Assembly: GCF_009914755.1 (NCBI RefSeq)
Contig: NC_060936.1
Origin: the human T2T-CHM13v2.0 reference genome, Homo sapiens
Direction: 5' to 3' (one strand)
Length of the DNA: 64,000 nucleotides
The notes beneath the pieces are model-generated. The model saw only the letters and a program-made list of their open reading frames with translations, ran no database searches and had not been told where the DNA came from. Shown here in pieces: positions 1-64,000 of this stretch; positions within the stretch are counted from its first letter, which is position 1; each line of letters starts with the position of its first letter. The translations under genes and the position numbers were made by a program.

Positions 1-894
1 AAAGTGCAAAGCTAACTTGATTCATTTTTTAGAAAATATCTTCCAAAAATTCAAATCTGAATAACCATAGTTGATCAACCATTTGTTCTTTTAAGTACAA
101 ATGATCTTTCTTGGGTGGAAAGAGAGCCCTTAGTTCAGCTTTTAACTCAATCACATAAGTGCTTTTCTTTCAGGCAGCCCTGTTACTCTGGTATGCACTA
201 ATACTTCCAATTTCATCACACAAAATTGAAAAAGCACGTACTTAAGGGTAAATTTTAATACAAATAAAATTATTATGTTTCAATCAGGGATATTTTTTAT
301 TGAAGCCACCGTGTGGATACCTGGCAGTGAAGAATGTAATGGCTAGCAATATAGTTTTGTGCCACTACTTTGATTCATGCTAAGGTACAAGCCTATCATT
401 ACTTTTTTTTACTGTCAATGAAAAATTGTACAGTGTCTCAATAGTGCTAAAAAAATAGCTTTGACTCAGTGACTTCTCTAAAAGGGTCTTTGGAACTGCA
501 TAGTTCTGTGAACCACACGTTAAAAACTGCTTTCCTAAGTGTTTCCGAATTTTAGCATAAGTGCGAGACAACATAAATGTAAGAAACTTACAATAATCAT
601 AATTACAATAACTAGGTTAATGCAAAAAACAATTGAAAAGTCATATATTCAAGACAAAATTCAATTAAATAGTAAATATTTTCAGATGAAATGCTATAAC
701 CTGCATGCAAAGTCTTCTAAACCTTAGCCAAGGTTTAGATGGTTTATAGAGTTATACTCAGTTACTGACAGATCTAAAATGAACTTCTTCCTGTGATGAC
801 ATACTGTTTTGGCAATAACAGGAGTCTTGACAATTTTTGAATCTGTATGTCTAACCTGGATACTCCTACTCATATCTAGAGTTACATAGCTTTC

Positions 895-1260
895 TGTAGT
901 TATGAGATATACATATATACACATATATACATATATGTATATACATATATATATACACATATATACATATATGTATATACATATATATATACACATATAT
1001 GTTTTTGTCTACAGTCCCTGGTTTATAACTTTCATATCACTTGTTATAAACTTTTGTTATAATGGGGGATATTTTAGGCCTTGGAACAGTCCTCAGGAAA
1101 CAGAATCTGTCCAATCTTCTTCTGCCCTCCTTTTACCTGCCCCAGTCCTCCCCCACCTTTCTGATTGTGGGGCTTAAGACCCTCACCAAAGAGGGCCTTG
1201 CCCAATACCCTGGGCGCAATAATGCTGATGTTATAAAGCTTCCATAAAACTCCAACAGGA
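895..1260 (+). mobile_element. ERV-class LTR fragment (LTR47/MER21-like) containing an expanded TA/CA microsatellite
   Basis: gtttttgtctacagtccctggtttataact...ttttgttataat...ggcct...cctcaggaaacagaatct...ccccacctttctgattgtggg resembles an LTR 5' end from memory; subfamily uncertain. Confidence 0.45.
907..1001. repeat. (TA/CA/TG) compound microsatellite with a 36-bp higher-order unit
   Basis: atatacatatatgtatatacatatatatatacacat at 925-960 and again at 961-996. Confidence 0.95.
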
Positions 1261-2012
1261 CTTTTATTTATTTCTCTCAAAAGTTTTACCTAAGAATATA
1301 TCCTGTGTATTGGATTCTGCTATATCTATCAGGAATCCTAAGCACACTGATGGGTAACTAGAAAGATAAATGATAAGAAAATTCACAGGGCTCAAATACT
1401 AAGAAAATAGAGAGTACATGTGATTCATACACCATGAAGAACAAGAGCTTTCAACTTGGACACATCTTAGTCTGATACTTATTCTGTCACATAATATAGT
1501 AAACCTCTTAGCAATTTAAGCCTTTCTAAGAACTACTTTATTAACTTGTAAAATAGAGCTAATATCTACCAACATAGCTTATTGAATATTAAATAAAATA
1601 TATATACATATGTTTAAAAATAATATATAACTAATACTGATTATGTATTAATTATGTACTAATCCATATTAATTATATGGTATATGTTATGTTACACCAT
1701 GTCATATCATATCATACATTATATCATACTATATATTGAAAACTGCCCATCATATTGTATTTATGAAAAGTATGTAAATACTCAAAAATAATCACAATTT
1801 TATAGTTGAAATATGCATATGAAATCAGCTACAGTTTGAATGTAGGCTTACTACTATAGATTAGCTAACAACAGAACTAACAGTTTCCAGATCAAATAAT
1901 GCAAATTATTAATTAAATGTTCAATTACTGATTGTGATAGAAACCACAGCTGAGTAATTATAAGTATTTGTAACATGTAAATAATTTTCAGCATATTTTT
2001 TGTTTTTAATAC

Positions 2013-2372
2013 TGACATGGTTTGGCTAGGTCCCCATCCAAATCTCATCTTGAATTGTAGTTCCCATAATCCCCACATGTCATGGGGGACCCAGTGGGAG
2101 GTAACTGAATCATGGGGGCAGTTACCTCCATGCTGTTCTTGTGATAGTTAATAAGTCTTATGAGATCTGATGTTTTTATAAAGGGTAGTTCCCCGCACTC
2201 ACTGTCTTGTCTGCAGCTATGTAAGATGTGCCTTTGCTTGTCATTCATCTTCCACCATGATTGTGAGGCCTCCCCAGCCACATGGAACTGTGAGTCCATT
2301 AAATCTCTTTTTCTTTATAAATTACCCAGTCTTGGGTATTTCTTCATAGCAGTATGAAAATGGACTAATACA
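2013..2372 (+). mobile_element. Solo MaLR LTR, THE1 (THE1C-like)
   Basis: TGacatggtttggct...ccaaatctcatcttgaattgtagttccc...ggactaataCA; perfect 5-bp TSD AATAC at 2008-2012 and 2373-2377. Confidence 0.95.
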
Positions 2373-2393
2373 AATACTTTAGTTTATACAATC

Positions 2394-2431
2394 TTTTTGT
2401 TTTTGTTTGGTTTGGTTTTGGTTTTGGTTTT
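2394..2431. repeat. (GTTTT/GGTTTT)n simple repeat
   Basis: tttttgttttgtttggtttggttttggttttggtttt. Confidence 0.8.
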
Positions 2432-2553
2432 AGTGGAAGAGTTAAATAATGGGCAAAGAATGGTTTCTCATATGACATCCTAGAAAAACAAAAGTATAAG
2501 GAAAGAACAGTAGAGTGGTAGAAACAGAGAAGGATAGGGATGTGGTTGACTAC

Positions 2554-3018
2554 AGGGTTAGTCTGTTTTTGTTGCTATAAAATTGCTATAAATTACCCAT
2601 ACCTGAGGTTTGTTCCTATAAATTACCCATACCTGGGTGGGGTTGGGTAATTCATAAAAATGATTAATTGGCTTTTAGTTCTAAAGGCTTCACAGGAAGC
2701 ATTGTGCTGGAACCTGCTCCTGGTGAGGGCTTAAGGAAACTTCTAATCATGGGAGAAGGCAAAGGAGAGCCAACATGTTATATGGCAAGACAGGAAGCAA
2801 GAGAGAGGAAGGAGGAGGTGCCAGTCTCCTTTAAACAACTTGCCCTTGTGCACAAAAATACAGAACAAGAACTCCCTCATTACTGTAAGGATGGTACCAA
2901 ACTGTTCGTAAGGGATTTGCTCCCATGACACAAACGCCTCCCACCAGGACCCATTTCCAACAGAGAGGATCACATTGTAACATGAGATTTGGAGGGGATA
3001 AACATCCAAGACATAACA
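2554..3018 (-). mobile_element. MSTB-like MaLR solo LTR, inserted in an old L1M 3' fragment
   Basis: ttagtctgtttt...cctgctcctggtgagggc...catgagatttggaggggataaacatccaagacataaca; near-TSD actac/gctac; L1M-like flank (ttttggggagtgatggaactgttct) continues to ~3130. Confidence 0.85.
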
Positions 3019-3296
3019 GCTACCAAGAGTCATAGGTGAATTTTGGGGAGTGATGGAACTGTTCTTTAACTTTATTATGGCAGAGGTATCATAACTCTAC
3101 ATATCTGTTACAACTTGCAGAACTGAAAAAAAAATGTGTTCCTTGATTTAAAAATCTAAATTGGGCCTCTGAAACATGAAGCAACAATTTATTGAAATGT
3201 TTTAAAAGTATTCAAAGTTACTGTGTTACGTAAACTGAAAAATTATGACACTCATTCAAGAATAGCCCATTTGGAAGATTAGTATCGTTTGAACAT

Positions 3297-3589
3297 TGTA
3301 TTAGTTTGCTAGGGAAGCAATACGAAGCACCCAGAATGAGTGGTTTAAACAGTAGAAACTTATTATCCTGAATTCTGAAGCTTAGAAGTCTGAGATCAAA
3401 AGATTGGCAGTTTTCTTTTGAGTCCTCCCTCTTTGGCTGTACATAACTGTCTTCTACTTCTATCTACACATCATCTTCTCTCTGTACTTCTCTGTACAGA
3501 GATTTTCTCTCCTTATAAGGACAGTGGTCATATTGGATTCGGGTCTGCACTAAAATCTCATTTTAATTTAATTACTTATTTTAAGACCC
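3297..3589 (-). mobile_element. MLT1 (B/C-like) LTR fragment
   Basis: tgtattagtttgctaggg...tttaaacagtagaaacttatt...agaagtctgagatcaa...tataaggacagtggtcatattggatt. Confidence 0.8.
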
Positions 3590-3940
3590 TGTAAACCAAA
3601 AATAAAATTCTAAGCCCCGATGATATAAATGAAACCCTCCTCTCAGCTAAGGGCATTCAGAAGTTAACCTGTAAAACTAGTTCAGGCTATCATGAGAAGG
3701 AGAAGTCCAACATGCCTCATTACCATTAACACCAACACAGACCTTAGGACTGATAGAACAGATTCTTTGAGTCGGGTAAGAGATACTTACAATCTGTTCT
3801 CTTTAGAGCCTGTTACCTGGAGGCTTCAACTGTATGATAAAACCTTGGTCTCCACAACCCCTTATCACAACCCAGACATTCTAATGATTCCAGGTCTTCA
3901 AATAATAACTCAGCCAATTGCCAATCAGAAAATCTTTGAG
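3590..3940 (+). mobile_element. MER4-group (ERV1) LTR, 5' part
   Basis: begins tgtaaaccaaaaataaaattctaagcccc, then aagggcattc...gttaacctg...aaactagttcaggc; truncated near 3940. Confidence 0.8.
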
Positions 3941-4493
3941 GATCATTGGTTTAAAGTAACTTTTGTTTTGGTCTCAGGTTGTTTTATAAGAATAGGGACA
4001 TATATTTCTCATTGTTTTTAGGAACTGTTGCTCAGACCAAGGAAATAAAACCCAGGACATATTAAGTTAACATTGCGACTCTGATTCTTTATGCAGATTG
4101 CACACAAAGGTGTATATTTGTATTTTCATTCATCTTACATATCTTTTCCTCATAGTCAAATAATTAAAGTAATTTTCAGATACAATAATTTTTCTAAGAA
4201 TGTTTGGCAAGAACTCTGCCAAACAAGTCTATTTAACTACAAATTGTTGCTTTGCTTATCCCTTGATGTAAAACCAATTTCCTTTTGAAGCCCACCAATC
4301 TAGGAACTTTTGCATTTAGGTGAGTGCTAAAGTGATTGTGGTTCTTGCATTGTTGGAATTTGCCATTTGAAAATGGAATACTTTCTTAAATAAATGTCGT
4401 TATGTTATACATCATTTTAATGAGCATTTCTTCCTTTATGTTTTTCTGCTAATGACTTTTTACTTGCTGTTTGTTTTATGTTTATTTTAGACT

Positions 4494-5351
4494 ATGGAAA
4501 TGATGTTAGACAAAAAGCAAATTTGAGCAATTTTCTTATTCGAGTCCAAAATGGGTCATAATGTAGTGGAGACAACTTGCAACATCAACAACGCATTTGG
4601 CCCAGGAACTGCTAATGAATATACAGGTGCAGTGGTGGTTCAAGAAGTTTTGCAAAGGAGACGAGAACCTTGAAGATGAGGAGCATCACGGCCAGCCATC
4701 AGAAGCTAACAATGAATGACCAGCTGAAAGCAATCATTGAAGCGATCTCTTACAACTACACGAGAAGTCGCCAAGGAACTCAATGTCGACCATGGTTATT
4801 TGGCATTTGAAACAAATTGGAAAGATGAGAAAGCTTGATAAGTGGGTGCCTCATGATCTGAGCCAAAATAAAAAAAATCAACCTTTCGAAGTGCTGCCTT
4901 CTCTTATTCTACACAACAACAAACAGTTTCTCAATTGGATTGTGATGTATGACAACAGGTGGATTTTATATGACAACTGCCGATGACCAGCTCAGCAGTT
5001 GGGCTGAGAAGAAGCTCCAAAGCACTTCCCAAAGCCAAATTTGCACAGAAAAAGGTCATGGTTACTGTTGGTGGTCTGCTGCCAGTCTGATCCACTACTG
5101 CTTTCTGAATCATGTCTGGCAAAACCATTACATCTGAGAATTATGCTCAGCAAATTGATGAGATGCACTGAAAACTGCAACATCTGCCGTGTCATTGGTC
5201 AACAAAAAGGACCCAATTCTTCTATGCGATAACGCCTGACTGCACGTGGCACAACCAACACTTCATAAGTTGAATGAATTGGGCTACGAAGTTTTGCCTT
5301 ATCCGCCGTATTCACCCAACATCTTGCCAACCAACTACCACTTTTTTATAT

Positions 5352-5398
<47 letters not shown>

Positions 5399-5695
5399 GA
5401 GACAGTCTCGCTCTGTCACCGAGGCTGGAGTACAGTGGCGCAATCTCGGCTCACTGCAACCTCTGCCTCCTGGGGTTCAAGTGATACTCCTGCCTCAGCC
5501 TCCTGCTGACTACCACTTCTTAAAGTATCTTGACAACTTTTTTGGAGGGAAAATGTTTCCACAACCAGCAAGATGCAGAAAATGCTTTCCAAAAGTTTGT
5601 CAAATCCTGAAGCACAGATTTTTACTACAAGAATAAACAAACTTATTTCTCATTGGCAAAAATGTGTTGATTGTAATTGTTCCCATTTTGATTAA
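4494..5695 (+). pseudogene. Hsmar1 transposase pseudogene
   Basis: starts MEMMLDKKQI then TGA at 4524-4526; WVPHDL motif (ORF 4783-4986); YSPNILPTNYH (degenerate YSPDL motif, ORF 5246-5509); ends ...tttgattaa; frameshifts and an Alu insertion. Confidence 0.92.
5344..5505 (-). mobile_element. 5'-truncated Alu (right-arm 3' ~105 bp plus (TTTA)n tail) inside Hsmar1
   Basis: gagacagtctcgctctgtcacc...cctgcctcagcctcctg; TSD ccaactaccactt (5331-5343) / ctgactaccactt (5506-5518). Confidence 0.92.
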
Positions 5696-6075
5696 TAAAG
5701 ATGTGTTTCAGTCTAGTTACAATGACTTAAAAGTCACCGTCCAAAGCTGCAATTACGTTTGCATCAACCTAGTAGAATAATTATACCATAGACAAGATTA
5801 CAAAGCAAATGAATTATTTCTCTAACTGAATGCAAATTTATTCATGAAGAGAGTAAAGTAACATTTGCACCAGAAAATCATAGCTGAAGCCAGCAATTTT
5901 CCAGAGGGAAATTTGTTAATGAACCTTTAGCTATTCAGAGAATAATCTTTTTCAAAGCTTGATAACATCTATAACCCTCTCCCTAAGACAAAATTTACTA
6001 AGGTTTTTAAAAAATAAAAAAAGGGTTTTTTTTCTATTTTTATGAACATAATATTACTTAAACCATCATCTAAAT

Positions 6076-6281
6076 TAGGATTTCTCCACTGCAGCATATC
6101 ACTGTTTTGGACCAGATAATTCTGATTGTTGAAGGTATAAGGTGCATTTCAAGATGTTTTCCAGCATCTTTGGTCTCTGCTAGGTTCTAATAGCAATTAC
6201 TCAGTCATGACAATCTAAAATATCTCTTGAAATTGCCAAATGTTTCTTGGGAGACAAAATTGCTTCTAATTAAAAAATACT
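6076..6281 (-). mobile_element. MER20 (hAT-Charlie) relic
   Basis: ggatttctcca...ttttggaccagataattct...tgacaatctaaaatatctc...attgccaaatgtttcttgggagacaaaattgc. Confidence 0.75.
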
Positions 6282-7214
6282 AACCTAAATATATGTCTAC
6301 CCTCTTCTGCTCACATTGTACTAAAGGTACTTATTTTCAACCACAGATATGACAGTCAAACATTTTCTGGAAGTCTATGGTATTTCTGGATGCTGCGATG
6401 ATAAAAATGGACTTTAAATGAATTAATACATGTAGTCATTGAAGAAAAGGGGCCTTTGTTAGAGTTTACAGGGAGAAAAATAATATATTTCTTTAATTGG
6501 TAGAAAGAAGATACTTGAGTTAAAGATTTGTCTTCTCTATGCTGACTCAGAAGCTGTGTTAGGACCCATGACTGGATGTTACAGTGAAAAATACTAAAAC
6601 GGAATAGGAGAATTTAAATAATTAGAACTTTGCTAAAATGATGTTTAAATGTTTATTAAAAATTACTTAGGATTACCAAGGATTTAAAAACTAAAAATGA
6701 TTTTTTTTGTTGGGGGACATAATATTACTTAAGTCATCATCTAAATCAGGATTTCTCAAATGTAGCACTATTGCTATTTTGGACAACACACTTAAATTAC
6801 TACTGCGTATTAACTATTGATAATATACCATCTTGAATTACCAGCTCAGGTTATCCATACATTTCAACTATTGTGGTATTTATATTTTGATAATTTGTAA
6901 GAGTCTTTTTTAAAGAAAAGCCATTAACTTTTGCTTGCTATATGTAATACATATGTCACTACTATATTTAATTTTTTCACTTTTTGATTATTTTCAATAT
7001 AGAGCTCTTGTTAATTTTTTTTACTCCAAGCCATTAATATGTTGCTATTATTTATCCATTGCTTTTATGTCTAGTAAGCTCTTTCCCATAATTAGAAAAA
7101 CAAACACCTGAATATTTATTGACTCTGTTTTTAATTTGTTTAGTAACTTTTATATTCTGTCATTATTAAAGTACTTCTAATTCCAGGCTACTGAATCTTC
7201 AAAAACTGGGAAAA

Positions 7215-7445
7215 TAATTTATTTACTGAATGCCTACAGCATGCCTGGGTGGTTTAAAAGTTGCGTCCTATATAACCTTATTTAACATGTCATCACTATT
7301 AACAAGGTATAATTATTCTTAGTTTACAGATGAGGATATTGAAAACCACAAAATGTAATAGTTCTATCAATTCCACACAGTTATATGCAGTGGAGCAGAC
7401 ATTTAGACCAGTTCTGCTTGACCTAAAGCTCATGTTCTTTCAATT
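7215..7445 (-). mobile_element. MIR SINE
   Basis: atttactgaatgcctac...attattcttagtttacagatgaggatattga core. Confidence 0.65.
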
Positions 7446-7461
7446 ACAGCAATACTCTACA

Positions 7462-8135
7462 AGCAATAGGGAGCATCTTAGACTTTTAAGTGGGAAAAAT
7501 GACATGATCAAAGCTGTGCTTTAAGAAAATCTATTTAGCAGAAGCGGACATGGAACATTTTTAAAAAGGGGAGTCTGAATGCTATTGAAATAGCCAAATA
7601 GCCAAGTCAAGGATAATGAAATCCCTGGGTCTGAATGAGTATAGTAACTGGAAACTGAAGAGGAAGAAATAGAAAAAGAGGTATTATGGGAAGATAATTT
7701 ACAGAAAAGGGTAACTGATTCAATGTTGGTGTCAGTAAGCAGAGGTGTTAAAGATTATTAGGAATTTCCTGTTAATTCAAATAGAAAGAACATGTAAGCA
7801 GTTTTTTTTTAATATGAAGTTTTTCTAAGGAAGATTGGGACCTCAAGTTTGGACATCCTGAGGCACTAAATGCAGAGGAAGAGCCTTTGGTGGAAGTTTA
7901 AAACTTAAAATTGCATCCTGGGACATGAAAAACGGGGTTAAAATTTATTGCTAGATGTGGGAGTCATCTGCACTGATTTAATAGAAACCACGAGATTGCC
8001 AAGGGTAAGAGTTGAAATGAGAATCATCATGGGCAGATTCATGAAAAATATTTATATTTAAGTGGTGAGAACAGGAAAAGAATCTAGATACAAAAATAAA
8101 AGGAGTGAGCAAAAAGTAGAAAGGGACACAAAGAA
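7462..8135 (-). mobile_element. L2 LINE fragment
   Basis: gcaatagggagc...ttttaagtggg...tgacatgatc...gtgctttaagaaaatc; tgtgggagtcatctgc...gagattgccaaggg. Confidence 0.55.
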
Positions 8136-8838
8136 AAATATTTGATGTTTGCAACTGATTAGTATTTTATTTTATCTTTCTTTGGCTCTTAACTGTCACC
8201 CGAAGGCTCTGACATCAGAAATGACTCCCACCCCTGATCAAGAGTCTCTCCAACCTCACAGATGCTGGCCTCTTGGCACCTGCCTAGCTCTTGGGCCTGA
8301 CCTTCAGTCCTGCTGGCCTCTTATTATTTCCCTCACCCTAGGTTTGGCCTCTGGAACCTCTCCCTCCTGTGTACCACACCCCACCTGCTGTGGAGCCCAT
8401 TGTGGGGGCAGGGAGAGAGCCCTCCCCTGAGGATCTACTGCCCTCTGGGGCTGTTGAGTTGGGCAGAATCCTGGGCCTCCAGAGGCCTTTGCTCACACAC
8501 ACTCCTTCTCCCTGTTCCTGGCACACTCCCTTCCCCGAGATTACACAATAGTCAGAGTCCTTCTTTCCAGGGGATTGGGCCATGTGTCCTCCACCCATAT
8601 GTCCATCCTCCTCTCCATGTAAGTGCTGTTTGGGCAGGAGTCATCATGCAAGGGTGACGTCAACAACCATGTACCAAGCCACCGCAGCTGCTGCCACTCT
8701 GGAGCCTGTACAGAAGAAACTGAATCTTTTTCATATCCTCATAAATCAATGTGAGTTTTTGATAGAAAACTATGATGATTATTTAAACTTATCATTAGTT
8801 GCAAACAGTAAATATTTTTAAACAGCATAGAAATATAC

Positions 8839-9302
8839 TGTCAGTACCATACCTATATCCCCTCCCACTAATCAGATGGATATATAGCTGACTAAATTCC
8901 AACATCTAGCCCCTGCATTACTTTGCTTGAGAGTTTTCTCTTGTCTCCAGAATCTGCTATGCTTGCTCACCCTATAGGTTAGTAGTGTCAGAGAGTTTCC
9001 CTCCAACCCCCAGCCCTCAGCCACTATTTGATGGAACTTAGTACATAAATACTCCAGCTCCTTTGCACCTTGGATAGGATAACTTTGAAGCACATTGTCT
9101 ACGTTGGCTATGCCAGTACCCTGACATGTTTAACTTTAAGTTACTATCAGAAAGAACTTGCCTAATAACAAAAGCTTTACTGTCTTTTCTTTTATCATTG
9201 CCCTAGTAATGTTTCTTGATATCACTTACAAAATAAACTTCTTGTGCTCTTAAACTCAACACTGCCTCATGGTCTGCTTCTGGGAGAACCCAAATGAAAA
9301 CA
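8839..9302 (+). mobile_element. LTR16-like (ERVL) solo LTR
   Basis: cccagccctcagcca...ataaatactccagctcc...aataaactt...ggtctgcttctgggagaacccaaatgaaaaca terminus. Confidence 0.7.
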
Positions 9303-9639
9303 GAACATGAAGGATGATAAAGGTTATTAGAAACAGAAAAGTAACTGCTGATCTTAAAGACAGATGAAGAACAGATAAATTGAGTGTAAGAAAACCAAGA
9401 ATAAGAGAGTGTTTGGAAATGCCAGGCAATTTGAGGTTATGTTGAGGGAAGCTGAGAGAAGCATTTGAACTTGGTCTGAGTAAAAAATTATCTGCCTTGA
9501 GTAATGTGAAGGGGGATGTTAAGAATCTGGAAAAGAGTAGATGAAGTTTGGAACAGCTGTGGTGTATAACATGGTAAGCTGTCAATCAGGGTTAAAAATA
9601 TTTTATGATAGTGTCAAATAATGAAAAGCATATTTTTCT

Positions 9640-9830
9640 TCAATCAAGCAGACCTGCATAAGAATTCTGGCCTTACCTCACTGTGTGAACATGTGCAAGA
9701 TATTTAACATCTCTGGCCTCATTTTCTACATCTGTGAAATGATAATAAGGTTCAGCAATCAAGGATCGATGGATTAAATGCAGCAGCATGTAGGAGCCTA
9801 GCACATGGTAAATAATTAATAAATTTAAGC
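9640..9830 (+). mobile_element. MIR SINE
   Basis: tgtgtgaacatgtgcaagatatttaacatctctggcctcattttctacatctgtgaaatgataataa. Confidence 0.75.
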
Positions 9831-11309
9831 CGTTACTCCAACTGAGAGAGAAAAGAATCCAGCTGAAATTTGATTGCATGAGTTTAGAGCAGCGATATTC
9901 AGCTTGGTATTGTGTAACTTAAAAAAAAAATGGAATGTTCATCTCTATTACAGAGATCTTGGAATAAGAAACACCTATGTGTTCCAAGTTTTTCCTTTCC
10001 CAGGGGTTCTCATGGACTTACACGTGCTATTTTTGATAACTTACTACATTTGTCTAGGCATGCACTTAAAAGGGTAACAAAAATAAAAGTAACTTCAGTT
10101 TCAGATTTGTGAGTGCTTTACATGGGTATTATTTATCAGACAATGAATAGTATCTGATTATTTTGGTAAATCAGACTTAAGCCTTCCTTCTCAGTTTTAT
10201 TTATAGATTAAAACAATGAACTTAATACTAACTTAAAAAAAATTTCAAGCACACAACATTGTTATGTTGCCAACAGAAGTTACAACCTCAAATGAACTTC
10301 CTTGTTCTTAATACATATTCTAATTTATTTTTAAAATTTTCTTTCTTCAAAGTAGATTGGTCTTTATATACTTTCACATTCTTTTCACTATTAGACTTTA
10401 ATAACATGGTCATTACAGCAAAAAACCCTACCTTACTGTTATTTCTATAGCTCCCAACAATTGAATCCTGGGAATTTTCTGTACTGAAGAATGTTCCATG
10501 TGCATTTTTGAAGAATGTGTACTCTACTATTGTTAGATAGAATGTTCTATAGATGTCTATTAGTTCTAGTAGTTTACAGTTGTCAAGTCTTCTGTTTCCT
10601 TGTGGATCTTTTGTCTAGTTGTTCTATCCACTATTAAAAGTGGAGTATTGAAGCCTCAAGCTATTATTCTTATTTTTTTAAATTTTTCTCTTAAAATCTG
10701 TTAGTTTCTGTTTCATATATTTTGGAATTTTTTCATTATTGTTAGTAACCATTTTTATCTTAAAGTCTACTTTGTCTAATACTAGTATAGCCACTCCAGC
10801 TTTCTTTTAGTTACTGCTTGAAAGGTGTATCTTTTTCCATCCTTTTAAATATACATATACCTTTGAAGTGGGATCTTGTTATTGTTGTTTAATCTATTCT
10901 GTCCAATTTCTGCCTTTTGATTGGAATGTTTAATCCATTTTCCTTTAATGTTACTATTGATAATGAAGGATTTGTATCTGCTATTTTGTTACTTATTTTC
11001 TCTCTGTCTTATTACTTTATGATGTCATTGTTTCTCTATTTTTTATTGCCTACTTTTTGGTGAAATAAGTATTTTTAAGTATACAAATTTAATTCTGCCG
11101 ATATTTCTTTTACCACATTTTTGCATTGTTTTCTTAGTGATTTCCCAAAGAACTATAACTAAAACTGATAACAATTTAGTTTGGACTAATACCAACTACT
11201 TTAAATCATATACAAAAACTTTGCTCCTATATAGTTCCATCGTCTCCTTATATTTCTGTTTTTATTGCCATAAAAATTACATCCTTATACATTATATTTT
11301 CATGTATAC

Positions 11310-11664
11310 TCTTTTAGTTCACTTGGGTGGCTATTAAAAAATACTACAGACCTGGTAGTTCAAAAACAATAGAAATTTATCTCGTATAGTTTTGGAAAGA
11401 CCAAGACCAAAGTTCTGTTAGATTTGATGGCTGGCGAGGGCCTCTTTTTCGGTTCCTAGATGGTGCCTTCTAGCTGTGTCTTCACCTGGTAGAATGGGCA
11501 AGACAGCTTTCTGGGGCCTCTTTTATAAGAACACTAATCCCATTTGGGAGGGCTGACCCTCAAAACTTAATTACCTCCAAATACCCCACTTTCTAAAACC
11601 ATCACATTAGTAATTAAATTTTCACACATGAATTTCAGGGCACACAAACATTCAGACCATAACA
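11310..11664 (-). mobile_element. MLT1A (MLT1A0-like) LTR
   Basis: aacaatagaaatttat...ggtgccttctagctgtgtcttcac...ggggcctcttttataagaacactaatccc...acaaacattcagaccataaca. Confidence 0.85.
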
Positions 11665-12995
11665 TAAGCATTAGCTTATGCAGTTATTTTACAACTTAGA
11701 AGAAAAAAGAGTTACAAACAAAATATATTTATGCTTTAAAAATATTGCTTTCCTATGCAGTGCTCTTTGCAGTGCTCATTATTTATTTTGTTTGGCGATA
11801 CTGTATTGTTTCCTTTCACTTCAGCCTGAAGGACTCCCTTGAGAGTTTCATGTGGGCAAGACAACTAGTGAAAAATTACCTGTTTTTGTTTGGTTGTTTG
11901 TTTTGTTTTGTTTTCAATCTGGGAATGTCTTAAGGTCTTCTTCATTTTTTGAAGGATAATTTAGCTAATATAGAATTTTTGGTTGTCAGTCTTTTGCTTC
12001 AACCTTTTGATGATGTTATCTTAGTGCCTTTTGAATTCCAGGTTTCTAATGAGAAACCATACACCAATCTTATTGTACATCTCTTTTTTTGTGTTGAGGC
12101 ACTTTTTCCTTGCACTTTTCAAGATCCTCTCTTCTTTTTTAGCTCTTTATGGTTGGATTTGTATATGTCTGTGTTGATCTTTATCAGTTTATTCTATTGG
12201 GTGTTCATTGAGCTTCTTGAATGTGTAGATTAACGTTTTTCATCAAATGTGAGAAGTTTTGGCTATAAAATTTTAAATAATAGCCATTCCTTCTGGGATT
12301 CTCATTATGAATGTGTTGGTATCCACAAGTCTCTGAGCTTTTGCTTATTTATATTTATTTATTACTTTTAAATTTGTGTCCTCAGGCTAAATAAGTATAA
12401 TTGACTTATTTTTCAAATTCACGGATACTTCCTTCTACCAGTTCAAATCTGCTGTTGAGTTTTTCTAGTGCATTTTCATTTACTTAAAATGCTCTTCAAC
12501 TACTGGATATCTTTTTAAAAAATATTCTTATCTCATTGTTGATACTCTCTATTTCCTGAAATAGTATTCTCATACTGTAGTTCTTTATACAATGTTTTCT
12601 TTAGTTCTTTGAGCATATTTAAAATAACTGATTACATCTTTGTCTAGTAAGTCCTACAGATGTGCTTTTTCATGGGCAATTTCTGTCTATTTCTTTGTTA
12701 TTCCTGTATATGTATCTAACTTTCATGATCCTTTACATGTCATAAATTTTGTAGAAAATTGGACATTTTAAAAATATAATGTGACAACTCTAGAAATAAG
12801 ATTCTATCCTTTTCTCATTGTTTATAGTTATTGCTATTTGTTATCGCTTTTGGTGTTGTTTCTTTTTATTTGCCTAATGGCTTTCCTGAATTAATTTTGT
12901 AAGTCAATATTTATCATCATGTATAGCCACCGAAGTCTCTGCTTGATTAGTTTGGTGACTAGCTATTTATAGTGCATAGATTTCCTTAAATGTCA

Positions 12996-15276
12996 TGTTT
13001 AAGTCAATTTTCACATTGCTGATAAAGCCAAACCTGAGACTGGGCAATTTACAAAAGAAAGAGGTTTATTGGACTCAACAGTTCTACATGGCTGGAGAGG
13101 CTTCACAATCACGGTAGAAGGTGAAAGACATTTCTTAAATGGCGGCAGCAAGAGAGAAGAGAGCTTGTGCAGGGAAACTCCCCTTTTTAAAATTATCAGA
13201 TCTTGTGAGCCTTGTTTGCTATCGCAAGAACAGCATGGGAAAGACCTGCCCCCCATGATTCAGTTATCTTTCATTGGGTCCCTCGCACAACACGTGGGAA
13301 TTCCGGGAGCTACAAGATGAGATTTAAGTGGGGACACATAGCCAGACCATATCATTCCACTCCTGGCCCCTCCCAAATCTCATGTCTTCACATTTCAAAA
13401 CCAATCATGCCTTCCTTGCAGTCCCCCAAAGACTTAACTGTTTTCAGCATTAACTCAAAAGTCCACTCTCCAACGTTACATCTGAGACAAGGCAAGTCCC
13501 TCCCATCTATGAGCCTGTAAAATCAAAAGCAAGTTAGCTACTTCCTAGATACAATGGGGATATAGGCATTGGGTAAATACAGCCATTCCAAATGGGAGAA
13601 ATTGGCCAAGACAATGGGACTCCAGGCCCCATGCAAGTCTGAAATGCAGCAGGGCAGTCAAATCTTAAATCTCTAAAATGATCTCCTTTGACTCCATGTC
13701 TTGCACCCAGGTCACACTGATGCAAGAGGTTCCCATGATCTTGGGCAGCTCTGTCCCTGTGGCTTTGCAGGGTACCGCCTCCCTCCTGGCTGCTTTCACA
13801 GACTTCTATTGAGTGTCTGCACCTTTTCCTGGCACATGGTGCAAGCTGTTGGTGGATCTACCATTCTGGGGTCTGGAAGACAGTGCCCCTCTAGTCCCAG
13901 CTCCACTAGGCTGTGCCCCATGGGGAACTCTGTGTGGGAGCTCCCACCCTACATTTGACTTGCACACTCTCCCAGCAGAGGTTCTCCATGAGCACCCTGC
14001 CCCTGCAGCAAACTTCCAATTGGACATCCAGGCATTTCCATACATCCTGTGAAACCTAGGCAGAAGTTCCCAAACCTCAGTTCTTGACTTCTGTGCACCT
14101 GCAGGCTTAACACCACATGGAAGCTGCCAAAGTGTGGGGCTTGCACCATCAGAAGCCATGGCCTGAGGTGTACCTTGGCCACTTTTAGTCATGGCCAGAG
14201 AGGCTGGGATGCAGAACATCAAGTCCCTAGACTGCATACAGCAAAGAGCCTATGGTTCTGGTCCACAAAACCATTTTTTACTCCTAGGTTTGCAGGCCTG
14301 TGATGGGAGGGGCTACCGCAAAGGTCTCTGACATGACCTGAAGACATTTACCCCATTGTCTTGGGTATTAAGATTTGGCTCCTCATAACTTTGCAAATTT
14401 CTGCAGCCAGCTTGAATAAAAAATCCCTCAGAAGATGGGATTTTCTGTTCTATCACATTGTCAGGCCACACATTTTTCATACTTTTATGCTGTTTCCCTC
14501 TAAAACCGAATGCCTTTAACAGCACCCAAGTCACCTCTTGAATGCTTTGCTGCTTAGAAATTTCTTCCACCAGAAACCCTAAATCATCTCACTCAAGTTC
14601 AAAATCCCACAAATCTCTGGGACAGGGGAAAAATTCCACCAGTTTCTTTGCTAAAACATAGCAAGAGTCACCTTTGTTTCGGTTCCCAACAAATTCCTCA
14701 TCTCCATCTGAGACGACTTCAGATGGAGTTGTCCACATCACTCTCAGCATTTTGGTCAAAGCCATTTGACAAGTCTCTAGGGAGTTCCAAACTTTCCCAC
14801 ATTTTCCTATCTTCTGAGCTGTCCAAACTGTTCCAATCTCTGCCTGCTACTGAGTTCCAAAGTTGCTTCCACATTTTGAGGTATCTACAGCAGTGCCCAC
14901 TCTATTGGTACCAATTTTCTGTGTTAGTCTGTTTTCACACTGCTGATAAAGGCATACTCAAGACTGGGCAATTTACAAAAGAAACAGTTTTATTGGACTC
15001 ACAGATGTACATGGGTGGGGAAGCCTCACAATCATAGAAGAAGGTGAAAGGCACTTCCTATATGGTGGCAGCAAGAGAGAAGAGAGATTGTGCAGGCAAT
15101 CTTTCCTTTTTAAAACTATAAGATCTCATGAGACTTACTTGCTATTACAAGAATAGCACGGGAAAGAGCTGCCCCCATGATTCAATTATCTTTCACTGGT
15201 TCCCTCCCATAACACATAGGAATTATGGGAGCTACAAGATGAGATTTGGGTGGGGACACAGAGCCAAACCACATCA
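12996..15276 (-). mobile_element. Full-length THE1 (THE1A/B-like) MaLR: LTR 12996-13354, internal 13355-14919, LTR 14920-15276
   Basis: two ~360 bp direct LTRs (gagactgggcaatttacaaaagaaa...ggggacaca-agcca-acca-atca) flanking a ~1.56 kb THE1-int; PPT complement (ccactcctggcccctccc) next to the left LTR; degenerate TSD tgtca/ttcca. Confidence 0.95.
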
Positions 15277-15532
15277 TTCCATGAACAATTATGTCCCTCT
15301 GGATTCTCAATGGGCTAAATGTGTGTTATGGTGTGTGTTCAGTGCTCAGACACCCAATTTATAACTGTAACATAACCTTCAGTTCTTCTTTCCCAGTGCC
15401 TCATAGTCTGCCAGAGGTGAGAATCTAGGGCCTTCTCAGATATTTCCTGGGTGCATAAACAACCTCATACACGCATGTTCCTTCTAGATTCCCAGGAATA
15501 TATTGGGACATTTCAACCTCTTGAAACCTCTT

Positions 15533-15760
15533 CTAGGTTTGCAGATTACCAACTTTTTGTTGTATCCTCACATGCAGAAGAAGATGAGAGAGCTTTCCAG
15601 GATCTCTTCCATAAGGGCACTACTCATTTAAAAGGGATCCAGCCTCATGACCTAATTACATGTCAAAGGCCCTACCCCCTAATACCATCACTATCACGTT
15701 GTAAGTTAGGACTTCAACATATAAATGGGAGAAGGGGCACATACCTTCAGTCTCTTGTAA
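15533..15760 (-). mobile_element. MLT1A-like LTR fragment
   Basis: tcctcacatg...ataagggcacta...cctcatgacctaatta...ccctaataccatcac. Confidence 0.65.
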
Positions 15761-16614
15761 ATGACCATTTTAAGTAGATGGGTGTTTTGGAGGAGCTCCA
15801 ATCTCATGATGTCCCCTTCAGTTGATATTAGCACGCTTGTTTTCACCATAGTGGTGGAGCTGTGCTTTCTAAGGCTAGTGCAGAGCTGAAGAGAGAGAGA
15901 TGGGAATAGGGATAATTACAAACAAAATATAGTTTACTATTCTCTATATTTAGCCATTTGTCTTAAATAAATACTTTCAGGTTCTTGTAAACTGTTGGTT
16001 AACTTTTAGGTTTCTAAAAAACTTATTTTGACAGTTTTTGCCAGTGCTTTTATTAAATAAATAGGCTAACTTTGGATCCCACCCTAACACAAAGAAATTA
16101 CAGTAAATATATTTTTTCCTTCTTCTGTTTTCAAAAACTACAACAAAAAATGTATAATGATCTACAAAAATTGCAACTTGGTTCATCTAAGGCAAACTAA
16201 ACCATCATTAGTATGTTAGAGCAAAATTGAAAAATTGTCAGACCTATGAATATGTCCAAAAAGAGAAGTATACCTCTTTAATCAGACTAAATTGGCCCTA
16301 GTGAAAGATAAAAATTGCATTAATTGAAAAAACAGTTGAAAAAGAAAGTAAAGTGTTCCAACAAAGAGAAGATGGTCAGTAGGGTCAGAGTACTGCTGGG
16401 AGGCACAATTCAAGTGTAGAATTTGTCCAAGGACAAGTGACATCCTCTACCTCTTCAACTTTCTCTGGACACACATGTGTTATCCTTGTTTACAGCTTTT
16501 TACATGATTTTTGTATAATAACTAAATCCAGCTAAAATAGCATGAAGACAAAAGAGTGGAATAGGCACTCTTTATACTCAAAATCTCTTTACTTGGGGTA
16601 AAACTACAATTGCT

Positions 16615-16830
16615 GGTAATGAAGAGCACAAGCTTTGAAGAGAATCAAATCTAAATTTAAATTTGACTCCTCTACTTAATAGTTCTGTGACATTAAGTTC
16701 CTTACTCTCTGGAAACCTTATTTTTCTCATAGGTAAAATCTAGAACTTTGTAATAAACTAAATAATGTATGTAAAACTTTTAGTTAGGTGTCTAGCATAT
16801 AAGGAATGCTAAATAAATGATAGCTATGAT
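16615..16830 (+). mobile_element. MIR SINE (with L2/MIR tail)
   Basis: gactcctctacttaatagttctgtgac...ccttactctctggaaaccttattttctcataggtaaaat. Confidence 0.55.
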
Positions 16831-18013
16831 TTATGTGAGTATTAGTATAGCCTATAATAAATGTCTGTTTTTATAACTGAGGAGTTCTCTTGAGTCAGCA
16901 GTTTTAAAAAAAAACACATAAATTTAAATAAGGTCTGGTATTCAGACCTTATTATTTTACATGTAAATGTGAACCATATACAACTTGACCAATAGTTAAT
17001 TTATGTATTGCAATAAACAAGTGAGTATAACCAAAGTGTGGTTCTATCACTCCTACTTTTTTGTGTTATTGGAAAAAAAATCCAGAGTTCTTTAAGATGA
17101 AAGGCTGAATAATTTTATTCATTGTGTTGCTATCTTATTGTTCTTGCTTTGTGTCTCTATAGGTCTGAATTGTTTTCTAATGTGTCATAACATTTTCTTC
17201 TGTTTATACCATGCTTGTTTTTGTCTGATATCAGATCAAGTACACTACTGCGGAAAAGTCTTGACATCCTTCAACATGACTTTATAATCACTCATCATTC
17301 AAACTCAGCTATACAATCTGTATCTGAAACATTGTTACTGTTATAAATATTTCTTTCCTAATTACCATTTCATAGATCAACAGAATATTACATTTTCTTT
17401 CTCACAAAAACAAAATAATAATTGTCACTACCAATTATTGAGGATCAACTATAAGGTAGGCACTGACCCAGTCCCAGGAATAATAATAACAATGAGTACT
17501 CTATATTGAGAAAGGTTTTATGCATATCTCATTAGTCTATACAACAAACGTATAAATGAAGTATTCTTATTTTAGCAGTGAGAACAATGAGATTTTTGAA
17601 AGCTACATGAGTAGAAAATTGAAGAGCTTTATTTTTAATCTAGTTCAAAATACATGCTCTTTATATTTTACCATACAGCCACTCCATATAAATGCAGGCA
17701 AAAATATTTCCCTTTAAGTCATATTGTTACAAAGGTCTTCTCCAGTGATGTTGGAGTGACATTATAGGTTGCTTGTAAATGTAACAATTGTTTTCAAATT
17801 TATCATTGCTTCTAAGACTGTTCTGCTTTACTTAAAACTGTTCTTGTTGGTTGACTATTGATTCCTCCTCTCATGCATATCTTGCTCTTCCTTCTATATG
17901 TCTTTTACCCATGACATCTGGCGTTAAATATATTTAATGGTTTCATAGTCATTAACATATAAATTATGCTAGATCCCACTCTTACACTCCTTGTTCCGTA
18001 AGTTATCCAGCAC

Positions 18014-18054
18014 TGTGTCAGTTAGTAAGCATGCATACCCACACAAAACACACA

Positions 18055-18097
<43 letters not shown>

Positions 18098-18475
18098 CAA
18101 TACTACTGAATAAACCACCTCAAAATCCTATGGGTTAAAACAATAATTTTTCTCATAGTCTGGGGGTCAACTGAGGGTAAGCAGATTTGGCTGGACTCAG
18201 CTAAAAGTCTTGCTGATCTCAGCTGATGGCATTCAGGCATCTGAAAATAGACTGATAAAGATTGAGTTCTACCCCTACTTTTTTTTCCCATATGCAATAT
18301 TTGGCTTGCTGGACGTTTTATTTCATTGTGATGTAATATGCACAAAAGAGGATCACCAACAGTGCAAGTACTTTTCAAACCTCTGCTTTTATAACTTCTG
18401 CTAAAATTATATTGGACAAAACAAGTCTCTGAATTCTCTGAATCCTGGATAAAAATGTAGACTGCTACAGTTAAC
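18014..18475 (-). mobile_element. Old MLT1 (F/G/H-like) LTR containing a (CA)n
   Basis: tgtgtcagttag...aaaccacctcaaaa...ttaaaacaataatttttctcatagtctgggggtcaactg. Confidence 0.5.
18040..18095. repeat. (CA)n microsatellite
   Basis: direct reading, ~19 pure units plus an interrupted 5' part. Confidence 0.97.
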
Positions 18476-19186
18476 ATTACATCTCATACATCTGGATGGC
18501 TTATGACATACACAAATCTACTCTGGAGCCAGTTCATTCTCGTCATAGTTCAGGAAGAGCCATTGCACTAAATTTACTATCAACCTTACCTACCAACAGA
18601 AAAATAATGTTCACACAATTCAGTCTTCTTCCTTGTATGTAATGGTGAATTAAGATAGGAGTCATTAGCATACCATCCTCATTTGTTTACTACACAAATA
18701 AATGGGCCACCTCTCTTTAGTTTTCACCTTTTTGGGGAGCATGATATAAAGGGTAATTCATTCATGAGAAATATGTAAGTGAACTAAAAATAATTGAAAT
18801 TGTCAGTCTGCAAATTACCCAGGTTGGTGCAGAAACACTTTCAACAGTGAGGAAGGTGTTTCTTAAATATATTATATTGCTTGTCCCCAAATAGCTGTCA
18901 TTTCTGTATATTCTCTGTATAAGAAAATAGAAAAAGGTATTAAAGTAAGGAAAGTTGGTGAATTATGATTAATAGCAAATGTGTGGTGATAATTTCAAAT
19001 TTGACTTGAGATAAAGCTTAAATAATTGTTTTAATAACACAGATAAGGTAGAAGTTTTCCTTTTAAGATGTATATATACCTATATCTACGTATAAATACA
19101 TGTATCTCAAGCTAATATAAATAAAGCTAATTTATATTGATATGAAGCTATTTTATATGTATATATACTTAAGTATATATATATTT

Positions 19187-19677
19187 AAAATTATTTGCAT
19201 CTGGAAGAACTTATTGTCTTTGTATAGCATATCAAATAATTCCAGAATTTCATGTGTATTTCCTATTTAGTAAAACTCATATTATTTTTCCATTCAATAC
19301 TGGAAGGTAAACAGTTTATCTTGAAAATCAGCTGGAAACTTTTGACAGATACTTCATCATTGCCTGAGTGACAGCTTTCTCTGACACATCAATGAATCCT
19401 TGGTCTTCCCAAGGCTTGTGAATTCTCTGATGGTCTGAAGGGATTTGGCTATTTCTACTTCTTAAACTGAATTACTGGGCTTATAACAGAGAATTACTGT
19501 TATATATAATAGTTGTTTATTTTAAGAATGTTTCACACCATAATCTTTGGAATAAATTTTCAGGCCCAATTTCTATAATTTAAACTAAAATTTGCCGCCT
19601 CTTCAAATAATTCAACTGAAGGAAATTAGATGAGAATATGAAATACGTCTTCAGTACCCTTCTCTTCTAATTCATCT

Positions 19678-19729
<52 letters not shown>

Positions 19730-20030
19730 CGACAATGACAACAATCAGAGAGTCAACACTGACTTCTTAGCCCCTAGATAGGCAGATGTCATTTTACTTT
19801 GATTCCAATTTCAAAAATATTTAGCATCTTAAAATAATGAACCCAGAAATTCAACAAATAGGGTCCCTTATCTTTCATTAAATTAACATCATTTTAAAAG
19901 CAAACATATTGGTTGAAGTGATTTGTTACATGATCTTCAATATAATTAAACTACATGATTAAAATAAAAATATATAATTTGTATTCAGCATTAGTTCATT
20001 ATATAACACAATTTTACTCTGAAATGACAT
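19187..20030 (+). repeat. Left arm of a long inverted duplication
   Basis: reverse complement aligns colinearly with 21085-21892; exact 48-bp block 19309-19356 = rc(21724-21771) and exact 42-bp block 19221-19262 = rc(21816-21857). Confidence 0.95.
19683..19728. repeat. (CA)n microsatellite, ~23 units
   Basis: direct reading. Confidence 0.97.
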
Positions 20031-20643
20031 TAATTATTGGCCTACAATTAGAGACCAGGCTTTTACAAAGTTGAAAATGATTGATAGTATACTCTTAGGA
20101 TCATATAATACTAAAATCATTCAATTATTTATTTCTAGATATACAGTCACCCTCAAAGCATGTATGTATAGATTTTATGAATCACTTAACCATTTTGCAT
20201 CTCTTTCCATATGTTAAATATGTCAATAATACACATGTCAAAAGCATAACCATTAATAACCTTACAGAGGTATAATTTAAGTAACTTTAAATCATTACAG
20301 TCACCTTCCAGTTGCCAGGCTGTCTTGAAAATATGTAATTGTTAAGTTGATGCTATAGTAACTGTCAATGTTTCTAATGGCAACCAAGAAAAGCAATCTT
20401 GAAGTTTAGCATTTTGAAAAGATTCAAAGGAAAAAAATTGGAAAAAATTATCTGACTACCTCTAACAATATTATGAAAAACAGCAAAGAGAACAGTTTGA
20501 AAATGTGTAAGTCCTATGCAAATTTGTTGACATGGTTCTAAGGATAGCTTTAATTTTCCCAAAGACAACTATTTGAGCCACTATAATTACTTTAATGTGC
20601 TTTTATTTTTGTTTAGACAAAAATTATAATTAGTTATAATTGG

Positions 20644-20647
20644 GTTT

Positions 20648-20686
<39 letters not shown>

Positions 20687-20970
20687 TTGAGACAGAGTCT
20701 TGCTCTGTCACCCAGGCTGGAGTGCAGTGGCTCCATCTGAGCTCACTGCAAATTCCACCTCCTGGATTCAAGCAATTCTCCCTCCTCAGCCTCCCAAGTA
20801 GCTGAGATTATAGGCGCCCACCACCACGCCCAGCTAATTTTTGTATTTTTAGTAGAGATATGGTTTCACCCCATTGGCCAGGCTGGTCTTGAACTCCTGA
20901 CCTCAAGTGATCTGCCCGCCTCGGCCTCCCAAAGAGCTGGGATTATAGGCGTGAGCCACCACACTTGGCC
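20644..20970 (-). mobile_element. AluS (Sx/Sz-like) with (GTT)n tail, in the inverted-repeat spacer
   Basis: gagacagagtcttgctctgtcacccaggctgg...ctcctgacctcaagtgatctgcccgcc...gtgagccaccacacttggcc. Confidence 0.95.
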
Positions 20971-21084
20971 TGTCTAAATATAATTGTTGATTCATTCATT
21001 ACAGTATTTAAAGCAAGGTTGTGAAAGTTTTGATAGTCTACTATACTTTTTAAATGAGGTATACTTCTCTTACAGTAGGAATGC

Positions 21085-21892
21085 ATGTCTTTTTAGAATA
21101 AAATTGTGTTATATAATAAATTAATGCTGAATACAAATTATGTATTTTTATTTTAACCATACAGTTTAATTGTATGGAAGATCACGTAATAAATCATTTC
21201 AACCAACACAATTTTGCTTTTAAAATTATGTTAATTTAATGAAAGATAAGAGACCTTATTTGTTGAATTTCTAGGTCTGTTCTATTAAAATGCTAAACAT
21301 TTTTGAAACTGGAATCAAAGTAAGGTGATTTCTGCCTATCTAGTGGCTAAGAAGTCAGTGCTGACTCTCTGGTTGTTATTGTCATTGTGTGTGCGTGTGT
21401 GTAGATGAATTAGAAGGGAAGGGTGCTGAAGACATGTTCTCATCCAATTGTCCTCAGTTTAATTATTTGAAAAGATGGCAAAATTTAGTTTAAAGTATAC
21501 CTGAATCCCTAATTGTGCCTAAAAATTTATTCCAACGATTATGCTATGGAGTATTCTTAAAATTAAAACTATTGTGTATACCAATCATTCTCTATCATAG
21601 TCCAGCAATTCAGTTTAGAAAGTAGAAATAGCCAAATCTCTTCAGACCATCAGAGAATTTATAAACCTTGGGAAGGCCAAAGATTTATTGATGTGTCGCA
21701 GAAAGCTGTCACTCAGGCATTGGTGAAGTATCTGTCAAAAGTTTCCAGCTGATTTTCAAGATAAACTGTTTGCCTTCCAGCATGGAAGAGAAAAATAATG
21801 AGTTTTACTAAATAAGAAATACACATGAAATTCTGGAATTATTTGATATGCTATACAATGACAATCAATTCTTCAAGACGCATATAATTTCA
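21085..21892 (-). repeat. Right arm of a long inverted duplication
   Basis: see left arm; carries a shorter (TG)n at ~21386-21402 at the position matching the left-arm (CA)n. Confidence 0.95.
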
Positions 21893-22455
21893 AGATAATA
21901 AGCACAGGCTTTGTCAGCTTACACTGTGCAAACTCCTAGAAGTGATTCAGATGATCATTTAGACTGATTAGGAGTAAGGAAGAGATCTCCTGTGATATTA
22001 AAGTGAACTGATGTTATACGGAATTATACTTTTCTAGTTGTCTTTTTAAATATGTATATTTTGTTTTTTCATAGAGCTTCTAAGAAATGGGTGATGTGTT
22101 TCACAATTTACAATGTCTATAAATAGAGGAAATGTATACTTTACAAAGAAAAATACCTGTCCAATTACATTTTATTTGTAAATGCTCTTTCTAAAATGAT
22201 TGAAATCACATTTTCCATCTTGAGAAGGCAGAAATTTTTCATAGAATTTTCTTGATCTACTTTATTATATTGAAAAACTTTTCTCATAAAGTCATAGGTA
22301 AGCTTTTATTGAGCTTTGTCTTTACTTTGTCTTATTATTACTAATTCAATATTTTTTCTTTCCCTACTTTTTCTATGAATCTCTCAAGTTATAATCTATA
22401 GTTTCCTCTGACATTCTACATTTATTATTGTATTATCAGGACATAATATCTATTT

Positions 22456-22673
22456 CAGTTTCTCAACTTCAGCACTAATGACATTATGTGTCATGTAATT
22501 CTTTGTTGTGGGGAACTGTCTTGTGCATTGTAGCATATTTAGCAACATCTCTGGCCGCTACCCACTAGATGTCAGCAGCAAAACCTCCTTACCCCATCTG
22601 TGACAACCAAAATTATCTCCAGACACTGCCAAATGTTCTCTGGAGGGCAAAATGACTCCACTTGAGAACTACT
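22456..22673 (-). mobile_element. MER20 (hAT-Charlie)
   Basis: cagtttctcaacttcagcacta-tgacatt...ctacccactagatgtcagcagc...tgtgacaaccaaaattatctccagacactgccaaatgt...ttgagaact. Confidence 0.9.
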
Positions 22674-23666
22674 AATCTATATAGTACTTGTTACATGGCT
22701 TGGTAAAGTTTACATACGGAACTATGATTCATAACCCAGGTCTCTCTAGTTCTTAAAAAACCCAGGTCCCTCTATTTCTTACAGTTTGTGTGATCTTGGG
22801 CCTCAGTTTTGTAACCTCTGAAATGTAAATAATACATTTCTTATAGAATTGTTATTTAAATTGAATGGGATAGTATATGTTTTAAAAATAACAATTTATA
22901 CCTTTTACTATAAAGAAAATTTAAAAGTAGCATTTAGGGACAAAAGGAAGAGAGACCATATCTAGAGTTGTTTATGTATATATTATTATCATTTCAGTCC
23001 AACAATTTTGAAAATTACTTGTTTTATCTTGTAAAGTCGTTATTGGCGTGTATTTTTGATCCGACTTCTTGCTCTTTTCATTCATTTTCTTAGACACAAT
23101 ACTTTGTAAAGGTATAAAACTTTTGGTCACCTTCCTTGTTATAATTCCTCATGTAATTGAGTAAAAGTTTTGAGTTGCATAGCATACTATAATTACACTC
23201 AACTATGCCCGTTATTTTATGCGTTCATTATTCGTTCCAACTACTAGCCTTAACGTTCAATCTTGTTATTTCTCTTCATGCATTGACCACTGAAATTTGT
23301 TCCTACTCTAATAGGGAATTAGACACCGGAAGTGATATCCATTTGTGTGTATCATATCTTTCATTGGTCAACATAACTTAATTTTTACCAGCCTTGAATA
23401 TTAGCCAGCCTTTAGTGGCCTGATCTGACTCAAGTGTCATGAAAAATTGGGAATGGGAAAAACTCTTAGGAGACTATTTCAGTAATCTGAAAGAACAATG
23501 ATAACAAAGAAGAGATTGATATTAGAGCTATGTAGATATGAATCAGGTTGGATATCAATGATGAGCAAAATGATGGCATCTGAAGTAACTTAAGGTTTGT
23601 GGGACATGAATGACTTATTAGACTGAAGAATCGTGGGAGAAAAGATGTGTGCATTTTGCTATCTAA

Positions 23667-23728
23667 CTATATATGTATATGTAGGTATGTACACACATAT
23701 GTCTTTATATATATGTATGCATATATAG
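23667..23728. repeat. (TA/TG)-rich low-complexity tract
   Basis: tatatatgtatatgtaggtatgtacacacatatg... Confidence 0.6.
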
Positions 23729-24652
23729 AAGTTAAAACTTTAAGATGAATCATAAAAAAATAAAATCTTCCAGTATTAGAATTATTCATATCATGTAAAT
23801 CTTTTTAGGGGGCCAATTAATTTTTAAAGTCTTACATTAAATGAATAATTTACTTATAAAAAAATATCAGCCATCATATGATTGCTAATGGGAAGATGAC
23901 AACATACTCTTAGAACGTATTACTACAGTTCACAAACCATGACTTTGTGACAGCTATATAATTTTAGTGAAATTATGAAGTAGAAAAAGCATTGTGATGT
24001 TGGAAAAAAATGCTTCAAAATCAGTTCTTGCACTGAGACATTATATAATAACATAGTTGCCACCGCTTCATATTTTTTTCTTGCAAGTAGAAGAAATTGT
24101 CATATATTCCCTCTTTTACATTGTTAACTTTATTTACACTAATATACTAATCAGATTTGAAAGTATTATCAGAAATTATTGCTTTTCTTTTCATACCTCT
24201 CAAAGTTCGAATAGTTCATCTTAAACTTCAGATCCTTCTACAACAGTTAAATTTAATCCAACATCCTTTGAATATTTTACCTCCATTGCTCTCTTTCACC
24301 AGTTTGATAAGAGCTTATGCAGCAAACCTCAGAAAATGGTTTTAAATGAATATGTCATTTAATGAACTAACACCATGAAGCTTCAAATGTCAATAGGATA
24401 ATGAGTTAGCTTTCAGTGGGAAACAAATAATATGATATTATAAAACATTATTTTAAATTAAAAGAGATTTGCTAATTCTGGAATAGTTACCCTCTCTCAT
24501 TACATAATGTAATCCTACAAATGGTGAATTAATACTATGAAAAAAATTTAATATAAAGTAAAATTAATGTATATATTATAATGTAATATAAATAGATATA
24601 TGCATAGATACATAAGTAGACACACAATAAACTCATAGTAATAACTGAGTTA

Positions 24653-24940
<288 letters not shown>

Positions 24941-24944
24941 CACT

Positions 24945-25378
24945 TGGAAAGACTTCACTTCCAAGCTCATTCTGGGTGGGTAATGGCAGAATTTATTTCC
25001 TGTTTTCCTGTATGACTGAGGGTCCTTGGTTTTTGCTGGCTATTGGCAGGAAGATACCCTCAGAGCCTGGAGCCTGCCGGCTGTTCTCAAAGTCTACTCC
25101 CAGTTTCTTGCCTTGTGAGCTTCTCCAACATAGTTTCAAGGAGAGTTTTTAGCTCCAGTGTGCTAAGGTGGAGCATTATATAATAGCATAATTACAATAG
25201 TGACATCTCAAGTTTCCTATGCTATGTAACTGAATCATGGGAGTAACATTGTTTTACTTTTGCTGTATTCTATGGTTGTAAGAAAGTCACTGGTCCTGCC
25301 TGTGGAAGGGGATTGCACAAAGGAGTAAATGCCAGGATAGGAATCATTTGAAGGATCACATTAGGGTCTGCCACCACA
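24945..25378 (-). mobile_element. MLT1 (E/F-like) LTR fragment
   Basis: cacttccaagctcatt...ggcagaatt...ttttgctggctattggc...agaaagtcactggtcctgcc...ggggattgcacaaagg...gggtctgccaccaca. Confidence 0.65.
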
Positions 25379-27038
25379 CAAGTTTTGAATAACTTAGAGA
25401 ATATGAGACATAAAGGAATCAAATAAATGGAGCCAGGAAAAAATTACATACGCTAGTGCATGCATTTGGAGATTAGGGATATTTTTCCATTTTTGTACTC
25501 TGTATTTTCTGTTTTACGATTATGTTAGATTTATAATAAAAAGTGATTGATTTTAAAAGTTTGCCAAAAGAGGTAATACCATATTATCATTCTTCTGAAA
25601 TATAATTTTTTCAAAAATTACTACTGACCCACAAATTATAAATTCTGAGTTTTTTTGTGGTGAAATTTGTACTATTAGTATTTCCTCTTAACTTCCTTGG
25701 GGCTACTCAGTTCCAATTACCCAGTTATTCTCCAGACATTGTTACCACAGTTAGTGCATTTCTATCTTGACGCTCTCAACATAGGTATTGATTAAGCCTG
25801 TCTTCTTAACTATCCACTCTTCTCACCCTATTTTTTGGTGATCACAATCTGTCCTTCTGCTTCAACTGTCATTTCAATGTAAATTATACTTAAAATATTT
25901 CCTCCAGAAACTGTATCATCTGAAATGCAAGGCCTTTTTATATTGCTACATGAATGGGTTTTTTAAAGTCCAGTAACATGACTAGACGTGTACTTCGTAT
26001 CTTGCCATCATGTCAAACTCGAGAAATAAAACTGAAGTCAAAATTCTACTAAACTTTTACTCCTAAATTATTTCTTTTATGTTAATGATAATTTTCCTCA
26101 TAAATTATCTTATACATTTAACATTTTCACATGTTAGTCTGTCTTATTTTATCCCATTATGTTATGCCTGGAGCCAAGCTATTATAGAAGTAAGGTACAA
26201 AAAAACAAAAATAAAAATAAAATAAAATTTGGGCCTCATCCTGGGAGTAATTTGATAATTAACCAGCTGTGTAATGCTGAATGCTGTGGTTATGATACAA
26301 AACCATGCTAAGGAAATACCTATAAGTCTAACAGGAAACCAATCTAAAGTGTTGGAAGATGCCTTTAATCTCAAACTGGGTGGTCTTAGAAGAGAGGGCC
26401 ACTAAATTTGATCTTGATGTCAGTTTGTCAGTAAAAAGATACATGGATAAAAAAAGAGCTTCTCTGTCTGAAGAAATCGCATTTATAAAGGCATAAAGTC
26501 ACTTAATTATAAAATATTCTTGACCTGACTCTTACTCTAACATTTTATGTCACACATAGTTCAGTGCTTTACTCCAGTCCTTTACTCCAACTTCAGAACA
26601 TTCCTCTTACCTTTTGCATTTTCTTTGCTGCAATTTGGTTTAGACTTTCAGTGACTCTTACCTGGACTCATCTCTCTGATTCCTAACTGATGTTTCTGCC
26701 TTTCCTCTGTTCTAATGCCAACTCATCTACTCACCAAAGTCAAATAACTGTAACTACATTAGAAACTAATTGAATTTGGTCTTGAAGTTTTAATTAGAGC
26801 TTTTCATCATTCCAAATCAAGAATCATTGGAGGTTTGTGTCATTTTCTAAATATTATAGAGATAAGAAAAATAAAACTTGGAACCTTATAAAAGTAATAT
26901 AATTCATGATGTAAATAAGAGATGTGTAGATAGACACAGACAGAAGGAAGAGAACAGAAGATTACATGATTGAGGAAGCAATATAAGGAAAAAAATAAAA
27001 AAGATTCTTCCTGAGAGATCATCAAAAGTCATAGACAA

Positions 27039-27343
27039 GGTTGGGCACAGTGGCTTGTGCCTGTAAATCCCTGCACTTTGGGATGCCAAGGCAGGTGGAT
27101 CACCTGAGATCAGGAGTTGGAGACCAGCCTTGCCAACACGGTGAAAACCTACCTTCACTAAAAATACAAAAAATTAGCTGGACGTGGCAGCGTGCACCCT
27201 TAGTCCCAGCTACTTGGGAGGCTGAGGCAGAAGAATCACTTGAACCCAAGAAAGAGGTTGCAGTGAACCGAGATCACACCACTGCCCTCCAGCCTGGGCA
27301 ACAGAGTGAGACTCTGTCTCAAAAACAACAACAACAAAAAAAA
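27039..27343 (+). mobile_element. AluS (Sx/Sz-like)
   Basis: ggttgggcacagtggct...gatcacctgag-tcaggagtt...gagactctgtctcaaaaacaac; partial TSD aaagtcat. Confidence 0.93.
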
Positions 27344-27645
27344 GAAAGTCATTTGTAGATGACTTAATGATTAGGTGGAAAAAAAAGAGGAAATAAGAAA
27401 AGAATCTGAGTAGATACAAAAGCATGTAGACTGTCAAAAAGTCATAAATATCTTGCATACAAGATACTTGGAAATGGTTAGTAGTCTGCTTCAGCTAGGA
27501 AAAAAAAAATATGAAAATCTGAATGGTTGGAAATCTCCAGAACTCCTAGGATGAATGCTGAGCTTCTTAACTTGAAATGTAAGGTTTTTATGATAATCTC
27601 AGTGGGTCTTTTAGTTATTTCTTTCTACATTTGTTATACCCCCAC

Positions 27646-28530
27646 AATATTAGAGTTCTTCAGAGAAACAGGATAAATAAGATCTGTATATACATAGAGA
27701 AAAATTTCTTTCAAGGAATTGGCTCACATTATTACAAAGGCTGAAAAGTCTCAAAACTGCAAAGTGGGCTAACAGGACAGAGACACAGGGAATAGTTGAT
27801 GTTGCAGTTCAAGTCAAAATGCTGTAAGGCTGGAGACCTGGTATAAGTAAGCTTGGGCTGCCATAATAAGATATCACAGAGTGTGTGGATTAAACAACAG
27901 ACGTTTTCTTTCTCACAATTCTGGAGTCTAAAAAGCCCAAAATCGAAGTTCATCAGTGTTCAGATTACGGCGAGGGCTCTCTTTCTGCCTTGTACCTTCT
28001 CTCTGTGTCCTCACATGGTGGAGAGAGATTACGATCTCTCTCTTCCATTTCTTATAAAGCCACAAATTCTATCCCATTAGAGCCCCACCCTTATTACTTC
28101 ATGTAACCTTAATTACCTTCTAAAAGCCCATCTCCAAATACATTCACACTGGGGATGTATTTGTTGGGATCTTCCACATATAAATTTTAAGGAGACACAA
28201 TTCAGTCCATAGCGCCCAGGAAAAGCTGATCTTATAGTTCAAGTCTGAAGGTGTTCAAACTGGAGATCACATAATAGTCAATGTTGCAGTTCAAATCTGA
28301 AGGTCATCTGCTGGCAGAACTACTTCTTTCTCAAAGGAGGTTGATCTTTGTTCTCTTCACACCTTCCACTGATTAGAAAAGGCCCACACACATTGGGGAG
28401 ATTTTTACTCTGCTTTACTCAAAGCCCGTCAACTTAAATATTAACTCAATCGGAAAACATCTTTACAGAAGCATCCAAAATACCTGAGCACCATGGCTAA
28501 ACAAGTAGACAAATAAATTTAACCATCACA
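27646..28530 (-). mobile_element. MLT2 (C/D-like, ERVL) LTR split by an MLT1 insertion
   Basis: tattagagttcttcagagaaacag...aaggaattggctcac...aagtctgaagg...aggcccacacacatt...ctgctttactcaaag...aaatttaaccatcaca. Confidence 0.8.
27840..28214 (-). mobile_element. MLT1A/B LTR nested in MLT2
   Basis: gggctgccataa...ttaaacaacagac...tctcacaattctggag...ctgtgtcctcacatgg...ccccacccttat...gacacaattcagtccatagc. Confidence 0.85.
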
Positions 28531-29201
28531 TTTATGTTTCACCCTGTTTTCTTCCTTTATCTTTTGACATGCTCCAAAACATACTTCTTCCAAATGTTTG
28601 TTCATCTGGAATATATTATTTTCCTATAACTATCTAGTAAAATTCCTCCCATTCAGTAAGACACAAATAAAATGTCATCACTTTTGTAAAGTTTTCCCTA
28701 ATTATTATCACTTGTGATTGTTATAGCTTTCTATTTTGGAAGCCTATAGTAGTTCAAAGCATCCATGTAGTTCTTACCATAAACTGATTTACATTATTTG
28801 TGTGCTTGTCCAGTTTCATTACTAGATTTTCACTAAGCTTATCAATAGAGTGTCTTAAAAACATAAACTTACAATGCCTTTCATTGTTTCATATCTTCCC
28901 ATATATATTATTTCTATTTCCCCATGTTACTCAACACGAAGACCCTGGGGTTTCGTTCTTCTACCGTAGGGTAGAATAACTGGAGAGATAATAACAAAAG
29001 GTGTTGAAGTAGCAAATGTATAGTGAGTCAATACTATGGTGTTTGAATTCTTAAAATGACACAAATGCATATGCTTATGTTTGAATATGATGTAATGATC
29101 ACTATATTGTCAGTGTGTGTAGCATTAGAGTTGGGTTTTAGCAATATTTAAATATATATATATATATTTAAAACAGAAAGCTCTTTTGACATTTCAGTAA
29201 G

Positions 29202-30329
29202 TGTTACAGGACCAACAGGTTTGTATGCCTGCTGCACAGTAACAGACCAATATGCCAAGACCTCAGAGTTTGCAGCAAAGAAAGAGTTTAATGATCACAG
29301 GGTGGCTGAGTGAAGAGATGAGCGGAGACCCTCAAATCTGTCTCCCTAAGGAGTTCTGGGCTGGGGTTTTGTGAGAGTTAATATTAGGTGTCAACTTGAC
29401 TGGGTCTAGGGAATCCTAGATGGCTGGTAAAGTATTGTTTCTGGATGTGTCTGTGAGGGTGTTGCCAGAGGAGACCAATAGATATTTGAATCAGTTGACT
29501 GGGAGAGAAAGACCCTTCTCAATATGGGTGGTCACCATCCAGTTGGCTGCCAGCATGGCTAGAACAAAGCAGGTGGAAGAAGGGGGATAAGCTTGTTTGC
29601 TGAGTCTTCTGGTTTGCTTTTTCTTCCTGTGCCAAACTCTCACTTCTTCTTCTTCTGCCCTTGTATATCAGACTCCGGGTTCTTTGGTCTTCGGTCTTTG
29701 GACTCTGGGCCTTGCACCAGCCGCTTCTCAGGGGCTCTCAGACTGAAGGCTGCACTGTCAGCTTCCCTGTTTTCAGCTTGCAGACAACCTATCCTGGGAT
29801 TTCACCCATAAGCATGTAAGCTAACTCATATACATATATCTCTCTCTTATTGGTTCTGTTCCTCTGGATAATCCTGACTAATACAGATTTTTAAGGGGAT
29901 CATGGAGGCAGAAAAACAGGAAAATTGGAGTCATTGATTGTTAGGGATGTGTGGGATAGAATCATCAGGATGTGGAAACTTCATTCTTTAGTGAGTCAGC
30001 TCCTCGTAGGGGTTCTTCAGATCAGCTTCAGACCAGCTGATGTCAGTAGTTTCACTAGTATATAGGACTTGAAAGAATATCTCACATGAAAAACTTAACA
30101 TTTCACAATGTTCACGTTGTTATCTATAGGGGAGTTAACAGTCATTATAATCTTGTGACAGAGTCTGCACAATTCCAGGACAACAGGCTGCAAACAACTG
30201 TGAGGAAGGAGGTCAGAGAGTGAGCTGACCTAATGCTTAATATTGAATGTGCTGTATGTTTGGTTTATTTCAATTTTTCCCCTTTCTTTTTCTCTGATTA
30301 ACTTTATATAGTTTATAGGGACAGGTTCA
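29202..30329 (-). mobile_element. ERV1/MER4-group LTR (LTR54/LTR49-like) split by MLT2
   Basis: tgttacaggaccaacagg...gtttgcagcaaagaaagagtttaat...gagttctgggctggggtttt | ttaaggggatcatggag...acaggttca; near 4-bp TSD taag/gaag; subfamily uncertain. Confidence 0.7.
29370..29885 (+). mobile_element. MLT2A2/MLT2B-like (HERV-L) solo LTR
   Basis: tgtgagagttaatattaggtgtcaacttgactgg...gtgtctgtgagggtgttgccagaggaga...attggttctgttcctctgga...cctgactaataca; near-TSD ggttt/gattt. Confidence 0.88.
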
Positions 30330-30404
30330 GAAGCACAGGAAGAAAAAATACTCTATAACATCACATCTTTTATAATGCAAAATTTTGAAAGTCGATCTAA
30401 ACAT

Positions 30405-30848
30405 TGTATGTTAGTTTTCTAGCACTCCCTTAATGAAGTACCACAGACTGAGTGGCTTTAAGTAACAGAAATTTATTGTCTCACAGCTCTGGAGTCTGGA
30501 AGTCCAAAATCAAGATGTCAGTAAGACCATGCTCTCTCCACAGCTCTAGGGAATAATCTGCTCCAAGGCTTACTAAGCTTTTGGTGTTGCTGGCAATCCT
30601 AAACATTCCTTGGCTTGCAGCTGAATAATGCCAGTCTCTGCCTTCTCATCAGATAGTTGTTTTTTCATCATCTTCTTATAATGACACTAGTCATATTGTA
30701 TTAAAGTCCTACCTTACTCAAGTGTAACCTCATCTTAACTAATTACATCCACAAAGATCCTATTTTTAAGTTAGATCACATTTTGCAGTACTGGGTGCTA
30801 GAAGTTCAACATATCTTTTCGAGGGGGAACACAATTCAGTCCATAACA
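30405..30848 (-). mobile_element. MLT1C-like LTR
   Basis: aagtaccacagactgagtggcttt...cagaaatttattgtctcacagctctggag...aagtccaaaatcaag...ggaacacaattcagtccataaca. Confidence 0.85.
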
Positions 30849-33519
30849 ATGATCAACCCAAAATGCTTCATTTTATATTGGGAAATATACTAAAATATTG
30901 ACAGATCACATTTTTAAAATGACCATCTCAACAGGTCTAAAAATCAGTTGAAAAAATTTGAGACATTTCTGATTGAAAAAAAACAATAAAAAACAAAAAT
31001 GAACTCTTAAAAAAAGAAAAGGATTCGAAATATCCATATTTACAAACAAATTATTTTCTCAGATTGTTTAAAACAATTTAAAAACTATTTGTGTTGGATA
31101 AATGTTAAACAAATATGAGTGTACACATGTATACTCCAGAAAACATTTAGAAAATAGCTTAGATATAACTTTCACAACTAAACAATAAGAAATTTTATAC
31201 ATTACTAATATATATACAGCAATACATTAAGTATTAATGTAGTAATAATACATTTATACATTACTAATATATATACAGCAATACATTAATATATTAATAT
31301 ATAATAGGAAGTTGTATATTTTTCCTAACAAAATATATAACTTCAATGTAGGAAGATAATATTTAAAAACTAAGGTCAACTCTATATAAATCCCAATTTA
31401 ATACAATGAAAACTGAACAAAATGATTTTAAAGCTCCTTTGGAAGAGTAAAATGGTAAAAATATCCAAGGAAATTTATAAATTAAAAATTCAACATAAAT
31501 ATATTAAAATACACAATAAAATATAATATAAAAAATTACTGTTTTAAAAATAGATACAAAGACCAAACATTGACATTTTCTAGAATCAACCAGTTATTTT
31601 TTTCTCTAATTTTCTCCTTTTAATTAATAAGGATATCTGATCACTTTTGTAACATACAGAGCAAATTCAAGGAGGCTAAATAAGATACAAGTTTATTTCT
31701 TTTTGTAGGCAAAACTGGATTAGGCAATCTAGGGCTATTATGTCACCTCCACATTCATCTGGATTTTAACAAGCTTTTTCAAGGCTAACACCCTGACATC
31801 CTCAACAGACATTTTCTTTATAGTGGTACAGAATGACTATTTCTAGATTCTTTTATGTGTCCTAATTTCAACCTAGGAGAAGGGGAAAAAGTGATAAGAA
31901 GAGACTTGCACATAATCACTTCTGTTCACACCTCATTTGTGAGAAAGTAATCATGTGGTTCAATCTAGCAGAGAACATAGGAAATATAGTCTTTAGCTAA
32001 GCAGCAATGTTCACAACTAAAATACTTGTTGAAAAAGAAAAGGTATTAGTAAATAAAAGCAGTCTTTGCTGCACTGCCCATTTAGCCATTCAGATAAATA
32101 TGTAACCCTTTCTTCCCACCCTTGAAAAATTTTAAACTTTCCCCAAGGAGAAAGAATCCAAAAGCTCTTTCCAGTTTTGTTATCAAGACAGAAGTTTATT
32201 TTTCACTTCTACAGTGAGTAAAAATGCTTATGTATTTAACACTAAATATTGGTAAACTTGTAAAGAAATAGATACTTTCAAACATGGTGAAGGAAAGAAA
32301 ATGGAAATAATCTAGTTTTTTGAGAAAACCATTTGATATACATTGAGACCACAAAACATAAACTTTTACCCAATAACATAATCAGTGACATAGTTATAAC
32401 TCATTTTTTACAAAAAAAAAGTTGTGTAGTGGCAATGGTTTACTGAATAGAATATTATACAGTCTTTGAAAATATGCATAAAAAGTCTTTAATGAACATG
32501 CTCATATTATCTCAATATGATAAAAACATCAGGATAAAAATTGTACATCCATTAATTTCTGTATAATTAATATAAATATATATATAATGTTATACTCCAA
32601 GTAATAATGTCACTGGATCCTTTCAATTTCATCACCAGAAATTACTCATTCACTCAAATGATTTTGATTAATTCTCTGAGAGTACCTCAGGATGATAAAA
32701 GCTTAGAACAGGTTCCACGCTTTCTTTCTTCTAGGCCTCATTGGTGCTCCCACACCGACTTTTACAAATGATGCTAATGAAGTTATCTTTCTGCTGCACA
32801 CAACTAAACTTAGCTGGTGACTGCCATGCCTACCATCACTCTGGCCTTGAAGGGGACAGCAACACTGTTTTTCTGGTCTGTTCCAAGAAAAAAGACAGGA
32901 CCTTTCTTTAAACTGAATGACTTACAACTATATTTCAGTGAATCCAGACTAATCTTTTTCTACCAACAGAAACATTCCACAGTTCCATACCTTAGAGTCC
33001 AGAATAAACATTCCCTTGCCTTTAAAAAGCAGGAAGAGGATTCTTTTTCTTAATTTCAGATAAACATTTGTCACCTACTAGTTAATAAATATTATTACAA
33101 CTAAATGCACTCATTTAATATTCTGCAAAAAACTCTAAGGGATAAAAAAATTAAAATTAGGCTCCAGTCTTTAAAGAATTTAAAAGATGAGATTAATATA
33201 CAATTGAACCTAGCAAAAAATGCAAACCATATATAATTTGTTGTTAAATTGCATGGTATAGAACATAACTTTTTGAAAAATGAAAGATTAGGCAGGATAA
33301 TTTATAAGAATCTTGACAGCCCTTTCATGTTGGGCTCCTGCCATTGGTGTACCGATGGGACAGAAATGATTTATGCAGTTTGAGTACTCTGTGCTAATGG
33401 AACCATAATTTCCTAAATCTGTTCCCAGATGGACTTTCATTCTGGACTCTGTATTTTCATTAAGATGATGTTTATGGGAATCCTATTGATTACCCCATCT
33501 TTTGCTAAACAACGTGCAG

Positions 33520-33720
33520 AATCCATGATGATTTTGATGGTGCGTGCCAATTAACTTGGGCATTACATTAAATAATACTACCTATAATTTTGTAGGGTAA
33601 GAATTACTACCCACATTTCATAGATGTTAGAAATGAGGCCAGGGAGTTAAAGTAGTTTGCCTGATCACATCATTTGTGACATACAAAACTGGTGTAAGTG
33701 CCCAGACTGCTCAGTAAAAT
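33520..33720 (-). mobile_element. MIR SINE
   Basis: attactacccacatttcatagatgttagaaatgaggccagggagttaaagtagtttgcctgatcaca. Confidence 0.6.
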
Positions 33721-34707
33721 GTCAGAGTAGAAAGCTGGGCAGCAGAGTGGGAGTGGGTGAAAGGAACAACGGTGAAAGTTTGTTTTCAAATGGAAAACAA
33801 TTTTTGGATGGCAAGATAAGTGTACTAGGAGTAAATCTGAGTTTTAAGAAGCAGAAAATTAATGTTAAATACTAAGTTTTAAGAACAGAAATTACGATAA
33901 GATGAAATTGTGTTAAAGCAACAAACCATGATAGAAAAAAAGTAGATTGATAAACTATAGGGATAATGACATAATAGGGAAGGTAACTCATTCACTGTCT
34001 AGCCACATATTACCTCTTCAACCCCATTTCCTACCACTTCTCTTTCCAGATACTGTAGCTAAAATGAGCATTTTTACACGTCCTGTGAATTACAAAAGTT
34101 CTCTTAATGCTAAGTTTTTGTATCTTTTTTTGTCCAATTACCATTCTAGTCATAACTGTAGACAATGTATTTCTGTCATAAAAAGACTATGCCAGAAGGA
34201 AAAAGTCAGGTTAAAAGAAATAATTCTTGAAAATTAAGAATATGAATACAGAAACTTACAAAATAATAATAATAAATAGCCTAATAGTAATGCTTACATT
34301 TATAAACACTACTCCATGTTGTCTCAAATAGAAAAAGGAATATTTATGAGAAAAATTTGAATTTTCAGGCTCAAAGAACTACTGAATACCCAGTAGATTC
34401 TGAAAATTTACACCAGGAAAAATAAGAAGACTCTTAAAAATGAGAAGACCCTAAAAGCCCCAGAAAGAAAGAATTAAGATGATATACAAAGGCATGTGAA
34501 TGGAAAAGATATAAAGTTTCTGATCTGCTAAAAATCAGTGAAATAATGCCTTAAAAACACTGAAAGAAAATTATTCTATCTTGTATAGCTATCCATCTAG
34601 TGGGAGATTGTAACAAAATATTTTCAGATACAAATGTTACTTTTCAAAATATAATAAAAGATAAAAATGTGACTTTTATTAATATATAAAATAAGTCAAA
34701 GATTTTA

Positions 34708-34868
<161 letters not shown>

Positions 34869-34895
34869 ATAACGCCAGTTCAAAGGAGAATTTGA

Positions 34896-34932
<37 letters not shown>
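34896..34932. repeat. (TA)n(CA)n microsatellite
   Basis: direct reading. Confidence 0.9.
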
Positions 34933-34933
<1 letters not shown>

Positions 34934-37900
34934 CTTTTGTATAATAGCAATATGTCATTTGCATAATATGTCAAATTTTTATCCACTAGAGGAGTATGAG
35001 TTAATGTTTAGGATCATCTTTTCTCTAAGGCAGAAATCAGTTGTATCTCTACCTACTAGACAAACTCATTTGCATTGCTAAGGAAAAAAATAATTTGAAT
35101 GACTGTCAGTTTTCTACACCTTGATTTCTACCCCTATGCAATTGTAAAATAGGTTAGTTAATGAAAAGAATTTTACAGGAACATACCTGTATAGTTCAGG
35201 CCATCCCTGAAAGTGTTTGCCAGACAATGCCCAGCACTTCACTGAAAGAGAACACACAATAATATTTTGCCCATTTCCAAGTTGGTGACATTTTTTCCTA
35301 ATGTGAGGAAGGATATACAAATTTTAATTTCTAAGCACTTAGCTATTAAAAGATGATCATCAACCAAACAAGGAGTAACCCAAGAAAGTATACTCAAGTT
35401 CTGGAGGACAGGTAATCCATCCAGCACCATTGTTCTATTACTTGAGGAGAGCAGATCTCCAAGATGACAGTTAAGCATCAATCACAGAAGATAACCATTC
35501 AGAACAGCATGCAAAATCTAAAAATGCAATTTATCTGTTATCAATATATATTGGAGCATTTGAGAATATCATCCCCAACATTTGACAAATCTGTTGGTGT
35601 ATTTAGAAAAGAAAAATAACAATTAATGCATAAAAATCTAAACAAATGAAAGAAATGCAATTATTCATGTCAAGAAAAACATGGTTTAATAGGAATATAC
35701 AAATAAATATTGCCTATAGTTCTTGGATTGAATACAAACCATAATTATACATAAAAATAAAATCAGCTCTGTCTGTTGATTTGATGCACACTTATGATGT
35801 AACTACATTGGTTTAATGAATGGTAGGGAAAGATGCCTGAAATAAAATGGCTAAACCATTACCTAACATAAGTTATGTTATGTACCTAAACCATTACATA
35901 ACATAACATAAATTAAGAAGTGATGTCTAAATTTGATAGATTGGGAAATAAAACTTAAAGAATGTTTTTTATTTTATTTAAAAATACCTGGAAAAAATAA
36001 ATGATACTTTTGAAAATAGTTGTCTCTGGAAAGAGGTCCTAGGTTAAGTAAGAGCTAAAGAATGTGTTTCTAGTTTTTATTATGTCTTTTAATTTTATTT
36101 GATTTATCGCATAAATCTATTTATGTGCAATTATAACATTGACAAAAATAAAAATAATCTCCAATAAAATGAACAAAAGTATAACTGCATATTATGTGTA
36201 GTAAAAACTGGATTAACATATGTGGGTAAAGTTGGAAAATTATGTTTAATTGAGGTGACAATTGATTGGGTACCCATCATAAAGTTCAGATTTCCCTTGA
36301 TGAAAAATGAGAAGTAAAGGTTTTACAGCAGAGAAAATATTATGTGAGTAGGTCTCTTACATTCATATAAGTAATTTTATTGAGTTATGGATACAACAGA
36401 GTTGGGGATAAAATTTTGTAGTAAAAGATCTCTGATATTTCCAGACTACTTGCATAAAATTTAAGTCTATATACAATAAAATTAATGAAGATTATATAAA
36501 TTTATATTTGTATTTTCCATTCATGTTGTGTTACATGGGTTTGTTAGTCTTTGCTTTTCAGATGTTCTAATACTTTAGCTTTCATTATTCAGATGAGAAC
36601 ACAAAGAAAAATGAAGAATAAATTACATGTGGATTAACATAAAAAACTTTCAAATTCTTGTATGGAAAGCAAGTCTTTAATGTATGCAAGCACATATTTT
36701 CTCATAAACAGATGTTGAGATTACAAAACAACAAGTAATTGAGCACAGATGGTGTGCTTGGCATACTAAAAAATGCTTAAAGGAGAGTTAGCACTTAACA
36801 GAGAGAGCAGATTTCCTTTCAGTCAGGGTTCTTTTGGCTTTAAATGTTCCAGATTTTTTTTTTTTAATAACTTAACGCCTCTTTGCCAAGAGAGTGTTCT
36901 GAGCCAGTATGAAAATAATAATATGTCAAATGTTAATGATAGATACAAAATGATTTTTATTCCATATCAACCATAAAGAAACTGTGCTGCATAGTCTAAG
37001 TATAAATGGTAATATTACTATTATGCTTGAATTACCTTTGTATCTTCTATATCTTTTGTATTCCATTTAATTTTTTATTTTAGTGAGATAATTAATGCAT
37101 TCATTTCTATAACTGAGTAAATTAAGCTTGCTGCAGTGGCAGCTTAGTATTATTTAATATTTTTTATAATTGCAGTAAGTTAGACCTGTAGCATAATAAA
37201 ATAGTGTCTACTTTTTCCTATTTATATTTCCTGTTGAAAATGTGTCTAAGTACTTAAACAAAATACTAATGACGATAATTAAGGGAAGAAATGGAGAAAA
37301 AAGTAAACTCTTAAATGTAGTTAGTAGATAGATAATGGTTTCAAATTACCATTTTCTATAGCAAAATAACATCAATTTTCATTTTTAAAAATAACATCAA
37401 GATATCTTCATCGTGTTAACAGTATTGACTAGAAATGTGAAAAAAAAATTTGAAGATTTTTTCTCTTTATAAAAAAAGGAGAAGAGGCAGACTTTATATC
37501 TAAAATTTCTGGGCTGTGCTAAATATTTTATGTTCAATTGAGAAAGAATTTGCATTATTGTATTCCCCAAAGGCATTTTTTCTGTGCAAAAGTTTTCCCT
37601 CTGACTTCAAAGTGGGAACCACAAGAGTGCATATTAACATTGAAATGGATGAAAAACAGACTCAAGTTTTTGAATGAGCATAGCAAATTGAAAGGTAGCT
37701 ATTAGAAATAGAGGTTCAGTCAGGCTAACAGACCATTTAAGTCTCTATTGTATTAAAGTCAAATTTAAAAGATGGACACAATTTTTGCTAAGAATGTGAA
37801 AAATTTCAGACAATGGAAATCAAAACACAGGAAGGAAGGAAGCTTTCAACTCCTTTAATGTAATGAAATATTACTATAATTTAATGAAGCAGGTAGAATA

Positions 37901-38333
37901 CTTTGCTCTTGGTTATGGAATTTTACTTCTCATGCTAAATCCAAGGATGTACAGTGATTATGGTCAGAATAACATCACAGGGAAATTGATACTTTCCGAG
38001 GAGGAATTTCCATGGATCATTCCCAGGAGGACTTTTCAAAATAGGAGAGAAAAGTATTTTGGGATTTCGGAGTCCAGAAGATCCCAGAATTAAACAATCT
38101 CTCTCTCTTTTTAAAGCATCTTAGACTATAAGGGGGGCCATAACAATAGGCTACCACCTAAGATTTTTGCTGTGCCTTAGCTACTGCTGTCTCAACAATG
38201 AGTTCCTTAGGACCAAACAGTTCTTAATTATTCTTCACAGTTGTGCTTTTATGGGTTTTGTATTAAATAAAAACCTTAGAAGAATTAGATAGCTCTGATA
38301 TTCTCCTCTTTAGGACAGGTTATATTTTTAGGA

Positions 38334-39370
38334 TGAATTAGTTTGTTTTCACACTGCTGACAAAGACATACTCGAGATTGGGCAATTTACAAAAGAAAAA
38401 GCTTTATTGAACTTAACAGTTCCACATGGCTCAGGAGGCCTCACAATCACAGTAGAAGGCAAGGAAAGCAAGTGACATCTAACATAGATGGCAGCAGGCA
38501 AACAGAGATCTTGTGCAGGGGAATGCCTCTTTTTAAAACCATCAGATCTTGTGAGACTTATTCACTATCACGAGAACGGTGCAGGAAAGACCTGACCCCA
38601 TAATTCAATCACCTCCCACTGGGTTCCTCCAACAGACAATATGTGAGAATTGTGGGAGCTACAATTCAAGATGAGATTTGGGTGAGGACACAGCCAAACC
38701 ATATTATTATACCCTTGGCCCCTCCCAACTCTCATTTCCTCACACCTTAAAACCAATTATGCCTTCCCAACAGTCCCCCAAAATCTTAACTCATTTCAGC
38801 ATTAACTCAATAGTTCACAGTCAAGTGTCTCATCTGAAACAAGGCAAGACCCTTCCACTTATGAGCCTGTAAAGCCAAAAGCAAGTTAGTTACTACCTAG
38901 ATACAATGGGGGTACAGGTATTGGGTAAATACTGTCGTTCCATATGGGAGAAATTGGCCAGAACAACGTAGGTACAGTAGGCCCCATGCCAGTCTGAAAT
39001 CCAGCAGAGCAGTCAAATCTTGAAGCTTCAAAATGATCTTTATTGAATCCATGTCTTTTTTGAATCCAGCATTCATGTCACACTGATGGAAAAGTTGGGT
39101 GCTCATGCTCTTGGGCAGCTCCACTCTTGTGGCTTTGCAGGGGACAGCCTCCCTCCCTGCTGTTTTCATGGGCTGGTGTTGAGTGTCTGCAGCTTCTTCA
39201 GGCATAGGGTGCAAGCTGTCGATAGATCTACTGTTCTGAGGTCTGGAGGATGGTGGTCCTCTTCTCACAGCTGCACCTGGTGGTGCCCCAGTAGGGACTC
39301 TGTGTGGAGGCTCTGACCCCATAAGGCCCTAGCAGAGGGCTTTCCTTCCATAAGGCCCCAGCAGAGGGCT
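38334..39370 (-). mobile_element. THE1 (A/B-like): 3' LTR 38334-38706 plus truncated internal region
   Basis: ttagtttgttttcacactgctga...gggcaatttacaaaag...gacacagccaaaccatat; internal colinear with 13355-13980; no second LTR. Confidence 0.92.
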
Positions 39371-40805
<1,435 letters not shown>

Positions 40806-40917
40806 GCCAAAGAACATTCTCAGCATTTGTTGTCCTTTACTTTCTTACTTTTATGGAAATAGAAGGGTTTTGTATGAGATAGAGATGATAGAGCAAAGTG
40901 GCTCAATCTCCTTTCTA

Positions 40918-41065
40918 GCAGTGATTCTCAACCTTGGATTGACTGTTAGTATCAGATGGATAACTTTAAGAAAGTACTAATTCTCAAGCTGTACTGCCAG
41001 ATATTCGGATTCAATTTGTCATCACAGCACCCAGAAGTCAATATTTTTAATAGAGTTTCCCAAGG
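40918..41065. mobile_element. MER5-like hAT relic
   Basis: cagtgattctcaaccttgg...ccagatattcggattcaattt...atatttttaa...ttcccaagg. Confidence 0.5.
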
Positions 41066-41647
41066 AGAATTTTTTTTTACTGTTGATCATTGTTGAATCA
41101 CCAACATTTGTTTCTATACATACTCAGAACTCAGTAAGTATTTGCCAGATGAATGAACAAACGAATGATAATCAGACTGCTTTCAGGTGAAATACCAATA
41201 GCTAGATAGTTGTATATTATTGAAAGATATGTTAACAGCTCAAGGAGAAAAAAATAGGTGGTCCTAAAATTTTATACACCATTGAATTCTTAATGAAATA
41301 TGAAGAAAAATAAGCATGCTTTGAAGTATGTATACACAGTTCACTACCAAAGCACACTAAATGAAAATATGTTGCAATGTCATGCTATAGCCAAATAAGT
41401 GTATATACAACACAGAAATCATAAACCAATTCTAAAATAATTAAAAGAGGATCCAGTCGACCCTGCCACTTGGAAGATTCTCATTACCACAGGAAATTTC
41501 ACTGATTGAAGACTACATTTCCTCTATTTGCTTTCCAGTCATGCTATTGCTTTTACAGCAAATAATTTTATAAATTTCAAATGCTGTGTAAACTAAATCC
41601 AGCAATTAATACTTAATACCATTACCAAATAAAATATAATTTTTAAT

Positions 41648-42225
41648 AACTACGGTATAATAAGAAATATATTTGGGATCTGTCCCTGGATCCTGGCACT
41701 GAGCTCCTAACATGATTTGGAGATGTGAATAAGGTGACTTAGGGTGACATCCCTAGATCACTTCAAAATAATCAGAATAATTGGAAAATTTAATCTCACC
41801 TTCTGACCTTGTGGAAGGGGGCTGGAGATTAAGCTCTATAGACTCTTAAAATGTGATGAGCCTTAGACTTGACAAACCCATACGCATGCTGAGTGGCAGG
41901 CCAGCTCCACAGCAACAGAAGCTTTCAGCCCAAGACCCTTCTGTCCTTGTTCTATGTACCTCCTGATTTGGCTATTGATTTGTAATCTTCTTGAATTTTG
42001 AGACCACCCTCACAAATTATCAAACATTAGGAGGAGGTTCATCAGAAGTATGGACCTCTGGGACTTGAGACCAGCATCTAAAGTTGGGGACAGTATTTTG
42101 GAACTCAGCCCTTAAATAACAGAATCTGCACTAATTTTGAGTAGTTAGTGTTAGAATTGAACTGAATTGTTGAACATCTAGTTGGTGAATCAGAGTATTA
42201 GTTGTTGGTGTTGGAAAATATCCCT
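41648..42225 (+). mobile_element. MER21 (C-like) LTR
   Basis: tataataagaaatatatttgg...cctggcactgagctcctaa...ggggctggagatt...gggacagt...tagttagtgttagaattgaactgaatt. Confidence 0.7.
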
Positions 42226-42627
42226 TAAAATAACCTTTAAAATTTAAAAGTAACTAAAAGTGAAATATTAAAAGGAGAGTTATTAGAAAATACAGAAATT
42301 ATAATAGTATCACATTTTATAGTAGGGAGTTAACACATAATCATTAACATTAATTAATCATAGAATATGGATATAAGCACTAAATTTAAAATCTTAAACA
42401 CTGCCACAGAAAATGAAATTTAATAACCACAACCTGAAGCTGTGGTGGAAAAGGGCAGTAAGAGATAGTGTAAGTGCTTCAATTGTTCTAGTGTAGGTGT
42501 ATCAATTGTTCACCTTTCATAGTTGGCAGCCAACAGATGTTATAGGATGTTATAAAATAGTAAATAGAATTATAAAATTTAAACTTATACTGGTAACTAT
42601 AAAAGTAATAACAACAGAAACTCTTTT

Positions 42628-42924
42628 ATTTTTCTTTTATTTATTTATTTATTTATTTATTTATTTTTTAAATAAGGTCTTTCTCTGTCACCCAGGCTGG
42701 AGTGCAGTGGCTCAAACAAGGTTCACTGCAGCTTCGATTTCCTGGCCTCAAGCAATCCTCCCACCTCAGCCTCCTGAACAGCTAGGACTAGAGGCATGTC
42801 AAATTTTTTATTTTTTGTAGAGACAATGTTTCCCCAGCTGGTCTCTAGCTCCTGAGCTCAAAGGATCCTTCCACCTTGACCTCCAAAGTTCAGGCCTTAC
42901 AGGCGTGAGCTACTGCACCTGGCC
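42628..42924 (-). mobile_element. AluJ
   Basis: cactgcagcttcga...ctcaagcaatcctcccacctcagcc...ctcctgagctcaa; degenerate TSD agaaac..tttt. Confidence 0.88.
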
Positions 42925-44764
42925 AGAAACCATTTTCTTATAAAGAATAGCAGCCTCTAGGGAGTTGCAGGGATCAAAATGGTATTTTTTGTTTAATATT
43001 CTCATGTCTTACCATAATTTTTGCATTTATTACTTCTATGATTTAAATATGTAATTTAAAATATCATTTGAACTGCAAAAGAAAGCACCATATAACAGAT
43101 AATTCAGAAAAACATATTAGTCTTAATATTTTATTATTATGCTTTATAAAATGCACATATTTGAAAATAAAAGACATAACCCTATGTGCGCTGTTTTTAT
43201 AATTCAGTTACACTATACATGCAGTGCAGTTTACACCTATTATATATTCTAGAGCTCTCTGTTTACTTATTAATACCTACCTATTTCAGAATTACAGGTT
43301 GATGTTTTGGCTTCCCTTTTTCAAATATGTTGGGGCAGGTAAAATTTATTAAAACCTTTCAAATTATGTTTTAATTCCACCACACAGATATCTTCCTTGG
43401 ATATTTATAGAATTATTCACAGAGTATTAGGTAGTATAATGCTGTCAATATTCCTATCTCTTTTATATAATTTATTTCTTTGCATGTATTTTTTACTTTG
43501 TGAATATTGTAATTTTGTGACAACTATATGAAACTTACACAGTGTGCAATTAAATTAATCAGGGGCCATCAATGTGGTATATTGAGTTACTGAGCAAGAG
43601 AGCCTTAAAAACTACTTAGAACTTGATTAATTTTGATTTATAATGCATCTCTATCAAATAGAGTATCTAAAGCACTAGTTGTCATGACTAAAATATGAAG
43701 AGAAATTTAAAGGAGTAAGGTTAGAGAGTACTTTTTAAAATACAATGTGTTCCCATTAATATTTGCAAGTTTATACGTGCAAAAAGAACTTGTCTTTGTA
43801 AACTTATGGTCTGTTTATGCGGACACCTGCTTTCAGAATGCAGTTTCCCTTTTGTGAGCTCTAGTGGGGAAGGTAGTGGGGTACAGGGAGTTCACCCAAA
43901 TACACAATTATGAGGATGGTCCCACCTAGATTTAGAAATTGCTCTTCTACAAAAAAATAAAATAAAATAAAAACTTGTTTCTCAAAAGAACTCTAAGAAT
44001 ATGAGAGCAATGTGTTTGGAGGGGAAAAAATAACAGAATTGATTTATAAATAAATTAAAACAGAACCAATTATACATATAAACAGTAGAGGTAGGTTTAC
44101 TTAGGCTGTTTGATTATATCTCAGTGATAATAGTTCATTAATCTGAGAAGGCTGTGTGTGCATATTTCAGTATGTTTTTTATTTTTCTGCTGTTTACTTA
44201 TGTCGTTTGAGGAAGCCTTATAGACTTCCTTTGCAACTTAATCAACATGCATTTATCCCGTAACCCAAATTTGCTGCTCACTTTCACAGTCTGGCTCTTT
44301 AAAAGCATTACTGCACTCTGCTGTTTCTCTCTTTCGCACAATTTCATGTTGATTGAGCTCTCCATGACCTATTTTCAATGCTATAGCTCTTTTTCCCCCA
44401 ACACATAGCTTCCTGTTTTTCTGTTTAGCCGTGTTTGTACTAGTATTTCCTATGGCTAGATGATCACTTCAATTCTGCTTTTAATTTTTTTCTGGCTCTT
44501 GGCTCTTGGCAGGTTTTATTTACTTCCCAAAGGAAATTCTGTATATAAAGGGCTGCCTAATTAGTGAATGGTCACAAAAAAACCTTTCTGCCATCACAGA
44601 ACACTATACAAACATTCTCTTAATGGTGCTTCCTGGCTTCCTTCCTTTAAAACATCCCCTGACAAAGCTAAAATATAGCTATCTTTAAACCTTTGGCCCT
44701 CCACTGGAGTGATAGAACCTTTGAACTCTTTTTTGTCCAGTGAATATAGTATGCATTTCTATGT

Positions 44765-44930
44765 GGAATATGGTTTAGAAGATATGACAAGTTATATTTT
44801 CTTTCAGCACTTCCATTTCCTCATCTACGAAAATGGGAGTAAATAGTGCTTACTTTTTTAGTTCATGTTAGGGATTAAATAACATCAACACTTTTTAAAA
44901 CTCCTAGCAAAGGGGCTGATGCAGAGTGAT
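44765..44930 (+). mobile_element. MIR SINE
   Basis: acaagttat...cttccatttcctcatctacgaaaatggg...gggattaaat. Confidence 0.55.
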
Positions 44931-45839
44931 TTAATTTGGACATCTATTTTGAAAACCACTGCTGATTAAATATTTATTAAAAGACTGCTATTTTTTATTT
45001 TAATTCTGTAAGAAATGACATGAGTTGCTAAACAATCTTTGAATGCTTTCTCAGTTCATCTTCATTGAAACTATGATAGAATGTGAGGTGCACCTGCTGT
45101 ATTATACTCCATTTCTTAGAAAAATAAAACAATAAAAATAAAAACAATTTCAATTATTTAATCAATGACCATTATTGATAGAGCAGAGCCCAAATGTTGT
45201 GATATAAATGTGGTAATTACTTCTATTGGTTTGCAGAGATGGCCCACCACACACTCTCACAACACACACATACACATTTGCAGATTTCTCCTTTTGAGTT
45301 ACAACTTTTATACAATTTAGTTTGGAGAATATAGCCATAGCAAATTCAGCAGAAATAAATTCAGCCAGAAATCTAAGTTATATCTATGGTAAAATCAATG
45401 AAGTATTTTTAAATTCAGCTGCTTAACTTTATTAGTGTGGGTTTAATATTACATGTAAAACAATAGCACAAAGTTCAGGAAGTGAAAAAAGAGAACTTCA
45501 TGATTTTTAATTTCTTATATCATGCATAAAGTGGTATAATATCATCAGAAACTAGACTGTCATAACTTAAAGATGTAAACTCTAAATATTAACATATTCA
45601 AAATTATTAACATATTCAAAATTTTTAAAAATAAAAAAATTGTAGCTAATGAGTTAGCAAAAGAAATAAAAGAGAATCATTAAAAGCATACTCATCAAAT
45701 TCAAAACAAAGCAGCAAAAAAAGACCAGTGAATAAAAAAGACAGTAAGCAAATATCAAGTTCATAGATTTACACCTAGCCACATTACTGATTGTACTAAA
45801 TGTAAATATTTTGAATGAAGACACATTTATGTCATCTTT

Positions 45840-46028
45840 GTATGTATATTATATATGTATACACACACATATGTGCATATATATGTAACTTGATATATAT
45901 GCAAACATTCATACATATATACCTGTAACTGTATATATACATCACTTATACATATCTCGGTGTGTGTATGTGTGCATGTGTATACACATGTTATATATAC
46001 ACACATATATATATTTTATATATATATA
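45840..46028. repeat. (TA/CA/TG) low-complexity tract
   Basis: tatgtatattatatatgtatacacacacatatgtg...tatatacacacatatatatattttatatatata. Confidence 0.8.
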
Positions 46029-47614
46029 GTCACCTAATGAACTTATGTAATGAATTTTTCCATGGGTCAAGGCTGAAACTCTGTTTGAAAACCATCCCTT
46101 TAATGTGCTCAAATTCTGAGATGAAAAAATTTTCAAATTCTGAGATGAAAAAATTCCTAGAAATTGAAGAATAGGATTGGCACAACCGAACACTAAATAA
46201 TACAAAATTTTAGACCTCAAGAGGAAAATAGTAACTAGAAGAACAGTGGAAGAAAATAAGAATATATGTCATACATTTAAGAAATTAAGATTTCCCAGAA
46301 GTGATAAGTCATTTCAAAAGGGGTACATGATTCTAAAAAGATTCATGGTGTGACTAACAGTGAGGTACAGCTAGAGTGATCAAAGTCCCAATTTTCTCAA
46401 TATATGCATACTTTATACCTGATAATTTTGTTGTCTGACTGATACTGACTTGCCCAGTATTGACATCTGTATGTTTTGGACCTGCTTGAATTAGTAAATT
46501 CCGGTGCAGAGCTTTCCATTTTCCTTAGATGAGCCAACTTGGTGTCTGCAGTCATAGTTTTAGTGCTCATCTTGGGTAAAAACAAAGCAAGTAGCACACT
46601 TTGTAGAACAGACCCGAGAAATGCTTCCTTTCTCTGTCAGGATGTACTACCACACACACATATTATTTCACCAAAGATATTTTACTAAGTATTTTTAAAC
46701 ACTTTGTAATCTAAATACCTCACTTAAAAAAGCTTTTACCCAAAGTAGTTTACCTCCAACATGAAGTGTTCAAATGCAGTCCTTATTTTAATATTGTTTA
46801 AAATTTGTTTTAAATATTATTTGAAATATTATTAATAGAAAGCTATGTTATTTCTGAAATTATCTTAATATGACTCTTCTTTTTCTCCATATGCCCATAT
46901 ATATCACTATCTCTAGAAGAAACTGTGATAGCATAAATTAGAAAATAAAGTGATCAAAAATAGCAGTATAATTTTAAACCACGAGGTAATAGAGAGTATC
47001 ATAAATTGAAATTCAGAATTGCAGTTTCCAGTTTTGTTTTTAACTACTATTGTTATCTTGATTATTCTACCAGCTTCAGTTTTCTTATCTAAGATATTAT
47101 GACATTAAATTAGACGACTTTAAAAGTGTTTTTGTTGTTAAGATTGTGTGAAGTGACTTTCTACAGAATTAAATAATTCTAGTCAAATGTTAAATCATTG
47201 ATAATTGTTAATTCACCAAGCCAGTTATTGATTTTCTTCAAATAGGCTTATTCAAGTGTATCAAATTTAGTTAAGAGTTTAAATGCACATTTTGAGACTA
47301 CTGTTTCTCTCTCTGTTAACAATTATTTAAAGATCATTTTCTTCTATTGACAATTATCTCTACCCTGTTAAATTAATCATTCTTTTGGCAGGTTTTTCTA
47401 ATGTCACTCTTTTTGCTATAGGTAAGTCTGCTTAGTCCAAACTCTTGTTTGAAAAAGTCTGGCCCTCTGAGAAATCTGTTTATTTCTCCCAGGGATTTGG
47501 CTCAAACCGACAAGTTAAATAAAGTTAAAGAAGAGGGGAAAACTCGACAATGGCTCAAATTCTGAGTCAGAGCTGCACGGTGTGCTCTCATTATTTTGTT
47601 CAACGTCAATTCAC

Positions 47615-48660
47615 GAAACATTAGATGTACTCGTATGTAATGTGAGTACAAAATGCAAGTACAGACACAAAAGCCAAATATAAATGGAGAGTTGGCTGAT
47701 TGCAGGGTCAGAAAATATACAAGATGACTTCAGAGCATCACGTAGTGCCAGAAGGTTAGGAAGCACCCAACACAAACACAATGATGGGACTTTGTCAAAG
47801 GGACGGACAGAGGAGCTAACTGAAAGAGTTCCCAATGGTCAAAGCTAGAATAACTTTAGCAAAAACATAAGATAGAAATGGATCATAGCCCAAAGCATAA
47901 AATAAATATAATTTTATATGCATATAAATAATTTAATAAGTAAATTGGAGGGAATAGACAACTCTTCCATGTAGAAGAATTGTAAGTAATGTATGTAGAT
48001 ACTTTTGCTTCAAGGAGTTGGAGCATGATTGCTCACTTCTTAAGTGGAAGCTGCATATAGTGAGTTCCTTCGAAAGAGCACAGTAGGGAACAGGAAAGGA
48101 GAAAAAAGGAACTTTACTGTAGAAAATCCTGACAAACCTAACAAACACGATGTTAGCCAGGTGAGCAAGGTTGACATCAAAAGTGATAATTCATTTTTTA
48201 TATTATGTACCTTTGATACAATCTGGTGAAAATGGCACCTGACCTCTGTGGCCTTCCTCCCAAGAACACATGACCATTTCTTATTATGAGAAAAAGATCA
48301 AAGAAATCTCAATTGAGGGACATTCTACAAAATACCTGACCTGTACTCTTAAAAATTGACAAGTCTATCAAAAACAAGGAAAGAACGAGCAACTGTCACA
48401 ACTAAGAGAAATCATAACTACGAAACGTCATGTGATTTCCTGAATAAAACCCTGAAACAGAAAAGGATATTAGATAATAACAAAGGAAATCTAAATATAG
48501 ACTTTAATATTGGTTGATTAATTGCAGCAAATTGTTTTATTAATGTACGAAATTAAGGAACAGAGAAACTGTTGTTGGATATAAGGGAAATCTGCACTAC
48601 CATCTCTATTTTTCTGTAAATATAAAACTGCTACTAAGTTAAAAGTTTATTTTGAAAAAT
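47615..48660 (+). mobile_element. L1MC (L1MC3-like) 3' end
   Basis: gaaaatatacaagatga...gtagtgccagaa...aacacaatgatggg...gaaagagttcccaatgg...aattgagggacattctacaaaatacctgac...taaaagtttatt. Confidence 0.75.
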
Positions 48661-50715
48661 ATCCTTGTCTCTTTTTGGGAGGAATTTTTAAATATCATTG
48701 CTTTCATTTCAGTGATGACCTAAAATAATAATGTGATCATATTCTGTTTCACCAAGATGACAATTTATAACAAAATTCTACCAAGTAATTTCAACTTTCA
48801 ATATTTGCATTTGTGTATACGAAAAATTATCCAGAGCTGCTGAGAAGCAAATATCAGCTTAACTAATAATCAAATATTTGTGCCAAGCAAGTGATGTTAA
48901 GCAATCCACAACACATTACTGCTTTGTACTAGTTCTACCCGCTAGGATATTAAAACATTTATCTCTAATCTATTAACCTATATCTTATAAGCAAATTGAC
49001 TTCGATATTCTATGTTTTTTCTAGATTTTTTCTATGTCTTAATATTCTCCACTTTGATTACTTCATAAAATATATATATTTTTTCAGGTGTCTATTTCTT
49101 CTTAGTTTTTGAGGAAAAATTCTCTTCAGAGCTGCATTCCTTTTGGATTATGATCAAGGAATATGTCTTGCTGTACCTCTTACATTTATTTTTTATTTTT
49201 GTATTTTTAACATGGGAGCAAAATCATTAACATGAAAGAGTGAAATTGTTTCATTTATGATGGTATATACTACTACTGTGTACCAACATCTTTTTTCCTT
49301 TCCCACAGCAACATTGGCACATGTACATTTCAATATTTTAATATCACCCCTCAGCTGATAGGTGCTAAGGTAATGTAAAGAGAGGTGAGAGATGCATAAA
49401 TTAGTAGCTAATTTATCTATTATATAGCAAAACACAAACTCTTAAGCTAGATGTATATTAAAGTAACTGAAGTTGTTAAAAAAGAAACAAAATCCTAGCT
49501 TTTCTTATTTTTATATTGTTAGATGAATCATAATCCATCACGTTTTGTTTTAAACAATAATGAAATTATATTACGGTAATATATAAAGTTATTGGTTTGT
49601 GATGTTTTAATTGGTATTTATATAGCATTTTCAGTTTCATGGATATTAAGAAATTCATAAGGAAAATACCTGCTTCATTTCTCATTTCTTCATACGAAAT
49701 CTCATTTCTCATTCTTCATTTCTCTTCATACTCTGCTATTATTATTGAAAATAATAGCAGAAAGTGGTATTAACACATTTAATCATTAGATTTATTTCTC
49801 AAGCATTCACAATTGCTAATTTGGAAAAGACAATTGTATTATGAAGGATTTTCTCAGAGATTTTTAAATTTATCAAATTAGTATAGTGCGTTTATCTTGT
49901 GGAGAATGAAAATTAATTTTAGCCTATTGTTTATTTTTAAGAGCATTTAAAATTTTAAATTGATAAATTACATCAATTGAATTTTAATAAATATGAATCA
50001 TTTTGTATTATCACAATAATAAAAGAGCTATTGTTCATTATTTTTACATGTATTAACATAATGATGCTGTCTGAAATGCTTGACTGATTTAAAGTGGTGA
50101 TTTTATTCTTTACAAAATTAAAATAAAATCCCAAACTTTTAAATACTATCTGAAAAAATAATAGACCTTCCTTTAGTATGTTAGACTTTTAAGTTTGATA
50201 ATTTTTAGTATGTCATAACCCTTTAAACAGGTAATTATGACTTAGAACGATTTTGTAAAAGCATTTCAATTACAGATTAGAAAATTAAAGTTTTTTGAAA
50301 CCCCAAATTAAATTTTTAAAAACCCCTCATTTGCTATTGGAAAGGTTTGTAAAAGGTAAAAATTATTGAAATTTCAATATATTTATTTTGCTAAAACTTT
50401 TGTTGTATAAAAATAATCAGAACGGTATTTTTTGCCAATATTTGATGTTCCCATTTATCATGGTGGCATCAAAATTCCTTCTTTCTCATGAAATAATTTT
50501 AAACTTTTTCTTTCTTTATTTCTCACATTGATACATCAAATGGAAATATATCTTGTTTAAAACTGAAGAAGTATGGGATTTACCAGTAAAATTTGCAGTT
50601 ATGTAGTTATGATAATTCTGAGATAAGGGCAAACAAGAAGTAAGGAGGAAACCTGTAAATTATTTGAACTTATTTATTTATTTATTCATTCCATGAATTT
50701 TTTAATTTTAGTTAT

Positions 50716-53151
50716 TGATGTGTTTGGATTTGTGTCCCCACCCAAGTCTCATGTTGAATTGTAATCCCCAGTGTTGGAGAAGGGACCTGATGGGAGGTGA
50801 TTGGATGATGGGGCAGATTTTCCACCTGCCATTCTCATGAAAGTGAATGAGATCTCACCAGATCTGGTTGCTTCAAAGTGTGTAACACCTCCCCCTTCAT
50901 GGTCTCTTTCTCCTGCTCTGGCCATATGAAGATGTGCCTGCTTCCCCTTCACCTTCCACTATGATTATAAGTTTCCTCAGACCTTCCCAACCATGCTTCC
51001 CACACAGCCTGTGAAACCATAAGCCAATTAAAACTCTTTTATTTATAAATTACCCACTTTCAGGTATTTTTTTATAGTAGTGTGAGAAAGGACTATACAG
51101 AAAATTGATACTGAGAGTAGGGCATTGCTGTAACAATACCTGAAAATCTGAAAGCTGCTTTGGAACTGGGTAACAGGCAGAGGTTGGAATAGTTTGGAGG
51201 GCTCAGAAGAGAGGAAGACAAAGGAAAGTTTGGACAGGTCCCAGAGACCTGTCAAATGATTTTGGCCAAACTGTTGATAGTGATATGGACAGAGAAGGCA
51301 AAGATGAGGAGGTCTGAGATGGAGGCAAGGAACTTATTGAGTACTAGAGCAAAGTTTACTTTTGTTATGCATTAGCAAAAAGGTTGGAGCCATTGTGCCC
51401 TTGCCCTAGTGATCTGTGAAACTTTGAACTTTAGAGTGATGATTTAGCATATCTGGCAGAAGATATTCCTAAGCAGCAAAATGTTCAAGATGTGGCATTG
51501 CTGCTTCTAGCAGCCTATGTTCATATTTGTGAGCAAAAAAAAAGACATAAAACTGGAACTTACATTTAAATAGGGAAGCAACGTGTAAAAGTTTGGAAAA
51601 TTTGCAGCCTGGCCATGTGGTAGAAAAGAAAATCCCATTTTCTGGGGAGGAATTCAAGCTGGCTGCAGAAATTTGCATAAGTAAAGAGGAGGCAAATGTT
51701 GCTAGCCAAGATAATGGAGAAAACACCTCAAAGGCATTTCAGATACCTTCCTGGCAGCCCCTCCCATCACAGGCCTGGAGGCCTAGGACAGAAGAATGGT
51801 TTTGTGGGCCAGACTCAGGGCCTTGCTGCTCTGTGCAGCCTCAGGACTTAGCACCCTGCATCAGGGCCACTCTAGCCCCACTCATGGCTAAAAGGGCCCA
51901 AAGTACAGATAGGGCCATTGCTTCAGAGGGAGAGTGCAAGCTGTAAGCCTTGGTAGCTTCAATGTTGTGTTAAGCCTGTGGGTGCACAGTGTGTAAAAAT
52001 CTAGGTGGGATCCTCCACCTAGATTTCAGAAGATGTCTGGAAAAGCCCGGATGTCCATGCAGAAGTCTCCCACAGAGACAGAGCCCTCATGGAGAACCTC
52101 TACTAGGGCCATGCAGAGGGGAAATCTGGGGTTGGAGTCCCCACTCAGAGTCCCCACTGGGGCACTGCCTGGTGGAGCTGGGAGAAGAGGGTAACCATCC
52201 TACAGACCCCAGAATTGTAGATCCACTGACAGCTTCAACTGTACACCTAGAATATCCACAGGGACTCAATACCAGCCCATGAAAGCAGCAACCAAGGCTG
52301 TACCCTGCAGAGCCACAGGGTGGAGTTTCCCAAGGCCTTGGGAGCCCAACACTTGCATCAGCATGCCCTGGATATGAGACATGGAATCAAAGAAGATGAT
52401 TTCAGAGCTTTAATATTTAATGATTGCCTCACTGGGTTTTGGACTTGCATGGTACCTCTGCCCCCTTTGTTTTGAGCAATTTCTCCCATTTGAAATGGGA
52501 ATATTTACCCAATGCCTATATCCTCATTGTATCTTGAAAGTATCTAACTTTTTTGTTTTTTGTTTTTTTGTTTTGTTTTGTTTTTTAGTTTTACAGGCTC
52601 ATAGGTGGAAGAGATTTGCTTTGTTTCAGATGAGACTTTGGATCTTGGGCTTTTGAGTTAATGCTGGAATGAGTTATGACTTTAGGGGACTATTGGGAAG
52701 GCATGATTGTATTTTGAAGTATGAGAAGGACACGAGATTTGGGAGGGGCAAGGGGTGGAATAATGTGGTTTGGATTTGTGTCTCCACACAAATCTCATGT
52801 TGAATTGTAATCCTTAATTGGAGAGGGGCCTGGTGGGAGGTGATTGGATCATGGGGGGTGGATTTCTCCTTGCTGTTCTCATGACAGATAATAGCTAATG
52901 AGTTCTTAGCAGATCTTGTTGTTTAAAAGAGTGTAACACCTCCCACTTCACTCTCTCTCCCTCCTGCTCTGGTCATGTGAAGACATGCCTGCTTTCCCCT
53001 CACCTTCTAACATGATTGTAAGTTTCTCGAGGCCCTCCTTGTCATGCTTTCTATACAGCCTGCAGAACTGTGAGCCAATTAAACCTCTTTGTTTTATCAA
53101 TTGCCCAGTTTCAGGTATTTCTTTATAGCAGTGCGAGAATGAACTAATACA
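50716..53151 (+). mobile_element. Full-length MSTA/THE1D-like MaLR: LTR 50716-51099, internal 51100-52760, LTR 52761-53151
   Basis: two ~390 bp direct LTRs (gtttggatttgtgtc...tctcatgttgaattgtaatcc...ctaataca); PPT gggaggggcaaggggtggaa before the 3' LTR; near-TSD gttat/gatat. Confidence 0.95.
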
Positions 53152-54173
53152 GATATTATGGTAGACGCTGATGACACATGATAAAATAAAATGTGGTCTT
53201 TGATTTCTTAGAACTTTTCTAACATTTACACTGGGTATGTATAAAATATGTCTTCCTGGTTACAATGTATGTGGGAATGCACTGTGATTAGAAGGTTCCT
53301 CTGCTTTGGTAATCAAGGAGACACATAGTCAAGAACCATCTTTCTTCTGTGCCTAGGGATTGGAATTTTGATTTACTATAGACATAGAATATTCTAGGAA
53401 TTTCAAAGAAACTTAGCAACAATTAAATGGTATCAAATTATTTGGTTAAGATTACACATTTATTTTCAAAGACAGAATTTTACTCTACTTTTAATAATGA
53501 AATTATATTTTCTAATGTTGTGGCATTAAAAAATTATGTGACTACATTATTGTTTATATATCCTTTATTTCCTTTTATGTCATAAAGAAAGAAAACAAAC
53601 CTTTTTTTCATTATATTTATGCAATCTGAAGTTGATAGGTAATTATTTGTATGGCTTCATCTATATTTTTATCTCCTGTTTTCCCTTTGCTACATGACTT
53701 TAAATATAAAAACAAAAATAAAAACTCAAACTATTTGCTATTCTAACAGTTTAAAAAAAACTTGAACACAATGCTCCTAATGATTAATAAATGTTAATAG
53801 CAATATTTAAAGAATCTTTAAAATTAATGTGACATTTAATACACAGAGCAAATAAGTCATATTAAAAGTGTAATTTCTTTTATTTCATTAGAATCTAACA
53901 AATTGTTTATCCTAAATTACTTTTGCTTTTACCCACTCCTTAATTTCTCTTGCTTTCTTAACTTAAGAATATCTTTTTATCTTCTCTAATTCATTATCTT
54001 TATTTTATTTATTCTTAAATTTATGAATGATTTAAAACAAAACGAAGCAATATACTATGGCCTATATTTAATTAGAATTGCAGTCTAATGACCTATATGC
54101 CTCTTGCATATGTCCAAAGAAATTGGAGAATAGCTTATACCTCATTATTTCACCCTGCCCTACCTGTCATTAA

Positions 54174-54554
<381 letters not shown>

Positions 54555-55571
54555 TCCCTGATACATTTACTAAGTTTCCCAAACATTATCCACTTTTCAT
54601 ATTAACCACTTGATGTATTTTTCAGATACCATAAATAATATTTCTAATAATTTTCCAATCCCATCCAAAATGTGTAAGAATTATTAAGAAATTAATATCA
54701 TTTTGTGCTCATTATGAGCAGCACATTTTTGAAAGCACAATCTTTTATAAAGACACTAAAGTGCATCAGATAGTTTTTCTGATAATTTTTGTATCCTTAA
54801 TAAAGTGCAATTGTTCTGCAAGGATAACTACATATAGCAAAAATCCATTAAACTGCATATAGCAAAAATCCATTAAAAATTATGAAAATTTACAGACAGT
54901 AAATTTTCTGTTAAATAGAATTTATCAAATTGGTATATAAATTTTTGGAAAGAAGGCAAAGCATAAGAAATCTATCTTTTTATCCCAAAATATTTTAAAC
55001 ACATTCATATACCAGGAATGGTATCACACATAGCCATTTTTTATTATAAGAAAAATAATGTGCTACTTCCTTTGAGAAAACAATCTTTGTCTAGAAATTT
55101 CACCAAAAAGCTTCTTAATAGAGCTTTCTACCTTTAGTCATAGGCCGAAGTTTTAACTCCTCTTCTATTACCCTCTACTCGTCAGCTATGTGGCTTCCTA
55201 TGCACTTTTATTGCACAATGCTTCGCATTCCTTAAGTAGTTTTTTATGATACGATATACTGTCTCTCAAACTAGATTAAATAATTTGATGTCATCTTATT
55301 TTTTATATAAATCTAGGTTCAATATTGATACTTGCGGGTTGAGATTTGCCGCAGCATCCTTCAATAACAATATACTTATAAAATTGTACTGAAAGAATTT
55401 TCTTTGATATTGTATTTGATAAGATCCTGAGCCAAGGACATAGAATTATGGATAAGAGCAGAGTACGTCAAGAATGATGATGATTTACAGCTTTGGTAAA
55501 TAAACCCATCGTGTTTAGAGATTGGGAAGGGGCAAAGGTAGGTGAGTTGGGAAAAACACAGCAGGAACAGT

Positions 55572-55860
55572 GGCTGAGTGTTGTGGCTCCAGCTTATACC
55601 CCAGCACTTTGGGAGGTCAAGGCAGGAGGATTGCTTGAGGCCAGGAGTTTGAGACCAGCCTGGGAAAATATAGTGAGATCTCATCTCTACATTTTTTTTT
55701 AATTAGCTGGGCAATTGTGTGTGTGCCAGTAGCCCTAGCCACTCAGGAGGCTGAGGCAAGAACATTGCTTAAGACCAGGAGTTTGAGCTTGCAGAGAGCT
55801 ATGACTGCACTCCAGTCTGGGCAATAAAGCTACGCCCTGTCTCAAAAAAGAAAAAAGAAA
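55572..55860 (+). mobile_element. AluJ
   Basis: ggctgagtgttgtggctc...ggaggattgcttgaggccaggagtttgagaccagcctggg...gagctatga-tgcactccag. Confidence 0.9.
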
Positions 55861-55999
55861 GAGAAAAGAAAAGGAAGAGGGGAGGGGAGGGGAGGGGAGG
55901 GGAGGAGAGGGGAGGGGAGGGGAGGAGAGGAGAGGAGAGCAGAGGAGAGGAGAGGAGAGAGGAGAGGAGAGAGGAGAGGAGGAGAGGAGAGGAGGAGGA
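55844..55999. repeat. Polypurine tract, A-tail into (GGGGA)n/(GAGGA)n
   Basis: ~155 nt of purines with a single C at 55940. Confidence 0.95.
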
Positions 56000-58428
56000 T
56001 AAAAGCCCAACAGGTTTACAGGTGAAAATAATGAGAGTGGATTTCGATTCTTAAGCTTCGGGTGCCTGAATTACTTTCAAGTGGTAATGATTAATAGGCA
56101 GTAGGAAATACAGGTATAACAAAGAAAGGGAGGGTGATGAAATAGATTTGGTAAAGCCTAATATTTCAAGCCATTAGACTGGATGTAATCCATTCGGACA
56201 ATATTCAAAGAGGAGGAAGGAAAGAGAGAGAGAAAAGAGAACCAACAGAAGAAAAATGGCTCAGAAGGCTGCCTGTAAGACCAGAGTTCAGTTGTTTTAA
56301 GGACAGATTAGTAGACATAGACCAAGAGAAGGCACAACTGACGAGCTTAATCAATGGATATAAAACAAAGTAGTATGTAAATATGATTTATAATTTGTAA
56401 ACAGAGTCTGAAACTCAAGAATTCTAAGAACATAAGAAAAAGAAATTCACACAAGTTCTGATGGACCACTGAAGCCATTGAGCTCATTTTACAATTACTA
56501 AGGCCCTAAACTATGAGAACATTTGAACTCAAGATTCAAAAACCTTAGCTAATAAGCAAACATGGGTAGGAAATAGGAAACTCAGTCAAAAATGGGTTTA
56601 GATAATAGGATCATTAAAATACTTATTACAGAAATTGTGATTCACCTAAGAGCTCAGTTAATAAGAAACTCTAATACGAATGCAAAGTAAGGGCCCAACT
56701 GAGTGCCTTATAAAATCCCTGTATATCCCCACTAGTTTCCTTTGTGTCTGGAGTAGGCCTCATCCATAAAGCAGAAGTGAATATCATTAAGTCATTTCCA
56801 ATGCTACGTCTATGGAAGTGAGAAGCCAGGCTTATACACTGGTAAATATAGGCAGCTTGGGGACAGCAGACCTCTCCAAAAGAAGATCAGACCAGTCAGG
56901 CTGACCCAAAGAAGAAAGGCAGGGTCTCAGGCTCAGCTCCTTTCAGATTCTGTAATCATATTAGTCCCTCTTCTTCCATGGATGGAAGTGAAAGCAGAGT
57001 ATGACTTCCAGGAATGTTCCTCCAAATAGAAACATGAAAATTGAGCATAAAGTATTTTCCCCTGAGAGAACACTTAAGGCTTATTGTCACCCTGTTCTTC
57101 TTTCAGGAGTTATTACTGAAGATAATAAGAAAGTTCTATCATTTCTCTAGGCTTGCCTTTTAAAAGTTTCCTATTATAATTTTTTAGAGTAACTATATGT
57201 AATTAAACAGTGATTTCCCACATTTGGTGCTGCCCTAGAGTAAGACGCTTGCTGTCTTTTACACTAAAGCTAAGAACCAAACCAAAGCAGATGAGATTTT
57301 TGATAAGAAGAGGGTAAATATGTGCTACTCTAATAAGTCACTAGAATTTGCCAAAGAAGAGGTATTAGCAAGACAATTGTTCATATAAGAATTGTTTCAT
57401 TTTGATAACAGAATAGGATGTTTACTTCTCTTTCTCCTCTCCTACATCTTGGGAGCATAAAATGTGAAGAAACCTATAAACCTTGTTTTCAACTCAATAG
57501 AGAGGAAGTGAGGTGTTACCTGAGAACTTAGGATCTGCCCCAGAGAAGAAGAATTGGTCTGGAGATGTCCTGTACTGCAAAAGCAGGATATAGTTAGGTC
57601 ATTTGTATTTACATCTGTATTTACATTTATATCCTTTCACTAGGAAAAGTGTTAAATCCATTCCCAATCCTGTATTAATGGTATTTTATTTTGAATTTTT
57701 GTTTGATACAGCACTGTTGCCTTTGTGCTGACACAGGTCTCTTCCTAACTAGAGCTTTGGTGAGTCTTTCCCCACACCACTTTGGAAGTGTTTATCATAT
57801 CTGTTGCTTTTTCAGCAGTCCTCTCAGCAACTGTGTTCATTTCAGATTATAATAGGACAATTGGATAGAATATCTTTTAAATACAAGAGAACTTTGTGAA
57901 GAAATATGAAAAATAAATTCATTGGATTTCAACCCAATGTTCTATATTGATTAACTTTTAGTTTCCAGATGTAATGTTGTATCCAAAAGTCTCTGATAAA
58001 TTACAGTGGCTGTTAATATTTCAAGAGGTTATATCAGATACCTGGGAAATTTTCTCCTGCCAAATTTTGCTATACTTCATTTTTTTAATTATCAGTTTCA
58101 TAATTTATACCTTTTTTCACAGTCTTTAAAAATTTTCCTTTGAAAAAGTTGATTTCTTTCTTTGTTAACTTAGAATTTCTTTTCATTTTTTAAAAATGTA
58201 TTTTGCCTTTTGTGTTTTGGTATAACTTTATACCAACCAAGAGTGTCATATTTAGACAAGAATTAAAATTATGTACATTTTATTGTAGGTTCTTGAGAAG
58301 TTTGTAGTTAAGTGGAAGAGAATATCAGACATTTGCGATTTTGCATTCTGGATTGTGAGCTCTAAAAAGGAGATAATTAAAATAAAATAAACAGTAGTAG
58401 ACTAACTTCTAAAGAATTAAAGGAAGTA

Positions 58429-58755
<327 letters not shown>

Positions 58756-59106
58756 CTAGATGTTTTTATTCCACACATAAATATAGACACTAAATAATGT
58801 TCATTTACTTCTCACCTAATTCAATCTCTTCCTATGATGGTTTCTATTTTGGTATGATATCAATGTCTGTATTAGTTAGGATTTTGGTTACTTCTATATC
58901 AGACCTATCCACGGTGGCTAAAACAAATACGATTTTTTTTTTTTTCAGTTAATAAGAGTTAGGAAGTAAGCCATTAAGTTTCATGCAGCTGCTTAAGGGA
59001 ATCATCAGGGACCTAGATTAATACTAGCTCCTGATCTGTCATCTTTAGCATGTAATTTTGGTTCCTGCTCCACTTCCAGGGAAATTCACTATACTTCAGT
59101 AAATAA

Positions 59107-59495
<389 letters not shown>

Positions 59496-59612
59496 AACTT
59501 CAGTGCAATTATTTTTAACTCAGTTTTAGCCAAATAAAAGCACGATTCTTTCAGTAAGTAAATAATATACCTGCTATCATACTACTAGGATAAAAAATGA
59601 GTTACAGATATG

Positions 59613-59685
59613 ACATGGCACATGTATACAAACGTAACAAAACTGCACGTTGTGCACATGTACCCTAGAACTTAAAGTATAATTT
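59613..59685 (+). mobile_element. Extremely 5'-truncated L1PA (L1PA4-7-like) 3' end
   Basis: acatggcacatgtatac...ctgcacgttgtgcacatgtaccctagaacttaaagtataat; direct repeat taaaaaatgagttacagatatg at 59591-59612 and 59686-59707. Confidence 0.93.
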
Positions 59686-60499
59686 TAAAAAATGAGTTAC
59701 AGATATGTGTTATAATTCTAACACTTTATAGTGATTGTAGAGGTTTTCAAAATTCAGAATGCCTAATATTCATATAGAAAATTTATAAAAGAGACAGATT
59801 TTAAGTTCTCAAAAAGAGATACTCTTATTCAACAGGGCAGAGCATGTTTCAAAAGTTTCTATATGCAACTATCATCATAGCTACAGATGGTTCATGAACC
59901 ACTTTTTGAGAAATACAGGTAAACTTCGATACAATTTATTGAAGAACCTTTCCATTGATTAGTAAAGGTCAAAGATAATTGTCTTTTAATTTATTTGAAC
60001 TCTATGCTTCAACTTCTTATAATTTTATTCTTAAACTTCTTCTTAATATTTCCCTTCTTTGTTTTTCTTTATTTTTAAAGATGAAACTACCAGGCTCATT
60101 GCAAATTATGCCATTTCTAAAGAAAGTAATTATTAAGTGAACTTTACTAATTATTTTTCTGTCTTCATTGATTCTTAAGTCATAGTCAGTCTGGAAGCTG
60201 TTATGTACTTTTGGGAATATATTCTGAATCTATTACTTCAGGTAAAATTTAATTACTTCAAGTTATATTTGAAGATGGTGACATATTTAGTATTTTTCAA
60301 GTTTGAGAGTATGAAAGCATCAAGTCCTCAGGGTTGCTTGTGAAAGAAGACCTTGTTTCTGTCTGTCTCTTCCCTTTGACGTTGGTACTGATTTTTGTAA
60401 ATATCTCTTTCAGTTTTCCATTGAATAGAATGTGGTCTACCATAAAGGAAGCAGAGAGGCCAGTAGTTACTATGCAGTTCCTCCCTTCATGGCCCTTAT

Positions 60500-60687
60500 T
60501 TAGTGACTTTCTGGAGCAAGCTCATGCTGGATTCTGAGAGTTAATTCTCAGCATCTATTCTCAACTCTGTGTTCTGTGACATTAGCTTGATAGTTAGAAA
60601 TTGGCCACGGTGGGTATATTTTACACCACAGAAATCAAGAACTGCTACAAACCAGGCTTTTGTTTGGTTTTTACTAGCACATCACAG
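60500..60687. mobile_element. MER63A-like hAT relic
   Basis: ctggagcaagctcat...gaaattggccacggtggg...tttacaccacagaaatc...gctacaaaccaggc. Confidence 0.55.
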
Positions 60688-61034
60688 CCTACATTCACCT
60701 GTGTCATCTTGTGGATATGTAAACAGCTGTCAAAGTCAAATTACCCACCTTCCTCACCTTCAGCCCACTAGGAGTCTTGTTTTGCATGGGCTAAGCCAGA
60801 GTGCTGATTGCAGAATTACAACTCTTAAATAAGAAACATCTAAACATAAAATGAAGCACCAAGATGACTTTCCATTTCTGTTGTTACAAATTAGGAACCT
60901 GATCAAGAACAATGAGGTCTTGTAGTAGAAATGGAGTCACAGTCTTTAATTTATCAAAAAGTTATTTATAAATGTTCATCGAAATGACAACATTGGAATT
61001 ATTCTTTGCTTTGGGACATGACTATTTTCAAAAG

Positions 61035-61177
61035 TAAGTGAGCAAAGGTATGAAAGAAGGAAAGAGAGGAGGAGATAATGAAACAAAGGGACAAAAAAGG
61101 AAGAATAAAAGGAAGGAGGAAGGGAGGGAGGGGGAAGAAGGGAAAAAGAGAAAAAGAAAGAGAGAAATAAAGAGAAT
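61035..61177. repeat. GA-rich low-complexity tract
   Basis: gaaagaaggaaagagaggagga...ggaaggaggaagggagggagggggaagaagggaaaaagag. Confidence 0.75.
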
Positions 61178-61247
61178 ACTTGGTGAAATCAATAAAAATT
61201 TGCACTTGCTTTGTTTTCAATTTTAGTCTAAATAAAAAAAATAAATT

Positions 61248-61520
61248 GGCCCCTCACGCCTATAATCCCAGCACTTTCCAGGGCCAAGGTGGGCAGGTCT
61301 CTTGAGGCCAGGAGTTTGAGACCAGCCATGGCCAACATGGTGAAACCCAGTCTCTACTAAGAACACAAAAATTAGCTGAGGGTGGTGGTGCACACCTGTA
61401 ATCTCAGCAGCTCAGACGGCTGAGGCAAAAGAATCACCTGAACCTGGGAGGTGGAGGTGAGCCCCCTGGGAGACAGAGTGAAAACCTGTCTCATAAAAAC
61501 AAAACAAAGCAAAACAGAAA
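61248..61520 (+). mobile_element. Alu (old S/J) with internal deletions
   Basis: ctcacgcctataatcccagcac...gaggccaggagtttgagacc...gaacctgggaggtggaggtgagcc|cctggg-gacagagtg; (CAAAA)n tail. Confidence 0.88.
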
Positions 61521-62689
61521 CCATGAACTGGAGTCTGAAGATGTGAAATAGAATCATTATTAATAAAATAAAAATTTTAAAAACATATTTTCTCTATATA
61601 ATAACTAGTTTCTAGTAAAAATTTCTTGGTTGCATTAAAATTGTTTTGCTCCTCTTTTTGCAAATAAAGAGTGAGTTGTTTTTGAAAAACAGGATGTACC
61701 ACGGAGAAGAAAGGTGTTAAATAGCTCTAGAACAAAGTATGTCATATAAATGATTTACTATGTTCTGTAGGATACAGATCATTATTGCTGAGATCATTAC
61801 AATGGAAAATATTGATTTGTTTATAAGAAAGTATAAAGTCAGAACTGAGTCAACCCTCAAAGAACACTACAGAATGATGCCCTATAAAATCCTACAAAGA
61901 CAAGCTGTATTGTTAATCAGCCTCTACACAGCCTGATTTTGCAAGATGTCCTTGATTGAGGCACAGCGTCAGCTATCCTTACGTCAATACAGTATGTCAA
62001 TAGTGAAGAAATATGTTTGTAATTGCTTTTGTTTGTGAGAGAGCTCTATGGAATCCTGAAGGCACTGTGAGATGGGATGGACTACTAAATTAGCACTCCA
62101 AAGATAACAGTCCCATATATCATTGATAAACAAATCACCACACATGCATTCTGGCTGAGAGTCTGTATTTTGTAAGTCAATTTAAATGAGTAGGGCACAC
62201 CGTGTAATAGACTTTTAAAAAGATCTCAGTTAAGGACAGGAGTTTGGGAAAGACAAATGTATCAAAAAGACATTGAAAGGAGTGCAGTCACCGTCTCTAC
62301 CAAAATAACCAAACATTATTCAAGCTTATTTTCCTTGGATTTTCCAAGTAGATTAATTGCAATATTTTAAATATTGCAATAATTTAATAAATAACAGAAA
62401 GACAAATCGATATTTTGTGAATAGACAAGGCAGTCATAAGAATGTATTGGCTATATATCCATACAAAAATTATCTTATTTTGATTCTAGTGTTTTGTAAA
62501 ACTGTCACAGTGTGTGTAGTTCCACCCACTTTCACATGTACCCACAATGCCAGATATCTTTCATATTGGTATTAATATTGTTATTATTATCACCAAACGT
62601 ACTGCTAAAGAATTATATACTGGACTACTAAAGTAATGGTGAAAAATGTTCCAGGTAATCTTATGTGTATTAAACTTCTTTAACATTTA

Positions 62690-63616
<927 letters not shown>

Positions 63617-64000
63617 TAGCTGACGAACATATATAACAAGTTTCAACTAACAACTTGACAGACGCAATCATATTTGCTTCATGTAGTTTGAGTAGGTAGG
63701 CTTTTGTCACTTGTAACTGAGAGACCTGATTAACAATGTTTTCCACATGTTGTTCAATTATTATAATTATTCCAAATAAAAAAAGACAGATCCCAATGAG
63801 AAAAGCAAAGCGGTCCCGATTTTGATCAATTTCAACAATTCATCTTTATTCATTTATGTATTTTAATTTCTGTACTTTTCTTACCCTGCCTTTTGAGAGC
63901 AACCATGCCCCCAGGTAAGTAAAGATTCCAATGCTGTATTCATTTCAATGAACATTTCTAAGTTAATTTTGTTGAATTAGACATCACTCCATTTCCACTG

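What the first reader, a model, noticed from the sequence alone, without database searches (positions are those of the whole stretch)
19187..21892. Long inverted duplication of apparently unique DNA: potential >800 bp dsRNA hairpin or cruciform locus
Seen: 19187-20030 is the colinear reverse complement of 21085-21892. There are exact blocks of 48 bp (19309-19356 vs 21724-21771) and 42 bp (19221-19262 vs 21816-21857). By hand, 19348-19481 has 15 mismatches in ~133 nt (~89%); 13 are transitions and 9 would be G:U-compatible in a + strand transcript, which is too few to be significant. The spacer is ~1.05 kb (~0.7 kb without its AluS). I do not recognise the arms as any TE family. Established: long intramolecular dsRNA is a substrate for ADAR1, PKR, MDA5 and Dicer (hairpin endo-siRNA loci), and close inverted repeats promote spacer inversion and arm-to-arm gene conversion. 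Inference: this is an old fold-back duplication that may act as a non-Alu structured RNA or editing locus if it lies in a transcribed intron or lncRNA.
Basis: partly seen in the sequence, partly recalled or inferred. Interest (0 to 1): 0.8.

Follow-up and report, generated by a model that had tools for sequence, protein, structure and literature searches.

The report
Old inverted duplication, decaying neutrally
A real 0.85 kb inverted repeat in a human gene desert turns out to be an ancient local copy-and-flip of a dead transposon plus its flank, and shows no sign of being anything but a structural fossil.

Summary
Arms 19178-20030 and 21085-21900 are colinear reverse complements: 711 of 802 aligned bases identical (88.7%), 14 indels, 1054-bp spacer carrying one Alu.

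The arms are not unrecognisable DNA. About 80% of each arm is a decayed fragment of an old pogo/Tigger-like DNA transposon with at least 35 other places in the genome at 60-69% identity.

The repeat is nevertheless one duplication, not two insertions or terminal inverted repeats:
- The arms are far closer to each other than to any other copy.
- They share a microsatellite and at least 164 bp of non-transposon flank.
- The transposon runs 235 bp past the repeat boundary on the right only, so the left arm is probably the derived copy.

Divergence looks neutral. K2P is 0.125 and even along the arms; G:U-compatible transitions are 33 versus 34 for the two strands; polarised changes are 32 versus 37.

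If transcribed, it would fold into a roughly 720-bp imperfect hairpin. No gene is annotated here, and transcription could not be tested.

Verdict: an ordinary structural fossil, likely about 40-60 million years old. Low interest.

The parts
19150..19191 (.). AT-rich near-palindrome (21-nt arms, no spacer, 90% complementary) inside a TA-rich low-complexity stretch, sitting exactly on the outer junction of the left arm
   Evidence: I11, I8; sequence
19178..20030 (-). Left arm of the inverted repeat, probably the derived inverted copy (transposon sense strand is minus)
   Evidence: polarity
19182..19866 (-). Partial pogo/Tigger-like transposon fragment within the left arm. The inner end is approximate, and the outer end is cut by the repeat boundary
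   Evidence: profile positions 347-806 = 19220-19639, envelope 19200-19840
19336..19458 (-). Decayed remnant of the transposase HTH_Tnp_Tc5 coding region, left arm
   Evidence: peptide alignment to the chrX copy; no Pfam hit on its own
19683..19728 (.). (CA)n microsatellite inside the transposon fragment, expanded relative to the right arm
   Evidence: 34-bp gap
19867..20030 (.). Non-transposon flank shared by both arms, left copy
   Evidence: about 12-13% mismatches, like the rest of the arm
20031..21084 (.). Spacer (1054 bp). 20031-20640 is single-copy in the genome
20641..20974 (-). Alu inserted in the spacer, with its (TTG)n/T-rich tail on the left
   Evidence: masked 20591-20974 in the hub table
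21085..21900 (+). Right arm of the inverted repeat, probably the source copy
21250..22135 (+). Near full-length copy of the ~0.9-1.0 kb pogo/Tigger-like element. It continues 235 bp beyond the right arm's outer boundary. The inner end is approximate
   Evidence: one nhmmer hit, profile 4-934 = 22135-21300, E 5.2e-58
21386..21402 (.). Short interrupted (TG)n, counterpart of the left arm's (CA)n
21622..21744 (+). Decayed remnant of the transposase HTH_Tnp_Tc5 coding region, right arm
   Evidence: no Pfam hit on its own

Best explanation
An ~0.82-0.85 kb stretch of ordinary intergenic DNA was copied once, in inverted orientation. It consisted of about 165 bp of unique flank plus the first ~650 bp of a long-dead pogo/Tigger-like transposon that already carried a CA microsatellite. 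The copy landed about 0.7 kb away (1.05 kb after a later Alu insertion), next to a TA-rich palindromic tract.

The right arm is probably the source and the left arm the copy. The most likely mechanism is inference only: a replication or repair template switch. In that model a growing + strand leaves its template at the TA-rich tract, copies the + strand backwards from about 21900 to 21085, then returns (FoSTeS/MMBIR-type or templated insertion).

Since then both arms have decayed neutrally and independently to 88.7% identity (K2P 0.125). That places the event very roughly 40-60 million years ago, in an early anthropoid ancestor. This date rests on recalled calibrations.

The locus does nothing detectable today. 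It is a structural fossil that would form a long imperfect hairpin only if something transcribed through it.
For: Shown:
1. The arms match each other at E 6.8e-247 and are the only high-identity copies in the T2T genome. The spacer is single-copy.
2. The outer part of each arm belongs to an interspersed family. There are 43 matches from the chrX copy (54 candidates, 40 scored), and 37 of 37 fetched locus files (35 distinct places) hit the family profile. Pairwise identity of the arms to those copies is only 59-70%, against 88.7% between the arms.
3. The family is pogo/Tigger-like. The chr6 copy L030 hits PF03221 HTH_Tnp_Tc5 at 42.4 bits (cut-off 22.2), E 6.8e-11, and CENP-B 1HLV at E 0.0025. 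The chrX copy scores 21 bits.
4. The family has sharp ends in 10-16 copies. Its inner end lies at about 19866 / 21250, so at least 164 bp of each arm is non-transposon flank, diverged like the rest of the arm.
5. A 20-copy profile aligns in one piece to 22135-21300, that is 235 bp beyond the repeat boundary on the right. It aligns only to 19220-19639 on the left, and nothing was found in the left flank.
6. Neutral pattern:
   - ts/tv is 67/24.
   - G:U-compatible transitions are 33 (+ transcript) versus 34 (- transcript), p = 1.0.
   - Eight 100-column bins have 7-17 mismatches, chi-square p = 0.52.
   - The transposon part is 11.4% diverged and the inner part (19735-20030) 11.6%.
   - Polarised by the family majority, 32 changes are left-derived and 37 right-derived, p = 0.63.
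7. In none of the 35 other places held is there a comparable inverted pair.
Against: - No orthologous primate or outgroup sequence could be examined. The date, the empty site and the polarity are therefore indirect.
- The left copy could have been longer and later truncated. That would weaken the 'right arm is the source' inference.
- The second-longest exact run (43 bp) is mildly unusual (permutation p = 0.015; longest run p = 0.10), and the outer 200 bp is less diverged (7-8% versus 10-17%). A small old gene-conversion tract or local constraint is not excluded.
- The alignment, made through the profile, shows 101 differences in 556 columns. That is more than the pairwise alignment, so some columns are misaligned.
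- Absence of function is argued from the lack of annotation and from neutral substitution patterns, not from expression data. Chen et al. 2017 (abstract) report 7.8% of human intergenic inverted duplicates expressed under strict criteria.
Confidence: 0.8

Rival explanations
1. The locus is transcribed in some tissue, for example germline or brain. The ~720-bp imperfect hairpin then acts as a non-Alu dsRNA substrate for ADAR, Dicer, PKR or MDA5.
For: - Either strand folds into a long hairpin. MFE is -1244 (+) and -1264 (-) kcal/mol, with 721 and 733 inter-arm pairs of 1065 pairs in 58 helices, the longest uninterrupted helix being 60 and 61 bp.
- Chen et al. 2017 report that a minority (7.8%) of human intergenic inverted duplicates are expressed (abstract).
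- In HEK293T, 8% of candidate immunogenic dsRNAs came from repeats other than Alu (PMC12695637, passages).
Against: - No gene is annotated in the 64-kb window or within 100 kb upstream (hub table).
- Rfam finds nothing in the arms.
- There is no strand bias in G:U-compatible changes (33 versus 34).
- Divergence is even along the arms, and 14 indels include a 34-bp bulge.
- Both arms changed equally.
- A 1054-bp loop exceeds the 1000-nt limit beyond which Chen et al. considered hairpin formation less likely (Methods section).
Confidence: 0.05
2. The arms are two independent, opposite-orientation insertions of the same transposon family, kept similar by gene conversion between the arms.
For: - Most of each arm is a member of one interspersed family.
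- The outer 200 bp is somewhat less diverged, and there is a 43-bp exact run (p = 0.015).
Against: - The arms share at least 164 bp beyond the family's sharp terminus.
- They share the same internal microsatellite and the same inner breakpoint (...GACAT).
- Copies of this family are otherwise only 59-70% identical to the arms. Two insertions would have been too diverged for conversion long before the arms' 12.5% split.
- Divergence is the same inside and outside the transposon part (11.4% versus 11.6%).
Confidence: 0.02
3. The whole 2.7-kb unit is one mobile element with ~0.85-kb terminal inverted repeats (a foldback-type or long-TIR DNA transposon).
For: It has inverted-repeat architecture and transposon-derived arm content.
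Against: - Only one such unit exists in the genome.
- In none of the 35 other family places held (±1.5 kb, or 10 kb for four loci) is there a comparable inverted pair. One locus, L038, has two opposite-strand fragments that overlap by only 17 profile positions.
- The transposon's own terminus faces the spacer, while the outer edges of the arms cut the element internally. This is the reverse of a TIR layout.
- The spacer is unique DNA.
Confidence: 0.02
4. It is an inverted duplication as in the best explanation, but with the opposite or undeterminable polarity. Either the left arm is the source, or a larger duplicate was later trimmed on the left by a deletion or TA-tract expansion.
For: - The polarity argument rests on one feature, namely that the transposon continues only on the right.
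- The left junction lies in an unstable TA-rich palindromic tract that could have replaced sequence later.
Against: - The left arm's homology to the right arm and its homology to the family end together at about 19178-19220, while the right-hand element is continuous to 22135.
- No trace of the missing 235 bp is found in 17001-19177 (E <= 1).
Confidence: 0.12

Closest known systems
Intergenic 'inverted duplicates' of vertebrate genomes (Chen, Oliver, Zhang, Gao & Long 2017, PMC5398296; abstract, Methods section 6 and Results section 12 read)
   Same: Two reverse-complementary arms separated by a spacer, located in an intergenic region, hairpin-forming if transcribed, and mostly without known function. 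The paper counts 4,315,271 such structures in human.
   Different: The arms (~0.85 kb) are far longer than typical, and the spacer (1054 nt) is just above that catalogue's 1000-nt cap, so the locus was probably not catalogued there. The supplement could not be read.
Template-switch / fold-back rearrangements: FoSTeS/MMBIR-type inverted duplications and short template switches (PMC5453318, PMC7954356, PMC3907307, PMC10766183 seen as search listing and abstract starts only; mechanism otherwise recalled)
   Same: An inverted copy of nearby sequence is placed close to its source. The possible microhomology at the outer junction is TA-rich (TAT.TAT).
   Different: The size class lies in between: much longer than the short template switches and far smaller than the large fold-back duplications of those papers. 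The junction microhomology cannot be read reliably after ~12% divergence and without the empty site.
Hairpin-RNA (hpRNA / endo-siRNA) loci of Drosophila and mouse oocytes, and plant proto-MIR genes formed by inverted duplication (recalled, not looked up here)
   Same: The architecture matches: an inverted duplication giving a several-hundred-bp imperfect stem.
   Different: Those loci are transcribed, yield small RNAs and usually derive from a target gene. Here the arms are dead-transposon and intergenic DNA, no transcript is annotated, and the other family copies are only 59-70% identical, so no plausible target exists.
Inverted Alu pairs, the main human dsRNA and A-to-I editing substrate (PMC12695637 and PMC11838218, passages read)
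   Same: It is an intramolecular inverted repeat of repeat-derived sequence with a kb-scale loop.
   Different: The arms are not Alu and are about three times longer than an Alu. The pair arose by one duplication rather than two insertions. It lies outside any annotated transcript, whereas the candidate immunogenic dsRNAs in that study were mostly in untranslated or intergenic regions and not in introns.
pogo/Tigger (TcMar) DNA transposons and CENP-B-type HTH_Tnp_Tc5 domain
   Same: The family to which the arms' transposon part belongs encodes a recognisable HTH_Tnp_Tc5 remnant (PF03221 at 42.4 bits in copy L030; CENP-B 1HLV at E 0.0025).
   Different: The family unit is only ~0.9-1.0 kb. No DDE domain, terminal inverted repeats or TA target-site duplication were established. 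The exact Dfam/Repbase name could not be determined because no such library was available.

Membership tests
Local inverted duplication (inverted duplicate in the sense of Chen et al. 2017) | Two colinear reverse-complementary arms well above chance | tested here: met
   88.7% identity over 802 aligned columns; E 6.8e-247
Local inverted duplication (inverted duplicate in the sense of Chen et al. 2017) | Spacer of 0-1000 nt (that catalogue's cap) | tested here: not met
   The spacer is 1054 nt. It would be about 720 nt without the 334-bp Alu, which may have inserted later (order of events not tested).
Local inverted duplication (inverted duplicate in the sense of Chen et al. 2017) | Arms derive from one duplication event rather than from two repeat insertions | tested here: met
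   Shared non-transposon flank of at least 164 bp, shared microsatellite, and only two copies in the genome
DNA transposon with long terminal inverted repeats / foldback element | Several genomic copies with the same inverted-arm architecture | tested here: not met
   Only one unit exists in the genome. None of the 35 other family places has a comparable inverted pair.
DNA transposon with long terminal inverted repeats / foldback element | Element termini at the outer ends of the arms, flanked by a target-site duplication | tested here: not met
   The family terminus faces the spacer (about 19866 / 21250). The outer edges cut the element internally, and on the right the element continues to 22135.
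pogo/Tigger-like transposon (content of the arms) | Tc5/CENP-B-type HTH transposase domain | tested here: met
   Met in relatives: L030 hits PF03221 at 42.4 bits, L019 at 21 bits, below the 22.2 cut-off. Ten further copies gave 0 hits in 30 frames at E <= 0.01. The arms themselves gave 0 hits in 8 translations, so their membership rests on DNA homology.
pogo/Tigger-like transposon (content of the arms) | Interspersed, multi-copy, old divergence | tested here: met
   43 matches from one copy, a lower bound; 59-70% identity to the arms
pogo/Tigger-like transposon (content of the arms) | DDE catalytic domain, terminal inverted repeats, TA target-site duplication | tested here: inconclusive
   No DDE match was seen in the ~0.9-kb unit. 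No convincing terminal inverted repeats were found in four copies. Target-site duplications were not examined.
Hairpin-RNA / endo-siRNA or ADAR-substrate locus | Long intramolecular stem | tested here: met
   721-733 inter-arm base pairs; longest uninterrupted helix 60-61 bp
Hairpin-RNA / endo-siRNA or ADAR-substrate locus | Transcription through both arms; editing clusters or small RNAs | not testable with these tools
   No expression, editing or small-RNA data were available. No gene is annotated in the window (hub table).
Hairpin-RNA / endo-siRNA or ADAR-substrate locus | Evolutionary signature of a maintained stem (strand-biased G:U-compatible or compensatory change, avoidance of indels) | tested here: not met
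   33 versus 34 G:U-compatible transitions, 14 indels, even divergence. Cross-species covariation is not testable here.
Unstable palindrome / cruciform-prone inverted repeat | Short spacer and near-identical arms | tested here: not met
   Spacer 1054 bp, identity 88.7%, longest identical tract 48 bp. The thresholds are recalled, not looked up.

The most novel reading that the evidence does not exclude
The fossil is not silent. Read-through or cryptic transcription in a restricted tissue such as germline or early embryo would produce an ~0.7-kb non-Alu hairpin, one of the longer single-locus dsRNAs in the human genome. It would be edited by ADAR or diced into endo-siRNAs, giving a primate-specific hpRNA-like locus born from a template-switch duplication of a dead Tigger-like element.
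Probability: 0.04. Interest if true: 0.45.

Novelty: new member of a known kind. Interest (0 to 1): 0.14.

Why it matters
It matters little in itself. Inverted duplicates number in the millions in the human genome (PMC5398296), and this one shows the substitution pattern of neutral decay.

Its modest value lies in two points:
- It is a clean worked example. An embedded old transposon serves as an internal outgroup, showing that an inverted repeat arose by one duplication and suggesting which arm is the copy, without any other species' genome.
- It is a caution. A repeat annotation showing 'two opposite Tigger fragments' would wrongly suggest two insertions.

If it were ever found to be transcribed, it would be an unusually long non-Alu hairpin.

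Tried and rejected
- Rfam at E <= 1 over 17000-24000 gave only Alu-related SRP and miRNA-family hits in the spacer, plus low-complexity miRNA-like hits outside the arms. Nothing fell in the arms.
- A 33-base conserved core searched genome-wide with up to 3 mismatches found only the two arms and the chr9 copy.
- Pairwise Smith-Waterman comparison of the arms' inner 300 bp with 8 family copies found nothing (z <= 1.6). The more sensitive profile later showed that part of this stretch (to about 19840-19866 / 21250-21300) is still transposon. The pairwise negative was therefore partly a sensitivity failure. Only 19867-20030 is treated as non-transposon.
- Pairwise tests for transposon sequence in the right flank were weak: 2 of 5 copies reached z 4.5-5.4. 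A terminal-only profile gave E 0.081. Only the full-length profile settled it.
- No convincing terminal inverted repeats were found in four family copies.
- One row (L019) of protein alignment A2 was entered in the wrong frame, so the alignment was not used further.
- Literature:
  - The generic searches found context papers only.
  - 'RASSF9' plus 'inverted repeat' returned 0 papers.
  - The supplement of PMC5398296 was unreadable.
  - The supplementary tables of PMC12695637 and PMC11838218 were not searched, because no tool-derived GRCh38 coordinates were available. They could in principle list this locus.
- The Alu was not dated and no subfamily was assigned.
Full report
OBSERVATION

The inverted repeat is real.
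- The repeat finder reports seven colinear inverted blocks between 19185-20035 and 21080-21893, at 84-90% complementarity.
- A gapped alignment joins them into arms 19178-20030 and 21085-21900.
- That alignment has 711 matches, 91 mismatches (67 transitions, 24 transversions; 88.7% identity) and 14 indels. The largest indel is a 34-bp difference in a (CA)n tract.
- In a search of the whole T2T assembly the other arm is found at E = 6.8e-247.

- the 48-bp exact block;
- 15 mismatches in 134 nt, 13 of them transitions and 9 G:U-compatible;
- a spacer of 1054 bp.

The spacer holds one minus-strand Alu at about 20641-20974. Its subfamily was not determined.

COPY NUMBER

The arms are a two-copy sequence at high identity. 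Each whole arm and two sub-pieces found only the two arms plus one weak chr9 match, 71% over about 130 bp. The non-Alu spacer segment 20031-20640 is single-copy.

WHAT THE ARMS ARE MADE OF

Following the chr9 match outward revealed an old interspersed repeat family.
- The chr9 copy found copies on chrX, chr2 and a second site on chr12.
- The chrX copy then found 43 matches at 66-86% identity. This is a lower bound: 54 candidates, 40 scored.
- Sensitive pairwise BLAST of the locus against the fetched copies gave 17 hits on the left arm (19182-19646) and 14 on the right arm (21429-21913), all at 59-70% identity.
- A profile built from 18 copies hit all 37 fetched locus files, which represent 35 distinct places.
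- The family unit is about 0.9-1.0 kb. Homology among 16 copies at one end and 10 copies at the other stops within about 50-100 bp of the profile ends.

The family is pogo/Tigger-like.
- The chrX copy, read through its stops, scores 21 bits against PF03221 HTH_Tnp_Tc5, with a cut-off of 22.2.
- The better-preserved chr6 copy scores 42.4 bits, E 6.8e-11.
- The chr6 copy also matches the CENP-B DNA-binding domain 1HLV at E 0.0025.
- Against this, ten other copies gave no Pfam hit in 30 frames at E <= 0.01.
- The arms themselves gave none in 8 translations. Their assignment rests on DNA homology to the family.
- No repeat-family library was available, so the family cannot be named.

WHY IT IS ONE DUPLICATION AND NOT TWO INSERTIONS OR A TIR PAIR

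1. The arms are 88.7% identical to each other but at most 70% identical to any other copy.
2. They share a CA/TG microsatellite inside the element and the same inner breakpoint.
3. The family's terminus lies at about 19866 and 21250, facing the spacer. The innermost 164 bp or more of each arm (19867-20030; 21085 to about 21250) is therefore not transposon, yet it is diverged like the rest (12-13 mismatches per 100 columns).
4. The outer edges of the arms cut the element internally, which is the opposite of a TIR layout.
5. None of the 35 other places holds a comparable inverted pair within the DNA fetched. One locus, L038, has two opposite-strand fragments overlapping by 17 profile positions.

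POLARITY

A full-length 20-copy profile of 1016 positions aligns in a single hit to 22135-21300 (profile 4-934, E 5.2e-58).
- On the right, therefore, the element continues 235 bp beyond the repeat boundary at 21900.
- On the left, only profile 347-806 is present (19220-19639, envelope 19200-19840).
- Nothing else was found in 17001-24000 at E <= 1, apart from one E 0.85 fragment.
- Earlier, weaker tests pointed the same way.

The simplest reading is that the right-hand element with its left flank is the source and the left arm is the inverted partial copy. A later truncation of a longer left copy cannot be excluded without an outgroup.

MODE OF EVOLUTION SINCE THE DUPLICATION

- K2P distance is 0.125.
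- Mismatches per 100 columns range from 7 to 17 (chi-square p = 0.52).
- The transposon part is 11.4% diverged and the inner part 11.6%.
- Seven mismatches lie at CpG sites.
- Transitions that would remain G:U pairs number 33 for a + strand transcript and 34 for a - strand transcript (p = 1.0).
- The longest exact run (48 bp) is not unusual (p = 0.10). The second longest (43 bp) is mildly so (p = 0.015).
- With the family majority as outgroup, 32 differences are derived in the left arm and 37 in the right (p = 0.63). A further 19 match neither arm and 13 have no clear majority. This profile-guided alignment is noisier than the pairwise one.

Nothing here suggests selection for pairing, concerted evolution or unequal rates.

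AGE (INFERENCE)

Each arm has accumulated about 6% change. Judged against recalled human-macaque and human-marmoset divergences, this places the duplication near or somewhat before the catarrhine-platyrrhine split, very roughly 40-60 million years ago. The transposon family, at 59-70% identity to the arms, is far older and was long dead by then. Transposition therefore cannot have made the repeat.

MECHANISM (INFERENCE)

The geometry fits a two-switch template-switch or templated-insertion event.
- A growing + strand stops at about 19177, inside a TA-rich tract that contains a 42-bp near-palindrome (19150-19191).
- It re-primes on the + strand near 21900, copies backwards to 21085, and returns to continue at 20031.
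- A short TA-rich similarity (TAT.TAT) at the outer junction is compatible with microhomology. It is uninformative in low-complexity DNA after 12% divergence.

WHAT IT COULD DO

- If transcribed, either strand folds into a long imperfect hairpin. MFE is -1244 and -1264 kcal/mol, with 721 and 733 inter-arm pairs in 58 helices and longest uninterrupted helices of 60 and 61 bp.
- No gene is annotated in the window or within 100 kb upstream (hub table).
- Rfam finds nothing in the arms.
- No expression data could be consulted.
- At the DNA level, a 1054-bp spacer, 88.7% identity and a longest identical tract of 48 bp make cruciform extrusion or recombinational spacer inversion unlikely. The thresholds are recalled.

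CONTEXT IN PRINT

- Chen et al. 2017 (PMC5398296) used Inverted Repeats Finder with a 1000-nt spacer cap. They report 4,315,271 inverted duplicates in human and 7.8% of intergenic ones expressed (abstract and sections 6 and 12 read). This locus's spacer is just above that cap. Their supplement could not be read.
- A dsRNA-prediction preprint (PMC11838218, passages) gives median lengths of 75-144 bp for non-repetitive predicted dsRNAs, so a ~720-bp stem is long for its class. That scheme listed simple repeats, LTRs, LINEs and SINEs as its repeat classes; whether it would class these DNA-transposon-derived arms as repetitive was not checked.
- PMC12695637 (passages) reports that 90% of candidate immunogenic dsRNAs in HEK293T are inverted Alus and 8% come from other repeats.
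- No paper holds both 'RASSF9' and 'inverted repeat'.
- The searches gave no locus-specific result.

VERDICT

This is a genuine, well-measured inverted repeat whose origin can be reconstructed in unusual detail from one genome. It is an ordinary neutral fossil of a known kind. Low interest.

Noticed in passing
window 19060-19191: A TA-rich low-complexity tract ends in a 42-bp AT near-palindrome (19150-19170 / 19171-19191, 90% complementary, no spacer). It lies exactly at the outer junction of the presumed derived arm and may have been the break or stall site.
   Followed up: partly
window 19683-19728 versus 21386-21402: The same microsatellite has about 23 CA units in the left arm but a short interrupted (TG)n in the right arm. 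This shows expansion or contraction after the duplication.
   Followed up: partly
L030 / L039 (G000 chr6:11003015-11003423): This is the best-preserved copy of the Tigger-like family. Its 49-aa open stretch still scores 42.4 bits on HTH_Tnp_Tc5, and it is 76-86% identical to the chrX copy, against the 60-72% that is usual for the family.
   Followed up: partly
L038 (G000 chr9:106663557-106663676 region): Two fragments of the same family lie on opposite strands about 350 bp apart, overlapping by only 17 profile positions. This may be a small internal inversion.
   Followed up: no
window 13000-15300, 38300-39320, 51300-52700: Several 100-280-bp direct and inverted matches at 72-87% link these three regions (D7, D9, D11-D14, D17, D18, I2, I7-I9, I16, I17, I19). 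They are presumably copies of another interspersed repeat, plus a local ~1.9-kb direct duplication at 13000 / 14920.
   Followed up: no
window 23662-23734: There are sub-threshold Rfam hits to several miRNA families (mir-297, mir-3149, mir-1277) on both strands, well below the gathering scores. They look like a low-complexity palindromic tract rather than a gene.
   Followed up: no
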